IMG/VR virus record: IMGVR_UViG_3300029288_005873
Coordinates: 160,001-224,000 of that record
Length of the DNA stretch: 64,000 bases
Direction: 5' to 3' (one strand)
Source: a virus
Taxonomy: Duplodnaviria > Caudoviricetes
Below, piece after piece: positions 1 to 64,000 of the stretch (the first letter of the stretch is position 1; the number at the start of each line of letters is the position of its first letter). The position numbers were made by a program, and so were the translations under genes. The notes under the pieces are model-generated. The model was not told the origin of the DNA. It worked only from the letters and a program-made list of their open reading frames with translations, and did no database searches.

Positions 1-640
1 GCTTTCGCACAAGATACACAGCATATCGTCGCTTAAGCTCGTCGAACACGTCCTTGGTCTTGATCCTCGCCTCGATGTCCACCTTGGCATGAATCTTGGC
101 ATCTTCCTGATTGATCGTCTCATAGAGAGACTCATCAGTGATGATGATACAAATAGGCTTGGAAGCCACCGGCATATCAACATTTCTGGCATAGTAGAGT
201 GCCGCGACTTCAGGGCTCTCCTTGACCTGACCACCACCACCACCCTCGATCACCAGAGCCTCCAACTGAATCTTTAGGTCGGTGCTCTTGGAAAACTGCC
301 GAACCTGTAGGGGGTACTTGTCAGAATACACATCCCCAAATGCGCAGAAAGAAATCTCCATGTCATCGCCGAGGTATTCCTTACCTTCGATCTCCAGGTA
401 TGGAAGCTTCGAGAAGATGGCCGCTGGCCACTTCCCCATAGAACCCGTCACGTCGCACAGAATTGCGAGCGGCGATTTACTTTTCGTCTTGATTCTGTCT
501 GGCGACATATCTGCCGCCTTCTTTCCAGAAGCCTTGGCATCTCCATAACTACGACCAACGTGAACGTCATACTTCTTGCGCGCCGCACCAAAGTCATGTC
601 CCTTCCACACTCCAGGATCATAATCGCTTGTCTCTGACAT
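1..640 (-). CDS. vWA (von Willebrand A) domain protein, runs off the left edge
   Basis: Not in the ORF track. Manual translation from ATG at 640 (RBS AAAGGAG) gives MSETSDYDPGVWKGHDF...LAILCDVTGSMGKW...AFGDVYSDKYPLQV...IEGGGGGQVKESPE...IIITDE, with a MIDAS-like DxTGS motif. The frame is open to the edge. Confidence 0.8.
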   Translation of the reverse strand, partial: MSETSDYDPGVWKGHDFGAARKKYDVHVGRSYGDAKASGKKAADMSPDRIKTKSKSPLAILCDVTGSMGKWPAAIFSKLPYLEIEGKEYLGDDMEISFCAFGDVYSDKYPLQVRQFSKSTDLKIQLEALVIEGGGGGQVKESPEVAALYYARNVDMPVASKPICIIITDESLYETINQEDAKIHAKVDIEARIKTKDVFDELKRRYAVYLVRK

Positions 641-1403
641 TGTTTATCTCCTTTGTTTGTGAAATCCAATATTCAATATTGAACCTTTGATGTTCAAATG
701 AAAGATCCCTATATTTGAAATCAATTTTATGGTACATTGATGGAACTTCCAGGACAAATGGGCGCACCAAATCTATAAACTTTTTGGCATTTGTTGTATT
801 TATATGTATAAAAAACAACCCCTTCGAAGGCTTAGTCTGTGCCAAAATTCCCCACCGAAAACGCAGCCAAGTACAAATTATCTCATTCTCTGCTAATGAG
901 AATGAATGTGTACTTAATCGAATGTTCCTACCACCAATACTACGTTCTCGGCGTTCCCTATAAAAATCTGGTTTGAAACGCACCTTGTTATAGTGGAGTT
1001 CCAAATTCCCATCATCCATATACCATAGCGCCAATCCCATTGGTGTAAGTCTCTCTAATAGTTCTAATGTTACTCGCTTATGTGGATTATATATCTCTTT
1101 TCTAATCTCTGTTAGAAAAGAATGTGTATTTGTTCTGATTCTTATCTGTGGATACAACTTACCAAGTTTCCTATTATTATGAACTATATCCCTAACAGAA
1201 AATATAATACCTGGAATCTGACTAAGTATAATACCCTTTATAGCAACATAATCACGTACGGCAGGAGTATGAGCAGCCTGTATTCGCGCATTGATTCCAT
1301 GGATTTGGAGATTAAAATCCCCAAGCACCATACCAATAATGGCGGAGTAAAGTTCTTGGTGACTCAGGTTCTCATATATGCTTACCAATTTAGTGCTCCT
1401 CAT
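618..1403 (-). mobile_element. free-standing LAGLIDADG homing endonuclease
   Basis: Paired motifs IIGMVLGD and LTPMGLALWYMDDG; AT-richer than flanks. Confidence 0.85.
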
Positions 1404-2131
1404 TCTCCTTTAATTTTTGCGTGACCATTTGCCAAGGCAACATCCAAAGCATATGCCTGATCTTCACTAGGAACATAAAGTAGCGGTCCTATTGTCTCAA
1501 CATCCTGCGGAATCCGCATGGCATTTTTCTGATCTACCAGATAGACCAAACGATTGTCAACTGACACCTCCACATCAACCTCACAGCTTCCTATCCATGG
1601 ATGCCATGCTTTGCCGCTTGTTCCAACAAATCCTGGCTCAATCCTGGTCCTTTTTGGAAATTCAGAATTGAGCAACAGGTCAAGTCTTCTGACGGCACAC
1701 CAGGCATATACAACACGTGGACTCGGAAGTTTGCTGCGCCCTTCCTTGGTCAATTTGCCATTATCAGTCAAGCCGATGGAGGCTTTTTTACAGGCGTAGT
1801 CAAGACTGGAACTTGCGATCCATTTTACTTTTTCCCGTGGGTCTACTGTATCCGCATAGGCAAAGACACAATCATCTATATCCCCGCCAACGAACAAGCG
1901 ACCACCCGATAAGGATACTACTTCTGTAAAGTATGTTCCTTGAACATGACCATTCTTTACTTCTGCCAGACACCATCTGTCAACTTTTTTTGACACAATT
2001 TGATGATGATCGAAAGCTTCGGATGCCATCCGAACCAGACCAACAAGCCTATCCTTTTCGTTCATCATTTGTGCGCTCCAGTTCGGCAATCTCGTCTTGT
2101 AGTTTGCGTATGTAGCTGCGGTCCAATTCAC
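1400..2131 (-). CDS. hypothetical protein
   Basis: 243-aa ORF in the minus-strand gene train. Confidence 0.55.
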   Translation of the reverse strand: MNWTAATYANYKTRLPNWSAQMMNEKDRLVGLVRMASEAFDHHQIVSKKVDRWCLAEVKNGHVQGTYFTEVVSLSGGRLFVGGDIDDCVFAYADTVDPREKVKWIASSSLDYACKKASIGLTDNGKLTKEGRSKLPSPRVVYAWCAVRRLDLLLNSEFPKRTRIEPGFVGTSGKAWHPWIGSCEVDVEVSVDNRLVYLVDQKNAMRIPQDVETIGPLLYVPSEDQAYALDVALANGHAKIKGE

Positions 2132-2534
2132 GAACTGTATCGGAATCTCTAGCGGTTCGCCTTAATTTATTAATAAGCATGTCGTGGCTAGGACCTCCTG
2201 ATCTTTCCCTTAACGGCAGAAGGAACCACCACATACATCCTGCCGATGGAACAGATGTATATCCCCAATATGTATTACCATCTTCCTTTGGCACAGCTGG
2301 AACAAGCCAGCCTATTTGGTCGCTTTCACCAAAAGCATCAGTATACCTGCCATCTTCTCCCACGTTTCCAATCTTGCCTTGGTCTTTACACGCACAATCG
2401 GCGCAAAGCAGATCGATAGAATCGGCAATTGTTTGGTATTGCCGCCAAAGTTTGACGCCATGAGCAAGGCATTTGGAGCAACGGTAGCCCGTAGGTGGAT
2501 CTTTTGATCCATAATCTATCTTACCAATTTTCAT
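2049..2534 (-). CDS. hypothetical Zn-binding protein
   Basis: CxxC...CxxC; start overlaps the kinase stop. Confidence 0.55.
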   Translation of the reverse strand: MKIGKIDYGSKDPPTGYRCSKCLAHGVKLWRQYQTIADSIDLLCADCACKDQGKIGNVGEDGRYTDAFGESDQIGWLVPAVPKEDGNTYWGYTSVPSAGCMWWFLLPLRERSGGPSHDMLINKLRRTARDSDTVRELDRSYIRKLQDEIAELERTNDERKG

Positions 2535-3535
2535 CGCAACCCCTCTATTTTCTTGCCAAAAGAGCTGGTTCGACCAAAAGCCTTCTTCCTTACTGTTCTA
2601 AGCTCCTCGACCAGATCCTCATTATCCCATCGCGGTCTATCCAAAATATCGTGAGCTACCAGTCTACGGATGAACTTACAGACATGATCTGGTAGGTCTT
2701 CTGGAACCCGCTTGCGACCAAGATCTCCTCCTAGCGAAGCTATCATTGTCATACCGAGAGAATAGAAGTCTGACTCAGGCAATAGGGTCATACCAGCCAC
2801 CTGCTCAGGTGGAGCATAGTGAGGGGTATATCCCTTTGCCATAGAGTCTGCAGATGGTCGGATAAGGGAAAGACCATAGTCTACCAAAACAACCATATGC
2901 TTCTCTGGCTGGACAATGATATTTTGAGGTTTCACATCACCATGGACGACTCCATGAAAATGGAGATATCGCAAAGCATTCAGGACACGTTCCGTAATCC
3001 AGCAAACAGTCTCGGCATCAAGTGTCCCATTTTTCTCGACTATCTGATCCAAGGTGGGTCCAGGAATGAAACTCATAACCAAGGCAAGGCTTCCGTCATC
3101 GAGTTTGATTATCTCTCTGACGGACGGAATAGCATAATGACGGAGATCCCAGATAGCTTTCGCTTCCTCGATCAGGATCATCTCATCCTGAGGAGACACA
3201 TGCGAAGCATGCTTGATACAGACAGGAGTACCAAGCATGACATGTTCGCCGCGATAGGTCTTTCCAAATCCTCCTTCAGCAATTTCCTCAAGGATGCGAT
3301 AGCTCCCGAGGACTTTACCTACCCCCTTACCACGTTCGCGATCATATTTCTTGCGAGCCTTATCATCTACAAGTGTTTGGTGGGCTTCGCCAAGAGATTT
3401 GGCTACACGGTCATCACCAATTTTATCAGGGTGATACACTAGCATGAGAGCCTTATGCGCAGCGTCAATGACCTCTCGCCTAGCGCGCGGGGATACTTCC
3501 AATACCTCATAGAAATCAACACCTTTGCTTGCCAT
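2531..3535 (-). CDS. J-domain (DnaJ) fused Ser/Thr protein kinase
   Basis: N-terminal DFYEVLEV...YHPDK (HPD motif); kinase motifs IAEGGFGKTY, CIK, HGDVKPQN, DYG, YAPPE, DFYSLG. Confidence 0.9.
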   Translation of the reverse strand: MASKGVDFYEVLEVSPRARREVIDAAHKALMLVYHPDKIGDDRVAKSLGEAHQTLVDDKARKKYDRERGKGVGKVLGSYRILEEIAEGGFGKTYRGEHVMLGTPVCIKHASHVSPQDEMILIEEAKAIWDLRHYAIPSVREIIKLDDGSLALVMSFIPGPTLDQIVEKNGTLDAETVCWITERVLNALRYLHFHGVVHGDVKPQNIIVQPEKHMVVLVDYGLSLIRPSADSMAKGYTPHYAPPEQVAGMTLLPESDFYSLGMTMIASLGGDLGRKRVPEDLPDHVCKFIRRLVAHDILDRPRWDNEDLVEELRTVRKKAFGRTSSFGKKIEGLR

Positions 3536-3876
3536 CGGATTCCTCCTAGCCGATTTCTTTTGCCACTAGCAGCAATTGAAAAAGCGCCTTAACCCTACGC
3601 TTGTCGAAACTTGTAGAACCGTAATCCTCCGAGTTTGCATGTTTCCGAAACGCAGCGGCGGTTTCAGCATCAACAGCATGTCCGAGAAGATACCTTATCA
3701 TCCAGGAACAAAATCCGAAATTATAAAACGTCATATTAGATCCAGCAAAACGCCGAACATTTGACAATGTAATCCTAGCTTTATTCCCGAACAACTTTTT
3801 GAATCTGTCTCTGGAGAAATGGCAAGCTTGTATATTGACAAGCGCATTAAGAGTGAGGTATTTCATTATTTTTTTC

Positions 3877-4275
3877 TCATAGCCACTTCAAGGCTAAAGC
3901 ATTTATGATAATATGAAAAGTATTATCCACAATTATCATTATCCACATGGTAAGCCACACTTGTCTATCTGGTGACATTCCAGTGAACGAACACGACTCC
4001 CATGTCTTCCGTTCACTTGGGGGAGACAGAAGCCAATTCTTCGCCCATATGGCTCGTTGTGGCAAGTCCCAATGGTCTATCACAAAATGTGATCCAATGA
4101 TCACCAGCATAGCAAGCAAAGAAGGTGCCAGAAAAATAAATGGCACAGCATAGGAAAGAACATGAGCGAGACAAGGCAGAATTCTTTCCTTCTTATTGAC
4201 AGCCATGAAGTCGGACTGAAGAAAGAAATCACCGACCAGATGGGCCACTATTTGATCTCCCGTTACGAAGCTCAT
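3877..4275 (-). CDS. DUF3307-like membrane protein
   Basis: AHLVGDFFLQSD...HFVID...DNTFH pattern. Confidence 0.75.
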   Translation of the reverse strand: MSFVTGDQIVAHLVGDFFLQSDFMAVNKKERILPCLAHVLSYAVPFIFLAPSLLAMLVIIGSHFVIDHWDLPQRAIWAKNWLLSPPSERKTWESCSFTGMSPDRQVWLTMWIMIIVDNTFHIIINALALKWL

Positions 4276-4598
4276 TTTGACTCCACTGGAGCATTACATG
4301 AACCTACGAACGCAACGGTTTGAGCCACTCTGTCAACTTTGTCCTTTGGAATTTTGATCTCGACAGGTTCACCAAAACCGCTTTTGGGATAGCATATACA
4401 ACTATAGCTTAACACAATATTACCAAACATATTTGTCTCTGTTGTGTATGAGAATGAGCTGCTTCCTCCATATTTGGTACACAGTTCAGTACAAATCACT
4501 GTGATAGCACAACTCTCACTTTTAGAGGATTTATGGGGATAACACCCAAAAAGCATGGTTATAAATAAAACTGCTACAATTGACAATGTCCATTTCAT
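4272..4598 (-). CDS. putative Cys-rich lipoprotein
   Basis: Signal peptide ending LFGC. Confidence 0.5.
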   Translation of the reverse strand: MKWTLSIVAVLFITMLFGCYPHKSSKSESCAITVICTELCTKYGGSSSFSYTTETNMFGNIVLSYSCICYPKSGFGEPVEIKIPKDKVDRVAQTVAFVGSCNAPVESK

Positions 4599-4996
4599 AT
4601 CGCCTCCTATTCAAACCATGTCGTAGCAAGCTGCCGCAATGATTCAAAAAATGATGCTTTATATTCCATATATCCTAAGGTAATACTGCCTATGATATCG
4701 GCAACCATATCTGACTTAGATTCATCCATGTGGAGATCAGCAAGCCAATGTCCAAAAACATGAGCAACATGCCATTCTGGATCACAATTAGCAGCAGCGG
4801 TAAGATTAAAACGAACCTCCATCATACCAATATCTGTTGTATCGCAAGGCTCTCCAAGTAGAGATGGTCTGATTGTAATTGGGCATGGAGCGCCAACTTT
4901 ATCGCACAATGAAAGGAAAAGTCTTTTCCTGTATTCAAAACCTTTATACATTTATCACCTTGGTGAAACGGAGGTGCGCAAACACCTCCGTCCCTG

Positions 4997-5314
4997 TTAT
5001 TCGGATTTTGTCTCTTCTGTTTCAGGAGCAACTTCCTGCCCAGGCTCCAAAGCGGCATGAAGCTGGCTGATTAGCTTACCCAGCTCGTCCTCGAACTTCT
5101 TCTTATTCCTGTTGAAGTCCTGCTCAGCTTTGAAAGCTTGCTGGCGCAACTCTACTGCCTTCTTGAGAATATCGCGAGCCCTGTCCAAAGCCTCGTTCTC
5201 GCGTGCCGCCTCCAACTCCGCCATTGCCTTCTTGAGGATGTTGTTTGTGATCGAGGGCTTCTTTGCGGGGTCAAAACCCGTGATCTGCAAAAGCTTTTCG
5301 GTATTATTTGACAT
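4997..5314 (-). CDS. hypothetical coiled-coil protein
   Basis: RBS AAGGAG, helical composition. Confidence 0.55.
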   Translation of the reverse strand: MSNNTEKLLQITGFDPAKKPSITNNILKKAMAELEAARENEALDRARDILKKAVELRQQAFKAEQDFNRNKKKFEDELGKLISQLHAALEPGQEVAPETEETKSE

Positions 5315-5778
5315 GCATTCTCCTTTCTATCTCCCCTCGAGCATCTCCTCGAGTTCGTCAATTCTGTCACGCACCGCCTCGGATTCGACGGCAACCTTTC
5401 TCATCTGTTCTGTGCTAGCAGCCATGCCTGCTAGAAGTGTCTCCAGCTCGCGCAGGCGGGTGCCCTCATCCTTCTCCATTTCAAGGTGCTGTTTTCTGAG
5501 CTCCATATACATAGTTGCGATCATCTCCTTGTCCCCTTGCCTGAGGTGGTCGAGTCGAAGACGTAGATTTCTTCTCCTGCCTTGGAATAAAGTCCTCAAT
5601 GGACTATCCGCAGGTAGCGTTCCAAGGTCTGCTCTGATCCGTGTATACACCTCACCATCAAGCGACTCTGGTGAACACGCTTCGCGAATCGGCAGATTTT
5701 TTACAGCTGCGAAAGCAGACTGGATGGATCCATAGATCATTGACCGCTCTACAGCATTCAACTCCCTTATTCCAGTAT

Positions 5779-6579
5779 TCATGTGCTTTCCTTTGCCACG
5801 ATATTCGATATGTCTGACACCAGCTTTTTGATGTCTGACGCATATGGACCTGCGCTATTTACGCACCCAAGTTCCAAAACATAAAGATTCCCTGCCGACT
5901 CACAGATATCAAGCACGAAAATTCTGTGTGGACTAAAGACCTTAGCCATACGTTCACCAAAGTCCAGGACCTCGCGCGGAACGTTTGCGTCCTCAGCCAA
6001 TACGCCTCTAACTTTGTACTGACTAGCAGTGGATACATGTCCATCCACCATAAACAATCGCCATTCCTTGGATATACCCCAAGGCTCTCCCACGATTATC
6101 TTTGTCGTAGATAGTTGCTCATCTCCAAGATCTGTCTGTATGAGTCCAGCATTCCACCGTTGAAGTTGACCGAAAGACCACACTCCTCCGGTAAACTCCT
6201 TGGCATCTTTAACTGGACGGACAAAAAACATCCTATCTGGGTCATGGGGTTCCCATACAAACTCCGACAAAGTTGTAACTTTCGAGCCGTGATTGATCCA
6301 GTTTTCTCCGTAGGCTGTTCCCCACGTCGTAGTCATGAACATTTCGGGATCAAAGAAAGCACAAGGTGACCATTTGCCAGACTTCAAAACCAGGTCAACC
6401 ATACGCACAGATCCATAGAAAACCGTTGGCATATCCGTCGGAATGTCTGGAAGTTCTTTGGAAAAAGGAATCCTCTGAAAAAGAATACATGAAATTCCTA
6501 AGGATTCACATGCGCTGCGGATTGCCTCATGGGCACCATCGACCTTTAGTTTATCCTGAACAGCCCAGCGTATGTTCAT
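5779..6579 (-). CDS. ATP-grasp protein, R2K/DUF4343-like
   Basis: FFVRPVKDAKEFTG, EWRLFMVDG, FVLDI, VLELGCVNSAG. Confidence 0.8.
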   Translation of the reverse strand: MNIRWAVQDKLKVDGAHEAIRSACESLGISCILFQRIPFSKELPDIPTDMPTVFYGSVRMVDLVLKSGKWSPCAFFDPEMFMTTTWGTAYGENWINHGSKVTTLSEFVWEPHDPDRMFFVRPVKDAKEFTGGVWSFGQLQRWNAGLIQTDLGDEQLSTTKIIVGEPWGISKEWRLFMVDGHVSTASQYKVRGVLAEDANVPREVLDFGERMAKVFSPHRIFVLDICESAGNLYVLELGCVNSAGPYASDIKKLVSDISNIVAKEST

Positions 6580-7004
6580 CGTTTCCTCGGTATTGTGCGT
6601 AGCACAATCAGCTTCTTACATCTAACTTTACCCTCGTTCCTCATAATCAGCGAGGCACTTGGTACGCATACGACATCCCTTGGATAAACAAGTACCTCAA
6701 CAATGCGCATGCGATTAACTGGGTCGCAAAAAGCACGCCTAAAACTGTTGGCAAAACGCAACGACCCAACATGTAGACCCTCACCGCAATCCATGTGTGT
6801 TGACCTATCATACTTGTTACATTTTACAACAGTTCCCGGCTTATATGCCCCCATATCATATTCGGGTCTATCACGGTAATACCAGCTTCCAAAATCCCAT
6901 CTAACCGCCTTATACATAACGAGACATTCATTCCCGTTGACAATGCGCGTTTCGATATGATACTTTTCAATGAATTTTTTCAGTCTTGTGTTTGTGTTGT
7001 CCAT
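6576..7004 (-). CDS. protein resembling the T4 rIIB C-terminal region (paralog A)
   Basis: YKAVR.DF...YKPG..V...CG.GLHV...VLVYPRDVVCVP...KVRC. Confidence 0.55.
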   Translation of the reverse strand: MDNTNTRLKKFIEKYHIETRIVNGNECLVMYKAVRWDFGSWYYRDRPEYDMGAYKPGTVVKCNKYDRSTHMDCGEGLHVGSLRFANSFRRAFCDPVNRMRIVEVLVYPRDVVCVPSASLIMRNEGKVRCKKLIVLRTIPRKR

Positions 7005-7507
7005 ACATTATCCAGAAGTTGGGAAGAGTCGGTAATCTCTTTACGAAGCCATGACTTACCACTCCATTTGTAAAAAGACGTACCACCATTCCAGCTAATT
7101 GCTTTTCTACCAATCAGTCTGCTAACAATCAACCTGCGACACCTTACTTTTCCTCCAGCAAAAGGAACGCACACAATATCTCTAGGTCTAACCAATATCT
7201 CCACAATCAAAGGTGCTCGTTTCCCTGCAAATTGTGAGGCAAAACGCAAGGTAGACACATGAAGTCCTTTGCCACAATCTTTGTATCGACTGGTATCAAA
7301 CACGCTACATTCTACTAGTGTTCCCGGACGATATGCTCCTTTTGACGACGATCCAACATGCCACGATCCAAAATCTTTTCTAACAGCTTTATACATGACA
7401 AAATAATCTTCGTCATCATACCGCACTGTTTTTATACTATTGTTATGTACAAAATCGCGTAAACCGTTAATCCATCTCATATCAAACCTTATCTTCCACT
7501 GGTTCAA
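6980..7507 (-). CDS. rIIB C-terminal-like protein (paralog B)
   Basis: Same motif series as 6576-7004; start uncertain. Confidence 0.55.
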   Translation of the reverse strand: MNQWKIRFDMRWINGLRDFVHNNSIKTVRYDDEDYFVMYKAVRKDFGSWHVGSSSKGAYRPGTLVECSVFDTSRYKDCGKGLHVSTLRFASQFAGKRAPLIVEILVRPRDIVCVPFAGGKVRCRRLIVSRLIGRKAISWNGGTSFYKWSGKSWLRKEITDSSQLLDNVWTTQTQD

Positions 7508-7662
7508 TTAGGATGGCTGGACACTCTTCTGGTCCATCCCAATTGTATCCAGGGGTCATCAGTGCGCCAGTTGGCTTAGCTGCCAAAGCAAACAGTTTCC
7601 TTCTCCCGAAAACAACAACGATTTGTTCCTTATCCTCAATGGTATCAAGATGCTCCATAAGT

Positions 7663-8424
7663 TCACGCACCGTCATTTTGTTTCCTTTTCATAGTCGGAT
7701 GTTCTGAATACTGGAGCAATGCCTTAACCTCGACAGTTTCCATTTCAGGCCATCGTAGAGCTGTAAGTTTTCCACCAAACACACAGGATGTATCGATGCC
7801 AACTGTGCGATGTTCAATACGAACTTCTTTGATGGGTTGATGACCATAGACGATCCATGGGGAATTACTGGAAGGTTTCCGCTGTACTGCCCAGTCAATC
7901 CTGTCTGGAAGACCATTCGGCAAAATTTTCCCAGTTGTAGGTCCGTATAGACACCATGACCTCAAAAGACCGCTGCCCGATTTCTCAGTCTCCAAACCAT
8001 CTTTCCAAGCGGCATGGACACAAATTAGTTTACCTTCATCTAGGATAAGGTATTGGGGCAGCGAATTGAGAAATTCGGCAACCTGCTTTTTGTTGATACC
8101 TGACTGCTCAAATTCTCGAACAGTTTTAGAGAGACCGTGACTTTGCCGTACGTCACGACCCATTGCCCAACGGCGCAATTTATCACAATGATTCCCAAGC
8201 ACCCAGAATGCATAGCCTTTTTCCACCATCAACTTAGTATAAGCATAGCATGCTAGAGAATACGGACCACGGTCAGTAATATCTCCAAGAAATACTATTT
8301 TACGTCCATCACTCGGCTTATGAACTGCTCCAGAATCATCCCATTTATGACCGAGGAGATCCATCAAAGTAGATAGCTCTTGCCAACATCCGTGGAGATC
8401 TCCAATAATATCAAGTAGTTCCAT
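7663..8424 (-). CDS. PrpE/Pnkp-type metallophosphoesterase
   Basis: IIGDLHGC, FLGDITDRGP, LGNH, VHA, YGH, GIDTSCVFGGKLTALRWPE. Confidence 0.85.
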   Translation of the reverse strand: MELLDIIGDLHGCWQELSTLMDLLGHKWDDSGAVHKPSDGRKIVFLGDITDRGPYSLACYAYTKLMVEKGYAFWVLGNHCDKLRRWAMGRDVRQSHGLSKTVREFEQSGINKKQVAEFLNSLPQYLILDEGKLICVHAAWKDGLETEKSGSGLLRSWCLYGPTTGKILPNGLPDRIDWAVQRKPSSNSPWIVYGHQPIKEVRIEHRTVGIDTSCVFGGKLTALRWPEMETVEVKALLQYSEHPTMKRKQNDGA

Positions 8425-8434
8425 CGTTCTTCTT

Positions 8435-9052
8435 TCAGGGCTCGCACTTTGGACAGTGCTTATACACTGGTCCCATCCCAGGATCTTTTAATGGACAGCC
8501 ACAAGCTGCGCAAATCATTGCATCTGGACGCGTATTTGCGACTTTGAGGTTCACTTGTCCAACCTCCTGTCCAATATTCCTGTACAATGTACCATCGAAT
8601 ATCCAGCCCTCATTGTTTTTGAAACAGATTCTATTTGTTCCAGAAAGATGAGCGCCACAAGAGGATTCAAACGGCCAACCTTCTTTGTTATTATAACATT
8701 TACACTGTTCTATTGTATGTAATCCTTTTGGCATTTTAAGATCAATTGTTTCATATTCGTTTCCAATTTCGGGCAATGGGAACTTATCTCCCCGTTTAAC
8801 TTCTATAGTTTTTGGACCTCGAACAAGAACAAATAGTGGGGGATTGCCTTCAGGTTGACCATAGGCTCTTCCGTCCGACAAAAGGATTACGAATTGGTAG
8901 TCATATGTATTTAATTTTACATAACATATACACTCTTTTTCCGATAGTATAACATCCTCAACCAATGATTCTCTCAAACTTGTGTACGGATCACTTTCTG
9001 AAAGAACGTTTTTAGGATTAGGTTTTACTATGTCGCCCTTCCATGGGATCAT
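8435..9052 (-). CDS. CPKCEP-tail family member 1 (N-domain + Cys/His middle domain + Zn ribbon)
   Basis: Start MIPWKGDIVKPNP overlaps the upstream stop; ends CAACGCPLKDPGMGPVYKHCPKCEP*. Confidence 0.75.
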   Translation of the reverse strand: MIPWKGDIVKPNPKNVLSESDPYTSLRESLVEDVILSEKECICYVKLNTYDYQFVILLSDGRAYGQPEGNPPLFVLVRGPKTIEVKRGDKFPLPEIGNEYETIDLKMPKGLHTIEQCKCYNNKEGWPFESSCGAHLSGTNRICFKNNEGWIFDGTLYRNIGQEVGQVNLKVANTRPDAMICAACGCPLKDPGMGPVYKHCPKCEP

Positions 9053-9597
9053 GTGTCTTTCTCCAAAACCTGTAGAACCTTGTTTGACTGCCAAAAATCT
9101 TCCACACTTCCCTCGTTTGCCCACCATGGTCGCATCGATGGCTGGATAATTACCGAAGGTTCATGGAATAGGATATTTCCAGGACCAAACCTATATCCGT
9201 TGTCGTCTTTAGTCCTGATGACAAGGATGTTGTCCTCCGTTCCCTCGAACCGTCTCCCTAGACGTCTCAGAACGTTTCGTACAGCAATATCCTGGATGTG
9301 GGTCGAAAAAGCTTCCTGGATAGAATAGTCGCATCCGCATGTCACATTTGTCGGAGCATTATCGATACATTCTCCGAAGGAACATATGAAGTCAACGTCA
9401 TCTGGATGTACCGATAGGTACCTGAAGTACGCCTCTTCATAGAACTCACGGCATGCGTCCACAAACTCCAGCTCCCTCAAACCATCCGTCCAAGCAAGGC
9501 GCCAATTCTCCTTGCCAAACTTCTCATTTAGTTCGCGGACTTTCTCATCCCGTCTTCGTCCGAAAAATCCAGGGCGCCCGCAGGGGTTCCATTTCAT
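9049..9597 (-). CDS. hypothetical protein
   Basis: RBS AGGAG, 182 aa. Confidence 0.6.
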   Translation of the reverse strand: MKWNPCGRPGFFGRRRDEKVRELNEKFGKENWRLAWTDGLRELEFVDACREFYEEAYFRYLSVHPDDVDFICSFGECIDNAPTNVTCGCDYSIQEAFSTHIQDIAVRNVLRRLGRRFEGTEDNILVIRTKDDNGYRFGPGNILFHEPSVIIQPSMRPWWANEGSVEDFWQSNKVLQVLEKDT

Positions 9598-9617
9598 AGC
9601 TTTCTCCTACCGCGAAC

Positions 9618-9649
9618 GAAAAAAACGTCCGCGGAAATTTTTCGCTGCA
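9618..9649. repeat. dispersed palindromic element, copy 1
   Basis: GAAAAAAACGTCCGCGGAAATTTTTCGCTGCA. Confidence 0.75.
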
Positions 9650-10115
9650 TTAACGCGCGATCTATAATTAGATATAAATCAACATCCAGGAAGTGGTGTT
9701 ATAGGTCCACCACCAAGAAACTCGATAGTTATCCTATTCTCTGGATGACCATCTCCAAGTAATTTATATATTGTATCTGCCAATTCCTTAACACTACCTA
9801 CGATTGATAGTATTCCACCTGGAAAATGGACAGCAGCCCACGGATGTCTGCTATGAAAAATCTGACATTCACATCTATAATCAGATGGTGGATTTGACAG
9901 AATCTTGACGTGAAAATCCTCTTCGAATTTGGGCAAATTATCTGGCCAGATCCCGATGCGGATCGGTAGAGCGTTAATCATGCCCAAAACTTCCTTGACC
10001 CCTGGATGAAAAGATTTTCCGTAGGTCTCATCATCCTCGGCTGCCCAAAAGTCTAGCGTCCGAAGGGCTCTCATAGCTTTGATACGGTCGCTGCGGATCC
10101 TTTCAAGCATAATGA

Positions 10116-10556
10116 TCATTGATCAATTTCCTTATTGAGGAGATCTAGGACCCTATCATATGCATTACGCACATTCTCAGCGGCAGCCTCTAGCTCTTTA
10201 ATGTCCTCAGGTCGCCCATGGAAACTCCCCATATGAGGAATAGTACAAGTGGAAACAGGGGATGGCATTTTTGCGCCGACCACAATACTGTGCCTCCCCC
10301 CCGGGGCGCCCCACGCTTCTACGGTCCAGTAACAAGATTCATCCGAGAAATGGAGTTTAGGTTCGCATTTGTATGATGCACATCTATCCTCATCATACTT
10401 AACACGAATGTCTCCATTCTTTATTGTGATTGGAGCGTTCGGAAAATCATTACTCCAGGCATCCTCAATCGCCTTTGCTATCTCAGATAGTTTGGGAGGA
10501 CACATTTGAAGGACATCTTCCTGCTTTCGTACAAACCTTTTCATCTCATTCTCCAA
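10116..10556 (-). CDS. hypothetical protein, paralog of 11213-11668
   Basis: Shared MKRFVR.QEDV...KAIEDAW...DIKELEAAAE. Confidence 0.65.
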   Translation of the reverse strand: MENEMKRFVRKQEDVLQMCPPKLSEIAKAIEDAWSNDFPNAPITIKNGDIRVKYDEDRCASYKCEPKLHFSDESCYWTVEAWGAPGGRHSIVVGAKMPSPVSTCTIPHMGSFHGRPEDIKELEAAAENVRNAYDRVLDLLNKEIDQ

Positions 10557-10845
10557 TCCGCCAATGCGTATGCCCTATTGCCATCCTGGTCTAGAAACTC
10601 TTCTTCAAGGCGGTCAAAAGGTGTATCAATAGTAGCGACCATGACATGAACAACTTGACCAGAAAGCGGCAATTTACAAGCAAGATCGAATGTCTTCCAA
10701 AAATCACTAGCCGATTTCGCTTCCTGGATTTTGCGTTCATACCATGTGGAACCTATTGACATACGCCAAGCGTAACGGTAACGGTAACCAATCCATAAGC
10801 GCCTGAGCGCCTTGAAGGCAGTTTTTTCGGTTTCAGTTAGTTCTT

Positions 10846-11253
10846 TCATAGATGGTAGTTCCTACACGCCTTGTTAACACAATAGAACTTGAAGACCAGG
10901 TCCTCACCAGATGATCCGCAGATTGGACATTTGGAATTTTGTTTTACCATATGTATTGGTACTCTCCACCAATCTTTGCTATGAGGACAAGATCTTTCTG
11001 TCCCACCTGATATATCATTCACAATTCTTGTTGAACAGCAAGGATCATCATAATCAAATGAGGTCAAAGTATGAATATCAAAAGCACCATCATGATCAAT
11101 TATGCGCGTTACATAATGGTGCTGAAGTGGGTTGTCAACAACCTCTTGGACCGACTCAACATCTATTTTGGGCGATACTTCTTTAATTTCATTCCTTATT
11201 TTTTTCAACAAATCAGACATTGTCCACATTGCTTGGTGCCTCGCATGCTTCAC
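10846..11253 (-). CDS. hypothetical protein with C-terminal Zn ribbon (CPxCGS.G...F.C.N..C.N type)
   Basis: Tail resembles that of 26001-26369. Confidence 0.55.
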   Translation of the reverse strand: MKHARHQAMWTMSDLLKKIRNEIKEVSPKIDVESVQEVVDNPLQHHYVTRIIDHDGAFDIHTLTSFDYDDPCCSTRIVNDISGGTERSCPHSKDWWRVPIHMVKQNSKCPICGSSGEDLVFKFYCVNKACRNYHL

Positions 11254-11668
11254 TTTTAAGCAACTCTTGGACTTTTGTATAAGCCCTCTTTAACTCCTCT
11301 GCCGCAGCCTCGAGTTCCTTGATGTCATCCACATGCCCAAGGAATTCTCCCATATCTAAAATATAGCATTTTGCTAGTGGATAAGAAATCTTTGGTCCAA
11401 TTACAATTGGATTTTCCACTGTCACCGGAATACTATCGCAACTATATGCGAAGACAGTCCAGAAACATTTTCCATCTGCGAACCTCAGACTCGGCTTGTC
11501 CTTATATGTCACATATCTGTTACCACATTGTACTAGAATACCATCCTTCATCCTGATATCGACGCCTTTAATATCCTTCCAGGCATCTTCGATAGCCTTA
11601 ACAACCTCTGATGGTTTGGGCGGCTTGACATATGGGACATCCTCTTGCCTTCGCACGAATCTCTTCAT
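11213..11668 (-). CDS. hypothetical protein, paralog of 10116-10556
   Basis: Same shared motifs as 10116-10556. Confidence 0.65.
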   Translation of the reverse strand: MKRFVRRQEDVPYVKPPKPSEVVKAIEDAWKDIKGVDIRMKDGILVQCGNRYVTYKDKPSLRFADGKCFWTVFAYSCDSIPVTVENPIVIGPKISYPLAKCYILDMGEFLGHVDDIKELEAAAEELKRAYTKVQELLKSEACEAPSNVDNV

Positions 11669-13047
11669 TTCCCCTCCAATTTGTCAAGCATCGAATCGAT
11701 GTTGTCATCATGGTTAATCTCACCCTCAACTAGCATTTTATCCAGCTTTTGGCGCAATTCGCCAACCTCTGGTCCTGGCTTGAGACCAAACCGAACGATG
11801 ATTGCGTTTCCAATTCCTGCTGGCAGTTTGGGTCTTAGGTCTTCTTCACGCATTTGACCAAGAGCCTCAACAAGCGCAGTATGTTGTGCTGCTACAAGAC
11901 CGCGCCTAGTCTCCTTTGCGGATGAACAGTCGGCGCCGAATAGGTCAATTAGATCTTCGATACGGCAATCACGCTCCTCGCATTCGCGAGCAAGGCGACG
12001 TAGAACACGCATACTCACTGTCCTGTTATCCTCCATTGCAGCTGACACACGCTGGTGTAGGAATACCAGACCTCGTATTGAACGCCGACGTTCATTAGAC
12101 ATCTTAAATCTTCGGGCAATTTCATTGGCGACCTCGGAACCAATCGAATCATGTCCAAGGAAATGGAGTTTGCCGTCTCGCACTCCCTCTGTTTGTGGCT
12201 TCGCGATATCGTGTAGGAGTGCAGCCCATCTGGCATTAGGTCGCGGTGGAATCCTATCCACAACCACTTTTGTATGATACCAAAGATCCTTATGTGCTTT
12301 AGTGCGCAGCTGGCTTACCTGCCATACAGCAAGCATCTCTGGGATCATCAACCACATAAGACCAGTTTTCGCAAGTAGTTCTATTCCATTCTGAACATGA
12401 TTGCCAACTAGTAGCTTATCCATCTCATCCAGCCATCTTTCTCGGCTAACAGATAGGATGTTATTCCTAAGCTCCACTATTGTATCACCCGTGTCCCTGT
12501 CAAGTTCAAATCCAAATTTGGACGCAAATCTGACAGCCCTTAGCATACGAAGAGGGTCTTCCGACAACCTGGCATGTGGATTACCAGTACAAGCAATACG
12601 CTTTGCTTTTAGATCTCCTTGACCGTCGAATGGATCGATTAGCTGTCCATCTGCCGACAATGCCATTGAATTGAATCTAAAGTCGCGCCTCTGCAGATCA
12701 GTGACAAGATCATCTGTGAATACCACATCAGGATGTCTGCCATCAGTAAGATCTCTGCGGAACGTAGTGATTTCTACCTGCTGCCCGTCAACTAACTTGG
12801 CTGCAATAGTTCCAAACTTCTCCCCAAGAGGCCAAACTACAGTGACCAAATCACTTACACTATTGAGTATTTCAGTTGTTTCCTGTGGTCTTGCGTTCGT
12901 TGTAAAATCAAAATCCTTGGGTTCTAGCCCCATAACCTGGTCACGAACACAGCCTCCTACTAGATATAGTTTACAACCATGTACGGCGAAAGCATCAGAA
13001 AGCCGTGTAAAAATCGACTCTTGCCATTTCATAGCTTCATTCTCCAT
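11665..13047 (-). CDS. cca: CCA-adding tRNA nucleotidyltransferase with HD domain
   Basis: YLVGGCVRD, DFDFTT, EITTFR, DLQRRDFRFN, EDPLRMLRAVRF, ALLHDIAKP. Confidence 0.9.
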   Translation of the reverse strand: MENEAMKWQESIFTRLSDAFAVHGCKLYLVGGCVRDQVMGLEPKDFDFTTNARPQETTEILNSVSDLVTVVWPLGEKFGTIAAKLVDGQQVEITTFRRDLTDGRHPDVVFTDDLVTDLQRRDFRFNSMALSADGQLIDPFDGQGDLKAKRIACTGNPHARLSEDPLRMLRAVRFASKFGFELDRDTGDTIVELRNNILSVSRERWLDEMDKLLVGNHVQNGIELLAKTGLMWLMIPEMLAVWQVSQLRTKAHKDLWYHTKVVVDRIPPRPNARWAALLHDIAKPQTEGVRDGKLHFLGHDSIGSEVANEIARRFKMSNERRRSIRGLVFLHQRVSAAMEDNRTVSMRVLRRLARECEERDCRIEDLIDLFGADCSSAKETRRGLVAAQHTALVEALGQMREEDLRPKLPAGIGNAIIVRFGLKPGPEVGELRQKLDKMLVEGEINHDDNIDSMLDKLEGK

Positions 13048-13170
13048 GTTTCTCTATAAACTGTCACCAGTCACCAGAAAAAATTCTAAAAACCCTTGAC
13101 ACTATATCAATAATCAGATATTTGTACATAGCATCATTGATACAATCTGTGGTTTACGGAGTGTGAACTA

Positions 13171-13968
13171 ATGAACCTAGTTGGACATAGATACGGATCA
13201 TTAATTATTATCGAGGAGATTCCAGGAGGTAAAGGAAAAGCTCGAATGGTCAAGTGTCAATGCGACTGCGGCAACATCATAACCATTAGGAAATACAGTC
13301 TATCTTCTGGAAAGAAAATCCCTTCGTGTGGTTGCTGCCGCCTACACAAATACGATGATCTGATTGGTCGCAAATTTGGAAAATTGGTTGTCCTAGAACT
13401 TTCCTCAAGGCAAGATTGTAATGGACATATTCATCGAATAGCAAAATGTCAATGCGATTGCGGCAAAACGACAATGTCATATCTATCTAGTCTACTACAT
13501 AGAAATGTACATTCGTGCGGATGCGACCACAATTATGGGCTGACCTCTGGAGCAAACAGTAACTTCTTTACTGGATCTGGAAAAATCAGTGGCACTTTGA
13601 TAGGTCTTTCTAAACAAAATGCAAAAAAGCACAACTTGGAATTTACTATTGATCTCCAATATTTATGTAATCTATTTGAAAAGCAGAAAGGTCGGTGTGC
13701 CTTTACTGGAGTCCAACTTGTCACTTGCGGTTCTAGACGTAAGATTACAGCATCTCTAGACAGGATTGATCCTACTAAAGGCTATATTCCTGACAATGTA
13801 CAATGGGTTCACAAAATTGTGAACGCAATGCGAAATGCTTTCAGTATCAACTGTTTCAAACAAGTGTGTCTGCTTGTGGCACAGCAACAGGGCTGGTATC
13901 CCCATGATGTTAGCAGTTTGCCAAATCCTGAACTACCGCCAGAATCTCGTCTATACAAAAACAAGTGA
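13171..13968 (+). mobile_element. HNH-type homing endonuclease with repeated CxCxCG DNA-binding modules
   Basis: Two G.RFG.L.V...CQCDCG...SCGC repeats, then SLDRIDPTKGYIPDNVQWVH...N; opposite strand to its neighbours. Confidence 0.8.
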
Positions 13969-13980
13969 TATACTCTATTT

Positions 13981-14535
13981 CTATTTTGCCAAGTTCTCTC
14001 TAAGCATCGCACAGAATAATTCGCCTTGTTCGATAGCATCATCGAGAGCTATATGTGTGTGGCGCGACTGACCAAACCATCGTTTCGGCATACGTCGTTT
14101 GGTAGAATCCCGATAAGGGATTTTCAACATAGCCATGGCATATGTCTTCACATCAATTGCCGAAAACGAAAACGGACTTTGTCCTGTAAACTTAATTAAG
14201 TACCAATAAAGAAACATGAAATCATATCCAACTGGATAACAAACACACACAACCCTACCAGATAAACCTCTAATCCATTTAGAATAAAGTTCCATTGCGA
14301 GTGATGGTGGCAAAATATTCTCACGACAAGCTTCCCAAGCTTTACCTTGAGTAGCCCACCACTTCATAGTATCAGGATCGCCTACCGCTCCTTCAAGTGT
14401 CTCTAGGTTGGCGGAAAATGTCGATACTAGTTTTCCATCTTCAGAGAAGGCAGCTGACCCAATACTTAGCATAGAATTGGGTCCTGGGATCGGCCCATCT
14501 GACTCTATGTCTGTACTAACGTAGATCTCGCTCAT
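13981..14535 (-). CDS. DEDDh 3'-5' exonuclease (Rv2179c-like)
   Basis: [26 protein letters not shown]. Confidence 0.8.
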
Positions 14536-15456
14536 TTGAATCTATACTCCAATTTTATACGCATCAACTCTAGGAGTTTCGATCGCTCCGTTCCAGTATA
14601 GTTATCAGCTTTGTCACAATTCTCGATCTTATTTCGCACGCTATATTGTCAAGTTTTGTCATCTTGTCCAATATATTATTGTACAACTTTGTACCAGGAT
14701 TACAGCGACGCAGACGTTTAAATAGCCTGATGTATTGTATGCTGGGCAATTCATCAAGACCGTCCCAAAGCTCCAGCTCCTTGGTGAGCCAATCTGTAAT
14801 GCTTGCTTTACTCATCCTAGATCCCTCTCTGCGCCAAAATTGAATTCATGACCTTGCCCTCAGATTCGCATACCATTTCAAGGCAATCAAAAATCTCATT
14901 TTCGGACCAACGTTCATGTACAAATGACAACACAAGTCTTTCGTTGGATCCAGCGTCGCTGAAAAACTTTGTCCACACCGGCAGTAGGTCCGCATTTTCA
15001 GCGGTTCTATGATTCATTAGAAGTCTGTACCTATCTTTTCCACGCGCATAGGATACAGCCTGTACACACAGGATCTTTAGAAGATCTTCCTTTTTCATAT
15101 TGCCAACAAGGACAAGACTTATCCCAGCCGAATTATACATAGAGTCGAAATAGAACGATCTCCTGTTTGTTTCTGGCACATCTACTACAGAAGCAAGGTC
15201 ATTGTACTGTCTATTATGTACATTTAGTAGCGGTACAAAGATTGGATCAAGATTATATAGATGTAAAGCCTCCATCTTGATCTCAGAAAAAAGTTGGCGC
15301 AAATATCTACACGACTGGGCTTGGCGTACTGCATATGCTCTTACGTCTGTCATCCTTACCCATTCGTCTGGGGTCTTTGATATTTTACACAGATAATCTT
15401 TACGCCCACTCATCTTTTTCATAGTTTTCCTCGAAGTTTAGTCGAATGGTGCTTGT

Positions 15457-16347
15457 CTACCTAACTTTCTTTATTATGGCATAATGGTCAGTGATATTTG
15501 AACGGTTGTCAACTTTATGGTATCTATGTGTTACACGATAGATACCAGGTTCGACATTAATTACACAATCAAACCTTGTGACCGCTTCTCCATTGCGTCG
15601 CCTTGCCAGATCATCGTGATCGGCAAGTGAATACCACCAAAGATCAGTTCCAATTCCGCCAACACGCTCTCCAGGAGGATCTTTATTTTCATAGGTCTTT
15701 TTGTCGTAACGACATTGCGAAATCGTCAACCTGCCATCAGCAAGCCTGAATACACCTGGACATGTATTGCCCACAAAACCATGTGCCATTCCACGTTTTG
15801 CGTAAAACATGAATACTTGGCGCTGCCCCCATTCTGTATTCACGTTGAATTTGAATGATTCAAGTTTCTTTCCGAATGAAAAACCATCAGAAATACTATC
15901 TGGAGCTTCTGGCTCATATTCATCACGAAAGTCATTACCAGCAACAATCTTTCCAGACGGAACAGCAAACCGCATAGAATATTCTGGCAATCCATCAGGA
16001 TAAGGACATACAGTTTCGGATCCGAAAACCTTGCCATCAAAGGTAATGCCGATTTTTCTGCCACATATGTAGCATATATCTAAACAAGTTTTGCCAAAGC
16101 GAAGAGGTTTCTCTGCGCGCTCTGCGTTTCTTGTCGCCTCAGTCACTAGACGGATGTCCTCTACAGAGTTATTACGATCAGCCATCCATAAATCGGCAAC
16201 TTTATCTTTACGGTAGTAGTCAGAAACGCTACCTCGTAGATTGTGTCCTCCTAGTTCGAAGATAAAATGCTCTAGGCGCCCACGCGCTAATCTCTCTAAC
16301 TCATACGAGAGATCCATTTTCTCCCGGTCTATTTTTCTTGGCATCAA
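15457..16347 (-). CDS. hypothetical protein
   Basis: 296-aa ORF coupled to the upstream gene. Confidence 0.55.
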   Translation of the reverse strand: MMPRKIDREKMDLSYELERLARGRLEHFIFELGGHNLRGSVSDYYRKDKVADLWMADRNNSVEDIRLVTEATRNAERAEKPLRFGKTCLDICYICGRKIGITFDGKVFGSETVCPYPDGLPEYSMRFAVPSGKIVAGNDFRDEYEPEAPDSISDGFSFGKKLESFKFNVNTEWGQRQVFMFYAKRGMAHGFVGNTCPGVFRLADGRLTISQCRYDKKTYENKDPPGERVGGIGTDLWWYSLADHDDLARRRNGEAVTRFDCVINVEPGIYRVTHRYHKVDNRSNITDHYAIIKKVR

Positions 16348-17147
16348 ACCTCCAACACCCCCTCCAAATGCGGATAACCATATTCAGCTCCAGCTACAAA
16401 AACCTTTAGATTCGGCAGTATCTGTACATCACATTTGTCATGAGTGTGTCCACACAAAACAATGAGTTCCTTGTCAGGATGAGCTTTCATGTGCTTAACC
16501 ATGACTTCACCAGCTGACACTGAGCAGAAATACGGGAGGTAGTATTCGCTTGATTCTCTACCCTCGTGTTTAGATGCTCGTCTAAATGGAGGAACATGTG
16601 TGACAAGAACAACTCGGTTACCATGGATAAGAGCTTCAGGCAAAGTGTCGTCAATATACTGTACAGCTTTTTCCGCAATTTCTGCGATCTTTTCATGGAG
16701 CATTACTGGTGAGGTGAAATATGGAATCTTCATCTCCTCTATGTACCTGAAGTCGTTCATGATTACTCTGCCGCGCAACCCAGCTTTGGCATCATACCAT
16801 CCCTCATGACCCATAAGAGCGGTAGTTCCACCAGACAAACATTGGATTATCTTATCAGAAAGCCATATCATCTTGTCATTTCCATCTACAGCATTCCTGA
16901 CGTCTTCTGTTGTCTTGACAAAAGAACTACTATAGTAGTCATGGTTGCCAAGCACAAAGCTTACTGGAAAGGGGATCTCGACCTCCAACCTTTCAAGCCA
17001 CTTTAGTAGAGTGCGCCCACCAGAGATATCTCCACACAGAACCAACATGTCAGCTCCCGATTCGCGCACCTCTGAAAAAAAGCGCTCAAGATCTTCGGGT
17101 TCGGCATGATCTAGATGGATATCACTTGCCCATGCGATTTTTGTCAT
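16344..17147 (-). CDS. calcineurin-like metallophosphoesterase
   Basis: SDIHLD, CGDIS, LGNHD, THVPP, CGHTH; start placed at MTKIAW. Confidence 0.85.
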   Translation of the reverse strand: MTKIAWASDIHLDHAEPEDLERFFSEVRESGADMLVLCGDISGGRTLLKWLERLEVEIPFPVSFVLGNHDYYSSSFVKTTEDVRNAVDGNDKMIWLSDKIIQCLSGGTTALMGHEGWYDAKAGLRGRVIMNDFRYIEEMKIPYFTSPVMLHEKIAEIAEKAVQYIDDTLPEALIHGNRVVLVTHVPPFRRASKHEGRESSEYYLPYFCSVSAGEVMVKHMKAHPDKELIVLCGHTHDKCDVQILPNLKVFVAGAEYGYPHLEGVLEV

Positions 17148-17510
17148 TGTTTTTCTCCATATAATCGCTGCCTCGAACCACAACTGGGTTCATTATCCCC
17201 GAGGCAACAGCGCGGTTATAAGCATCTGTCGCAGTACTGCCAACTACTACAACGGACGGTTCTCCGCCAAGAGCGACATAATCTGTTGGGAGAATTTTTG
17301 TCCCATTTGAGGTTTCGTTCTTCCTTGTTTCCACCCACATCACACCACATCTGGGACAGATATTTGCGTCGCGTCTGGCATAGTATGTGCCACATGTTGG
17401 ACACTTAGCCAAACTAGATCCCATAGGCTCGTCGCCCGGAAAACTGTTCGGAAAACTCTTGCGATAGTCATTGTTCGTAGGCTGGCTCGAGAAAGATTTG
17501 TTAAGATATT

Positions 17511-17930
17511 TCATGACTTTGTCTCCCTAACTTTTCTAATGATGGCTGTTGTGCTCGTCAACCCCTCGACATCTGGCACAATAACAAGCTTTGCCCCAGA
17601 CTCCAATCCAAAGATCCTATCCGCATTTCCAACTAGCCTATAACCCTGATGCTTGAACAGTTTTGTCACCTTAAAATCTCTCGCAGCGCGTGTCAAATCG
17701 ACAAGGTTGCGCATTATGAAAGCTGCCCCTACGCATTCTAAACTGTTCACAAGGTCCAATCTTTCCCCTTCAGGAATGACGGGTCGATCGTGCCCTTTTG
17801 CCGTTCTGATCATTTCATCCGAATCAATAGCGACAATTAGACGCTCGCAGAGCTTACGACATCGCTGGAGATAATGGACGTGTCCGAAATGGATGAGATC
17901 AAAACATCCGCTTGTCAGACCAATCACCAT
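17511..17930 (-). CDS. cytidylyl/adenylyltransferase (RfaE-II/TagD-like)
   Basis: SGCFDLIHFGH, IVAIDSD, RP, TSTTAII. Confidence 0.85.
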   Translation of the reverse strand: MVIGLTSGCFDLIHFGHVHYLQRCRKLCERLIVAIDSDEMIRTAKGHDRPVIPEGERLDLVNSLECVGAAFIMRNLVDLTRAARDFKVTKLFKHQGYRLVGNADRIFGLESGAKLVIVPDVEGLTSTTAIIRKVRETKS

Positions 17931-17944
17931 AGAATCACCTCCCC

Positions 17945-18346
17945 CTAGGGCTCACATTTCGGACAATACTGCATCGAATACCAGCCAACATTATGTAGTG
18001 GAGTACCACACTGTACGCACTCGGTCCTTCCTGGCTCGGTATTCCTGCGCTTAAGATCGTCTTTGTCAAACAAAGATGCTGTGGTTGATGCGGGAAAAAA
18101 TAAAGAAGGAGCATTTTCCATATGTTCTGCGGCATACCAATATGCCCCAGAATTACGGTCAATTGCTACAGAATGTAAACTACTTAATTCTACCATAAGA
18201 TTCCCTGGATACTGGAAGTGATCATGTACCCTAACAACAAATATCCTTCCATTCCATGTAATGAAGTAAGGATGAAAATCTGGAGGCAGCTTCATAGCCT
18301 CCGGATTTACAATAACTTGATCACCATCCTTTGGAACGAACCCCAT
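17945..18346 (-). CDS. CPKCEP-tail family member 2
   Basis: MGFVPKDGDQVIVNP...LKRRNTEPGRTECVQCG...YCPKCEP*. Confidence 0.75.
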   Translation of the reverse strand: MGFVPKDGDQVIVNPEAMKLPPDFHPYFITWNGRIFVVRVHDHFQYPGNLMVELSSLHSVAIDRNSGAYWYAAEHMENAPSLFFPASTTASLFDKDDLKRRNTEPGRTECVQCGTPLHNVGWYSMQYCPKCEP

Positions 18347-19656
18347 AGTTTCCCTTCCCTTTTTCGAATGGCCACCTACCATCGGCACAACGGTCAAGGA
18401 GCCAAAAAGCCGAAGCTGCTAAAAGAATAAGCAGGATAATCCTTCCCCAGGTGTTTTGGTTCTGGTCAAGGCAGTTTGGACAACGACTAGCAAGCGATGG
18501 AATCTTCGACATACATCTGATACAGATCTTCATCAGTAGTGACTCCATAAACGTTCCACTACTTGTTGTCCCATATCTACTACATCATATGGAAATTTAC
18601 ACAGCATTCCCATATACCTATTGTCAATAGCAAACTCTAAATGTGCCCAGGTGACTTCTACTATGACCTTAGCTATCCACATAGGCATCATTACAATTTT
18701 AGCTATAGCTAACATTCCAGGCTCCTTTGGGGATCGCTCAAATTATTTCAGAACCAGTACGGCAGAAAGATCATCGCATGAAATGTACAATGGGCGTGGA
18801 CGCATATTAGTCCAGGTTATTTCCGAAAGGCGACCACCATTGGTTTTTACCTTCAGCGTCTCGACCCACACATCTTGAACATGACCAGACTTGAACACTA
18901 GTCGAATCTTAACCTTCTTCATCTTCCACTCCAATCCTATTGCGAGACTCCATAAGAAAGCTCACGATGCTATCAACCCGCGATGCGTTGTTGATATTTA
19001 ATCCGCTTTGCTTTTTCCAGATGCCATTGATCTTTTTGAACCTGGCAATGGTCACCCTTGGCGGTTTCCATCCGTCTGTGATGAGATCGCGATCCTGATG
19101 TAGGAATGCCACATCTGCCCAGACTCCCGTGTTCGATAGAACTTTGCGATTAAGTTCCCTACGGAGCTGTTGTCCATTTTTGAAGTAGTTGTATGTAAGG
19201 TCATCGATACGAGGAGCGCTGACGGGAAGTTCTGTCTCCATTATTCTCCCTCATATATGTAACACAAACCACTACATTCTGGACACTGACCAGAGGGCAT
19301 AGGTTCTCCTGGAGATACGCGCTCATACAGATTTTTGATCGGATCGCAATCAGCGGTTTCACCCTCCCATTGACAACTTCCACATCGACTGAGTCCGTCA
19401 TCATATGGTCCAGGATCCTTGCCAAAATTCACGAATTCGCTGGCGATCTCATCAAGAGATACTCCCCTGGAAATCAAATAGTCGAGCTGGGCGGCAACAC
19501 CTTGCGCTATGATCTCATCAGCCTCTTTGATGGATTTATTCCTAACCTCAGCTTCTTTCTCCGTTATTACCCAATCCGATGGTTGATGCTCATCAGGATC
19601 AAACTTCTTCTTTAGGAGAGCAGCAAGTAATTTGTCCCTTGTCCAGATTTTAGGCA

Positions 19657-20562
19657 TCACTGACTCCAGGCGCCAGTTAGGGCGCGGTAGAAATCTCTAG
19701 CCATTGACTTTGGAAGTCCAGATACTTGACCATCGCCAAGTTCGACAATGACCCATTGTCCAGTCCGCGTTCGTGCTAAGTCGGCTGCGAAAAACCGGCT
19801 TTTTATTGCGCGAAAGATCTCTGAAAACTCACCAAGCGGAAGCTCGATTCCAGGTGGATAGTCTCCTTCTTCCCAGTAAGGACATGTAAAAAAGGGTTTC
19901 CCATCTAGGACGAAGACGCGAAATTCCAATGACATAGGCATACCGCTTGCCTGATGGATTCCCACCGGCTCAAGATCCAAAAACTCCCTGAAGACAAGTC
20001 CTCCTTGGATATCACCTTGAAGTTCCAAGAACTTTGCCACAACACGGCGTACGGATTCGCTATCCGCAGAATCTGGAATAAAGCAAGCCTCATTCCAATA
20101 ATGCTTTTGCGACTTCACGTAATCCTTTAGTATGATTGGTGCTCCCTTAAACACAGACAATGCCGTCATAATGTTATCGTGGTCATGTTCCCTAGGCATC
20201 CAAATTGTTTTTGGAGTCCGCTCTGCCATCAGAGGCCAACTCTCAGGAAGATGATGGCAGTGGATATATTGGTCTGGAGAGTTTATGAGTACAAGTCCTC
20301 GCTTCTCCAAAGCGCTATATAGCGAAGTATATTCCGTTGCCTTAAGCATCCATCCGCGGTATACTCCTATTCTTGCCACATGAGTTCTTTCAACTATCCT
20401 TACAGCGCGATCTACTCTGTTATCATCCACCAATGCCTCGAAATCCATAATAGATCGTGGCAAGCATGCCTCAAGAGCAGCTGAAGATTCACACCCCCAG
20501 TCACAGTCTACAGTATCAGGATCGTCGGAATCAAGACATAGAAGTATTTCTGGTCGTTTCAT
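19657..20562 (-). CDS. ATP-grasp protein, R2K/DUF4343-like
   Basis: VYRGWML, ILKDYVKSQK, GGLVFREF, EFRVFVLDG, IVELGDGQVSGL. Confidence 0.8.
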   Translation of the reverse strand: MKRPEILLCLDSDDPDTVDCDWGCESSAALEACLPRSIMDFEALVDDNRVDRAVRIVERTHVARIGVYRGWMLKATEYTSLYSALEKRGLVLINSPDQYIHCHHLPESWPLMAERTPKTIWMPREHDHDNIMTALSVFKGAPIILKDYVKSQKHYWNEACFIPDSADSESVRRVVAKFLELQGDIQGGLVFREFLDLEPVGIHQASGMPMSLEFRVFVLDGKPFFTCPYWEEGDYPPGIELPLGEFSEIFRAIKSRFFAADLARTRTGQWVIVELGDGQVSGLPKSMARDFYRALTGAWSQ

Positions 20563-22206
20563 GGTCGTACTCCGCGCATCGGCTCACTTTTACCATTTGA
20601 ATTGAACAGATGCTTGATGTTACTCCTAATCTGATCGCCTTGACCACAGGTCAGACAGTCAGCTCCGACAATAGCTGCCAAGACCATGATTGCCAATATG
20701 CCAATAATCCAACGGATCATTTCTTTACCCTCCACTACAATGAGCTTTCCGAACTGGTCGCAGACGACTTCACACTTACAATTGTTACCATAAAAAGAAG
20801 AGTAGACATCTGTCTCCCCTTCCCATCTTATCCATGCTGAGGCATCGTCGACATAATCGATATCGACAATAGTTCCGATTCTCATCGGATCGACCAGCGA
20901 TCGAATTTGTAGACCCACAACAACCTGGTCTTCTTGGAGATCGCATATACGCATCATGGATCTCCAACCAACATAAACACAGGCTGGTCAACGAGAATCG
21001 TAATGGTTTCTCTTTTCTTTCCGCGCCTTACTTCAACATCCAAACCTGCGCCTACGGCGTCAAAACCGTCATCGCGGATCATTTTTAGATGACACGACAA
21101 TGGCATTTCTGGATTTCGACATCTTGGACATCCTGAATCTTCGCATCTATATAGTACAACGACATTCTTTCCAAGCATATTGGATCGCCATACTTCAATG
21201 ATTTCCAGATGATCCTTATCCGGCCAAGCCGACCTCGTGTATCCAGGATGCCAAGTCAACTTACAATTTGGAGAGATTGCGTCTGGCTTGAGACAGGCTG
21301 GTAGATGGGAAAGTTCAACGGTAACAAAAGCGCGAATGGCTTCGGTTACGGAGGCGATATCGCCCCCGCCCTTTACAATAAGGTTGCCGTTCTCCCTTGA
21401 GATCTCAATGGGCATGACTATCCCTCTTCATCTTCTTCCGTGTCCGTTTTGTGAGATTCATTGGCGACCTTCTCGATTTCCTCAGAAATCGCGATGTCCT
21501 CTTCAGCTTCCTCTATCCAATCTCTTGTGCCCATGTGTTGGATTCGACGTTCACTTTTGTCGACATGAGTTCCAGCCCTTCCACCAATGCCGCCCATTTC
21601 GATCCTGCTAGCCCGCTTGATCGACTTTATCCTCTCAAGATGCTTGTCTTTCATTTCTCCATATCCATTGTTAGTTGGAGCCACTCTTTGGCTTGTTTTG
21701 TAGAACGTTGGCAAAGCGTGCTCTGAGAGCAGCTGCTTTACCACTATCTTCAAGTTCTTTGGACAATTTTGAGACGTATTCGGTGACTCTAGATTTAATT
21801 GCGGAGATTTCATCTACGTTCATAAAACCCAATGTTATCTGCGCACTAGTCAAGATCTCCGCTGCTATCAGAATACCTTCAACCATATCTAATGGCGATG
21901 CTGCAAGAGATGTTGCCTCAATCTCTAGACTCTTCCCAGCTACGACAGACAATATATAAGCTTTGAGACCGATTACATTTGGATCAAACATGTTTATTCT
22001 TTCTATTTTTTTCTCATTGCCGCCTGGAATGCCTTTACTACACGAGAAAGGCGCTCATCTACACCACCAATACGTACCCCCGCCCTAACAATCTTATCAC
22101 GCAAGATTCTTAGCTGGTTCTCGGTCAATCCTTCCAGCTGTTCTGGCACTTCCACATCGGTGATGATGGTTTTCATTTAGCTCCTTTTGCGGCATTAGCT
22201 GCCGAT

Positions 22207-22237
22207 GAAAAAACGTCCGCGGAATTTTTCCGCTGCA
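22207..22237. repeat. dispersed palindromic element, copy 2
   Basis: GAAAAAACGTCCGCGGAATTTTTCCGCTGCA. Confidence 0.75.
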
Positions 22238-22254
22238 AAACAATTTTTCGCACC

Positions 22255-22806
22255 TTAACTTAGATCCCCCCATACCTTGTCGGCCACTTTCTGGAAAATC
22301 CTGGACAAGGCTTCGTAAATCAATCTCCAAGGCTCTTCAAGAAGAGTCCAGACCATGGAGAACGGCCAGTATACCATCCAGGTGATTATTTTTCCTTTAT
22401 TCTTGTGCGCAAGGGGTTTTACAGGAACTGTTCCAAATGATTCCACCATTTCTTTTGGCATGGGCGTATCGAGAGTTGCCCCAACAACACCACGCCTTTC
22501 GAGGTACTTCATCCTTCTCTGGCGGAACTCTAACGCTTTCCGCTTGACAAAGAACCACCATTTAGCCAGTGCCCAAAAAGCACCTGCCAAAAAGAATCCT
22601 GGAACCCCGGCATACACCAGAGCTGGATGCTTTCCAATGGTAGAGAACAGAGACGCGTCCCCAAACAAATGAATCACCATTAGATACATGACGATCGTAA
22701 AACCCGTTAGAAAAGCCCGTTCCTTAGCCACCTCTAGGACAATGAGAAGGATAATCGCTACCGTCAAGATCCAGAACCACACGCCAGTGAAAAGTAGGAA
22801 CCACAT
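22255..22806 (-). CDS. multi-pass membrane protein
   Basis: 3-4 hydrophobic segments; start at MWFLLF after RBS AAGGAG. Confidence 0.6.
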   Translation of the reverse strand: MWFLLFTGVWFWILTVAIILLIVLEVAKERAFLTGFTIVMYLMVIHLFGDASLFSTIGKHPALVYAGVPGFFLAGAFWALAKWWFFVKRKALEFRQRRMKYLERRGVVGATLDTPMPKEMVESFGTVPVKPLAHKNKGKIITWMVYWPFSMVWTLLEEPWRLIYEALSRIFQKVADKVWGDLS

Positions 22807-23193
22807 GTTTTCTTTCTCCTTTGATCGGAAAAACAAACAATTACATTGTGTATATCTTTTCGGATCGGATGACATTGCTTGACTTCAGGTTATAGAAGAA
22901 AGCTATCTCGACCGAACCCATTGGACCAATGTAACCGATCGCTGGAGTTGGTTTCCAGAATGGCCATCCATCCCACATGCCAACGTGAACGATCTCACGT
23001 TCCGTTAGGCATGGGACGTACACCCATCTTGCGGAACAAAATTTACGGTCGAGTTCCAATATTGTCCTGGTACCCTCCTTAACGACGCTGGGGTTTACCG
23101 AACCGCCGCAGTCCCAACCATGCGAACGGAAATCGTACAACCTGTCTACGGGCTCGAACCATTCGCCTTCCCTGACTGTTATCGTGCGCGTCC

Positions 23194-24279
23194 TCATCGA
23201 AACCTCCTACCAAATGGATTTCTAGACCAAAACCATGCCTGTAGTCCACCAGATACAAGAAGACCGAGAGTAGCTAGTAGTAGAAATGCCCACATTGGTG
23301 GTTCTATCTCTTTAAGGAGATAGCGGAAATCCCCCATGTGCCTTCGTTGAAACTTCGATCCAGCTTCATCTCTAACGATTGACAGAAGTCTGTCACCGTT
23401 AAAGTCTCCCATTCTAGCAACACGTTGTTCAATGCCGTCTCTAACTTCACGCACATCAGTCCAACTAATTACCTTGACCCATTCAATATTGGGGAAGGTT
23501 GGGACACCAACCACCACAATGAGGTCGTTCTTTTTGCCACCAAGCCAAGCCTCTGCCAATGCGTCGACATATTCTGAAGACTTCTCCCCAGTTACAACAA
23601 CGATAATGTTTACCTGGCGGACTCTACCAAGATCGGCATTCAGTTCCGCAAGCCTTTTCTCCAAATTTGTTACATCGGGAATAGATTCACCAAGTACCGT
23701 CATCAGAAAACGATTTACAGAATGACCATGTACACGTGGATAAGCAGGAAGCTTAGAGCGATATTTGTCTACCAACCAAGGTCGTCGGAAGAACTTTCCA
23801 GGCAGACCTTTGATGTAGTTGATATACATATGCTCAATAGCTGTTGGATCACCTATGGAGATCCGCTTCCATTCTTCTGGTGGAAAAGAAGAAGGGGGAT
23901 TACATGTATCATTGACTACAACTTCTCCATTAGTTGTTTTTGCAGACCAGTACAAATCATGACTGTGTCTATAGCATGTCGAACAAACATCATGACATGA
24001 CGTATTCCCTTTCCCGTCACTAGAACAAACCGGAATACAATTACAACTATAACTGTGGCAACAGCCCTGCTCCCCAAAGTCCTTTGAGGCTATCCTGCCA
24101 TTCCATATCTCGACGTCTGTAGTTTTGACATATCGGGCTGCCATGTATCCGCCGCCCATTAAAAGCATGCCTGCCGCCGCCTGAACTAATGCTTCCAGCC
24201 AGTTAAGTTTCCCTTTTGAGAGGAAAAATCCAACCGCTGCTACCAAGAGCGGAATAGCCAACAGAATGAGGAGCATCAT
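23194..24279 (-). CDS. membrane protein with Cys-rich region and extracytoplasmic domain
   Basis: Two N-terminal TMs, CCHSYSCNC...CSTCYRH, WLGGKKNDLIVV, C-terminal TM. Confidence 0.65.
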   Translation of the reverse strand: MMLLILLAIPLLVAAVGFFLSKGKLNWLEALVQAAAGMLLMGGGYMAARYVKTTDVEIWNGRIASKDFGEQGCCHSYSCNCIPVCSSDGKGNTSCHDVCSTCYRHSHDLYWSAKTTNGEVVVNDTCNPPSSFPPEEWKRISIGDPTAIEHMYINYIKGLPGKFFRRPWLVDKYRSKLPAYPRVHGHSVNRFLMTVLGESIPDVTNLEKRLAELNADLGRVRQVNIIVVVTGEKSSEYVDALAEAWLGGKKNDLIVVVGVPTFPNIEWVKVISWTDVREVRDGIEQRVARMGDFNGDRLLSIVRDEAGSKFQRRHMGDFRYLLKEIEPPMWAFLLLATLGLLVSGGLQAWFWSRNPFGRRFR

Positions 24280-24292
24280 TTTCTATATCCTT

Positions 24293-24664
24293 TTAGGGGT
24301 TTCCACAGCCACCGCTGCCACCACAACCTCCACATCCACCGCCACTGCCTCCACCACATCCGTCACCACATCCCCCTCCACCACACTTAGAGAATCCACC
24401 CATACCCCTGTCAGCAATTGAGTAGCCACGATCTTCTATTTTTGTAGGGCGCAACTTTGAAACCGCATCAGACGCCGAATCCAAGAGGTGTTTGACAGTC
24501 TCGATAACAGCTGTTAGCTCGGCACGCAGATTATCATCAAGGGCATCACCATGCTCCAACGCTGTTCCAAGAAGTGCGACAGAACCCTTTGCCGCCTCTT
24601 TGACCTCAAGACTTGATCCATACATCCTGAACTGCTTATCGGTTTCTGGTGTAGTGATAGGCAT
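24293..24664 (-). CDS. small protein with Gly/Cys-rich tail
   Basis: Ends CGGGGCGDGCGGGSGGGCGGCGGSGGCGNP; RBS AAGGAG. Confidence 0.6.
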   Translation of the reverse strand: MPITTPETDKQFRMYGSSLEVKEAAKGSVALLGTALEHGDALDDNLRAELTAVIETVKHLLDSASDAVSKLRPTKIEDRGYSIADRGMGGFSKCGGGGCGDGCGGGSGGGCGGCGGSGGCGNP

Positions 24665-24667
24665 CTT

Positions 24668-25519
24668 TTATCTCCTTTTGTAGCCATAAAGACCATGTTT
24701 TATTATGGTGTCCGCTACACATTTTGGTGCCATATTAGATATGTCCTCGCAAGCCTTAATCTTTTTCCTAATTGCTGTAGATCTAATCACAGGGATCGGC
24801 GCATTTTCTTCTACAACAATTATCCCACATTCTTTCTCAAGCTGTTCGAACCCTTCCCATTTGTCGCGTACTAGCCAATTATCATATCCGATGACTAAGC
24901 TAATGTCAAAATCAGGATAGGTCTTTTTCAGCGTCTGAATTGTGCGCAATGTGAGACTAGGACCGCCTAACTTTTTCTCAGTATCAAGCACTGAACAGTT
25001 GTTAAAAACACTAAATGCCATTTGGCACATAGAAAACCTATGTTTAAATGGCGCAAGACGTTTGCCAAACATATGTCTCCAACAAGGAATGATCCATACG
25101 TAATCAGCAAGTCTTGCGCCAAGAAGCCAGAAGACAACAGCCATGTGCGCAAAGTGGGGAGGATTAAAACTACCACCAAATACAGCCACCCGAGGCTTTG
25201 GCATCCTGTAAACAAACCTCTCCTCTTCTGGAAAACCAATGTCTTCTGGTACCTCTATACACAAACTGTCTAATAGATTTAGAACTTCATCTTCAAAATC
25301 TTCTGGCGGTCCGCTAAAAAAATCTGGCGTAAAATCGCACAAGGTTAGGCTACAAAGCCTATCACCACAGATTGATTTTGTTGCCCAAAAAGCACCACGG
25401 AATTTCAACCACAACTGTGCCAAATTTTTTCCAACGGTTACAAGAGCACCATCCACGTCAGCTCCGTCTTGGGCAAACACATACAACATGAACCTTTTCA
25501 TCCTTACTTCTCCCGCCAA
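24668..25519 (-). CDS. nadD: nicotinate-nucleotide adenylyltransferase with N-terminal extension
   Basis: VAVFGGSFNPPHFAH, HRFSMC, LVIGYDN, RSTAIR. Confidence 0.85.
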   Translation of the reverse strand: MAGEVRMKRFMLYVFAQDGADVDGALVTVGKNLAQLWLKFRGAFWATKSICGDRLCSLTLCDFTPDFFSGPPEDFEDEVLNLLDSLCIEVPEDIGFPEEERFVYRMPKPRVAVFGGSFNPPHFAHMAVVFWLLGARLADYVWIIPCWRHMFGKRLAPFKHRFSMCQMAFSVFNNCSVLDTEKKLGGPSLTLRTIQTLKKTYPDFDISLVIGYDNWLVRDKWEGFEQLEKECGIIVVEENAPIPVIRSTAIRKKIKACEDISNMAPKCVADTIIKHGLYGYKRR

Positions 25520-26000
25520 CTGTAATCCAGGATTACTACATATTGTGTTTTGCCGCGCAGACTTTTTGTTGGCTGTTGTCCACTTGACGCTTGGGTATTT
25601 ACCTTTTTCTTGTGCTTTTTTCCAGACATTTCACCACCCCATTATGTCGTTGTACCCATCGCATCCAAAAGCCATCCCTGCCTGTATGGCTTGCTCCATT
25701 CGCCATTCATCACCATGGACTTGCCTATGGTAGTTTGGATTGCGACGTTCACGAAGGATTGTTAATTCCACCTCTCCCGTCCGCTCCGATAGAATAATCC
25801 ATTGTGTAGAACTCAAATCACCGAACGAACACCACGATTCTATATCTTCGAATGCCGCTAGAGCTTCCTTCATAGTATCACAATCGTGACCTGTCCAGCA
25901 GTCGTCATTACCCTCATCTGGGTGCGATCCCCACAGATCAACCGCATATCTTTTTTGGTTTTCCACATTCGCTCCTAGTTTTAGGTATCGGACAAACGCT

Positions 26001-26369
26001 CTACCTCGAATTTATACACGACGGATTTTGGCAGTGGAACATATTGAACCCTTCCCATCCATTACTTCCACACATTGGACAATGGGATGTTGCCACAGAC
26101 TTTTCCATGTCAGTTGTGACAAAGAAAGATATCCCATCATTTGACCGTCCCATATAAGTCCCATCCTGATTAAGAAAGACCCTGAAATCTCCCTTCACTA
26201 CAACCTCTCCTTCGCCGTTACTTACATCCTTTACAACAAGTTCCTCCCCAACAAGTCCGGCGGATTTCATCAGTCCAAAAGAAGATGTCGAACTGATGTC
26301 TCCGTTATCATACCGACGAACCCATTCAGGATTTATTTTTACATGGTCTCCGACTTTGGGGAACATCAA
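26001..26369 (-). CDS. family-type N-domain (PKVGDHVKINP) with an alternative Zn-ribbon tail
   Basis: N-terminus matches the CPKCEP family; tail CPMCGSNG...CQNPSC. Confidence 0.65.
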   Translation of the reverse strand: MMFPKVGDHVKINPEWVRRYDNGDISSTSSFGLMKSAGLVGEELVVKDVSNGEGEVVVKGDFRVFLNQDGTYMGRSNDGISFFVTTDMEKSVATSHCPMCGSNGWEGFNMFHCQNPSCINSR

Positions 26370-26977
26370 GCAACCTCATCTGCCATTCCGAGTTTTAGGC
26401 ACTTTTTGGCATTGAATACCAGATCATGCCTCAGGATCCTGTCGAGTTTCTTTTTCGGAATAGATGTGCGTTTCAAGTAAACCTTTCTGATGAGTCGCAT
26501 AAGCTCCTTGCTATTAACCAAGCAATCCTTCAACTGTTCATACGTTCCGAAATAGATGGAGGAAAGCTGGTGAATCAGCATGTACGACCCAGCACCCATG
26601 ATTCGTTTCGATGCCACCATAAATGGAAGTGTGGCAGCCGAAGCACAGATCCCATCCACGATCGCGTGAACTGGAACTGGACTTCTCCGTACCGCATCCA
26701 TAGCGGCAATCCCCGCAATGACGCTTCCCCCTCCACTGTTGATGTGTAGGACGATTGGGGACACATCACAACCATTCTCGATAGCTTGTGCGCGAATCTT
26801 ATTCGACAGGGAGTGCAGATTGTCAACCAGCGTTGCAATATGCTTGTTGATGATCGGAGCATAATAGTAGATATGGTTTCCTACCAAACGGACCTCACCA
26901 TTCTCATCGTGCCCTGCAACTCCCCATCTCGGCGTTCCGCTATCCGTGCTTTTGTTTTCCTTGTTTTCTTCAGGCAT
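26366..26977 (-). CDS. clpP: ClpP-like protease subunit
   Basis: LHINSGGGSV, GICASAAT (Ser), MLIHQ (His), LGMADE; RBS AAGGAGG. Confidence 0.85.
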   Translation of the reverse strand: MPEENKENKSTDSGTPRWGVAGHDENGEVRLVGNHIYYYAPIINKHIATLVDNLHSLSNKIRAQAIENGCDVSPIVLHINSGGGSVIAGIAAMDAVRRSPVPVHAIVDGICASAATLPFMVASKRIMGAGSYMLIHQLSSIYFGTYEQLKDCLVNSKELMRLIRKVYLKRTSIPKKKLDRILRHDLVFNAKKCLKLGMADEVA

Positions 26978-27259
26978 CGGTGTCCTCCTTGAACAGGTTA
27001 TCGATGTCGATTTCCCTGATTGATGTAATCCTGTCGACTTCTTCCCGTGAGATTCTAAGTCCGCCGACAAGATACAGCATAGGAGGTTCGCCTGGAATAA
27101 GATGATCAACTGCCTCTCCTGGAACCTCTATACAGACCAAGTCGCCAGATTGGCACATCCCTATTCCCAGATTGCGTGCCATGATAATTTTGGCATCATC
27201 GCTCTCCATTATAAGGACTGCCCCATTGCGGCGATATGCCGCTGTTACATTGTTCATAT

Positions 27260-28576
27260 TCAGCCCCTTATTGAATCAAAGATGGCTGCCCATACCCTCT
27301 CTATGTGGTTTACATGTGACTTATCCCCATCTCCTTTTTCGCTTAGATGGTGCGCATATTCATGAATTAGGACGGTGAGGGTTTTCGTCCTATCAGTAAG
27401 AATTGCTTTGGACAATACAATCCTACCCTTAGCCCAAAGACCAAGAACGTTCTCCGAACGAATTGTTGCAATCTCCAAGTTTGCCATCGGAATCTTTTCG
27501 CCCGCTTTTTCCAGAATGGAAATGGCATCTTCGAGATTTTGGCGCTCTGTATCAGACAGATCACACCAGGAATGCTGCGTAATTATCTCCTCACTAAGCT
27601 GTATCCTTAGAGTCTCTAGACCATCTTCAAGACCCATGATCTGCTGTAATACGACAGCAAGTTTTGATGGAAGAACAACGCCTTTCCTTCCCATGTGTTC
27701 TAGGTCTCTGGACTCCATGATGTTTGCTACAGGTATGGCATCCCCAAATGTCCGTTTGAAGATCCTAAGTATGCGATCTTTCAGATCATCTGTCATGCTA
27801 TTGACATCGTACTTACTGATATTATCTACGTCCTCTTTCCCTGATGATAGCATCTCATACAGTTTTTCAGCAAGTTCTGGATGATCGCTAGCTCCACGTG
27901 TCCACATGACTGAAAGCCGCCAACCAAGCTCATAACTGGATATTACCCTCCTATCGCGATCAGTTGGAGCGTTCAAAAGGTTGTATCCAGCCATGAGCTT
28001 TGGAGAGTGCTGAACAAAAATTCCCTTGACATAGATTCGACCAGTCATCGACGGGTCAAGAAGTATGTCTCCATAACCAGGAATCCCTATCGATTCGACC
28101 TTATCCATAAGGAAAAGGAAATTCTTTTTCATGCCAAGCCATTCATCGTAGGTGATTCCTTCCACCTCCACGACGACCCCGCCACAATCCTTACCTTTTG
28201 AGATGTCGAATGCAAGAACATCTGCTTGAAAGTTCACGGATTTAACGAGGATTGGTTTCCAGATCTCGCTGCCAGAGAAAATGCGAACCTTATGACCAAG
28301 GCGCGTCAGAACCAAGGCTGAGATTTTGGCCCCCTCTCCCCATTGACCCGCCAAGCTCGGGTTATCAGCCTTTGTCGTATAACCTAACAGCAGCATTTCG
28401 TGAGGAAGAATAGCGCCCTTATTCTCTATCCTCAGCACGTGATTATTATGCCATACCTTCATAGGAGTGTTGAACTCGGTTTCAGCATCCTTGGCATTCT
28501 GGATGAATTCCCGAATTCCATCCTGTGCGCGCCAATCTGGCAGATATGTAGTTTTAATTGATAACTCAATCCTCAT
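27260..28576 (-). CDS. GHKL ATPase fused to a C-terminal HExxH metallopeptidase
   Basis: IREFIQNAKD, GQWGEGAK; C-terminal LIHEYAHH...H. Confidence 0.75.
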   Translation of the reverse strand: MRIELSIKTTYLPDWRAQDGIREFIQNAKDAETEFNTPMKVWHNNHVLRIENKGAILPHEMLLLGYTTKADNPSLAGQWGEGAKISALVLTRLGHKVRIFSGSEIWKPILVKSVNFQADVLAFDISKGKDCGGVVVEVEGITYDEWLGMKKNFLFLMDKVESIGIPGYGDILLDPSMTGRIYVKGIFVQHSPKLMAGYNLLNAPTDRDRRVISSYELGWRLSVMWTRGASDHPELAEKLYEMLSSGKEDVDNISKYDVNSMTDDLKDRILRIFKRTFGDAIPVANIMESRDLEHMGRKGVVLPSKLAVVLQQIMGLEDGLETLRIQLSEEIITQHSWCDLSDTERQNLEDAISILEKAGEKIPMANLEIATIRSENVLGLWAKGRIVLSKAILTDRTKTLTVLIHEYAHHLSEKGDGDKSHVNHIERVWAAIFDSIRG

Positions 28577-30128
28577 GAGGGCCTCACTTCCTAGGTTGCT
28601 ACGATACACCAGAAGCTACTATTCTCCAACAGGCTTTGGGCGCGATCCCTTGATCACCAAAACCTCCATGCCCTCGAATTCCTCTGGCAAGCTGGCTTTT
28701 TTGGGATTTGGCACATAGGCGAGAATCGCCTGCCCTTTGATTCCTGCTCCAAGCCCAGCAAACTGGACAATCTTCCCATCCACATGATTCTTGGAAAACC
28801 GTTCGACTTTTGCGGTTAGATCGGCAGGCGGCATCGCCCCCATTCCATGTGCGGGCTTCGGCACTTGCTCGCCAGCCTCACGCATTTTGGTCAAAACCTC
28901 TGGTGCGGGGGAAACTTTTGGCGCCAACATGTAGACAGCGAGCCTGGCTCGTTCCTTGGCGGCTCCTTTACCTTCCCCAAACATATCGTCAAGTCGCTTC
29001 AACTGCTCTTGCGGCGTCCGTTTTGCGCGTTCATCCTGTCTCTCGATTGCTCGCCTGCGCTTGTCTTCCTTCTTGGTTGACATTTCCGTCCTCCTTTGCT
29101 TCAGGTTTTTTGGGTTACCCCGTAACCACAGTCTTCCTTACAATGGTTACGGGAAGATCCTCAATTCCCTTCTCTAGCTTGATGACGATTCCATCAGCTC
29201 CGATTATGATCGTGCCTATGGGATTTGTTTCCCACTCGTCATATAGAATGGTTACTCTATCGCCAACTTCTTCAAACCTTATTTGAGATGTTGTCTCTGG
29301 AACAGTCTTGATGGGCGCAATTTTTTTGGCAAAGTAACATTTACTTCCAATGTTCATATTACCCCTCCCCCTTATTCAAAGAAGAACCTTCCTTCGCCAA
29401 CAAGACCTTTTCGCGTTCTTCTAGCTTTCTTCTACGCTCTTCTAGATACATCGCGCACACTCTAGGGTCGATGTGAGACACATACCACGATGTATCATAA
29501 GCTGGCGCCAATGCCGGTCCTCCACAAACACAGCATTTACATTCTTGCGTAAAGATCTTCATGCATCACCTTTCACCCATGACAAGGACAAGGCTGCTGC
29601 TGTTCCCTTAATTGTCGATTTTGTTAGTCTAGGTAACCCGTCTGCGGCATGTATGGCGGTTAGAAACTTCATCCACCGTCGAGCATGCTCTTTTGGCGAA
29701 AGGTTCTCTCGACCAATAATGGAAGTTTTACAATTGAAGTCGAAGTCGTTCTCACCCCACGCATTATAACCACCCTCATAGCGTGGGATAAGCTTTACAA
29801 CAAACCATTGACCTGGACAGATCCCATGTTGTAGTGCCCAATCGGCAACGGGCATTTCCGAACGCCAATTCCATTTGCCGAAGGCTATCTCCCACAACAT
29901 GTATTCATCATACATTTCGACAGCCAACCATGTTCCTGATGGAATTTGAGACAGCATCTGAAACTCCAGATCGTCACCGTTATCTCTCAAAACCATATAG
30001 ACAAATGCTGTATTCAGTTCAACATGAGTCTTTAGATTTTGGAGAGATTTACCATCAAGAGACAAAAGAGTTAGGTCTTCCACGACTTTGTCACGCAAGA
30101 ATACCGATGGCCATTTCTTCCCCATATG

Positions 30129-30953
30129 TCACCCCCAATACACATAGAGAACTGGTCTGAGCGCATCACGAATAACGCCAAAGTCTGGAAAACAATCACG
30201 CATCCACCACATTACCGCAAGAAGTTCGGTCGGCAATTGGGGACGCCAGTCGTTAACGAGATGCTCAAGTAGGTCCCCTTCCACTGTTGGTGGCATATTT
30301 GGGCTCCACCTTCCAACCAACATGTTGTAATCTGCGGAGCCAATCTTGATTGGCGCACCATCAGTATCAACTTTACAGTTGATTAGCCTTTGTTTCACGT
30401 TGTCATCTGACCACAGACCAGGCTTTGGATCTTTGAATCTTACCATGTTCTGATCATATGGCCATATGCCACAACTATTTGGTTCGACAACTCTATATGA
30501 CTGACCATATGACCATGTCTCTTCTACCCAATCTATGGTATCATCATATCTTTTCCATCCACATTCGCCAAAATAGGCGTGTAGGGGAGGAATAAGTACC
30601 ATCACATTGGGAAGACCGAATTCCGAATCGTGGACAAGACAGTTGCTAAGATCCCAATGTTTATGGCGACCGAAGAATTCCTTTAGTAGATATGGACAGA
30701 ATTGTGGGAACTCTTTGACCTTTTCCAGTGAGATCTTGTGCTCGTGAGCCTCCAGCTGTAGGATAGCACTCCAGTTCCTTTTAACCCACGTCAGGAAAGA
30801 CTTTGCGCCCATCTCATACATCTTCTCCTGCCTCTTTTGGAGCTTTTTCCAATTGATGCGCGGGTCCACCATTGTTTGATGATACTCTTTTTTCTCGAAG
30901 GCTAGATCGGTTAAACCATAACCGATACATTTTACGACCCTGATGCCCATCAC
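30129..30953 (-). CDS. hypothetical protein
   Basis: 274-aa ORF coupled to its neighbours. Confidence 0.55.
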   Translation of the reverse strand: MMGIRVVKCIGYGLTDLAFEKKEYHQTMVDPRINWKKLQKRQEKMYEMGAKSFLTWVKRNWSAILQLEAHEHKISLEKVKEFPQFCPYLLKEFFGRHKHWDLSNCLVHDSEFGLPNVMVLIPPLHAYFGECGWKRYDDTIDWVEETWSYGQSYRVVEPNSCGIWPYDQNMVRFKDPKPGLWSDDNVKQRLINCKVDTDGAPIKIGSADYNMLVGRWSPNMPPTVEGDLLEHLVNDWRPQLPTELLAVMWWMRDCFPDFGVIRDALRPVLYVYWG

Positions 30954-31221
30954 TTCACCTTTTCTGGGAGCTTTTCCACGTCGCAGTGCGGTAAGACAGT
31001 AAGATTGCCTGTGTTCTTGTTACAACTTACATGTCCAGCCATGAAAATCAGGAACATGACGATTGTAAAAGCTGCGACAAGCGTCTTTATTACACCAAAA
31101 ACAGCCCATCCGCGATATGTGGAATCATCAGAGCGGTACACGAACGTCGACTCTCTGTAGATTCCTAGGAAGAACATGAAGAAGCATGCCACGGTCAGGA
31201 AAACAATTGTTCCAAGCATGA

Positions 31222-31650
31222 TTACCCCTCTCTTTTCGACCAGATAAGGTGTCCGTTTCTTCTTGTTTCCGTCAAGAAAAGTCCTCGATCTGTGTAATGC
31301 GCTAGCCTAAGGAACTGTGTACCAAATGTGCTGGAAAGATATTTGCTTAGCGGAACTGGGTCTCCGAACCACGCATCATGAACCAGTCTATTAGATACGA
31401 TCACGACATGATAGAACCATTCAAATGTCTCAGTTCCATATTTGGCAAGCATTATGGAGCTGCCGGAAACAGGTTCGATATGAAGTGTGGTATGTTTTTT
31501 TCCAGTCTTGGATAGCCATCGACTTACATGTTCTGCCAATGAATCGCACATCCCATTATATTCGGATAGGGACGCATGCTCCTTATGTAACCATTTTAGC
31601 TCGAGGTTTTCCATGTTTGTCATCCTACGGTGTTTTTCTCGACGCCCCAC
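31222..31650 (-). CDS. possible papain/transglutaminase-fold protein
   Basis: Spacing of GMC...WFYHVV...VHDAW fits a C-H-D triad. Confidence 0.35.
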   Translation of the reverse strand: MGRREKHRRMTNMENLELKWLHKEHASLSEYNGMCDSLAEHVSRWLSKTGKKHTTLHIEPVSGSSIMLAKYGTETFEWFYHVVIVSNRLVHDAWFGDPVPLSKYLSSTFGTQFLRLAHYTDRGLFLTETRRNGHLIWSKREG

Positions 31651-34043
31651 GCCTCCATTGCTAACTTATCGCAGAACTTCTCTGTCATACCCAGCTGTAC
31701 AAAAGCAGAAGACCAATGTTTATCCCTGACCTGGACATAGTTGTACGATCCAGCAATATGGACCATATTACCATTGTCCGTATCTTTCCAGCGAATTCCA
31801 TCGGAATTCTCTTCACTGACAACCGAAGCATTATTGAGTTTCCAGCATCTCAGAGGCTTGCCATCCATAGCTGATATCTGAACAACCACCCAGTCAGAAC
31901 CGAACTCTGTTGCCATACAGCTTGTACATCCCCTATCCAAGCTGGCACAACCACAAAGCAGAAACGCAAGGATCCACGCATTCTTTGTCATTTCTTTTCC
32001 TCCAATCTTTGGACGGCATCCAAGATAGAACGAATGTGCATCTTGGTATTATGATTCATTGTTACAAGATTATCATTGATCGTTATCAACATCCGTAGAG
32101 ATATAATGGAGATAATGACTAGAATAATCAGACACGCTAACATCTCAACATTCCATCAATTTCCGGCATCTCTACGGACACCTTGATGTTGTTTTCCGCA
32201 AACCATAGTATGCTTTCAATGATACACGGAATCGCATACTCGGGAACCACCAAAAGGGCTGGTCCTCCATGCCTTTGGCGCCAATTGAGCGAAGTCTGCG
32301 GAAATGTCAATACGACTTCCTTCACACTGGCAATATCTGGTAGAACTCCAATCAGTGTTCCTGTACCAGTGACCTCAAGCTGGTCGTTCTCGATGGTTAT
32401 TCTGTATATCCCGTCGCCGATTTTCTTAACGGCATTGTCGTATCTGGACATTTCTCTCCACCTTTCAGCAGGCTAACATGCGCACAAGAAGAATTGAAAA
32501 TATAAACCATGCCAACCATACAATAAGCGAGCCAGCAAATGCTGGGAAAATGGCACGAAAAACTTTCCGTGCTCTCTTGAATCTCCTAGGTTTTCCGAGC
32601 ATCAACTCCTCAGTTCTTTTCGCCTTTTGGCGGAATAGTGACGCGCATTGCCTCGCCGCGCAGCTCAGCTTCACGGCATGATACAACGCGCAACTTGCCT
32701 TTGTTGATTTGCTCCATTGCTTCAAGAAATTCCTTGTCTTCCTTTTCCGCATGTTTTCGAACATCAGGCAACATCTCTGCCATTTTGGCAAGAACTGCTA
32801 TACGCTGTTCTGGAGTTAGGACTACACAATGAAGCCAACCGTGAATTTTGTAGTACTCCTTACCTGATCCGAATTTCCGCAAAGGCGTCCGCCCCAACTC
32901 TTCCATGAAGTACTCAAAATCCAAGGAAGGGAATCCTAATTTGAATTCGCCGATCTCAATGTCCTCCCACACCCTATTGGTAGACACGATACCAGGCAAA
33001 TCCGCTCTACCTTCTTTGGTCTCTTTCATCTCGACCGTTTCGCCGCCTCTGGCTTCGATGTCGGCAATCAAATCTCCCGCAAGCTCGCTTGGACAAAAAT
33101 GTGTTTTATAGCCAGCAAACAGGACGACTGCCCATGATCCAGGCTTTAGTTTGTCGATTTTCATTGATTCGCCTCCACCATATGAAACTGGTTTCTAGCC
33201 AGTCTTTTTGTCGCGCACAGATTTGAACTTGTTGTGGGTCTTGTCGACTGTATCAGCTTCGTCCGCCAACTCCTTGGCGCCGTCCTTGTCTCCAGAATCT
33301 TCAGCAATACGGCGCGCCTCCTCCAAATGATCCTTGGCAGCCTTGGTTTCCTCGATGATGTGATCCAGATTTCTTTCCTTCGCGGTTTTTGCCATTTCGT
33401 TCTCCTTGCGACATTTTGCCGCTATGACATGTTTGAAAGCCTTTTCTTTACTGCTAATACAACTGCTGTACTACGATCCGAAACCTTCACGGCGTCAGCC
33501 AGAGTCATCTCTCCCATTGCGCAAGCCGCTCGAACAACATCCGATGGATCGTTCGCAAACGACCAACAAAGCAGGACCATTGATCCATGCTCTCTTGTAG
33601 CAATTACAACGTCCATGAATGCTGCGTTGTTTAAGTCGCCGCCTCCATCCAATATTAATGCTGCTTTCTCAACAGCTGCTTTTGCGCATTCTACGACCGT
33701 TCGAATATATTCCACAAAAGGCTTGGCAGAACCACCATTCCTCACGTTCTCGAGCAGTCGGATGGCATTCTCTTTGTCTGTCATCGGAAATCCTTTTGGC
33801 TGCTACATCCACAAAAGGGAACCTTTTCCGCTGGCACAAGAAGGTTTTCAACATTGTTACATGGCACATTAGCGATCGATGCGCTTCCGTCATAGATCAT
33901 TATGGCAAAGCACAACCCAGAACGCGGATGCTTAAAAAACACCATCTTCTCTGCCATATTTGGGACTTCCTTGCGTAGCCAATCATTGTCATTGTCGCAG
34001 GAGCAAAGCAATGCGACAACTAATAGAATCAAACAAATGATTC

Positions 34044-34682
34044 TCATCCATTTTCCTCCAATCCAGCAAGTTTTCTCTTATTTTCAGCAGTCATGCCCTT
34101 TATTTGATGTTCCCTGCGTAGAGCATCCCCCTTTGTCCCAACTAATTCTTTATATACAAGGCGCAAAGGACGATGAGCCCGTGCCCATTTTGATCCCCTC
34201 TTTGATGTGTTGTGCTCCACCACACGTCGTTCAGGATCTGTCGATATACCACAGTACAGATGACCATTAATTCCAAGTGCCAAATACACCCACCATGCGT
34301 TTGATTTCATCCTGAATTGCCGCCCATCTGAGTTGATTGGTCCATCAATATAATCCAGTATCCAGTTCCCTATTTCCACAAATTCTAGAACAGCAAATGC
34401 TAGAACTGGACCATGCGAGAACCCCAAGAAAATCCACAAAGCTATGAGAACAATAGACTTTATAATGGGAGCTATACTGACAATGCGGTCATCTACCATG
34501 CTGCCGATGTACGAAATCGACCCATCTGCCCGCGTCCCTTCAACTACATGAGGCCATGGGCGGAACTTGGTAACTTTCCCTCCTTGTACCCATACGGCTA
34601 CGCAATGCGATAATTCATGTAGCACAACCCCAAGACGCCAGTAAATAACAAAAAGGGCGAAGCACTCTACAAACAGCCACAT
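34044..34682 (-). CDS. M50-like membrane metallopeptidase domain in frame with a GIY-YIG nuclease
   Basis: LHELSH with TMs, SIAP and SDG; then WWVYLA...LYCGISTDPERRVVEHN...ALRREHQIK. Confidence 0.7.
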   Translation of the reverse strand: MWLFVECFALFVIYWRLGVVLHELSHCVAVWVQGGKVTKFRPWPHVVEGTRADGSISYIGSMVDDRIVSIAPIIKSIVLIALWIFLGFSHGPVLAFAVLEFVEIGNWILDYIDGPINSDGRQFRMKSNAWWVYLALGINGHLYCGISTDPERRVVEHNTSKRGSKWARAHRPLRLVYKELVGTKGDALRREHQIKGMTAENKRKLAGLEENG

Positions 34683-34701
34683 TGTATCTCCAATTACAAA
34701 A

Positions 34702-35400
34702 CTATGGTTCACACTTTGGACAGTAGCGATACGTTGGACCCATTCCAGGATCTTTGATCTGGCAGCCACAGGCTGCGCATGTCGCTCTCCCGTCCGTGTT
34801 CAATGACTTCAAACTAGTCGTCCCAATTGAGTATCCCTTTTTATTCTCAAATAGGAACATCTGAGCACTATTCTCTGGAAGACGGTAGAAAGTTCCGTTT
34901 TTCCGAATACCAAATGTTTTGTTTACCGGCGCACCTAACTTCACTTCCGCCGAGGGCTCACCTGAATATACCTCTACATCATCCACATGAATAAGAGTTA
35001 TGTTCTTTGCCATATCGCGCAAAAGAACATTCACCCACCATGTATTAGGAAGGAAAGAGTCCATAGCCAATATGAAATCGGGATTAATCAATACATAATC
35101 ATCCTTTTTTGGAACCATGGTTGCTCCTGGCAAAAATACGGGAGGATCACTTTCGTCAAACCAGATAAGAGATCCCGTTTTGCTCCAAACATCAAACTCC
35201 TGATTAAGGGGTTTGCCAATCTTTAATCTAGACACGCTCATTATGCTAGGATGATTACAAATATCAATGACTTCTACCGTGTTACCAGACTTTACCAAGT
35301 CATATAATATTGACATCCAAGGCGAAGGAGTGGAAAAAAGAGTCAAATGGTTAATGAATACGGGATTTACGCGAACCTTCTACCCCTTTACAGGAAGCAT
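34702..35400 (-). pseudogene. CPKCEP-tail family member 3 (tandem N-domains), in-frame TAG at codon 7
   Basis: ATG at 35400 reads MLPVKG*KVRVNP in frame with ORF 34702-35346, which ends CPKCEP*. Confidence 0.65.
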
Positions 35401-35678
35401 TTATAGGCTCCTGACTGTAGCGCCCTTGAACGGCCAACCCACACAAACAAGCAACGTCACACGTCTGCCTTGAGGGTTTTTTCCGCTCACGGTGAAACCC
35501 GCATCATCGCTTTTGCTACAGCCACGGTACTCTAGAAAAAACACAGCCTTGCCTTCGATCTTGACTTCCGTGAACCCAAGGTTTGTTACGGCGCGTACAG
35601 CATGATCTTCATCAACCATATACCCACATCTAGATACTGCGATAGCACAGCATACCAAGATTACCGCCAGAGCTTTTC

Positions 35679-36326
35679 TCATTCGTTTCCCCTTTCTTCA
35701 TATTCCCTGATTTTTCCAAACACGCGATCGAAAACATACGGATCATTGATTGTTCCTACAGATTTCTGTCCAGGAATGTCTGTCCACACACGACCGTCGG
35801 GCGATACTCTTGGTTCGCCACATCCGAATTTATCCTCAACAACTTCCATGCCGCTTTGTTCACATTCCCAAAGAAGCTTTTCCCAATTCTTCTTGGCTCG
35901 ACCTCCCCTTACCAATATCCTTGTGGCTGTTTTTCTACCCCACCACAACCCAAACTTGTCAGCATCGCGCCAAACCCAAGGCTGGACCATACACATATCA
36001 TGCCAGATGTCACTAGATACGCGCACATTAATTCTATCTGCTGAGCGAGCATCCATCAGAACATGCCACAACCTCTCCTGGCATGTGCCATTCGTCACCA
36101 TGAATAGTGGTTCTCTGGATACGAACGACGCAATCCCAAGCATTACCAGAAGATCAGGATGTAGAGTGGGTTCTCCTCCGCCTATAGCAATCGGAGAATC
36201 GTACATCAAAGACGCATCAACTGCTTTGCGAAAAGTCTCAATTGACATATCCTTGCCTCTTTTAGAACACGAATAGAGGCAATGTGCGCATGTCATCTGG
36301 CATCTAGAGGTTACCTGAACATACAT
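35679..36326 (-). CDS. radical SAM protein
   Basis: CQMTCAHC, GGGEPTLHPD, VTNG. Confidence 0.85.
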   Translation of the reverse strand: MYVQVTSRCQMTCAHCLYSCSKRGKDMSIETFRKAVDASLMYDSPIAIGGGEPTLHPDLLVMLGIASFVSREPLFMVTNGTCQERLWHVLMDARSADRINVRVSSDIWHDMCMVQPWVWRDADKFGLWWGRKTATRILVRGGRAKKNWEKLLWECEQSGMEVVEDKFGCGEPRVSPDGRVWTDIPGQKSVGTINDPYVFDRVFGKIREYEERGNE

Positions 36327-36340
36327 TTAACCACCAATAC

Positions 36341-36703
36341 CTACATTAGAGTGAATGCGATCCGATAGTTTGCGCGACAGCCTTGGAAAAACACTGTAAG
36401 ACTGCCTACGATTTTCTTATCAGAAACCCGAATCACTAGCACAGAAGGTCTGTTGATGAATGCTCCTTCAACACGGAAATGACCACAGGCTAGTTCTCTA
36501 TTGTCTACTGTCTCGATATTGCCAAGAATCGTTCTCGGCGGTTCGGTCGAGCAGTCATGTTTTCTGATCGACGCCAGCGATTTGTATGTGCCAGCCTTGG
36601 CGAAGCACCCAGCTTCGGGGTTTGGAACAACTGTATTAATATCTTTTGTCCCATTCCCAAGGCATGCTGACAAGAATAATACACAAAATACCAACGCCTT
36701 CAT
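36341..36703 (-). CDS. lipoprotein, paralog of 37416-37859
   Basis: Lipobox LSAC; shared CF..G.Y...C...CG...TV.FQ.C.A.Y.I. The track's longer start reads through a tRNA-like RNA. Confidence 0.65.
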   Translation of the reverse strand: MKALVFCVLFLSACLGNGTKDINTVVPNPEAGCFAKAGTYKSLASIRKHDCSTEPPRTILGNIETVDNRELACGHFRVEGAFINRPSVLVIRVSDKKIVGSLTVFFQGCRANYRIAFTLM

Positions 36704-36713
36704 ATTATCTCCT

Positions 36714-36786
36714 TGGACCAGCGACAGGATTCGAACCTGCGTCCCCAGTCGGTTGACCAGGATCCTAACCTCTAGACGACGCTGGA
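36714..36786 (-). ncRNA. tRNA-like RNA / pseudo-tRNA with aberrant anticodon loop
   Basis: CCAGCG/CGCTGG acceptor, Glu-like D arm, GCAGG-TTCGAAT-CCTGT T arm, ends CCA; anticodon loop is 6-nt CAACCG. Confidence 0.7.
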
Positions 36787-37018
36787 AGGTTTCCGTTTTT
36801 CCATAGAGTACAACTGCGTACGTCAGGTTCTTCCATGGCGGAAACAATTCTTGGTTGAGACGATTGACCGCGCACAGTCTCATATCATACAATAGCATCT
36901 TATTTGTGGTGGCAAATTGTCGCTAGCACGGTTTGCGACAACCTGCGAGCCAAAAACTAATGCTATATAATGTGCTAGCCCAAGCACTAGCTGCAGCGGT
37001 ACAAGGTCGCCCGCTTTT

Positions 37019-37369
37019 CTACGGTTCGCACTTTGGACAGTAGCGATACGTTATACCCATTCCAGGGTCTTTAAGTTGACAGCCGCAGACCGCACATGTA
37101 ACCCTCCCGTCCGTGTTCAGGAACTTTAGATTCTTGGCAATCTCTGGATCCTTTTTTTCATTCTCGGCAGAAGCTAATCGAAACCTACTGAAATGCCAGT
37201 GTCCTATCTCTCTATCTTCTTTTTGTTCCCATTTTATGTGTAGCCAAAGTTCATTAGTGTCGTGATACACTACGACACCAATAGTATTGGCGCCAACATG
37301 CATATTATATGCTTCTTTTTCATTCAAAGGGACGACTTTACATCCAATTGGGAAGTCAGAAATGTCCAT
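37019..37369 (-). CDS. CPKCEP-tail family member 4
   Basis: Ends LKFLNTDGRVTCAVCGCQLKDPGMGITYRYCPKCEP*. Confidence 0.8.
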   Translation of the reverse strand: MDISDFPIGCKVVPLNEKEAYNMHVGANTIGVVVYHDTNELWLHIKWEQKEDREIGHWHFSRFRLASAENEKKDPEIAKNLKFLNTDGRVTCAVCGCQLKDPGMGITYRYCPKCEP

Positions 37370-37415
37370 TGTTATTACACCCTATGGGTTTGAATGTAAT
37401 CAAGAACCTACTATG

Positions 37416-37859
37416 TCAGCCTCCAGATTTCTTATGCTGGAGCTTCAGAAGAAGGATTTCGTAAATGGCGTAGCAATCCTGGAAATGGACGGTCATGATG
37501 CCCCTTCCACCATTAGTAGCAAACGCCATAACAATCCTGACGTTAGCTTTCAGTTGGGCGTTGATTTGATTTGTCTCGTTCATTCCACACTTGACCGATT
37601 TCTCGGCAACAAAGGTGGGTGCGGCAAAGTTGTCCAACGGTGCCTTGTCTTGGCATGTCGTTTTTCTCAACTCTCGAACCAGAAGGTACATACCAGGTTC
37701 CATGAAACATGTTGGTTGAGACGTTGGAGCTACAGCTGGTGTATCTGGAACGGTTGTAACAAGAGGTGTGGGAGTAGGAACTGGATTTTGGGTCTTGACG
37801 TGCGCCGCACAGGATACAAACACCAACATTGACAGCATGATTGCGATTTTCATTATCAT
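37416..37859 (-). CDS. lipoprotein, paralog of 36341-36703
   Basis: Lipobox FVSC, Pro/Thr linker, conserved Cys pattern. Confidence 0.65.
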   Translation of the reverse strand: MIMKIAIMLSMLVFVSCAAHVKTQNPVPTPTPLVTTVPDTPAVAPTSQPTCFMEPGMYLLVRELRKTTCQDKAPLDNFAAPTFVAEKSVKCGMNETNQINAQLKANVRIVMAFATNGGRGIMTVHFQDCYAIYEILLLKLQHKKSGG

Positions 37860-38117
37860 CTCCTTTGGTTAGTTAGCCGCTGGCTTCAACTTTCCCTCTG
37901 CGATCTCAAGCACGACCGTGACCTTTCCCCCCGACTCCAAGTGGCGCACGGCCGAAAATCTCCCATTTCCGATCATGTGTACGATCACCCCAGGTTGTGG
38001 AATAGCCTTCCCGCGCCTGTCGAGCGAAAATAGACGCACGACATCTGGAGCTAGGAAGCTGACCTTGATTTCCGACACTCGCTGCTCATTAACCATTGTA
38101 CCGCTCCTTGTTGTGGG

Positions 38118-38191
38118 TGACCACGGCAGGACTCGAACCTGCATGAAAGCCAATTTAGGAAATTGGTGGTCGTCCTTTGACCCACGTGGCC
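38118..38191 (-). tRNA. tRNA-Arg(CCT)
   Basis: GGCCACG/CGTGGTC acceptor, CCAAT-TTCCTAA-ATTGG, GTTCGAGT, A20; CCA not encoded directly after the discriminator. Confidence 0.8.
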
Positions 38192-39326
38192 GTCAATACT
38201 TTCCTGATAGAAGTGCAAAAAGCGACACAAGTTTTGGATCAATGTGCCACTTATCATCGCCCTCCGACCACCATGGCGCAAGAACATCTGAAGCTACAGA
38301 TTTCAAAGATCTCCTAACGCGCCATGCTTTAATTCCAATCTTTTCGGCAATTTCCTTTGTTGTAAAAACCGTCTGTCCGTCTGAACATATATTGCCCAGA
38401 GCTTCAAAAATCTCAGCTATTAGACGCCGTCTCATTCTTCACAATTCCTAATCTTGGGCTTATGTTCAAGGGCTTTACATGCCATCAAATATACATCTCC
38501 GATAGCAAGATCGAATCTAGGTTAGGCAACTGGAGCCGCCAAGTTGACTTTCGTACTAGGAAGCCTGATCGACTTTACACCCCCGAATGATTCAATAGCT
38601 TCTACAAACGCAACCAATGCTTCAATCATTGTTGGTTCTCCGTGGTTCCAGAAATCCAGGTTTCCTTCGAGAGTCGATATATTCTCGATATGTGCGTTCC
38701 ATGAATGCTTCTGTACGCCTCCCTCGACGGTCGATCGTCGCTTCAAATTCGTCGTTCAGTAATATCTCCTCGGCTAATCTAAGGAATTCTTGATCATGTG
38801 CTTCATCCAATTCATCCGCAATCGCTAACCTACGGGCACGCAGAAACTGTCTCCATCTACGCTTGATTGCCATTTTCGACCTCAGGAGGTTCTGGGGTCG
38901 GCTCTATGCGCTGTGCGTGCCAGACCTGACCTTTTACCTGCGATTTGTACAGGAAATCCCAGCCAAGCTTAAGCTCGACAACCATTGTACCAGAACACCA
39001 TACCTGTAGGCGTCGCACCTTTGTCTCATTATTCCAGAACAAATAGACCCAATAGTCGCCCGGACTACTCGGCCATCCATCGGTCCATTCAACTTTCATG
39101 TTGACTCTCCTCGTCATGTGGAATTTCAGGCTCATCTATCGACATGAACCAGAATGGTCGATCAATCTCCCTCTCCCAAATAAAAGCGCCGTTTCTGGCT
39201 ACAGCAATGCCATTGGCACATTGACGAACACGTACCATACCAATTGACCTAGCCATACCAAAACGTGTCTCGTATTCTGTTCTACCGTAGAACCACCACC
39301 ATCCTTCACGATCTGGCCACCTATTC

Positions 39327-40132
39327 TTAATCCACATCCACACACTCTAGAAGCTTCGAGGTTGATGATCCTATGGCGCTTTCAGCCAACCGTTCCATCA
39401 TCACCTTGGCTATCTTTTTCTTCTGACGTGTTGACAACGAAAACGTATTCCACGTCTTGTTTGATTCTATACCGACCGCGATAGTATCATTGATCTCAAT
39501 CCACGCTTCGCTTCTACCCTTTACAAGCCTGACACCTCCGTCAAATTCAATCACAGGATAGTCAGCACCACCCCTATGCTGTAGATGTACCTGACGTATT
39601 GGTAACCAGGACACTTGGTCTATGAGCTGGTCTATCTGAGAACGCATGGGTTTTTTTGCAAATACTAAAGCTCCTGCCGTAAAACCAAGGCAGACACAGA
39701 TTGACGCCACCAGGAAAGACATTTTTCAACTCCTTAGGGATTAAGCAGCTTGGTTTCCGCACTAGAAAGTGCCAACTCCGCAACTCTGTTTCTGAATACA
39801 GATCCAAGCTTCACACGCTCATCTGGCGACAGCCCAATTCTCGTTCCCCTATATTCCAAGAAGGCCGAATTGATTGGTTTATCTTCAGCAATTAAGCGGA
39901 TTCCTCCATCCAATTCAAGAATTGGAACAACGGTTCCAACAATCGGTGATCGGGAAGGAAAACCTCTTTCATCACATCTTCTGTGAACTATTCCGGAAAT
40001 TGGGAGCCACTTTGTTTGCTCCAGAAGTTCGTCGAGCGGTTCTTTTTCGTCTCTATCCCGATTTTTGATGCTTACTCCAATTACCCCACCAAATACCAGG
40101 CAGAGTGACATAAGGGCGATCGTCGTCAGCAT
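39327..40132 (-). CDS. two tandem paralogous membrane-anchored proteins (39327-39722, 39734-40132)
   Basis: Both have an N-terminal TM and L..Q..WLPI...P..E.DGG.RL. Confidence 0.6.
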
Positions 40133-40134
40133 AT

Positions 40135-40983
40135 CTACTCCTTGGCTTCACGCACCATCTCTTCACGCACACTCTCCCATGACATAGAGCACCTATGACA
40201 ACTTGGCACAAACATATCCCTAAACGCCCCATGAAACTGTTTGAATCTGGATCTAAACCCTCCGTTAAGGTAGTTTCCCACCTTATCATATGTCCAGATA
40301 CCAAATGGGCATTTTGAAATCAATCCACCTTCGTCAATTAGGAACTCATACATCCTATCAGGAGCATGACAGTAGCAGCTAAACATCCCAAAAACTGAAT
40401 CCATAGCAAGACTATGCCTGCCAACTGGAATGGGAGGTGACTCGGACCGCTCCTTTGTCGCTACGACATACGGCACCTCAGCTTTATCACATGCCTCTTT
40501 AGCTTTATCGACATGCTTATTTGTGTGCCATTTATCGTATGACAGTGCCAAATATATGGAATCATGACTCTTTAGGAAATCAATAACCCTTCTTCTCAGC
40601 TTTGATCCGCCAGCCCAATCGCCGTTGGACACAAGTCGCATAGCAACTGGTCCCACTGTACTAGCCAAGGTGTTAAGAACATCTTCCCAGTCAGGATTAC
40701 AGAAGAACTCCCCGCCCATAACATTCAGGCGACTAATTTCGTTTGCGACGACAAACTTTGCCACATCACCAGCCATAGCTGGCGTCATGTGATCATTTTT
40801 TCTAGGGTCGCATTCGAAACAGCAATGGGCGCATTTCTGCGTACACTTTGTCGTGATCCTGATTGTTGGTTTCAGACGTCTTGGGCACATGTCCTTTTTA
40901 TCACAGGAATCGCACTTACATGTGCCTGGTCCACCAGGTGCTAGGCATTTCCTCTCCAAGCAGATATCACATGGTGGATTCAT
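40135..40983 (-). CDS. radical SAM protein with Cys-rich N- and C-terminal extensions
   Basis: CTQKCAHC, MGGEFF, VSNG; tail CYC...CPF...CHRC. Confidence 0.85.
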   Translation of the reverse strand: MNPPCDICLERKCLAPGGPGTCKCDSCDKKDMCPRRLKPTIRITTKCTQKCAHCCFECDPRKNDHMTPAMAGDVAKFVVANEISRLNVMGGEFFCNPDWEDVLNTLASTVGPVAMRLVSNGDWAGGSKLRRRVIDFLKSHDSIYLALSYDKWHTNKHVDKAKEACDKAEVPYVVATKERSESPPIPVGRHSLAMDSVFGMFSCYCHAPDRMYEFLIDEGGLISKCPFGIWTYDKVGNYLNGGFRSRFKQFHGAFRDMFVPSCHRCSMSWESVREEMVREAKE

Positions 40984-41568
40984 CGTTTGCCTCTTTTCCA
41001 GATGCGGAAAATGAAGATAGCCGCAGATGCAAACAAGATCCCACCAGGCAATATAGCTAGAAGAACAATGAGTGCTATGCGGATCATGATTTCTCCACGG
41101 TAGCTATTCCCTTTCGGTCACTGGGAGAGTTGCCTCATATTGCTCTAACATAGGCTTTAGCCTACGGTAATCCTCAGATCTGATTGCGGCTCCACATGGT
41201 ATAGATATAATTGGTTGTTGTGTCCTAAACTTGTTTACTTCGACCTTTGTGTTACCTTTCGAGAATAGCCTTTTTGTCTTGAAGATAAGCTGATCAGTCA
41301 TGGTGTCGGTTTTTTCCAACAATTTCTTTGACATAGTATCAATCAGCCAAACAAATCCATTATAAATGGCAAAGGGGCAGATGAATGCGGCAAGTATCGC
41401 ATAACAAGTCATAGTAATGGGCCAAAGAGTTCCCCAAAATGCAGGAAACTCAGCTTTAAGAACCCTTTTCTCGACATTATACATCACAATGGCAATGACC
41501 GAGTAGATCACTGAAAAGAGGAAACCAATTAGAAACGCATACATTATTCTTCTCCTATTGAACCAACC

Positions 41569-41979
41569 TCAAGGTTCGCACTTGGGGCAGTATCGATACA
41601 TCAAACCCATTCCAGGGTCTTTAAGCTGGCAGCCGCAGGCTGCGCATGTTGCTCTCCCGTCCGTGTTCAAAAACTTTAAGTCTTTGGTTATACCAGATTT
41701 GCTGACCTGGAGGAAAAGCGACGGCGCATTGAACATATTATCCGCCATTTTCCAATATGCCCCAGAGACTTCTTTGATGGCTATGCCAGCAAGATATTGA
41801 AGCTTTGGTTCCAAAACAACCAAGATACTTCCCTTATCTTCCTCGTGCTCTTTTATATTCTTTACAGCAAAGGTTCCTTCGTGATTGAATAGATACCTTA
41901 GCTCGGGCGCATATTCTTCTTTCGCTTTTGCCTCAGGATTCACAACAACACTATCCCCGACTTTGGGAATGTAGTTCAT
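41569..41979 (-). CDS. CPKCEP-tail family member 5
   Basis: MNYIPKVGDSVVVNP...CPKCEP*. Confidence 0.8.
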   Translation of the reverse strand: MNYIPKVGDSVVVNPEAKAKEEYAPELRYLFNHEGTFAVKNIKEHEEDKGSILVVLEPKLQYLAGIAIKEVSGAYWKMADNMFNAPSLFLQVSKSGITKDLKFLNTDGRATCAACGCQLKDPGMGLMYRYCPKCEP

Positions 41980-42014
41980 GTTATTCTCCCCATAGGATCC
42001 CAGAACCCATCATT

Positions 42015-42410
42015 CTATGGTTCACATTTTGGACAGTAACGATACATCAAACCCATTCCGGGGTCCTTAAGCTGGCAGCCGCAGGCTGCGCATACCGTCC
42101 GCCCATCCGTGTTCAGGGATTTCAAGTTCTTGTTGGAACTTGATTTTTCGCCAGCAGAAAAAAGAAAGAGCGAGGGAGGATTAGACATATGTCTTGCGGC
42201 ATTCCAATAAGCACCGGTATTGCGACATATGGATATGCCTCTACCATTCTCCAAGACCACAACAATATGACCAGGATTATGTGTATGGTCATGTACCTCA
42301 ACAACAGTCTCATTTTTAATGACTCCTGGAGATGGTCTATACTCCCAATCTAAAGCTTCAGCTGCCGGATTTATGTCCACCACATCCCCAACCTTTGGAA
42401 TGTATGCCAT
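42015..42410 (-). CDS. CPKCEP-tail family member 6
   Basis: MAYIPKVGDVVDINP...CPKCEP*. Confidence 0.8.
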   Translation of the reverse strand: MAYIPKVGDVVDINPAAEALDWEYRPSPGVIKNETVVEVHDHTHNPGHIVVVLENGRGISICRNTGAYWNAARHMSNPPSLFLFSAGEKSSSNKNLKSLNTDGRTVCAACGCQLKDPGMGLMYRYCPKCEP

Positions 42411-42424
42411 GATTTTTTCTCCCA

Positions 42425-42982
42425 CTATGGCTCGCACTTTGGGCAATGCTGATATTTTGGACCGAGACCGATAGGGATCTTCAGCGGACCACCGCATTTG
42501 GCGCAGATCGTTGCGCCAAGTTTTGTGTTAGAATCCCTGAGCTCAACAGGACTCAGACCATCGGTCGAAAATACATCTACGCTTTCCAGAAAACGAGGAT
42601 CAAATAGATTGTCGCGCGCCTCTACCTCTCGCTCTGCCATAGCAATAGCACAAGGAAGTTCTTCTTTTGTATACAACCCAGCGTACTTTGCCCACAAAGA
42701 ATTGTGAAACAAAGTACCTTGTACCGTCCATATTGCTGAAATCTTGTGGCTTTTTGCCAATGGGGATAATGGAGCAGGAACTACTTGAACTCGTTCTCCT
42801 GGATTTAGAATCGGCCATAGCCAGATTTTTGGAATATGTAACGGATGATTGTTTGTCAGATCCCACAAGCCCTCGAGAAATACCGTATCATCCCATATCT
42901 CAGTTACCAGATATGGACGAACAGGAGGATGCCCTATCATTGATGCATTCACTAATACTTCCATACCTTTTTGCAGTATCAT
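42425..42982 (-). CDS. CPKCEP-tail family member 7
   Basis: MILQKGMEVLVN...LRDSNTKLGATICAKCGGPLKIPIGLGPKYQHCPKCEP*. Confidence 0.8.
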   Translation of the reverse strand: MILQKGMEVLVNASMIGHPPVRPYLVTEIWDDTVFLEGLWDLTNNHPLHIPKIWLWPILNPGERVQVVPAPLSPLAKSHKISAIWTVQGTLFHNSLWAKYAGLYTKEELPCAIAMAEREVEARDNLFDPRFLESVDVFSTDGLSPVELRDSNTKLGATICAKCGGPLKIPIGLGPKYQHCPKCEP

Positions 42983-43192
42983 CTCTTATCCTTAACTTCA
43001 GGATACTTTGCTCGCATTTCCAGTACGGCAGAAGCTCCGTATTTATTCACTAGCTCCCACATGGTCATTTCGATTTCGTTACCCTTGGGGTCCAACGTAA
43101 CGAAAGTAATGCTATTTACGACGCCAAGTCCGACGACCGTGGTGTGACGCACAAAGCGTGGAAACGTGTTCTCCATTGTCTTTTCCTCCCGT

Positions 43193-43762
43193 TTACTTCG
43201 AGAAGACATCTACTCCGTGCTTAACTAGCCTGTATGCTCCGACTGCTATAAGGACGGCGCCCACCGCATCGAACGCATACCCAGACTTTTCCCTGATCTC
43301 TTTCCAGTCACTGCGACCGAAAAAGCCCACGGCAAAATCCACGAACGGAGCCAACATTCCAAGGACATAAAGAACAGCACCAGACGATCTGTCCGTTTTC
43401 ACAACCCCTGTTGACATAAGGATATCTGATACAACGAAAGCTGTTGTTCCAAGCGCATATGGCGCAATGGAAATCGCCACATGCGTATTGTCACCAAGCC
43501 TTATGTTGTCAGGATAGTTGTAGTAATAGTAACCAAAATGAAACTTTCCTTCAATACTACAAGGATATGGGGCAAATTTCCCAACTTTAAGACCAGGAAC
43601 TACCGCAAAACTGGTAGTCATGTGTGCCAGTTCATGATGAAGTGTCTCGTGAAAAAACGCAACTGGCACCAAACCAAGAGCGATCCCTAGATTCTTTTTG
43701 TTCACATCTGCCATTGCGCTTGTTGAAAAGGTCAAAATGAGTACCAAAATGATCGCTTTCAT
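43193..43762 (-). CDS. membrane protein, putative zinc metallopeptidase (M50-like)
   Basis: HETLHHELAH, ISIAPY, SDW, several TMs. Confidence 0.55.
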   Translation of the reverse strand: MKAIILVLILTFSTSAMADVNKKNLGIALGLVPVAFFHETLHHELAHMTTSFAVVPGLKVGKFAPYPCSIEGKFHFGYYYYNYPDNIRLGDNTHVAISIAPYALGTTAFVVSDILMSTGVVKTDRSSGAVLYVLGMLAPFVDFAVGFFGRSDWKEIREKSGYAFDAVGAVLIAVGAYRLVKHGVDVFSK

Positions 43763-45948
43763 TTATCTCCCCGCATCAGCCGCGCATTAGCGCAGACCTA
43801 TTGCGAACAATGTACTCCTTCACGATTCCTGGTGTAACCACACCCATATCACATGATCTGAATAGAGCGTAATTGCTAACGCGTCTAACGACTTTTGAAG
43901 GCGAACGTATGAGGACATAGTGATCTTCCATCGCCAACATCCTTCCACCGACACGCCATTCCCAAATCGCAGTTCCTACGTGAACTTTTCTCCAAGCTTT
44001 CCAAGCCATCTTTCTCTCTTTTCTTTGGTTTACAGATCCTTGATCATCTTCCTCAGGATCAGTTCAACAACTACATCGCGATTTGCTCCTAATGGAATAT
44101 TCACATCACTTGTTCGAGCATATCCTAAAACACCCTCAAGTGTCGGATAATAACTATCAAGTGCTCTCTTGATAGTTTTACGACGCACATCTTCTACATT
44201 TGTGGTGGGCTTAGAAACAGGAAGTACAGGATTTGGCAATGAGCAGATAGCACTAGGAGTGATATTCTCAAGCTTAGGCTGATGCTTCATATCTTCCTTG
44301 CGCGCCCGCTCAATTGCTAGAGACAGCTCATACATGTGCCGTCGGTGATTAAACTCCAGCTGAAGTGTTTCCAGGCAGTGGTTTTCAAACCGACCAATCC
44401 AATTCATATGTTGGATACTAGGAAGTTCCTCCGCTTCTCTCTCAGCTGCCTCACGAGAAAGACCGTCCCCGCGCGCAAGTGTGTACTGTAACCAATTCAT
44501 CGAAGCCTCCAAGACGGTCTATCACATCGCTTTGACTAGCTTGGCTAGCAGAAGAATGATCGAGACCGCCACCATGAGGCTCCCCGCAACCCCAGGAAGC
44601 CAAATAGCAAAGATCAGCGAACCAAAGTTCAGCTCTCCGTTACTCAGCTGCCGCCACATGAAGAAAGCTGACATCAAAATCAGCAGAACACCACACAGCA
44701 TGATTCCGATCATCTTTTCCTCCTCAGAAGCCTTCGGTACACAACTCCGCTAGGCATTGTTTTTACAGCACAACCCCTATTCGCAATTCGCAAACTTCTT
44801 ACGCAGCTTTTGGTAAAGAACCCATTCGGGATCTTTCTCCCTGTTCATCCGGATTGTTTCATTCTTTACCGCATCTGGGATTTCCTTCTTCCACCCCATT
44901 ATGAACCAGTTGAGTCTGTCGATCTCCTGAATTGCCCAAAGCCCATCACCACAGTGCCTACAATCATCGATACCGTCCATAACCGCCCTATCATACATGC
45001 TTAGTATGGCGGCACTCGTTTCAGTTGGTAAACATCCTGTGTCCTCCAGTGGATGCATTTTGTGCCAACATTCCAATGCTGCTTTGTTGTCCATTTTTCA
45101 TCCTTTTCGGCGTCCCAATTTCCTACAATGTAGGACTTGTGTCCATTCACCGTATTGTACTCCATGCCACCTATGACCATCAGGTCCATCAAACCATACG
45201 TCGTACCTACGTCCTGCGATATTATGCCTGCCGATTTTAGGTTTCGAGCAGGCAAACCTTAGCGTACCTGGCCAATTGGATACAAACCAAGAACCTTTCT
45301 TCCGCTCCGTTAGATAAAGCGAGAGCTTATCTCCTGTTTCAGAAACAACCATCTTGTGCCGATCCAAGATGGCACAGCAATCATAGCATACTCGACTGCC
45401 GTTATGATACTCGGCATATCCAGTACCGCTAGATTTACTTTCTGGTTTTTCCTTGTCACAGATGGAACAATGAAACGTCGTCACGGCTCACCTATAGCGT
45501 GATTGTGAAGCGACCGACGGACTTGTTGACCTCAGAACGAGACACCTTAGCTCCGCACTTACGAGCAAGGCGCAGTGCCGCCTTGGCATCGTGGCTGATC
45601 CTGGCAACATCAGTGGTTGACGTGCCGTCTTCGCCCATGACCTTCACCATCTGCTTTTTGCTCCACCCGAGCATCTTGGCGAGACCTGATGCCGTGAACT
45701 CCTCGCCCTTGTGGTTGGAAACAAACGCTCTCATCTGCTGGATTCTACTCATGTTTTTCTCCTTTATTTCTTGAGCATAAGCCCAAGAAGCAGTGTTGGA
45801 ATCGGTCCCATGACTACTGCCAGCGCCTTTTGCCACAATGGTGCGCCATTTGGATGACAGGCGTTAACCATCATAGCACTTAGAAAACCACATCCAATCC
45901 AAACTACAGAAACCACACAAGCTACAATTACTGTGATCATTGTTTCTC

Positions 45949-46526
45949 TCAGATCTTAGTCAACTTGTACTTGACTCCTTCGATCTCGACCACTTTCCCT
46001 TCGCAGGTGGACGGCCCTTGACCGTTTTCTTCGTACTTCCAGTCATCCACAATGGGATTGTTCCCTTCCCACCTAATCTCAGCTTCTTTTCCAAATTCCG
46101 AGATCACCACTTCGTAGAATAGGATTATCCCTTCAGCCCAAAGCTTATTGCTTTCGGCATAAAGTTTTTCACCCTCAGCGAAGAATCTGCGACCTTCAGC
46201 ACAAAGCTTGTCACACTCAGCACGAACTTTGTCGCCCTCAGCAAGAAAGCCGCTGCCTTCGGCACAAAGTTTATTGCCTTCAGCAAAAAGCTTACACCTT
46301 TCGACACGAAAGTCTCCACCTTGTTCACGAAGCTTGCGACCTTTAGCCCATAACTTATCGCCTTCGGTGTAGAGCCTTTCTTTTTCGATAGTTAGTTTAT
46401 TACCCTCATTACAGAGCCTAATGCCTTCGGCACGAAGTTTGTCACCTTCGACACGAATTTTTTTTCGCCTTCGGTGTAAAGTCTACACCGTTCATTATAG
46501 GCATTTTGGATCTTTTGGTTGTACAT
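45949..46526 (-). CDS. heptad-repeat (AEGxKLx)n protein, frameshifted at an A8 tract
   Basis: Not in the ORF track. ATG 46526 with RBS GAGGA; 21-bp repeats; a -1 shift at 46458-46465 gives 192 aa ending VEIEGVKYKLTKI*. Confidence 0.7.
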
Positions 46527-46527
46527 T

Positions 46528-46980
46528 TTATTCCTCAGGAACTTTGACTTTTACCAGCTCGGAACGAGCACATGCAATGGCATTCGCCACTTCTTTCTCG
46601 ATAAACGTCTCGTCGTACCGCGCAGAAAACTCTTTACGGTATGACTCCGTCCCGTCCTCAGCAGCTTTCCGATCCCGCATTGTTCCAACCACGCTTTTGA
46701 GAACCACCATACATTTGTCTAGGTACTCGACCGCATCCTCAAGCATGAAATACTCAGCAGTCAGCATCTCTTTCCGAGTTGGTTTGTCTGAGAATGGCCA
46801 ACAAGGCGCATACTCAGGATGTTTCTTTTCACATTCCCTGGCGCAGATGGGACAAGGGTGTTCCCAAAAACCGTTTTCATCCAGTTCCCCACTACCAAAT
46901 GTCAGACCATCATGGATCCCAGTGGACACACTACAATTCGGATTACCACAATGTGGCATTTTCCGTTCCTTGTTTTCCAT
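46528..46980 (-). CDS. hypothetical Zn-binding protein
   Basis: CGNPNC...CPIC; RBS AGGAG. Confidence 0.55.
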   Translation of the reverse strand: MENKERKMPHCGNPNCSVSTGIHDGLTFGSGELDENGFWEHPCPICARECEKKHPEYAPCWPFSDKPTRKEMLTAEYFMLEDAVEYLDKCMVVLKSVVGTMRDRKAAEDGTESYRKEFSARYDETFIEKEVANAIACARSELVKVKVPEE

Positions 46981-47286
46981 GCCTATCTCCTGTGTTTGCC
47001 AGGATTGGGATTTCCCCAAGGACGGATCCCTTCTCCTGGACTTTTTTACTACACTAAGGTCCGCCGTCATTCGAACCCAACACGGCAATCAATACGGAGA
47101 CACCCTTGTCTAGACCGTGTTCCAGATAAGGGTCGCCCGTCGCTGCGGACGGATCACATTCCATCATGGCAAAGGTTGTGCTCGAGAGCCTTGACTCAAT
47201 GCCTAGTTTGTCTCTCCATCACTGACCGACCTTGGGTATCAGTCGCAGCCAGCCAACACACCCCTGTTGGCTAGGATTAGAATTAG

Positions 47287-47605
47287 TGAGCCCAGCAGGA
47301 TTCGAACCTGCGACCAACTGGTTAACCTGCCACACTTGCTTTCACAAGCCAACTTTTCGGAGTTGTTGTGGTCTGGACCATATCTTCACCCTCAACATTA
47401 CTTGGTCGGGTGTTCTGCTCATGGCCTCTGAGGACTCCCAAAATATTCTGGGTTGCCTGCGGATTATCCAATCTTTAACATTTTTACTCATAGTGAGTAG
47501 TTAAAGCTCTAAGGACGTTCCCGCATATCGCAGAATTCATTTCATATATTACTATATGAACGCTCCAATCGAAGCCAGTTGCTCTGCCAACTGAGCTATG
47601 GGCCC
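47287..47605 (-). tRNA. tRNA-Lys(TTT) split by a group I intron
   Basis: Exon 1 47572-47605 ends ACTGGCTT; exon 2 47287-47325 starts TTAACCAGT; spliced loop CT-TTT-AA. Confidence 0.9.
47326..47571 (-). mobile_element. group I intron (246 nt, no ORF)
   Basis: P1 GCTT/GAGC with U.G; P ATATGCGGGAA, Q AATCCGCAG, R TCAGAGGCCA, S AAGATATGGTCC; terminal G. Confidence 0.9.
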
Positions 47606-48623
47606 GAATGCGACAGCACAGACAAGCTGTAACTGTCGCCCGCAAGAGTCAGGAAGGCTCCGATCTTGCCGTCACACTTGCCATCAAGAACATCATGTGT
47701 TCTTGTGCCTCCTGGATCGTGTGACCTTTCCGGAACTTATTTATAGTCGGCTTTCGGAGAGAACACTGGCAAACTTCACGCCCCTAACCGACTGATCCAC
47801 ATTTCGGAAAACTGAACTTGCGACACAACATTGTGCGGGATTCTCTTAGCCTTTCTCTACGGACCTCGTCGCCATCCGCATCTCAGCTTTTCGAGAACGA
47901 TGTTCATTTCTTCATGGAGAACTCTCGCCTCGGAATAGCTTCGACACTTCTTCGCTTCTCTCAAGAGTTTATGTGCGTAATCCGCCCACTTACTCATTAG
48001 CCTTTGTCCTCCCCGTGTTTTAACCGTTACGGACTTCTTTCACTCGACGAATGAACTCTTCTACGTCGTCTTTGTGAATACGAATACTATGGTAGTCACC
48101 TTCAATACCCCATAGAAATCGAAGCCCCTTACCTAGAAAAGGATCGTTATCGGGGTAGAGGTAATGACTAGCATATTGACACTGCATACCTAGTTGCTGT
48201 CTGGCAACATCCCCGAAATTAACATATTCATCCTTCATGTTTGCGGTATCCATGGTTCACTCCCTGTATCAAAATGGGGGGATCGTCTACTCCACCACTT
48301 CGATCACATTGAACCTTCCGATCCTGATGTAGACGTCAGGGGGTCTCTTCAACTTTTCCGCATTGTCAAACCAAACCCCTTTGCCTGTCTCGCTGAGCCC
48401 ATTTGACCAAACCGTTGGCCAAGAGAACAGCTCGGTTGCCCTTTTCAGTTTTTCGTAGAACCAAGAATATTCTGGAGCCAGCTCTCCGTGTGCGCTGATT
48501 GCCTTGATAACATCAGCCTTCGACGGCAAGTCGTTGAAGTAAAAAGAATCGTCAACATTGCTGCTGTCCAGTACCATGTGGATACGAAAAACATGTTTCA
48601 TTTCTCTATCTTCTTATGGGTTT

Positions 48624-48648
48624 TGGTGCTCCTAGCCGGATTCGAACC
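48624..48648 (-). pseudogene. 3' tRNA remnant (T loop, acceptor 3' strand, CCA)
   Basis: GGTTCGAATCCGGCTAGGAGCACCA with no 5' half. Confidence 0.6.
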
Positions 48649-48738
48649 CACAGAATAGATTTATTATCCATTTCTATCAATAAATTCACATAAGATCGTA
48701 AGCATACTTTATCCAACAGGGGATCGAAAGGAGCAACA

Positions 48739-49524
48739 ATGAGAAATCTAGACAAGAAACCGAAGTGGTATCTACCACAGTTGCCCTTACTTGTAAAAGA
48801 AAGTTATAATCTATCACAAGTAATAGACAAATTGGGTTTCTCTAAGTCCGGAGATATGTATAAAACAATTCAACAATACATATCCCAACTAAATATTGAC
48901 ACTTCTCATTGGAGACGTTTTTACCATAGTCATCGCCATGTTCCAAATCCGTGTGATAAAGAAGTATTTATTCTTAACAGCGATTGGTCTAACCGTTTCA
49001 TAAGATTAAGAATTATTAAAAAAGGCATTATGCCATATTTATGTGCTCAATGCGGCATCTCAACTTGGAACGGTTCAAACCTTTCACTTCAGCTTGATCA
49101 CATTAATGGAAACAATCGCGACAACCGTCTAGAAAATCTTCGTCTACTCTGCCCAAATTGTCATTCGCAAACAGAAAATTGGGGCAAGAAACGAAAAACA
49201 AACAAAGAATCACCAATGTCTCTTTTGGTTCCGTTATCCGACGAACCAAAAAATCTGTTCTGCCTGGACTGCGGCTCAAAAGTATCTCCTGGTTCCTTTA
49301 GATGTTTGGATTGTTCGAACAAATACAACCAATTAACTAAGCCGTCACCTACAAAAATCGTCTGGCCGCCTTTGGACGAACTTGTTGTTATGGTGGAGAA
49401 ATCGTCCTATTTAGCTGTAGGAAAACAACTAGGAGTTAGCGACAACTGTGTTCGTAAACATATCAAAAAAAGACTAGGGACTTTGCCTGAAACAAAGTTC
49501 TCACACAGTAATGTCTCTAACTGA
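48739..49524 (+). mobile_element. HNH homing endonuclease
   Basis: LQLDHINGNNRDNRLENLRLLCPNCHSQT; C-terminal Zn finger and HTH; opposite strand, AT-rich. Confidence 0.85.
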
Positions 49525-50030
49525 CTAATTCTTTATATTACGTTGTACAGCATCGCATGAATCTCATCCCCCAACCTTCCCCCAAGGCAAGGTATAGTTC
49601 CACGATCAGCACCATCTGATTCTGTGGCGTCCAAAACATTCCATGCCACATGTTCAGGAACTTCAACCTTCATGGGGAAACTACCATCAGGGTCTTCAAT
49701 ACAATCCAGAAGCAGTTGCGCGGAGTCGTACCTCCCAGCAATCCACCTGAGAGAATCCAACTCCCCTTCATTCTCTACGGTGAATCGGTATCGGTACATG
49801 TCCCCTCCATTGCCGTTGCAGCAGCAACCAGCTCATCTTCCATCTTACCGATCTCATTGAAGATTTCGACGTACGACGAAGCTTCGACCTCATGCTCCTC
49901 GATCGTATTTCCATCGACGCCGACAACCTGAAGGGTTCGACCATCGCACACGATCTCCACACCAAGAGACGGAACTGGGCGCTTGAGAACCATGACATCC
50001 TCCGCCGACCAAAAGGTCGATTGTCCACAG

Positions 50031-50061
50031 GAAAAAACATCCGCGGAATTTTTTCGCTGCA
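50031..50061. repeat. dispersed palindromic element, copy 3
   Basis: GAAAAAACATCCGCGGAATTTTTTCGCTGCA. Confidence 0.75.
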
Positions 50062-50071
50062 AAAGATCTTT

Positions 50072-50656
50072 TCAAGCTCCTGGTCGCTCCTCTGGTTCAA
50101 TTCTACGCGAAACCTGCTCCCATGAGCGTTCTAGAGCCGTATGCCGATGTCCGATGAATACGGGATCTCGACCGCATGCATCAGATAGACTGCGAATTAG
50201 GCACCAGAACTCCACATCAAACGATGGTGGGGTCCAAGGTGACGACAAGCATACAAAAACGTCGTGGAACGCCGCCCCCTTAAGCTCATCGTCAGAGCAG
50301 TCATACGACTTTACACGCGAGGGAAGGAATGTGCGCCACGAACCACAGCACAGTCCAAACCATGATTCGTTATCCGTGTGGGAATCTTTATGGATAATGC
50401 CCAACATCCTCTCTGGTTCGACAATCGAGAGAATGTCAGCATGGCATTCCGCAACCCAGAGACGCGCCTCCGATCCACTTGGTTTGAGCTTGAGTAGCAA
50501 CTCAAGTCGTCTGCTCCAATTTGGATTAAGATGTCTTTCCGATCCTCGGGACATTTTATTATGTGGATGTGAACACCATCCACAGCATCCATGTTGACCA
50601 ACAGAACAGTCCCCAGTGACCCAGTCCCAATCTATCGACAGAAGGACGGACGACAT
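50072..50656 (-). CDS. arginase/deacetylase-fold (UPF0489-like) protein
   Basis: LLSIDWDW, ECHAD, DSHTD, VCLSSPWTPP. Confidence 0.5.
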   Translation of the reverse strand: MSSVLLSIDWDWVTGDCSVGQHGCCGWCSHPHNKMSRGSERHLNPNWSRRLELLLKLKPSGSEARLWVAECHADILSIVEPERMLGIIHKDSHTDNESWFGLCCGSWRTFLPSRVKSYDCSDDELKGAAFHDVFVCLSSPWTPPSFDVEFWCLIRSLSDACGRDPVFIGHRHTALERSWEQVSRRIEPEERPGA

Positions 50657-50665
50657 GTTGATCTC

Positions 50666-51194
50666 CTATTTCACGATTACCGCATACATGCGGTCCCACA
50701 CCTGCTCCAAGAGGGGGATTCTTTCCTCAGACCATGTGCTTGCCAGAATTACACGAGGGAGTTCGTAGGTCTCCTTCATAGCCATTGTTATTACTTCTCC
50801 GAGCGCATTTCCTCCGCTGACGATATCGTCGATTACTGCATATGGAGTGCTGACGAAGAAGCCTCCGCAATGCTTCCTTGGTTTATAGCCGTCTTTTGGC
50901 ACAAAAGCCTTCCGAACATAGGGATACCGCAAAAGCCATCTGCGCGCCACTGAGGACCTGTCCGCATACGGACTTTATACCAATGGTCTGCAGCCAATCG
51001 GCAACCGCCATATACGCAGAAATCCTTCCAGATCCAGCCATCCTAGGCACCCCGAGATTACGGTCCCAGCAGTAGCTCTTTCTGTAGCCGTCCTGTCCAT
51101 ATGCTGGGACAATGTTGACCTTGCCATCATCCCAGGACCAGGATGTGCCGTTCTCATCGTTTACTTTCCTGAGTTTTTTTGCCGCTGCGTCCAA
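50666..51194 (-). pseudogene. type I phosphoribosyltransferase-like gene split by a frameshift
   Basis: Frame 1 VCGQVLSGAQMAFAVSL; frame 2 AFVPK...YAVIDDIVSGG (PRPP loop). Confidence 0.5.
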
Positions 51195-52067
51195 TGATTA
51201 AGTTGTCATCAATATCCGCAACGGATCTCGTGACTTCCGCAACTGCGAGGTCGGCAAACACACAACCATCTCTCACAATCATCATTTATCCCTCATCACG
51301 TAGACTCCGGGCTGTATCTGATCCATGCCTTCGAGCTCTGGACCGAATTCAGGAAAACCCTCGGCAAGGTCCAACGCAAGCAGACGCCAAGGGCTGGAGT
51401 TCTCGATCTTCGCCCTTTCCATGTATTCAGCATACAGACTGCCACCTTCGTCATGAGTTCCAATCAGGTTGGAATACTTCTTCGCCACCACATTCACTAC
51501 CTTCGAGAACTCTGAATCTTCTTTGCGCCTGTCGTCAACATCCCACTTATGGAGCCTCGCAAGAAGGAGCATTGTTCCAATGAACGTCTCGATCTTGCTA
51601 TCGTCCCAGTATTTGTGCCTGACACTGACGACGCCAGCATCATCCTCCGATGAGATCCAGCACTCGAACTGTTCGGAAAAGCCCGAGACTCCACGATCCC
51701 GGTTGTCGTTCCAGAAATACCCATCGTCAAGCAGAGAGCAAATCCGTTGAACGATGCGCATAGCCACGTCTATGGAATGTCTTTCGTTCTGGATATCCTT
51801 TAGGATCAGGTCGCAGATCGGTCCACGCCTGTCCAGACGATTTGTTGAGAGCTGGTAGACAATCAGCCCCTTGATAAGGTCGATCCTCATTTTGCCTCCA
51901 TGCTCTTGAGCAAAGCCAACTGCTGATCGCTAAGTAGACACAGTAGTAGGCTGGTGGACAGTTTTCCGATCTCTTTGAATATCCTTTTGTACTCCGCCTC
52001 GTCGCCCCCGGATCGGCCTTTCGCCAGCATATCGATGATGGCTTCGCGCCTATTCACAGTGGCTCCT

Positions 52068-52445
52068 TTATTTAGTGGTTGAGAGAAGATCTTCAAGTTC
52101 CTTTGCCACACTTCTGTCGATGTCGAATTGCCACCTTTTTACGATCGTACCTTCTGGCGCATGTGTCATAAGATCCTGCGCCATCCATTTCGCCCTGTCG
52201 CCATTCATGCTGTGTACGTTTACTACCTTTGGGAACACGCTATTGGCAATCATCCACTTGACCACATCCATTCCCGTAATCTCACACGGGTATGGACTCT
52301 GGCGGAAATCTTTGAGGTCATGGTCGAGCGAAATCGCCTCCACCTCACCCGTGGACAAGAGCGCAATTGCCTCATCAGCCGTGCGAACAACCGTCCATCC
52401 AGACGTTGGATCACGGCAGTCCTGGTCATCAAGCCACACAAGCAT
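52068..52445 (-). CDS. cyclic-phosphate-processing receiver (REC) domain protein
   Basis: VWLDD...GWTVVRT..EAI...ISLDHDL...TG.DV..W...VHSMN. Confidence 0.75.
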   Translation of the reverse strand: MLVWLDDQDCRDPTSGWTVVRTADEAIALLSTGEVEAISLDHDLKDFRQSPYPCEITGMDVVKWMIANSVFPKVVNVHSMNGDRAKWMAQDLMTHAPEGTIVKRWQFDIDRSVAKELEDLLSTTK

Positions 52446-52692
52446 GTTATCCTCCTACACAGGCTTTACAGCTAGCCTGAAATGTTTCCCGATGAACGCT
52501 GGCCATATGACAAGACGTTCCCTTGGAACCAGAATCAGACCTCCGTTCCGTCCTTCGATCTCATGATGCGCCCAGTCCCATCCTTGCGGTAAGCTACCTC
52601 CCCGCTTGACCACCATAAACCTGAATGCGCCCATGAACACGGCGGCATTCAAGAAGGCGAATACCTTAGCAATCCTCAGCATGTAGCCTCCT

Positions 52693-54909
52693 TTAGGCTG
52701 GCTGCCGTTTCTTGATGGTCTTTACAGCTGAAATGACGAGATCGTCGCCACCCACACGAACGAATATCTTCCCGCCAGAGAATTCCTTTCCAGATAGGAC
52801 CATGGCAGCCACTGGTTGGGTTATTCGTTCCCTCACGAGGCGGTCCATTGGTCTTGCTCCGTATACTTCATCGTATCCGTGTTCTGCAAGCCACTCTCTT
52901 GCTTGATCAGACGCCTCGAGACTAAGCCCTCTATCAGCCAGTTGCGAATTCAGCTGGCTGATAAACTTGTCCGCAACCATCAGCATAATACTAGGAGACA
53001 GGCGATTGAACTTGACGATCCCGTCTAGCCTATTGCGGAACTCAGGAGAGAAGGCTCTCAGGTATGAATCACCTTTCGGCTCCTCCACTTTACCACCGAA
53101 TCCAGGCACTCGTCTTGACTTTTCTCCAGCGCCGACATTCGTCGTCATGAGGACGATCGCATGTCTGAAGTCAGCACGGAGACCCGACGCCCCAGTCATA
53201 GAACCATAGTCCATCACCTGAAGAAGCAGGTTGAACACGTCAGGGTGCGCCTTCTCGATCTCGTCGAATAGAACTACGGAATGTGGACTCTCACGCAGAG
53301 CGTTTACCAGAATGCCCTGCTGCTCGAACCCTACATATCCTGGAGGGGCTCCCACAAGTCGAGACACGGAATGCTGCTCCATGTACTCACTCATGTCGAT
53401 TCTTACAAGCCTCATCCCCAATGCGGAAGCGATCTGCTTCGCAAGCTCCGTTTTTCCCACTCCAGTGGGTCCATCAAGTAGGAATGAGCAGATTGGACGC
53501 TCTTTCGGAGAGAGCCCAACAGCAGATGCTAGAATGGCTGCGGACACCTTGTCTATGGCTTCATCCTGTCCGAAGATCTCCTTGCGCAATGTATCAGGAA
53601 GACTACGCACAGAATCGGACTTTGACAGCCTCCTGACCTGTACGTTCGCCATAGCGGATACCGTGTCCTCAATATCAGACTCACTCACGACATCCTTTTT
53701 TGCTAGCCTGACCTTTGCCCCAGCCTCGTCGATCACATCTACGGCACTTCCGGGCAGCTTTCTTTCGCGCATGTGCTGACCGGCAAGCTCGACCGCAACC
53801 TCTAGCGCTTTCTTATCGTACTTTATCCCATGATGCCATTCGTACTTTGTAGCCAAAGCCTCTAGTATTAGGACAGAAACCTCCGCCGAAGGCTCGACAA
53901 GGTTTACTGTCTGGAATCTACGCGCTAGAGCTGTATCTTTCTCTATGCGTTTACGGTACTCGTCATTCGTTGTGGTACCAATACAGCGTAATTCGCCTGA
54001 CGCAAGTGCAGGCTTCATGATGTTCGACATATCTAGCCCACCTTCAGATGTTCCTCCAGCACCCATGATAGTGTGGACCTCATCCATGAAAAGGATGATG
54101 TTTCTACCCTTAACCTCCTCCAGTATCTTCTTCATCCTTTCCTCGAACTCACCACGATATCTTGTGCCTGCGACAACAGACCCTATGTTCAGGCTGATGA
54201 CTTTTGTTCTCGATAGGAATTCTGGCACATTCCCAGACTCTATGCGGAGGGCAAGACCCTCAACTATCGCTGTCTTTCCCACGCCAGACTCCCCAATGAG
54301 AATGGGGTTATTTTTCCTGCGTCGAGCAAGGATATGTATGACTCTGTCCACCTCGGTGTCCCTGCCTACGAATGGATCGATCTTTCCGCGCCGCGCCAGT
54401 ACGTTGAGGTCTGTCGAAAATTCGGACAAGGCAGTGACCACTGGCGCAAAAATTGGATCAACCGCTGGTGGCGGCGATGGAGGCTCGGGCAGAGGAACCT
54501 CTTTCTTTTCCACAGCGGTTTGCGGACTGGTCTCCATCCCGAATTTGCTTGGGGAAATCCCAGACTTCTTCAAGATGAAGCCGAACTCGTAATCCATGGC
54601 AAGGGCAGTCATAAACTCCTTTATTCCAGCATCCCCACTGATGTCGACGGAGAGTGACATGCTCTTGATTTTGACGCTAAGAGTTGCGCGGACAGGACCT
54701 TTCGTCAGCACAGGTGATCTTTTGGAAATCCGCTCCTCGGTTACCTTTAGGATGGCATCGGTATCGCATCCATATCCAGCAAGGAATGCTTTGCCATCTT
54801 TGTTGCGCACCATTGCGCACAGGAGATTGTCGATGTTGGCTATTCTAAACCTTCTTTTGGCTGCATCCTTAATTGCGGCATCCAGGATGGTTTTCAGTTC
54901 GGACTTCAT
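52693..54909 (-). CDS. clpA: ClpA-like AAA+ unfoldase
   Basis: Two Walker A motifs (GESGVGKT, GPTGVGKT), RIDMSEYME, GAPPGYVG, YGARP; no ClpB coiled coil; PGF loop. Confidence 0.9.
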   Translation of the reverse strand: MKSELKTILDAAIKDAAKRRFRIANIDNLLCAMVRNKDGKAFLAGYGCDTDAILKVTEERISKRSPVLTKGPVRATLSVKIKSMSLSVDISGDAGIKEFMTALAMDYEFGFILKKSGISPSKFGMETSPQTAVEKKEVPLPEPPSPPPAVDPIFAPVVTALSEFSTDLNVLARRGKIDPFVGRDTEVDRVIHILARRRKNNPILIGESGVGKTAIVEGLALRIESGNVPEFLSRTKVISLNIGSVVAGTRYRGEFEERMKKILEEVKGRNIILFMDEVHTIMGAGGTSEGGLDMSNIMKPALASGELRCIGTTTNDEYRKRIEKDTALARRFQTVNLVEPSAEVSVLILEALATKYEWHHGIKYDKKALEVAVELAGQHMRERKLPGSAVDVIDEAGAKVRLAKKDVVSESDIEDTVSAMANVQVRRLSKSDSVRSLPDTLRKEIFGQDEAIDKVSAAILASAVGLSPKERPICSFLLDGPTGVGKTELAKQIASALGMRLVRIDMSEYMEQHSVSRLVGAPPGYVGFEQQGILVNALRESPHSVVLFDEIEKAHPDVFNLLLQVMDYGSMTGASGLRADFRHAIVLMTTNVGAGEKSRRVPGFGGKVEEPKGDSYLRAFSPEFRNRLDGIVKFNRLSPSIMLMVADKFISQLNSQLADRGLSLEASDQAREWLAEHGYDEVYGARPMDRLVRERITQPVAAMVLSGKEFSGGKIFVRVGGDDLVISAVKTIKKRQPA

Positions 54910-54949
54910 CCATCACCTCACTGGTTTTTTGACATTTAGCGACAAACTT

Positions 54950-55567
54950 TCAGGGCTCACATTTTGGGCAGTACTTGAACATCGGACCCATATGCGGATC
55001 GCGAAGCCTGCCACCGCATCTGGCGCACACAGTCGCCTCTGGCATTGTATTTGCTGCCTTAAGGGAAATCTCATCGATGGCAGCTTCGTTCATGCGGAAC
55101 AGTGTTCCGTCAAACAGCCACCCTGCTTCCTGACGATAGCATAGGTTCCCATGGTTCTCCAAATGCGCACCGCAATCCATGTCTCCGTTAGGCCAGTTGT
55201 TTTCAAAATCTCCGCCGCAGGAACATGGTAGGACTTTTCCTTTGTATCCATTATATTCGAAAATGTTTCCAGGAACTGGAACAGGATCAAGGGAACAACT
55301 CTCGACCTGTCGTTTGTCGTCCCCAGAGATAAACTCGAACATAGGAGCTACATTATTGTAATCTGCGTAGAACTGACCACCTGGGAAAGCTAGATCAAAT
55401 GACATAAGATTAGCCAGTTTTACATTGACGAAGGTTTTATTGCTTGTGACTACGTGAACCTCATCAACCCTGACAACATCTTTTATATTCCGTCTCGCTT
55501 CCCCAAGGTAGGAATGTTTTGAACCCTCAGGATTCAGCCTCACCATATCCCCAGACCACGGGATCAT
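54950..55567 (-). CDS. CPKCEP-tail family member 8
   Basis: MIPWSGDMVRLNP; same middle domain as member 1 (CGAHL...GWLFDGTL); ends CPKCEP*. Confidence 0.8.
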   Translation of the reverse strand: MIPWSGDMVRLNPEGSKHSYLGEARRNIKDVVRVDEVHVVTSNKTFVNVKLANLMSFDLAFPGGQFYADYNNVAPMFEFISGDDKRQVESCSLDPVPVPGNIFEYNGYKGKVLPCSCGGDFENNWPNGDMDCGAHLENHGNLCYRQEAGWLFDGTLFRMNEAAIDEISLKAANTMPEATVCARCGGRLRDPHMGPMFKYCPKCEP

Positions 55568-56145
55568 TTCACCACCTCTAGCGTATAGCTGGCGCGCACC
55601 GAGACTCGATTAATTTGACCACGGAAAACCATGTGCTCACCCATCTTACCCTTAGTCTCCATGTACTCTGATACAGTCATCTCGACCAGCCTGATTGTTC
55701 CATCATTCCTGACAGAAACGACAGATACCTTCACGAAGCTGTCATCAGCTACAGACTTCCCGTCTTCGCAGACGTCATCATATATCCCAGGAGAGGTTGA
55801 CTTCGGCCATTGGTCGTTCATGATTCACTCCTCAATTCTTTCCGAACAGGCTGCGATTGTCTATACCGTTTGCTAACTCAAACTCGGTACAGAGGTTGGA
55901 AAGCTCTTTGTATTTCTCCCACCCAACAACCTTTGCTCCCTTGGATATCCGTATCGGATCTTCGCTTCTTGCCGCCAATTTCTTGGCCGCTAGCCAGCCG
56001 TACGCTCCCGGGAGCAGAAAAATCCAAAGAAACACAAAACACAACCAAGATTCGCCCGATTCGCTCCAGGCAGCTTTCGATCGCAACATCCCAGCAGTGT
56101 ATCCAGCCCCCAAGGACCACACCAAAATTCCGACCAATATCCACG

Positions 56146-56757
56146 TCATCGGTCTTCTCCCTTGCTGTTTTTGCCGACCAGGTCCTTGATCGTGCTTTCC
56201 TTCAAGAATGCTACGGGATTTAACATCATTGTTGCGATCTCTTTGGAATTAGCTGATTCTACGATATCATAGATGTCGCTAATGGAAAAACCGAGGGTAA
56301 ATATGTCTTCAACTGTTTCTACCAAACACTCTGACACCGATCGCACGGTCTTGATGGGAATGTTCACCATCTCAATAGAAGCAAGCTTCTTTGACAGCAC
56401 AATTTCTGTTTGGCGAACTGCTGTTTCCCACCGAATGATGGAATCTACCTCTTCGACTCCAACGTGGTAATTATCACTGGCAACAAGCATATCAATGCCA
56501 ACCTTGATGGTTTTTCCACGCCAACATTCGGCTACTGGTTCCACATCGTACGAGTTACCTTCTTTGTGGACAACTAGCACTGGGACAGTTGTACCATCGA
56601 GGAACAACCCACCGTTTCGCCGAAATTTTCCGCACGCTTGGTCGGTTGGATCGTGCTCCAGTTGGTTCTTTATATCTCGCCCACAACGCCATCCCGGACG
56701 CCGTGAAAATAGACTTGATCCGAAGTAGACACATTCCGAACACATAGCATCAATCAT
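56146..56757 (-). CDS. hypothetical protein
   Basis: Start MIDAMC after RBS GAGGAG; the track start lies inside tRNA-Pro. Confidence 0.55.
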   Translation of the reverse strand: MIDAMCSECVYFGSSLFSRRPGWRCGRDIKNQLEHDPTDQACGKFRRNGGLFLDGTTVPVLVVHKEGNSYDVEPVAECWRGKTIKVGIDMLVASDNYHVGVEEVDSIIRWETAVRQTEIVLSKKLASIEMVNIPIKTVRSVSECLVETVEDIFTLGFSISDIYDIVESANSKEIATMMLNPVAFLKESTIKDLVGKNSKGEDR

Positions 56758-56771
56758 CTTGATCTCCTCAC

Positions 56772-56849
56772 TGGTCGGGGTAACTGGATTTGAACCAGCG
56801 ACCTCTCGGTCCCAGGCCGAGCGCTCTAACCAGGCTGAGCTACACCCCG
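56772..56849 (-). tRNA. tRNA-Pro(TGG)
   Basis: CGGGGTG/TACCCCG, CTCGG-CCTGGGA-CCGAG, A73, CCA. Confidence 0.9.
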
Positions 56850-56976
56850 ATGCCAACTTCTAGAACTCTTTGGCTTGGATAAAGCTGGCAAAGACCCAAA
56901 CCAAACGGAACCGATATGGTTCCAGGGGCGCCCTTCGGCGCCTCCACCAGTCCGTTTTAGGAACGGACAAACCAAT

Positions 56977-57714
56977 TCACTTTTTCATCGTTGCCAGTTG
57001 ACCAAGTAGTGTTTGGTCGGGATCGATACTTACTTCAACTCCTCCGACAACTGCTTTGTCTCCCTTGCGACTGAAAATCGTTCCTGGTTCAATCTCTCCA
57101 ACTGCTTCTCTTGCTTTCCGATTCTCTTCTTCGTCACCACGGAAAATCTCATGTTCAAAAGCAGAATGAAGCAAGCGGGCTTCTTCCTTTAGCCCAGCTT
57201 CATTAAGAAGCTCCAAAGCCTTTCTCTGATTCTCACTTGGGATCATAGCAATTGTCACTCTATCTTTTGACAAAGAAGCCAAAGACATCGAGGGCGGACC
57301 ACGAAACTTCGCCTCGACTCCAAACTCCTCTTCATGATTGGCGCGGACAGCATCAAGAATGTTGACCGTCATCTTCATCAGCCTAACCATTTGTGGAACT
57401 GTGAAGATGATTTCAGCCTGCCCGCCACAACCACGTGCGAAGAAATGGATTCGTTGATCGTAAAGACCAAAGTGATTGACGTGACACGTGGCTCCAACAC
57501 TGTCTGAAGACTGAAAATACGGAGCACCAAAGGCGAATTTCCCGCCTTTGTAATAATGCCCAATAATTCCAGCCTTATGGCATTTGTCGCAGCCAGAGCC
57601 AAAGCAATCCTGACATTCGCTCATGTTTCCTTGGCGCCATCCGTCTTCGAGAAGTTCTTTCACTTCAGCAGAAGTGAGTATGCGATCATAAGGATTTTCA
57701 GGAATGTTTACCAT
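56977..57714 (-). CDS. hypothetical protein with CxxCxGxG motif
   Basis: Start MVNIPEN after RBS AGGAG. Confidence 0.55.
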   Translation of the reverse strand: MVNIPENPYDRILTSAEVKELLEDGWRQGNMSECQDCFGSGCDKCHKAGIIGHYYKGGKFAFGAPYFQSSDSVGATCHVNHFGLYDQRIHFFARGCGGQAEIIFTVPQMVRLMKMTVNILDAVRANHEEEFGVEAKFRGPPSMSLASLSKDRVTIAMIPSENQRKALELLNEAGLKEEARLLHSAFEHEIFRGDEEENRKAREAVGEIEPGTIFSRKGDKAVVGGVEVSIDPDQTLLGQLATMKK

Positions 57715-57737
57715 TGCTTTGTCTCCTGTTTTGTTTT

Positions 57738-58080
57738 TGGTGGGCCTGTCCGGACTCGAACCGGAAACCCGCGGTTTATGCAAACTATCTACGTGTTTCC
57801 ACGCCGCTTTTCAGCGTTTGTAGTCTGGACTATCCCTTCCCTTTCGGGTCTGCCGTCTAGTCTCTACACCTTCAGGATTTCTCCCGCTTGGCTCGGGATT
57901 GGCATGAGAGTTTCCTCTTTTAGCTTTCCCCGACTTTGACAGAATTCACTAACACACTTGCCTCGGTTGCCCGCACATAATATGTTAGAGTCCCAAGTAG
58001 TGAATCATGCGCCAAAAAAGCGTTTAGATTTCAACTACTTAATCAAGACCGCCGCTCTAACCTAATTGAGCTACAGGCCC
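57738..58080 (-). tRNA. tRNA(CAT), probably Ile2, split by a group I intron
   Basis: Exon 1 58046-58080 ends GCGGTCT; exon 2 57738-57780 CATAAACCGC...CAGGCCCACCA; Ile-like acceptor; tilS adjacent. Confidence 0.85.
57781..58045 (-). mobile_element. group I intron (265 nt, no ORF)
   Basis: P AAAGTCGGGGAA, Q AATCCCGAGCC, R GTAGAGACTA, S AAGGGATAGTCC; terminal G; P1 GTCT/GGAC. Confidence 0.9.
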
Positions 58081-58198
58081 AATGTCGCCTTACATTCGCC
58101 TACTAAGCCAAAAACTGTTGGCTTGCATTCGACTACTAAGACGACCTATTCCTTTACAAAGGTCAAATCTCGAATTGTCTCGCCGAAAGCGTCTGGGC

Positions 58199-58882
58199 TC
58201 ATTCTTGTTCTCCCTGATACATTTTGCTGATGACCTTTGGAAATCCTGGATTGATTTTCAACACTTCTGGCATAATCACTTGTCTAATCCTAACTCTTGG
58301 ATAAGAGACATCATGATTGCCGGGGTCCATCACATATGGAACCTGTTTTCGCTTACACCAATCGACCATGTCTGCTTTGCGACTGAGAAGAAACGGTCGA
58401 ATAATATGAACCGAATACTTTGCCTCGTATTCTGATGTTGTCATACCTAGATCTTTTAGTGCTGGTTTTGACAGATCTTTTGTCCACAGATATCTGTCGC
58501 GTGGAATCAACTGTCCTTCACCATGAAGACTTGTAAAAATCCAAGTCTCCATAGCATCGTCTAGAGTGTGAGCCATTACAAGCGTTTTGCTCGGCGCCAC
58601 CTTTTTGAAAAACTCATACCTTGCTTGTCGCCAAAAGTTTTCTTTGCTCTCACCTTCTGGCATTTCGGTTTGAATCATACCAGTGATTAGAGGAACTCCC
58701 ATTCGTCGCATCATATCAACGACAAATTCCTCCGCATCTGCTCCGTGTTTTGTACCATGATTAAAGTGTAGAGCAGTCACATTATGAGCGCGACGGAGGA
58801 AGTCAAGAGCAGCCATTGAATCAGGACCACCACTTACAGCTACATAAACATCTTTCGGCACTTCCATTAGAAGACGAAACAT
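58199..58882 (-). CDS. tilS: tRNA(Ile)-lysidine synthetase (compact)
   Basis: VAVSGGPDSMA, HFNHG, ARY, AHTLDD..ET, IRPFL, DP.N...Y.R.RIR. Confidence 0.9.
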   Translation of the reverse strand: MFRLLMEVPKDVYVAVSGGPDSMAALDFLRRAHNVTALHFNHGTKHGADAEEFVVDMMRRMGVPLITGMIQTEMPEGESKENFWRQARYEFFKKVAPSKTLVMAHTLDDAMETWIFTSLHGEGQLIPRDRYLWTKDLSKPALKDLGMTTSEYEAKYSVHIIRPFLLSRKADMVDWCKRKQVPYVMDPGNHDVSYPRVRIRQVIMPEVLKINPGFPKVISKMYQGEQE

Positions 58883-59261
58883 CTTTATCTCGTTTTGATG
58901 ATGTTATACCACTGTTACTATTCCCACTGACCAGTTGGTCTGGTATCATAATGATCGGCAAGTCTATGTAAACGAGTCGAGAGCCGATTGTCTTTATAGC
59001 CAAAAGACTTCTCGATTAGCCATAGACAAAATTCCTGCCAATGATCATAAATCCAACTCTTCATATTGTACCAGAACATTCTCTTCTCCCTTTGGTCTTC
59101 TGGATTGGGTACGAACCAACATTTCCGTTCGCGACACGGCGTCCTCGTTAGACGACCAGAAGGTATCAGTGTAAGTTTATTAGACGGTCAGACCACGGGT
59201 GATACTTTTCACATAGTCTATCTGCCATGTTACTTTCAGTATCACCCGTGGTCTGACTAGT

Positions 59262-59637
59262 TGGACGTGCCGGAAGTCGAATCCGGGTCCGCAACATCTT
59301 GATCGTGAAGTCATCCACATGCTTGGTTTCCATTTACTATTCCAGCAGGCGGGAAACGCGCCCATACTGAAAAGACCCATTGAGGCATTTTCGGTGGAAG
59401 TCTCAGGGTTTGAGTAGCTTCCTTAGTAGCCTCTCCCTACAATCCCTGTCCGATGACGCCGATCCCCAGAGTCACAGGGCCGGAGCCCGAGGTCAGCGGA
59501 TGCTAGGCAGCTGCCAGCATCTGGTTCGCGTTGTTGTTCGCGTTTGTTGTCTGTCCCAGTTTTTTCATGGCAGCCTGGAACACCTGCCAGCATGCACTCC
59601 AGTCTCTCAATACCACGTCGATACCAAATTCACGCCC
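59262..59637 (-). ncRNA. ssrA: tmRNA, tag ANNNANQMLAAA (59503-59541)
   Basis: 5' GGGCGTGAA..GG..TCGAC; 3' GACCCGGATTCGACTTCCGGCACGTCCA; G3.U70 and A73; tag ends LAAA-stop. Confidence 0.9.
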
Positions 59638-59642
59638 GTTAG

Positions 59643-60059
59643 TTAAAAATGTCCTAATCGTATTTTTCTACAAGCGCTCTGAGTTGAATTAACATTATAT
59701 CCAGTTATTTTGGATATTCTTTTGTACCCATATCCCTCCTCAATCAACTCTCTTATCCATTCGTAATCTATAATACTAGAAAAAGTTCCATCTTCCCAGT
59801 GATGTTTTGTATGTCCTCCTCTGCTTTTTAGTTCCAAATTATCGGGGTCATCATTCAGCTTATTCTTATCTTTGTGATGAACACATTCATTTGGTCCTAA
59901 TATTCGACCTAACTTTTGTTCCATTACATATCTAGAACGTAGTATATAGCCTCTACAATTTGCTCCGACATGGTCTGGAACATAGACAGCTATTCTTCCA
60001 CCACCAACCTTACTCTGCTTTAGTTTGTTTACTTCTATAATTATCTCTTCTCGTTCCAC
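59643..60059 (-). mobile_element. HNH homing endonuclease
   Basis: RYVMEQKLGR.L...ECVHHKDKNKLNDDPDNLEL...H...H; C-terminal HTH; AT-rich. Confidence 0.8.
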
Positions 60060-60238
60060 TTACTTCTCTCCCATAAAAGCGAGCACCAACCGAGGATTCT
60101 CGAGAATATAATCTCCACGGTTTCCCCCAGCAAGGGGCGAGCGATTTGTACCATGGACATTGCTGTGCCCAAGATTTTTGTCGCTCCAGATATTTGGTGC
60201 CCGCAAAACGCCTTCAGGGTCTCTCCCGTCGGGCATCG

Positions 60239-60320
60239 AGCCGCTAGAGGGATTCGAACCCCCGATCTCTTTTGGAGGACGGATTACAAGTCCGTTGCCA
60301 TACCTCTTGGCGATAGCGGC
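60239..60320 (-). tRNA. tRNA-Thr(TGT) with long variable arm
   Basis: GCCGCTA/TAGCGGC, ACGGA-CTTGTAA-TCCGT, extra arm CCTCCAAAAGAGATC. Confidence 0.75.
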
Positions 60321-60897
60321 ACAAACCTGCGGCACGTTTGCCGCAGGTTTGTTTATGACATCATGTCTACAACAGATCGAAAGACTCCCAATCCGGCTCG
60401 TCGAGGAGCCATTCGTCATCGAGGATTAGGTCCATCAAGTTCTCACGCATTTGCCTGCGCCATGATTCCTTATATTCGCGTTCGACTTTTTCTTGTTCCT
60501 TTAGCTCCTCGAGCATCTTGCGGTCGATCTTGGCTTGTTCCTTAAGCCCATCGAACTCCTCTTCCTCCCACTCGCGTTTCCAATTGGAGTCGTGTACCAC
60601 GGAACGAACCATCATGACCTCCTATCTTGCTTCGACAGAATATCTTCCGCTCCTGTTGACAAGCCAGAAGCGTGTGCCGATGTCACCGAGACCAAGCAGA
60701 AGCATCTCCCTGCCGAGAGTCGGCATTCTTATTACTGGGGCTCCCAATCCTGCCACGGACTGACGAAACCTTCTAACCAGAAATGACGCCCTCTGCGGAG
60801 TCACTTCTGCGAACCATGTGCCGAACCCAGCAGCATGTGAAGCCCTGTGCCACTTCAATGGCGCAAGAACCAACGGAATCCTGAAATATGGCGCCAT

Positions 60898-61284
60898 TTA
60901 TGGCACCTTTTTATTCATACAAAATACAACATCCTCTCCTAACTTAATGGCAGGCTTATCTTTATAACTGACGCAATCGTTTAACAACGTGTTCAGAGCC
61001 ATGATTAGTCCACCTGCTGTTACACAAGTTGACATTGTTGCTAGATCGCATGATAGACCAACTTTCTGGGCGTTGATCCAACCATATGCGTCCTTGAGCC
61101 CCATGCCGGTTACTTCACGAAATGCCTTAACTGCCAGAATTCTGAAATCATCCAGAACTCGCCTGCTGACCATTAGTGTCCAACTGGTCCCAAGAGTTAT
61201 GCCAAGTTCATGACGCAACTGGTTGAGCTCGTCTTCACGTCTATTGTTGTCGGCAACCTCCTTCAGGAGACCATCGCGTTCCAT
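60898..61284 (-). CDS. ribosomal protein bL12 (L7/L12) C-terminal-like domain protein
   Basis: RILAVKAFREVTGMGLKDA matches the bL12 CTD consensus. Confidence 0.6.
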   Translation of the reverse strand: MERDGLLKEVADNNRREDELNQLRHELGITLGTSWTLMVSRRVLDDFRILAVKAFREVTGMGLKDAYGWINAQKVGLSCDLATMSTCVTAGGLIMALNTLLNDCVSYKDKPAIKLGEDVVFCMNKKVP

Positions 61285-61476
61285 CTGTAGCTTGTTAATC
61301 TCGAACCCTATTACCGAGGATCTCGATTTCCTTCTCCATATCGCCGATTATAGCATCGAGAGCCTTTCGGCGCTTCCCACCCAGACCAACCACGAGACCT
61401 GACAGGACCATCACCAGTTTTCTTAGCATCTTATCCATCGTCATCTCCTTTTATTTGCGGATTGGACTATGCCGAC

Positions 61477-61947
61477 TCATTCGGCGTTTGGGCGGATCTC
61501 CGTTTCCTTCTCGCGACACTCCTTCCATTCCTTGCTTCCGTGGGCCGTCAGCAAGACGTTGAGCTGGAAGGTCAGGACCTTCCCATCGACCTCGATCTGA
61601 ACCTTGTCGCCGTGATGAAACCCGACCGATCCAGTTTTGAACTGTTTACCCCTGACCACACACCTCCTGAGAACATCGGACGCCATCAGCGGACTTGCGG
61701 ACATGATGGCCGATTTGATGCCGGAGTCGACATACTGCCTGTCGTTCTCGATCGCTATCAGGTTTATCCCCAGCTGGAAATCATAGCTGGTATTACCACA
61801 CCTGATCGGGACAGATCCTTGGGCAAAGAAGCCGACCTTGCCGGTGCCGAACGTTTTCGGCTCCAGAACGGTATTCCCCAACACCTTATTTAGGTTGATG
61901 GGTTGGGTCTCCAGGACATCGCTTTTGTATCCTTCCCTCTTCGCCAT
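61477..61947 (-). CDS. hypothetical protein with an internally duplicated domain
   Basis: K.F.TG.VGF...V.I...FQL...L.A occurs twice. Confidence 0.6.
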   Translation of the reverse strand: MAKREGYKSDVLETQPINLNKVLGNTVLEPKTFGTGKVGFFAQGSVPIRCGNTSYDFQLGINLIAIENDRQYVDSGIKSAIMSASPLMASDVLRRCVVRGKQFKTGSVGFHHGDKVQIEVDGKVLTFQLNVLLTAHGSKEWKECREKETEIRPNAE

Positions 61948-62267
61948 TTCCCTCTCCTTTGTCCGACATCAGGATTCCCCCAAGCAACCCGCCTCCAGGT
62001 TACTTGGGCGAGCCCCGAAGGCCCGCAGGTTTCTGTTATACTTTTAGTTAGATGCTCTACGCTTTCGTAATACTACCGCTGGGGCAGAGGATCTTCTCAA
62101 TTTTTTCCACCCCCGTGGCGGCATCTTCGAGAGCTCCCTTTGCCAGAGTCTCGTTGTACGGCTGAAAATCCAAGGCATTGTTGACGGAGAGCTTGATATG
62201 TATAAGCTCAATCTTGATCTTCTCGAATTCCTCTGCCGTCAAAATCACCAATCTCTGCATCTTACCC

Positions 62268-62447
62268 CTATTTCCAAGCCTTCTCTGCTGCTTGGACAGC
62301 CTTCGCTGCCTTCTCAGCCGTTCGCTTGGCTGCCGAAACCCCGTCCTCCGCAGGCTTCGAATGCCAGAGAGTGTATCCGCCGACGACCGCCAGTGCCAGA
62401 ACTGCCAGGATCAATAGCTTCCCGAATGTTCCGCGCTTCTTTGCCAT
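62268..62447 (-). CDS. small membrane-anchored protein (59 aa, below track cutoff)
   Basis: MAKKRGTFGKLLILAVLALAVVGGY...; RBS GGGAG. Confidence 0.55.
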   Translation of the reverse strand: MAKKRGTFGKLLILAVLALAVVGGYTLWHSKPAEDGVSAAKRTAEKAAKAVQAAEKAWK

Positions 62448-62493
62448 ATTTTCTCCCTTTCGGCTGGTTGTTTTCCCCTATAATTATGATAAG

Positions 62494-62875
62494 TTACAGG
62501 AGATATTCCATTTCCTTTGCTACGGATTCCGCCAGGCTGGCATCCCATGGTTCGATAGGATCAGATATCCGACCGTCTCGCCGAAGGCGCCACCACCGCC
62601 CAATTTTCATTGCCTCATCTAAGGACAGAATAGAGACGGCATTTGCTACACCGAACTGGGTGGAGGTAATATCCACAACCATGTCATCGAGTAGTATGAA
62701 CCAATGACCTGGAACATGTCCAATGTCCACCTTGATTCCAGCTGCCCGAGCATGTTTGAAGATGAACGATGTCGCGTCTTTACACCACCCTCTAAGGTTG
62801 CTGGGATGGCTGCGTTTATTAGCTACACGTTCAGATTTTACATACCATGGACGTGAGCTTTTCGAGATCGGTCAT
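62494..62875 (-). pseudogene. papain/transglutaminase-like gene with a +1 frameshift
   Basis: MTDLEKLTSMVCKI-TGA, then +1 frame LRGWC...GHWF...VDIT..QFG. Confidence 0.5.
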
Positions 62876-62915
62876 AACTATCCCCTTGGAGAAATTGTTT
62901 CCGACCACATCGCAT

Positions 62916-63043
62916 TGGTTGGGTCGCCAGGACTCGAACCTGGATCTTTCAGGCTTATGTGCCTGCCCGAGTTCACGGGATTCCAGCTCTAGCTGGTTAT
63001 GTTGCCATAGGCAACCTACAAGTCGCCATTACACCACGACCCA
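62916..63043 (-). ncRNA. 128-nt tRNA-scaffold RNA with extra hairpins
   Basis: TGGGTCG/CGACCCA+A+CCA; T arm CCAGG-TTCGAGT-CCTGG; no 7-nt anticodon loop. Confidence 0.75.
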
Positions 63044-63044
63044 C

Positions 63045-63117
63045 TAGGGGCGGAGGGAATCGAACCCACGACCGACGGATTAGAAGTCCGTCGCTCTATC
63101 CGCTGAGCTACGCCCCT
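63045..63117 (-). tRNA. tRNA-Arg(TCT)
   Basis: AGGGGCG/CGCCCCT, ACGGA-CTTCTAA-TCCGT, A20; no CCA. Confidence 0.9.
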
Positions 63118-63268
63118 ACAACTTCTTCCTCTCTGCTACCAGCAAATCGGTCGCATTGACTAACTTCATTGCTGCTAGCCGTTCGCTTTCCGTAAGGTTC
63201 TCTCTACGCACTAGCTTCTCAAGAAGATCGGCTAGCGCTTTCAGTTCGACATCAGACATTTGCTGCTC

Positions 63269-63823
63269 CTACGGGTTCCCTAGGATCATGTCGGCACCGC
63301 GAAGAATGCCTAGGTCAAATGGACTGCCATCCCCACCAGATCTCAGCTTCTCTGCCATCTGCGAATATGAAAGACGCATCAGGCGTCCACCTGACACAAC
63401 GCTGATCCTACATTTGTTCACCTTACATACTTCACACAAAGATGCCAATTCTTTGCGGTTTGTGACCCTATCTACTTTTCCATGTGCGGTATTGGAGGAT
63501 GAGCATGGGTACATATCGCTAGGATCCACAGATATGGTTCCTTCTCCTGCGATTGCTAGTCCACTCTCAACAACCTCAAGAGTTCTCCCAATCAAAGCGG
63601 CGGTTACCATCTTTGCTTCGGTGGAAACACAGTCGATCTTTCCGATTCCAGCCTCCGCCAAGGCGCCAAGAATTGCTTTCGCAAACTTCTCGGCATCTTC
63701 AGCCGTAAGGCTGAGCATTGCACGCCCAGGCACCTCCATGCTTAGCGTAGGTCTGTCCGCCCTCCCACTTAGCTTGACGTCGTGGAAGGGACCATATCGT
63801 CCCAAGTTGATGTCGATTCTCAT
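63269..63823 (-). CDS. hypothetical protein
   Basis: RBS GGAGG, 184 aa. Confidence 0.55.
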   Translation of the reverse strand: MRIDINLGRYGPFHDVKLSGRADRPTLSMEVPGRAMLSLTAEDAEKFAKAILGALAEAGIGKIDCVSTEAKMVTAALIGRTLEVVESGLAIAGEGTISVDPSDMYPCSSSNTAHGKVDRVTNRKELASLCEVCKVNKCRISVVSGGRLMRLSYSQMAEKLRSGGDGSPFDLGILRGADMILGNP

Positions 63824-64000
63824 TCCGCCTCCAGAAAACGCTCCGCCATCTGGACCAGATATCTATCCCCCTCAATAGACGGTTTCTTGTGCCTTTTGAT
63901 CAGTTTCCACCAGTCGCCGATATTACCAGCTTCTGCGTAGTGGATTATGGCAACCTTTTCAGGCTGCCCGAATTGGGTTGACGTGATGTCGATGATCATG

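Follow-up and report, generated by a model that had tools for sequence, protein, structure and literature searches.

A 128-nucleotide gene shaped like a tRNA lies directly behind a tRNA-Arg(UCU) gene in a 442-kb phage genome, and it raises the question of what such a gene could be for when three small hairpins stand in place of its anticodon arm. The element occupies positions 62916-63043, minus strand, of the window, by which we mean the whole 64,000-nucleotide stretch of DNA that was analysed (bases 160001-224000 of an IMG/VR virus record of 441,904 bp, complete by CheckV); coordinates are those of the window unless a genome or contig is named. The phage's own genome (G000) encodes 23 tRNAs, a tmRNA (the tmRNA proper, 59259-59637), tRNAs with group I introns and a CCA-adding enzyme (minus strand, window 12595-12969, genome 172595-172969; PolyA_pol domain, 105 bits; 462-aa open frame). 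A canonical tRNA-Gln(UUG), with U1-A72 and A73, is a separate gene at genome positions 77656-77728. Elsewhere in the window, a tRNA-shaped gene on the minus strand (36715-36786) scored barely above the Rfam tRNA cut-off (31.3 bits), and ARAGORN gave it a two-letter 'anticodon', suggestive of a 6-nucleotide anticodon loop. Long variable arms, which in bacteria are normally confined to Leu, Ser and Tyr tRNAs, were found in tRNA-Thr(UGU) (83 nucleotides, 60238-60320) and tRNA-Arg(CCG) (97 nucleotides, genome 233559-233655), both on the minus strand.

Read along the minus strand, the tRNA-Arg(UCU) gene (63045-63117; Rfam RF00005, 71.3 bits, also called by ARAGORN) is canonical and has no encoded CCA. 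A single G (63044) separates its discriminator from U1 of the element, so that the element begins 1 nucleotide past the tRNA-Arg end given by Rfam (63045) and 0 nucleotides past that given by ARAGORN (63044), rather than 2 nucleotides past it as stated in the preliminary description. The 5' strand of the acceptor stem, positions 1-7 (63043-63037), pairs with 62926-62920 in seven of seven Watson-Crick pairs, U1-A72 among them, with pair probabilities of 0.81-1.0. After U8 and G9 comes the D stem, GUGU (63031-63034) paired with ACAU (62999-63002), which comprises 4 bp including one G.U and encloses a 28-nucleotide loop; by itself this stem is thermodynamically weak and of low pairing probability, and the D arm is the same as in phage tRNA-Gln. 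Within the loop lies an extra hairpin of 7 bp, two of them G.U, with the loop UGUA (63010-63027); its 3' strand has an alternative partner at 63001-63006. The 3' part of the D loop, UAUGGCA (63003-63009), holds a second copy of the GG and the equivalent of A21.

Three further hairpins follow. Hairpin A (62983-62996) has 5 bp, each with a pair probability of at least 0.99, and the loop UAGA, and is a near-perfect palindrome at the DNA level. Hairpin B (62966-62979) has 4 bp and the loop UGAACU, and hairpin C (62950-62965) has 5 bp and the 6-nucleotide loop ACAUAA, both being seen in the sequence and in the fold. Relative to the T arm, hairpin C occupies the place of an anticodon arm, and MAFFT aligned it with the anticodon arms of tRNA-Gln. 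A linker resembling a variable loop, AAAGAU (62944-62949), ends in a U that aligns with position 48 of tRNA-Gln and leads into a T arm of 5 bp with the loop UUCGAGU (62927-62943), identical to that of the tRNA-Gln of phage CcrBL9. [quoted passage not shown] Every helix named in the preliminary description, from the acceptor, T arm and D stem to the D-loop hairpin and the three hairpins behind it, is thus present on the minus strand, as are A73 and the CCA.

The fold of the element far exceeds chance expectation. Its minimum free energy (MFE) was -53.8 kcal/mol (z -3.87), a value equalled by none of 200 shuffled sequences. The 55-nucleotide core of three hairpins alone reached -21.4 kcal/mol (z -4.11, again 0 of 200 shuffles), with the MFE structure making up 93% of the ensemble. 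Against a background of 80,338 windows of 55 nucleotides from the genome, 0.6% were equally stable, and just 11 of those (0.014%) formed at least three hairpins. The D-loop hairpin by itself was marginal (z -1.98, with 10 of 200 shuffles as good).

Comparison with known genes revealed where the scaffold may have come from. The first 18 and last 31 nucleotides of the element align with phage tRNA-Gln(UUG) genes at almost every base, examples being those of Caulobacter phage CcrBL9 and Mycobacterium phage ScoobyDoobyDoo; the near-identical 5' segment covers the 5' strand of the acceptor, U8 and the start of the D stem and loop, and U1-A72 is in common. The core nucleotides U8, A14, GG, A21, the pyrimidine at position 48, G53, U54, U55, C56, A58 and C61 are all kept. 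Judged from this alignment, the scaffold clearly derives from a phage gene of the tRNA-Gln(UUG) type. The element differs from these genes in a 21-nucleotide insert in the D loop and in the three hairpins, about 49 nucleotides, that replace the anticodon arm. It also has A73 rather than G73, as does the phage's own tRNA-Gln, and, unlike a canonical tRNA-Gln, it fails the Rfam tRNA model.

The lower half of the element leaves no room for decoding. The loops of hairpins A, B and C are 4, 6 and 6 nucleotides long, none being of 7, and no enclosing anticodon stem could be drawn; with these lengths and no U33-type context, each hairpin loop was ruled out as an anticodon. Lacking an anticodon arm with a 7-nucleotide loop, the element cannot decode, which upholds the earlier view of a tRNA-shaped gene with hairpins in place of the anticodon arm. 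As a candidate canonical tRNA it has the acceptor, the discriminator and a T arm of 5 bp with a UUCRANY loop, while the 5-bp anticodon arm with a 7-nucleotide loop is absent and the RF00005 score falls short. An Rfam search of 62916-63043 at E ≤ 10 returned no match to any family, tRNA (RF00005, gathering threshold 29 bits) included; membership of a known Rfam family was one outcome that would have told against the preliminary description. ARAGORN at default settings left the element uncalled, and with introns allowed it gave a forced, poor and unconvincing solution, 'tRNA-Gly i(32,31)'. No tmRNA was called at 62916-63043, the real one lying at 59259-59637, and two further points made earlier, that the element has no tag ORF and is too short for a group I intron, were borne out.

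On balance, we lean towards reading the element as a non-decoding, tRNA-Gln-derived, tRNA-shaped RNA of about 128 nucleotides that would be released by RNase P and stable. Its surroundings fit a common transcript. The neighbouring genes are all on the minus strand, the small ORF upstream stops at the first base of tRNA-Arg(UCU), and the element is embedded among tandem copies of a small-protein gene family (the 127-aa 'DITSTQFG' family). No promoter-like or terminator-like sites were found flanking the element on the minus strand; given the unbroken row of genes on one strand, the element is probably part of a longer transcript and would be co-transcribed with the upstream ORFs and tRNA-Arg(UCU). 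Because tRNA-Arg has no CCA and a single G precedes U1, RNase P cleavage at U1 would serve both genes: it would create the 5' end of the element and leave tRNA-Arg with a 1-nucleotide trailer, which could then be trimmed and CCA added, the phage having its own CCA-adding enzyme. On the predicted structure, the features recognised by tRNA-processing enzymes are retained, namely a 7-bp acceptor on a 5-bp T stem, the T loop, U8, A14, the GG, A21, U48, A73 and the CCA. The product may persist as a stable tRNA mimic in which a tRNA chassis displays a small hairpin module to a protein or RNA partner.

Such an RNA may have an analogue in phage T4, in which species 1 RNA (rnaC) also lies downstream of tRNA-Arg(UCU). 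The T4 record lists, on the same strand, tRNA-Arg(UCU), a gap of 1 nucleotide, rnaD (species 2, 119 nucleotides), a gap of 6 nucleotides and rnaC (139 nucleotides); rnaC and rnaD are annotated merely as small stable RNAs with no function given, no Rfam family exists for either, and to our knowledge their job is still unexplained. The 3' 95 nucleotides of rnaC (contig L048, 1907-2001, minus strand) form an acceptor-like helix of 7 bp and a canonical T arm without an anticodon loop; a hairpin with a 6-nucleotide loop stands 5 nucleotides ahead of the T stem, and GAUAUGG is duplicated in the D region. R1, a single-sequence covariance model of the element (128 positions, 37 pairs), scored rnaC at 24.6 bits against at most 17.4 bits for true T4 tRNAs, nearly all of the score coming from the acceptor and T arm. 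The two T4 RNAs resemble the element in following a tRNA-Arg(UCU) gene on its own strand and in size (119-139 nucleotides). However, no sequence homology between rnaC and the element was detectable beyond the tRNA scaffold, rnaC has a 46-nucleotide 5' extension and no clear D stem, and rnaD lacks a T arm. We therefore propose an analogy between the element and rnaC, not homology.

Other RNAs bear on the comparison to different degrees. Engineered tRNA scaffolds for recombinant RNA use the tRNA shape to carry a foreign hairpin, and for the element they offer an analogy of mechanism rather than a family. Aptamer-tagged tRNAs, as described by Mukai (2020, PMC7590224), are a man-made tRNA chassis of this kind that carries a foreign hairpin and still decodes. 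The bacterial and phage YrlA RNAs (RF02553) are non-decoding mimics of the acceptor, T and D region of tRNA, and some are substrates of RNase P and CCA addition (Chen et al. 2014, PMC4201824). A 2023 survey of approximately 10,000 candidate viral RNAs treats tRNA-like structures in general terms only (PMC10690425), a review of non-canonical tRNAs makes no reference to phages (PMC7609411), and our literature search found no description of the element's architecture, including the D-loop design discussed below. The preliminary description had proposed a new tRNA-mimic non-coding RNA. The non-decoding tRNA shape stands, but a wholly new kind of RNA does not, given T4 rnaC, YrlA and the other tRNA-shaped phage RNAs.

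The main rival to a stable tRNA mimic is that the element is a decaying duplicate of a tRNA-Gln gene, in which hairpin insertions or inverted duplications wrecked the D loop and the anticodon arm. Its upper half would survive either because the event was recent or as an RNase P handle that frees the 3' end of tRNA-Arg(UCU), and the hairpins would be functionless. We regard this explanation as possible, though on the unlikely side. It gains from the canonical tRNA-Gln(UUG) gene present elsewhere in the genome (77656-77728) and from the 1-nucleotide spacer to tRNA-Arg, which makes the role of a processing handle plausible. It gains further from the isolation of the element. Megablast and blastn searches against 50,697 phage records returned only similarity of the T arm and acceptor to tRNA-Gln and other tRNAs. 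The covariance model suggested in the preliminary description could be built and recovered its own sequence, but it yielded no homologue: on the phage's own genome and seven related contigs, found via the terminase, R1 matched only itself. Whole collections were also scanned for orthologues, with negative results: viral contigs eight times, with six DNA patterns and two neighbour proteins in addition to the terminase, metagenome contigs twice and genome contigs twice. In particular, eight exact-pattern scans of the viral, metagenome and genome collections with stems or loops left free turned up no orthologue, and the four matches to the loop-only pattern were AT-rich, structureless chance matches. 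Loci with homologues of the neighbouring 127-aa protein held no tRNA-like gene, and no copies of the hairpins occurred as a repeat elsewhere in this genome or in that of a related phage (G001). The element is an orphan within the collections and contigs searched, a point that weighs for decay.

The region itself is in flux. Over the 40 kb around the element, the closest relative (83% terminase identity) shows no match at the DNA level and hardly any at the protein level, and the gene directly downstream of the element is frameshifted; it is from these two observations that we draw the conclusion, and both the hypervariable region and the frameshifted neighbour favour decay. The downstream gene (62494-62876, minus strand) is a paralogue of the tandem 127-aa family. 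Its ribosome-binding site, ATG and first eight or so codons are in one frame, while the conserved body, 50% identical to the neighbouring copy, lies in the +1 frame without a start codon. This arrangement reflects either a pseudogene that has suffered a frameshift or programmed +1 frameshifting. A possible tie between this +1 shift and an 8-nucleotide form of the hairpin C loop was considered and rejected, as no matching four-base codon was seen by eye in frame in the shift window.

The D-loop insert and hairpin A also carry marks that mutation could have left. A 5-nucleotide direct repeat, AUGGC (63025-63029 and 63004-63008), flanks the insert, and deleting 21 nucleotides from the D loop restored a textbook D arm; both observations count towards decay, as does the DNA palindrome of hairpin A. 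The palindrome could stem from a template-switch mutation, and the insert has the layout X-X'-X, in which the middle strand can pair with either neighbour; both could arise by mutation alone. The calculated energy was -51.1 kcal/mol for the fold compatible with a cloverleaf and -49.4 kcal/mol for the alternative, a gap of 1.7 kcal/mol. In the former, the D-loop hairpin sequesters the first GG, and the free GG and A21 come from the second copy.

Several features do not sit well with decay. All 16 scaffold pairs and all 21 pairs of the inserted material are intact, and the inserted material is neatly folded throughout, with 93% of the ensemble in the MFE structure. Both G.U pairs of the D-loop hairpin become A.C mismatches on the opposite strand; they work on the transcribed minus strand only, which points to pairing at the RNA level in the transcribed sense. 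The design of the D-loop hairpin also recurs, with different sequences, in two tRNA-shaped genes from unrelated viral contigs. The preliminary description had taken fully paired stems to argue against decay. That argument is weaker than claimed, in view of the orphan status, the palindrome of hairpin A and the frameshifted gene downstream.

The two recurrences came from a looser pattern that combined the start of the element's D arm with its T loop, 60-90 nucleotides apart, and did not require the hairpin. This pattern picked out 17 viral loci with over-long tRNA-shaped genes, among them L055 (2175-2282, minus strand; 41.7 bits with R1) and L059 (1489-1618, plus strand; 25.9 bits). In both, as in the element, a hairpin is inserted after AAUG and followed by a second GG-YA and then the 3' strand of the D stem; both have the element's D stem, a canonical T arm and no 7-nucleotide anticodon loop, and at 105-130 nucleotides they are in the element's size class. 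L055 also shares the X-X'-X layout and a 5-nucleotide direct repeat. When the three sequences were aligned, four of the seven pairs of the D-loop hairpin were changed on both sides and 95% of cells were paired, in an alignment that was fitted to our own model and from loci for which the finding pattern had fixed the D-arm sequence. The comparison is no more than suggestive of a D-loop hairpin design common to the element, L055 and L059. In contrast to the element, which adjoins tRNA-Arg, L055 and L059 are solitary between ORFs with no tRNA alongside. The lower halves of the three are wholly different: that of L055 is one bulged 8-bp helix, and the gene still passes the Rfam tRNA model at 42.7 bits, while that of L059 is a branched arm. 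Differing lower halves fit a shared chassis with variable cargo and, equally, independent events. It is doubtful that the three represent an undescribed phage class of 'tRNA-chassis' RNAs, with a D-loop hairpin, a switchable middle strand and a variable cargo where the anticodon arm would be. If such a class existed, a switch between tRNA-like and non-tRNA shapes could gate processing by tRNA enzymes or binding by host tRNA-binding proteins.

Over-long tRNA-shaped genes of other kinds were also found. In three contigs, tRNAs carry inserts of 18-50 nucleotides that separate the D arm from the anticodon arm (L066, 1130-1241, 1246-1373 and 1691-1809; L062, 4876-4967; L057, 5174-5288) and keep normal anticodon arms, those of Asp, Leu, Cys, Lys and Asp; the inserts of the three L066 tRNAs share a motif that ends in CUUAC, pointing to a single kind of inserted element. 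A second family, with giant variable arms, is present in two related phages (G000, 74520-74672, 80176-80299, 80437-80574 and 81263-81400; G001, 53583-53700, 53832-53961, 57872-57979, 57982-58117 and 58988-59126). Its members are 108-153 nucleotides long; most copies have an anticodon-type arm with a loop of 7-8 nucleotides, and all have a variable domain of 55-85 nucleotides with CUCGG and ACA(C/A)GC motifs. The insert-bearing tRNAs and this family indicate that expanded tRNA shapes are common among uncultured phages. The element was rejected as a member of the giant-variable-arm family: it has no anticodon-type arm, R1 found none of the members, and the resemblance is limited to the T arm of one G001 copy. 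Two more genes of G001 have composite forms. One (L031; 56024-56139) contains in its anticodon loop a nested mini-tRNA, made up of a 7-bp acceptor-like helix and a full T arm, and the other (L032; 66659-66749) is a 91-nucleotide tRNA-Ile(UAU) whose variable region is a second anticodon-like arm with the loop CUGAUAA (GAU).

A stable tRNA mimic might in addition be charged. Some aminoacyl-tRNA synthetases ignore the anticodon; LeuRS relies on A73 and the tertiary core. An enzyme of this type could load the element, which would then serve as a non-ribosomal aminoacyl donor, bind EF-Tu or act as a decoy for enzymes that work on CCA ends. The perfect acceptor stem, A73 and the encoded CCA, along with the A15-U48-type pair and the free GG, speak for charging. 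Nevertheless, we consider it unlikely, as an acceptor of the Gln type would need GlnRS or GluRS, both of which read the anticodon, and a search of the phage for GluRS and GlnRS found no class Ic synthetase. The other roles put forward in the preliminary description, such as a ribosome or synthetase ligand, are conjectural, and its decoy for defence nucleases fares no better where anticodon nucleases are concerned, the element having no anticodon loop for them.

It is very improbable that the element is the precursor of a working tRNA from which the inserts are excised like introns. Group I introns do interrupt tRNAs of this phage, and the insert-bearing tRNAs of other phage contigs show that additions of 18-50 nucleotides can accompany a normal anticodon arm. 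In the window, a tRNA gene with a CAU anticodon (57738-58080, minus strand) is interrupted by a 265-nucleotide insert that scored as a group I intron at 33.9 bits (E 6e-7 locally, below the Rfam threshold); it is the second intron-bearing tRNA, the other lying at 47286-47605. However, group I introns are of about 200 nucleotides or more, with a P1-P9 core, and sit in the anticodon loop, and the inserts of the element, at 21 and about 49 nucleotides, are far too short. Intron_gpI gave no match in the element, as against two in the other tRNAs of the window, and no Rfam ribozyme family matched it. Neither a splicing endonuclease (PF01974) nor an RtcB ligase (PF01139) was found in the phage genome. 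The phage tmRNA gene suggests a bacterial host, and the protein-spliced, bulge-helix-bulge intron pathway is presumably lacking in bacteria. Moreover, removing the D-loop insert leaves a remainder that still yields no anticodon stem with a 7-nucleotide loop.

YrlA RNAs are permuted: a closed stem-loop stands for the acceptor, and Ro60 binds the helix made by the 5' and 3' ends of the molecule (PMC4201824). They also have a GNCGAA motif and a Ro60 gene alongside. The element has neither of these last two features, and its own ends pair into an open acceptor stem that finishes in A-CCA. That the element is a YrlA-type partner of a phage Ro60-like protein, an idea prompted by the tRNA mimicry of these RNAs (PMC4201824), is close to refuted by this topology, with an open CCA end, no helix closing the ends and no GNCGAA, by an Rfam YrlA match of 13 bits against a threshold of 69 bits that falls at 63023-63077, mostly on tRNA-Arg, and by the absence of a TROVE domain (PF05731) from the 442-kb genome in a search positive on control genomes.

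Returning to the stable tRNA mimic, we count in its favour a structure beyond chance, the tRNA-Gln scaffold with its core bases, the strand-specific G.U pairs and the lack of an anticodon loop or RF00005 match, together with the tRNA-Arg 1 nucleotide away, the CCA-adding enzyme, the design seen in L055 and L059, the T4 rnaC analogy and the over-long tRNA-shaped genes of G000 and G001. Against it we count the orphan status, the unconserved region, the frameshifted neighbour, the mutation-prone hairpin A and insert, the weak D stem and the model-fitted alignment. Weighed together, these points tip us slightly towards the mimic.

Stable tRNA-shaped RNAs from the tRNA clusters of phages have been on record since T4, and we know of no explanation for them. 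The element is a clean example, tRNA-Gln-derived, apparently with all of its processing features kept, and visibly non-decoding. Standard tRNA finders and Rfam miss RNAs of this kind, and a recurring D-loop hairpin design would offer a handle for finding members and testing what they bind. If the element is merely a decaying duplicate, it would show that tight packing of tRNA genes can preserve the upper half of a dead neighbour as a processing signal. Should such RNAs be produced and retained, phages would be putting the tRNA shape to work outside translation, as a carrier or a mimic.
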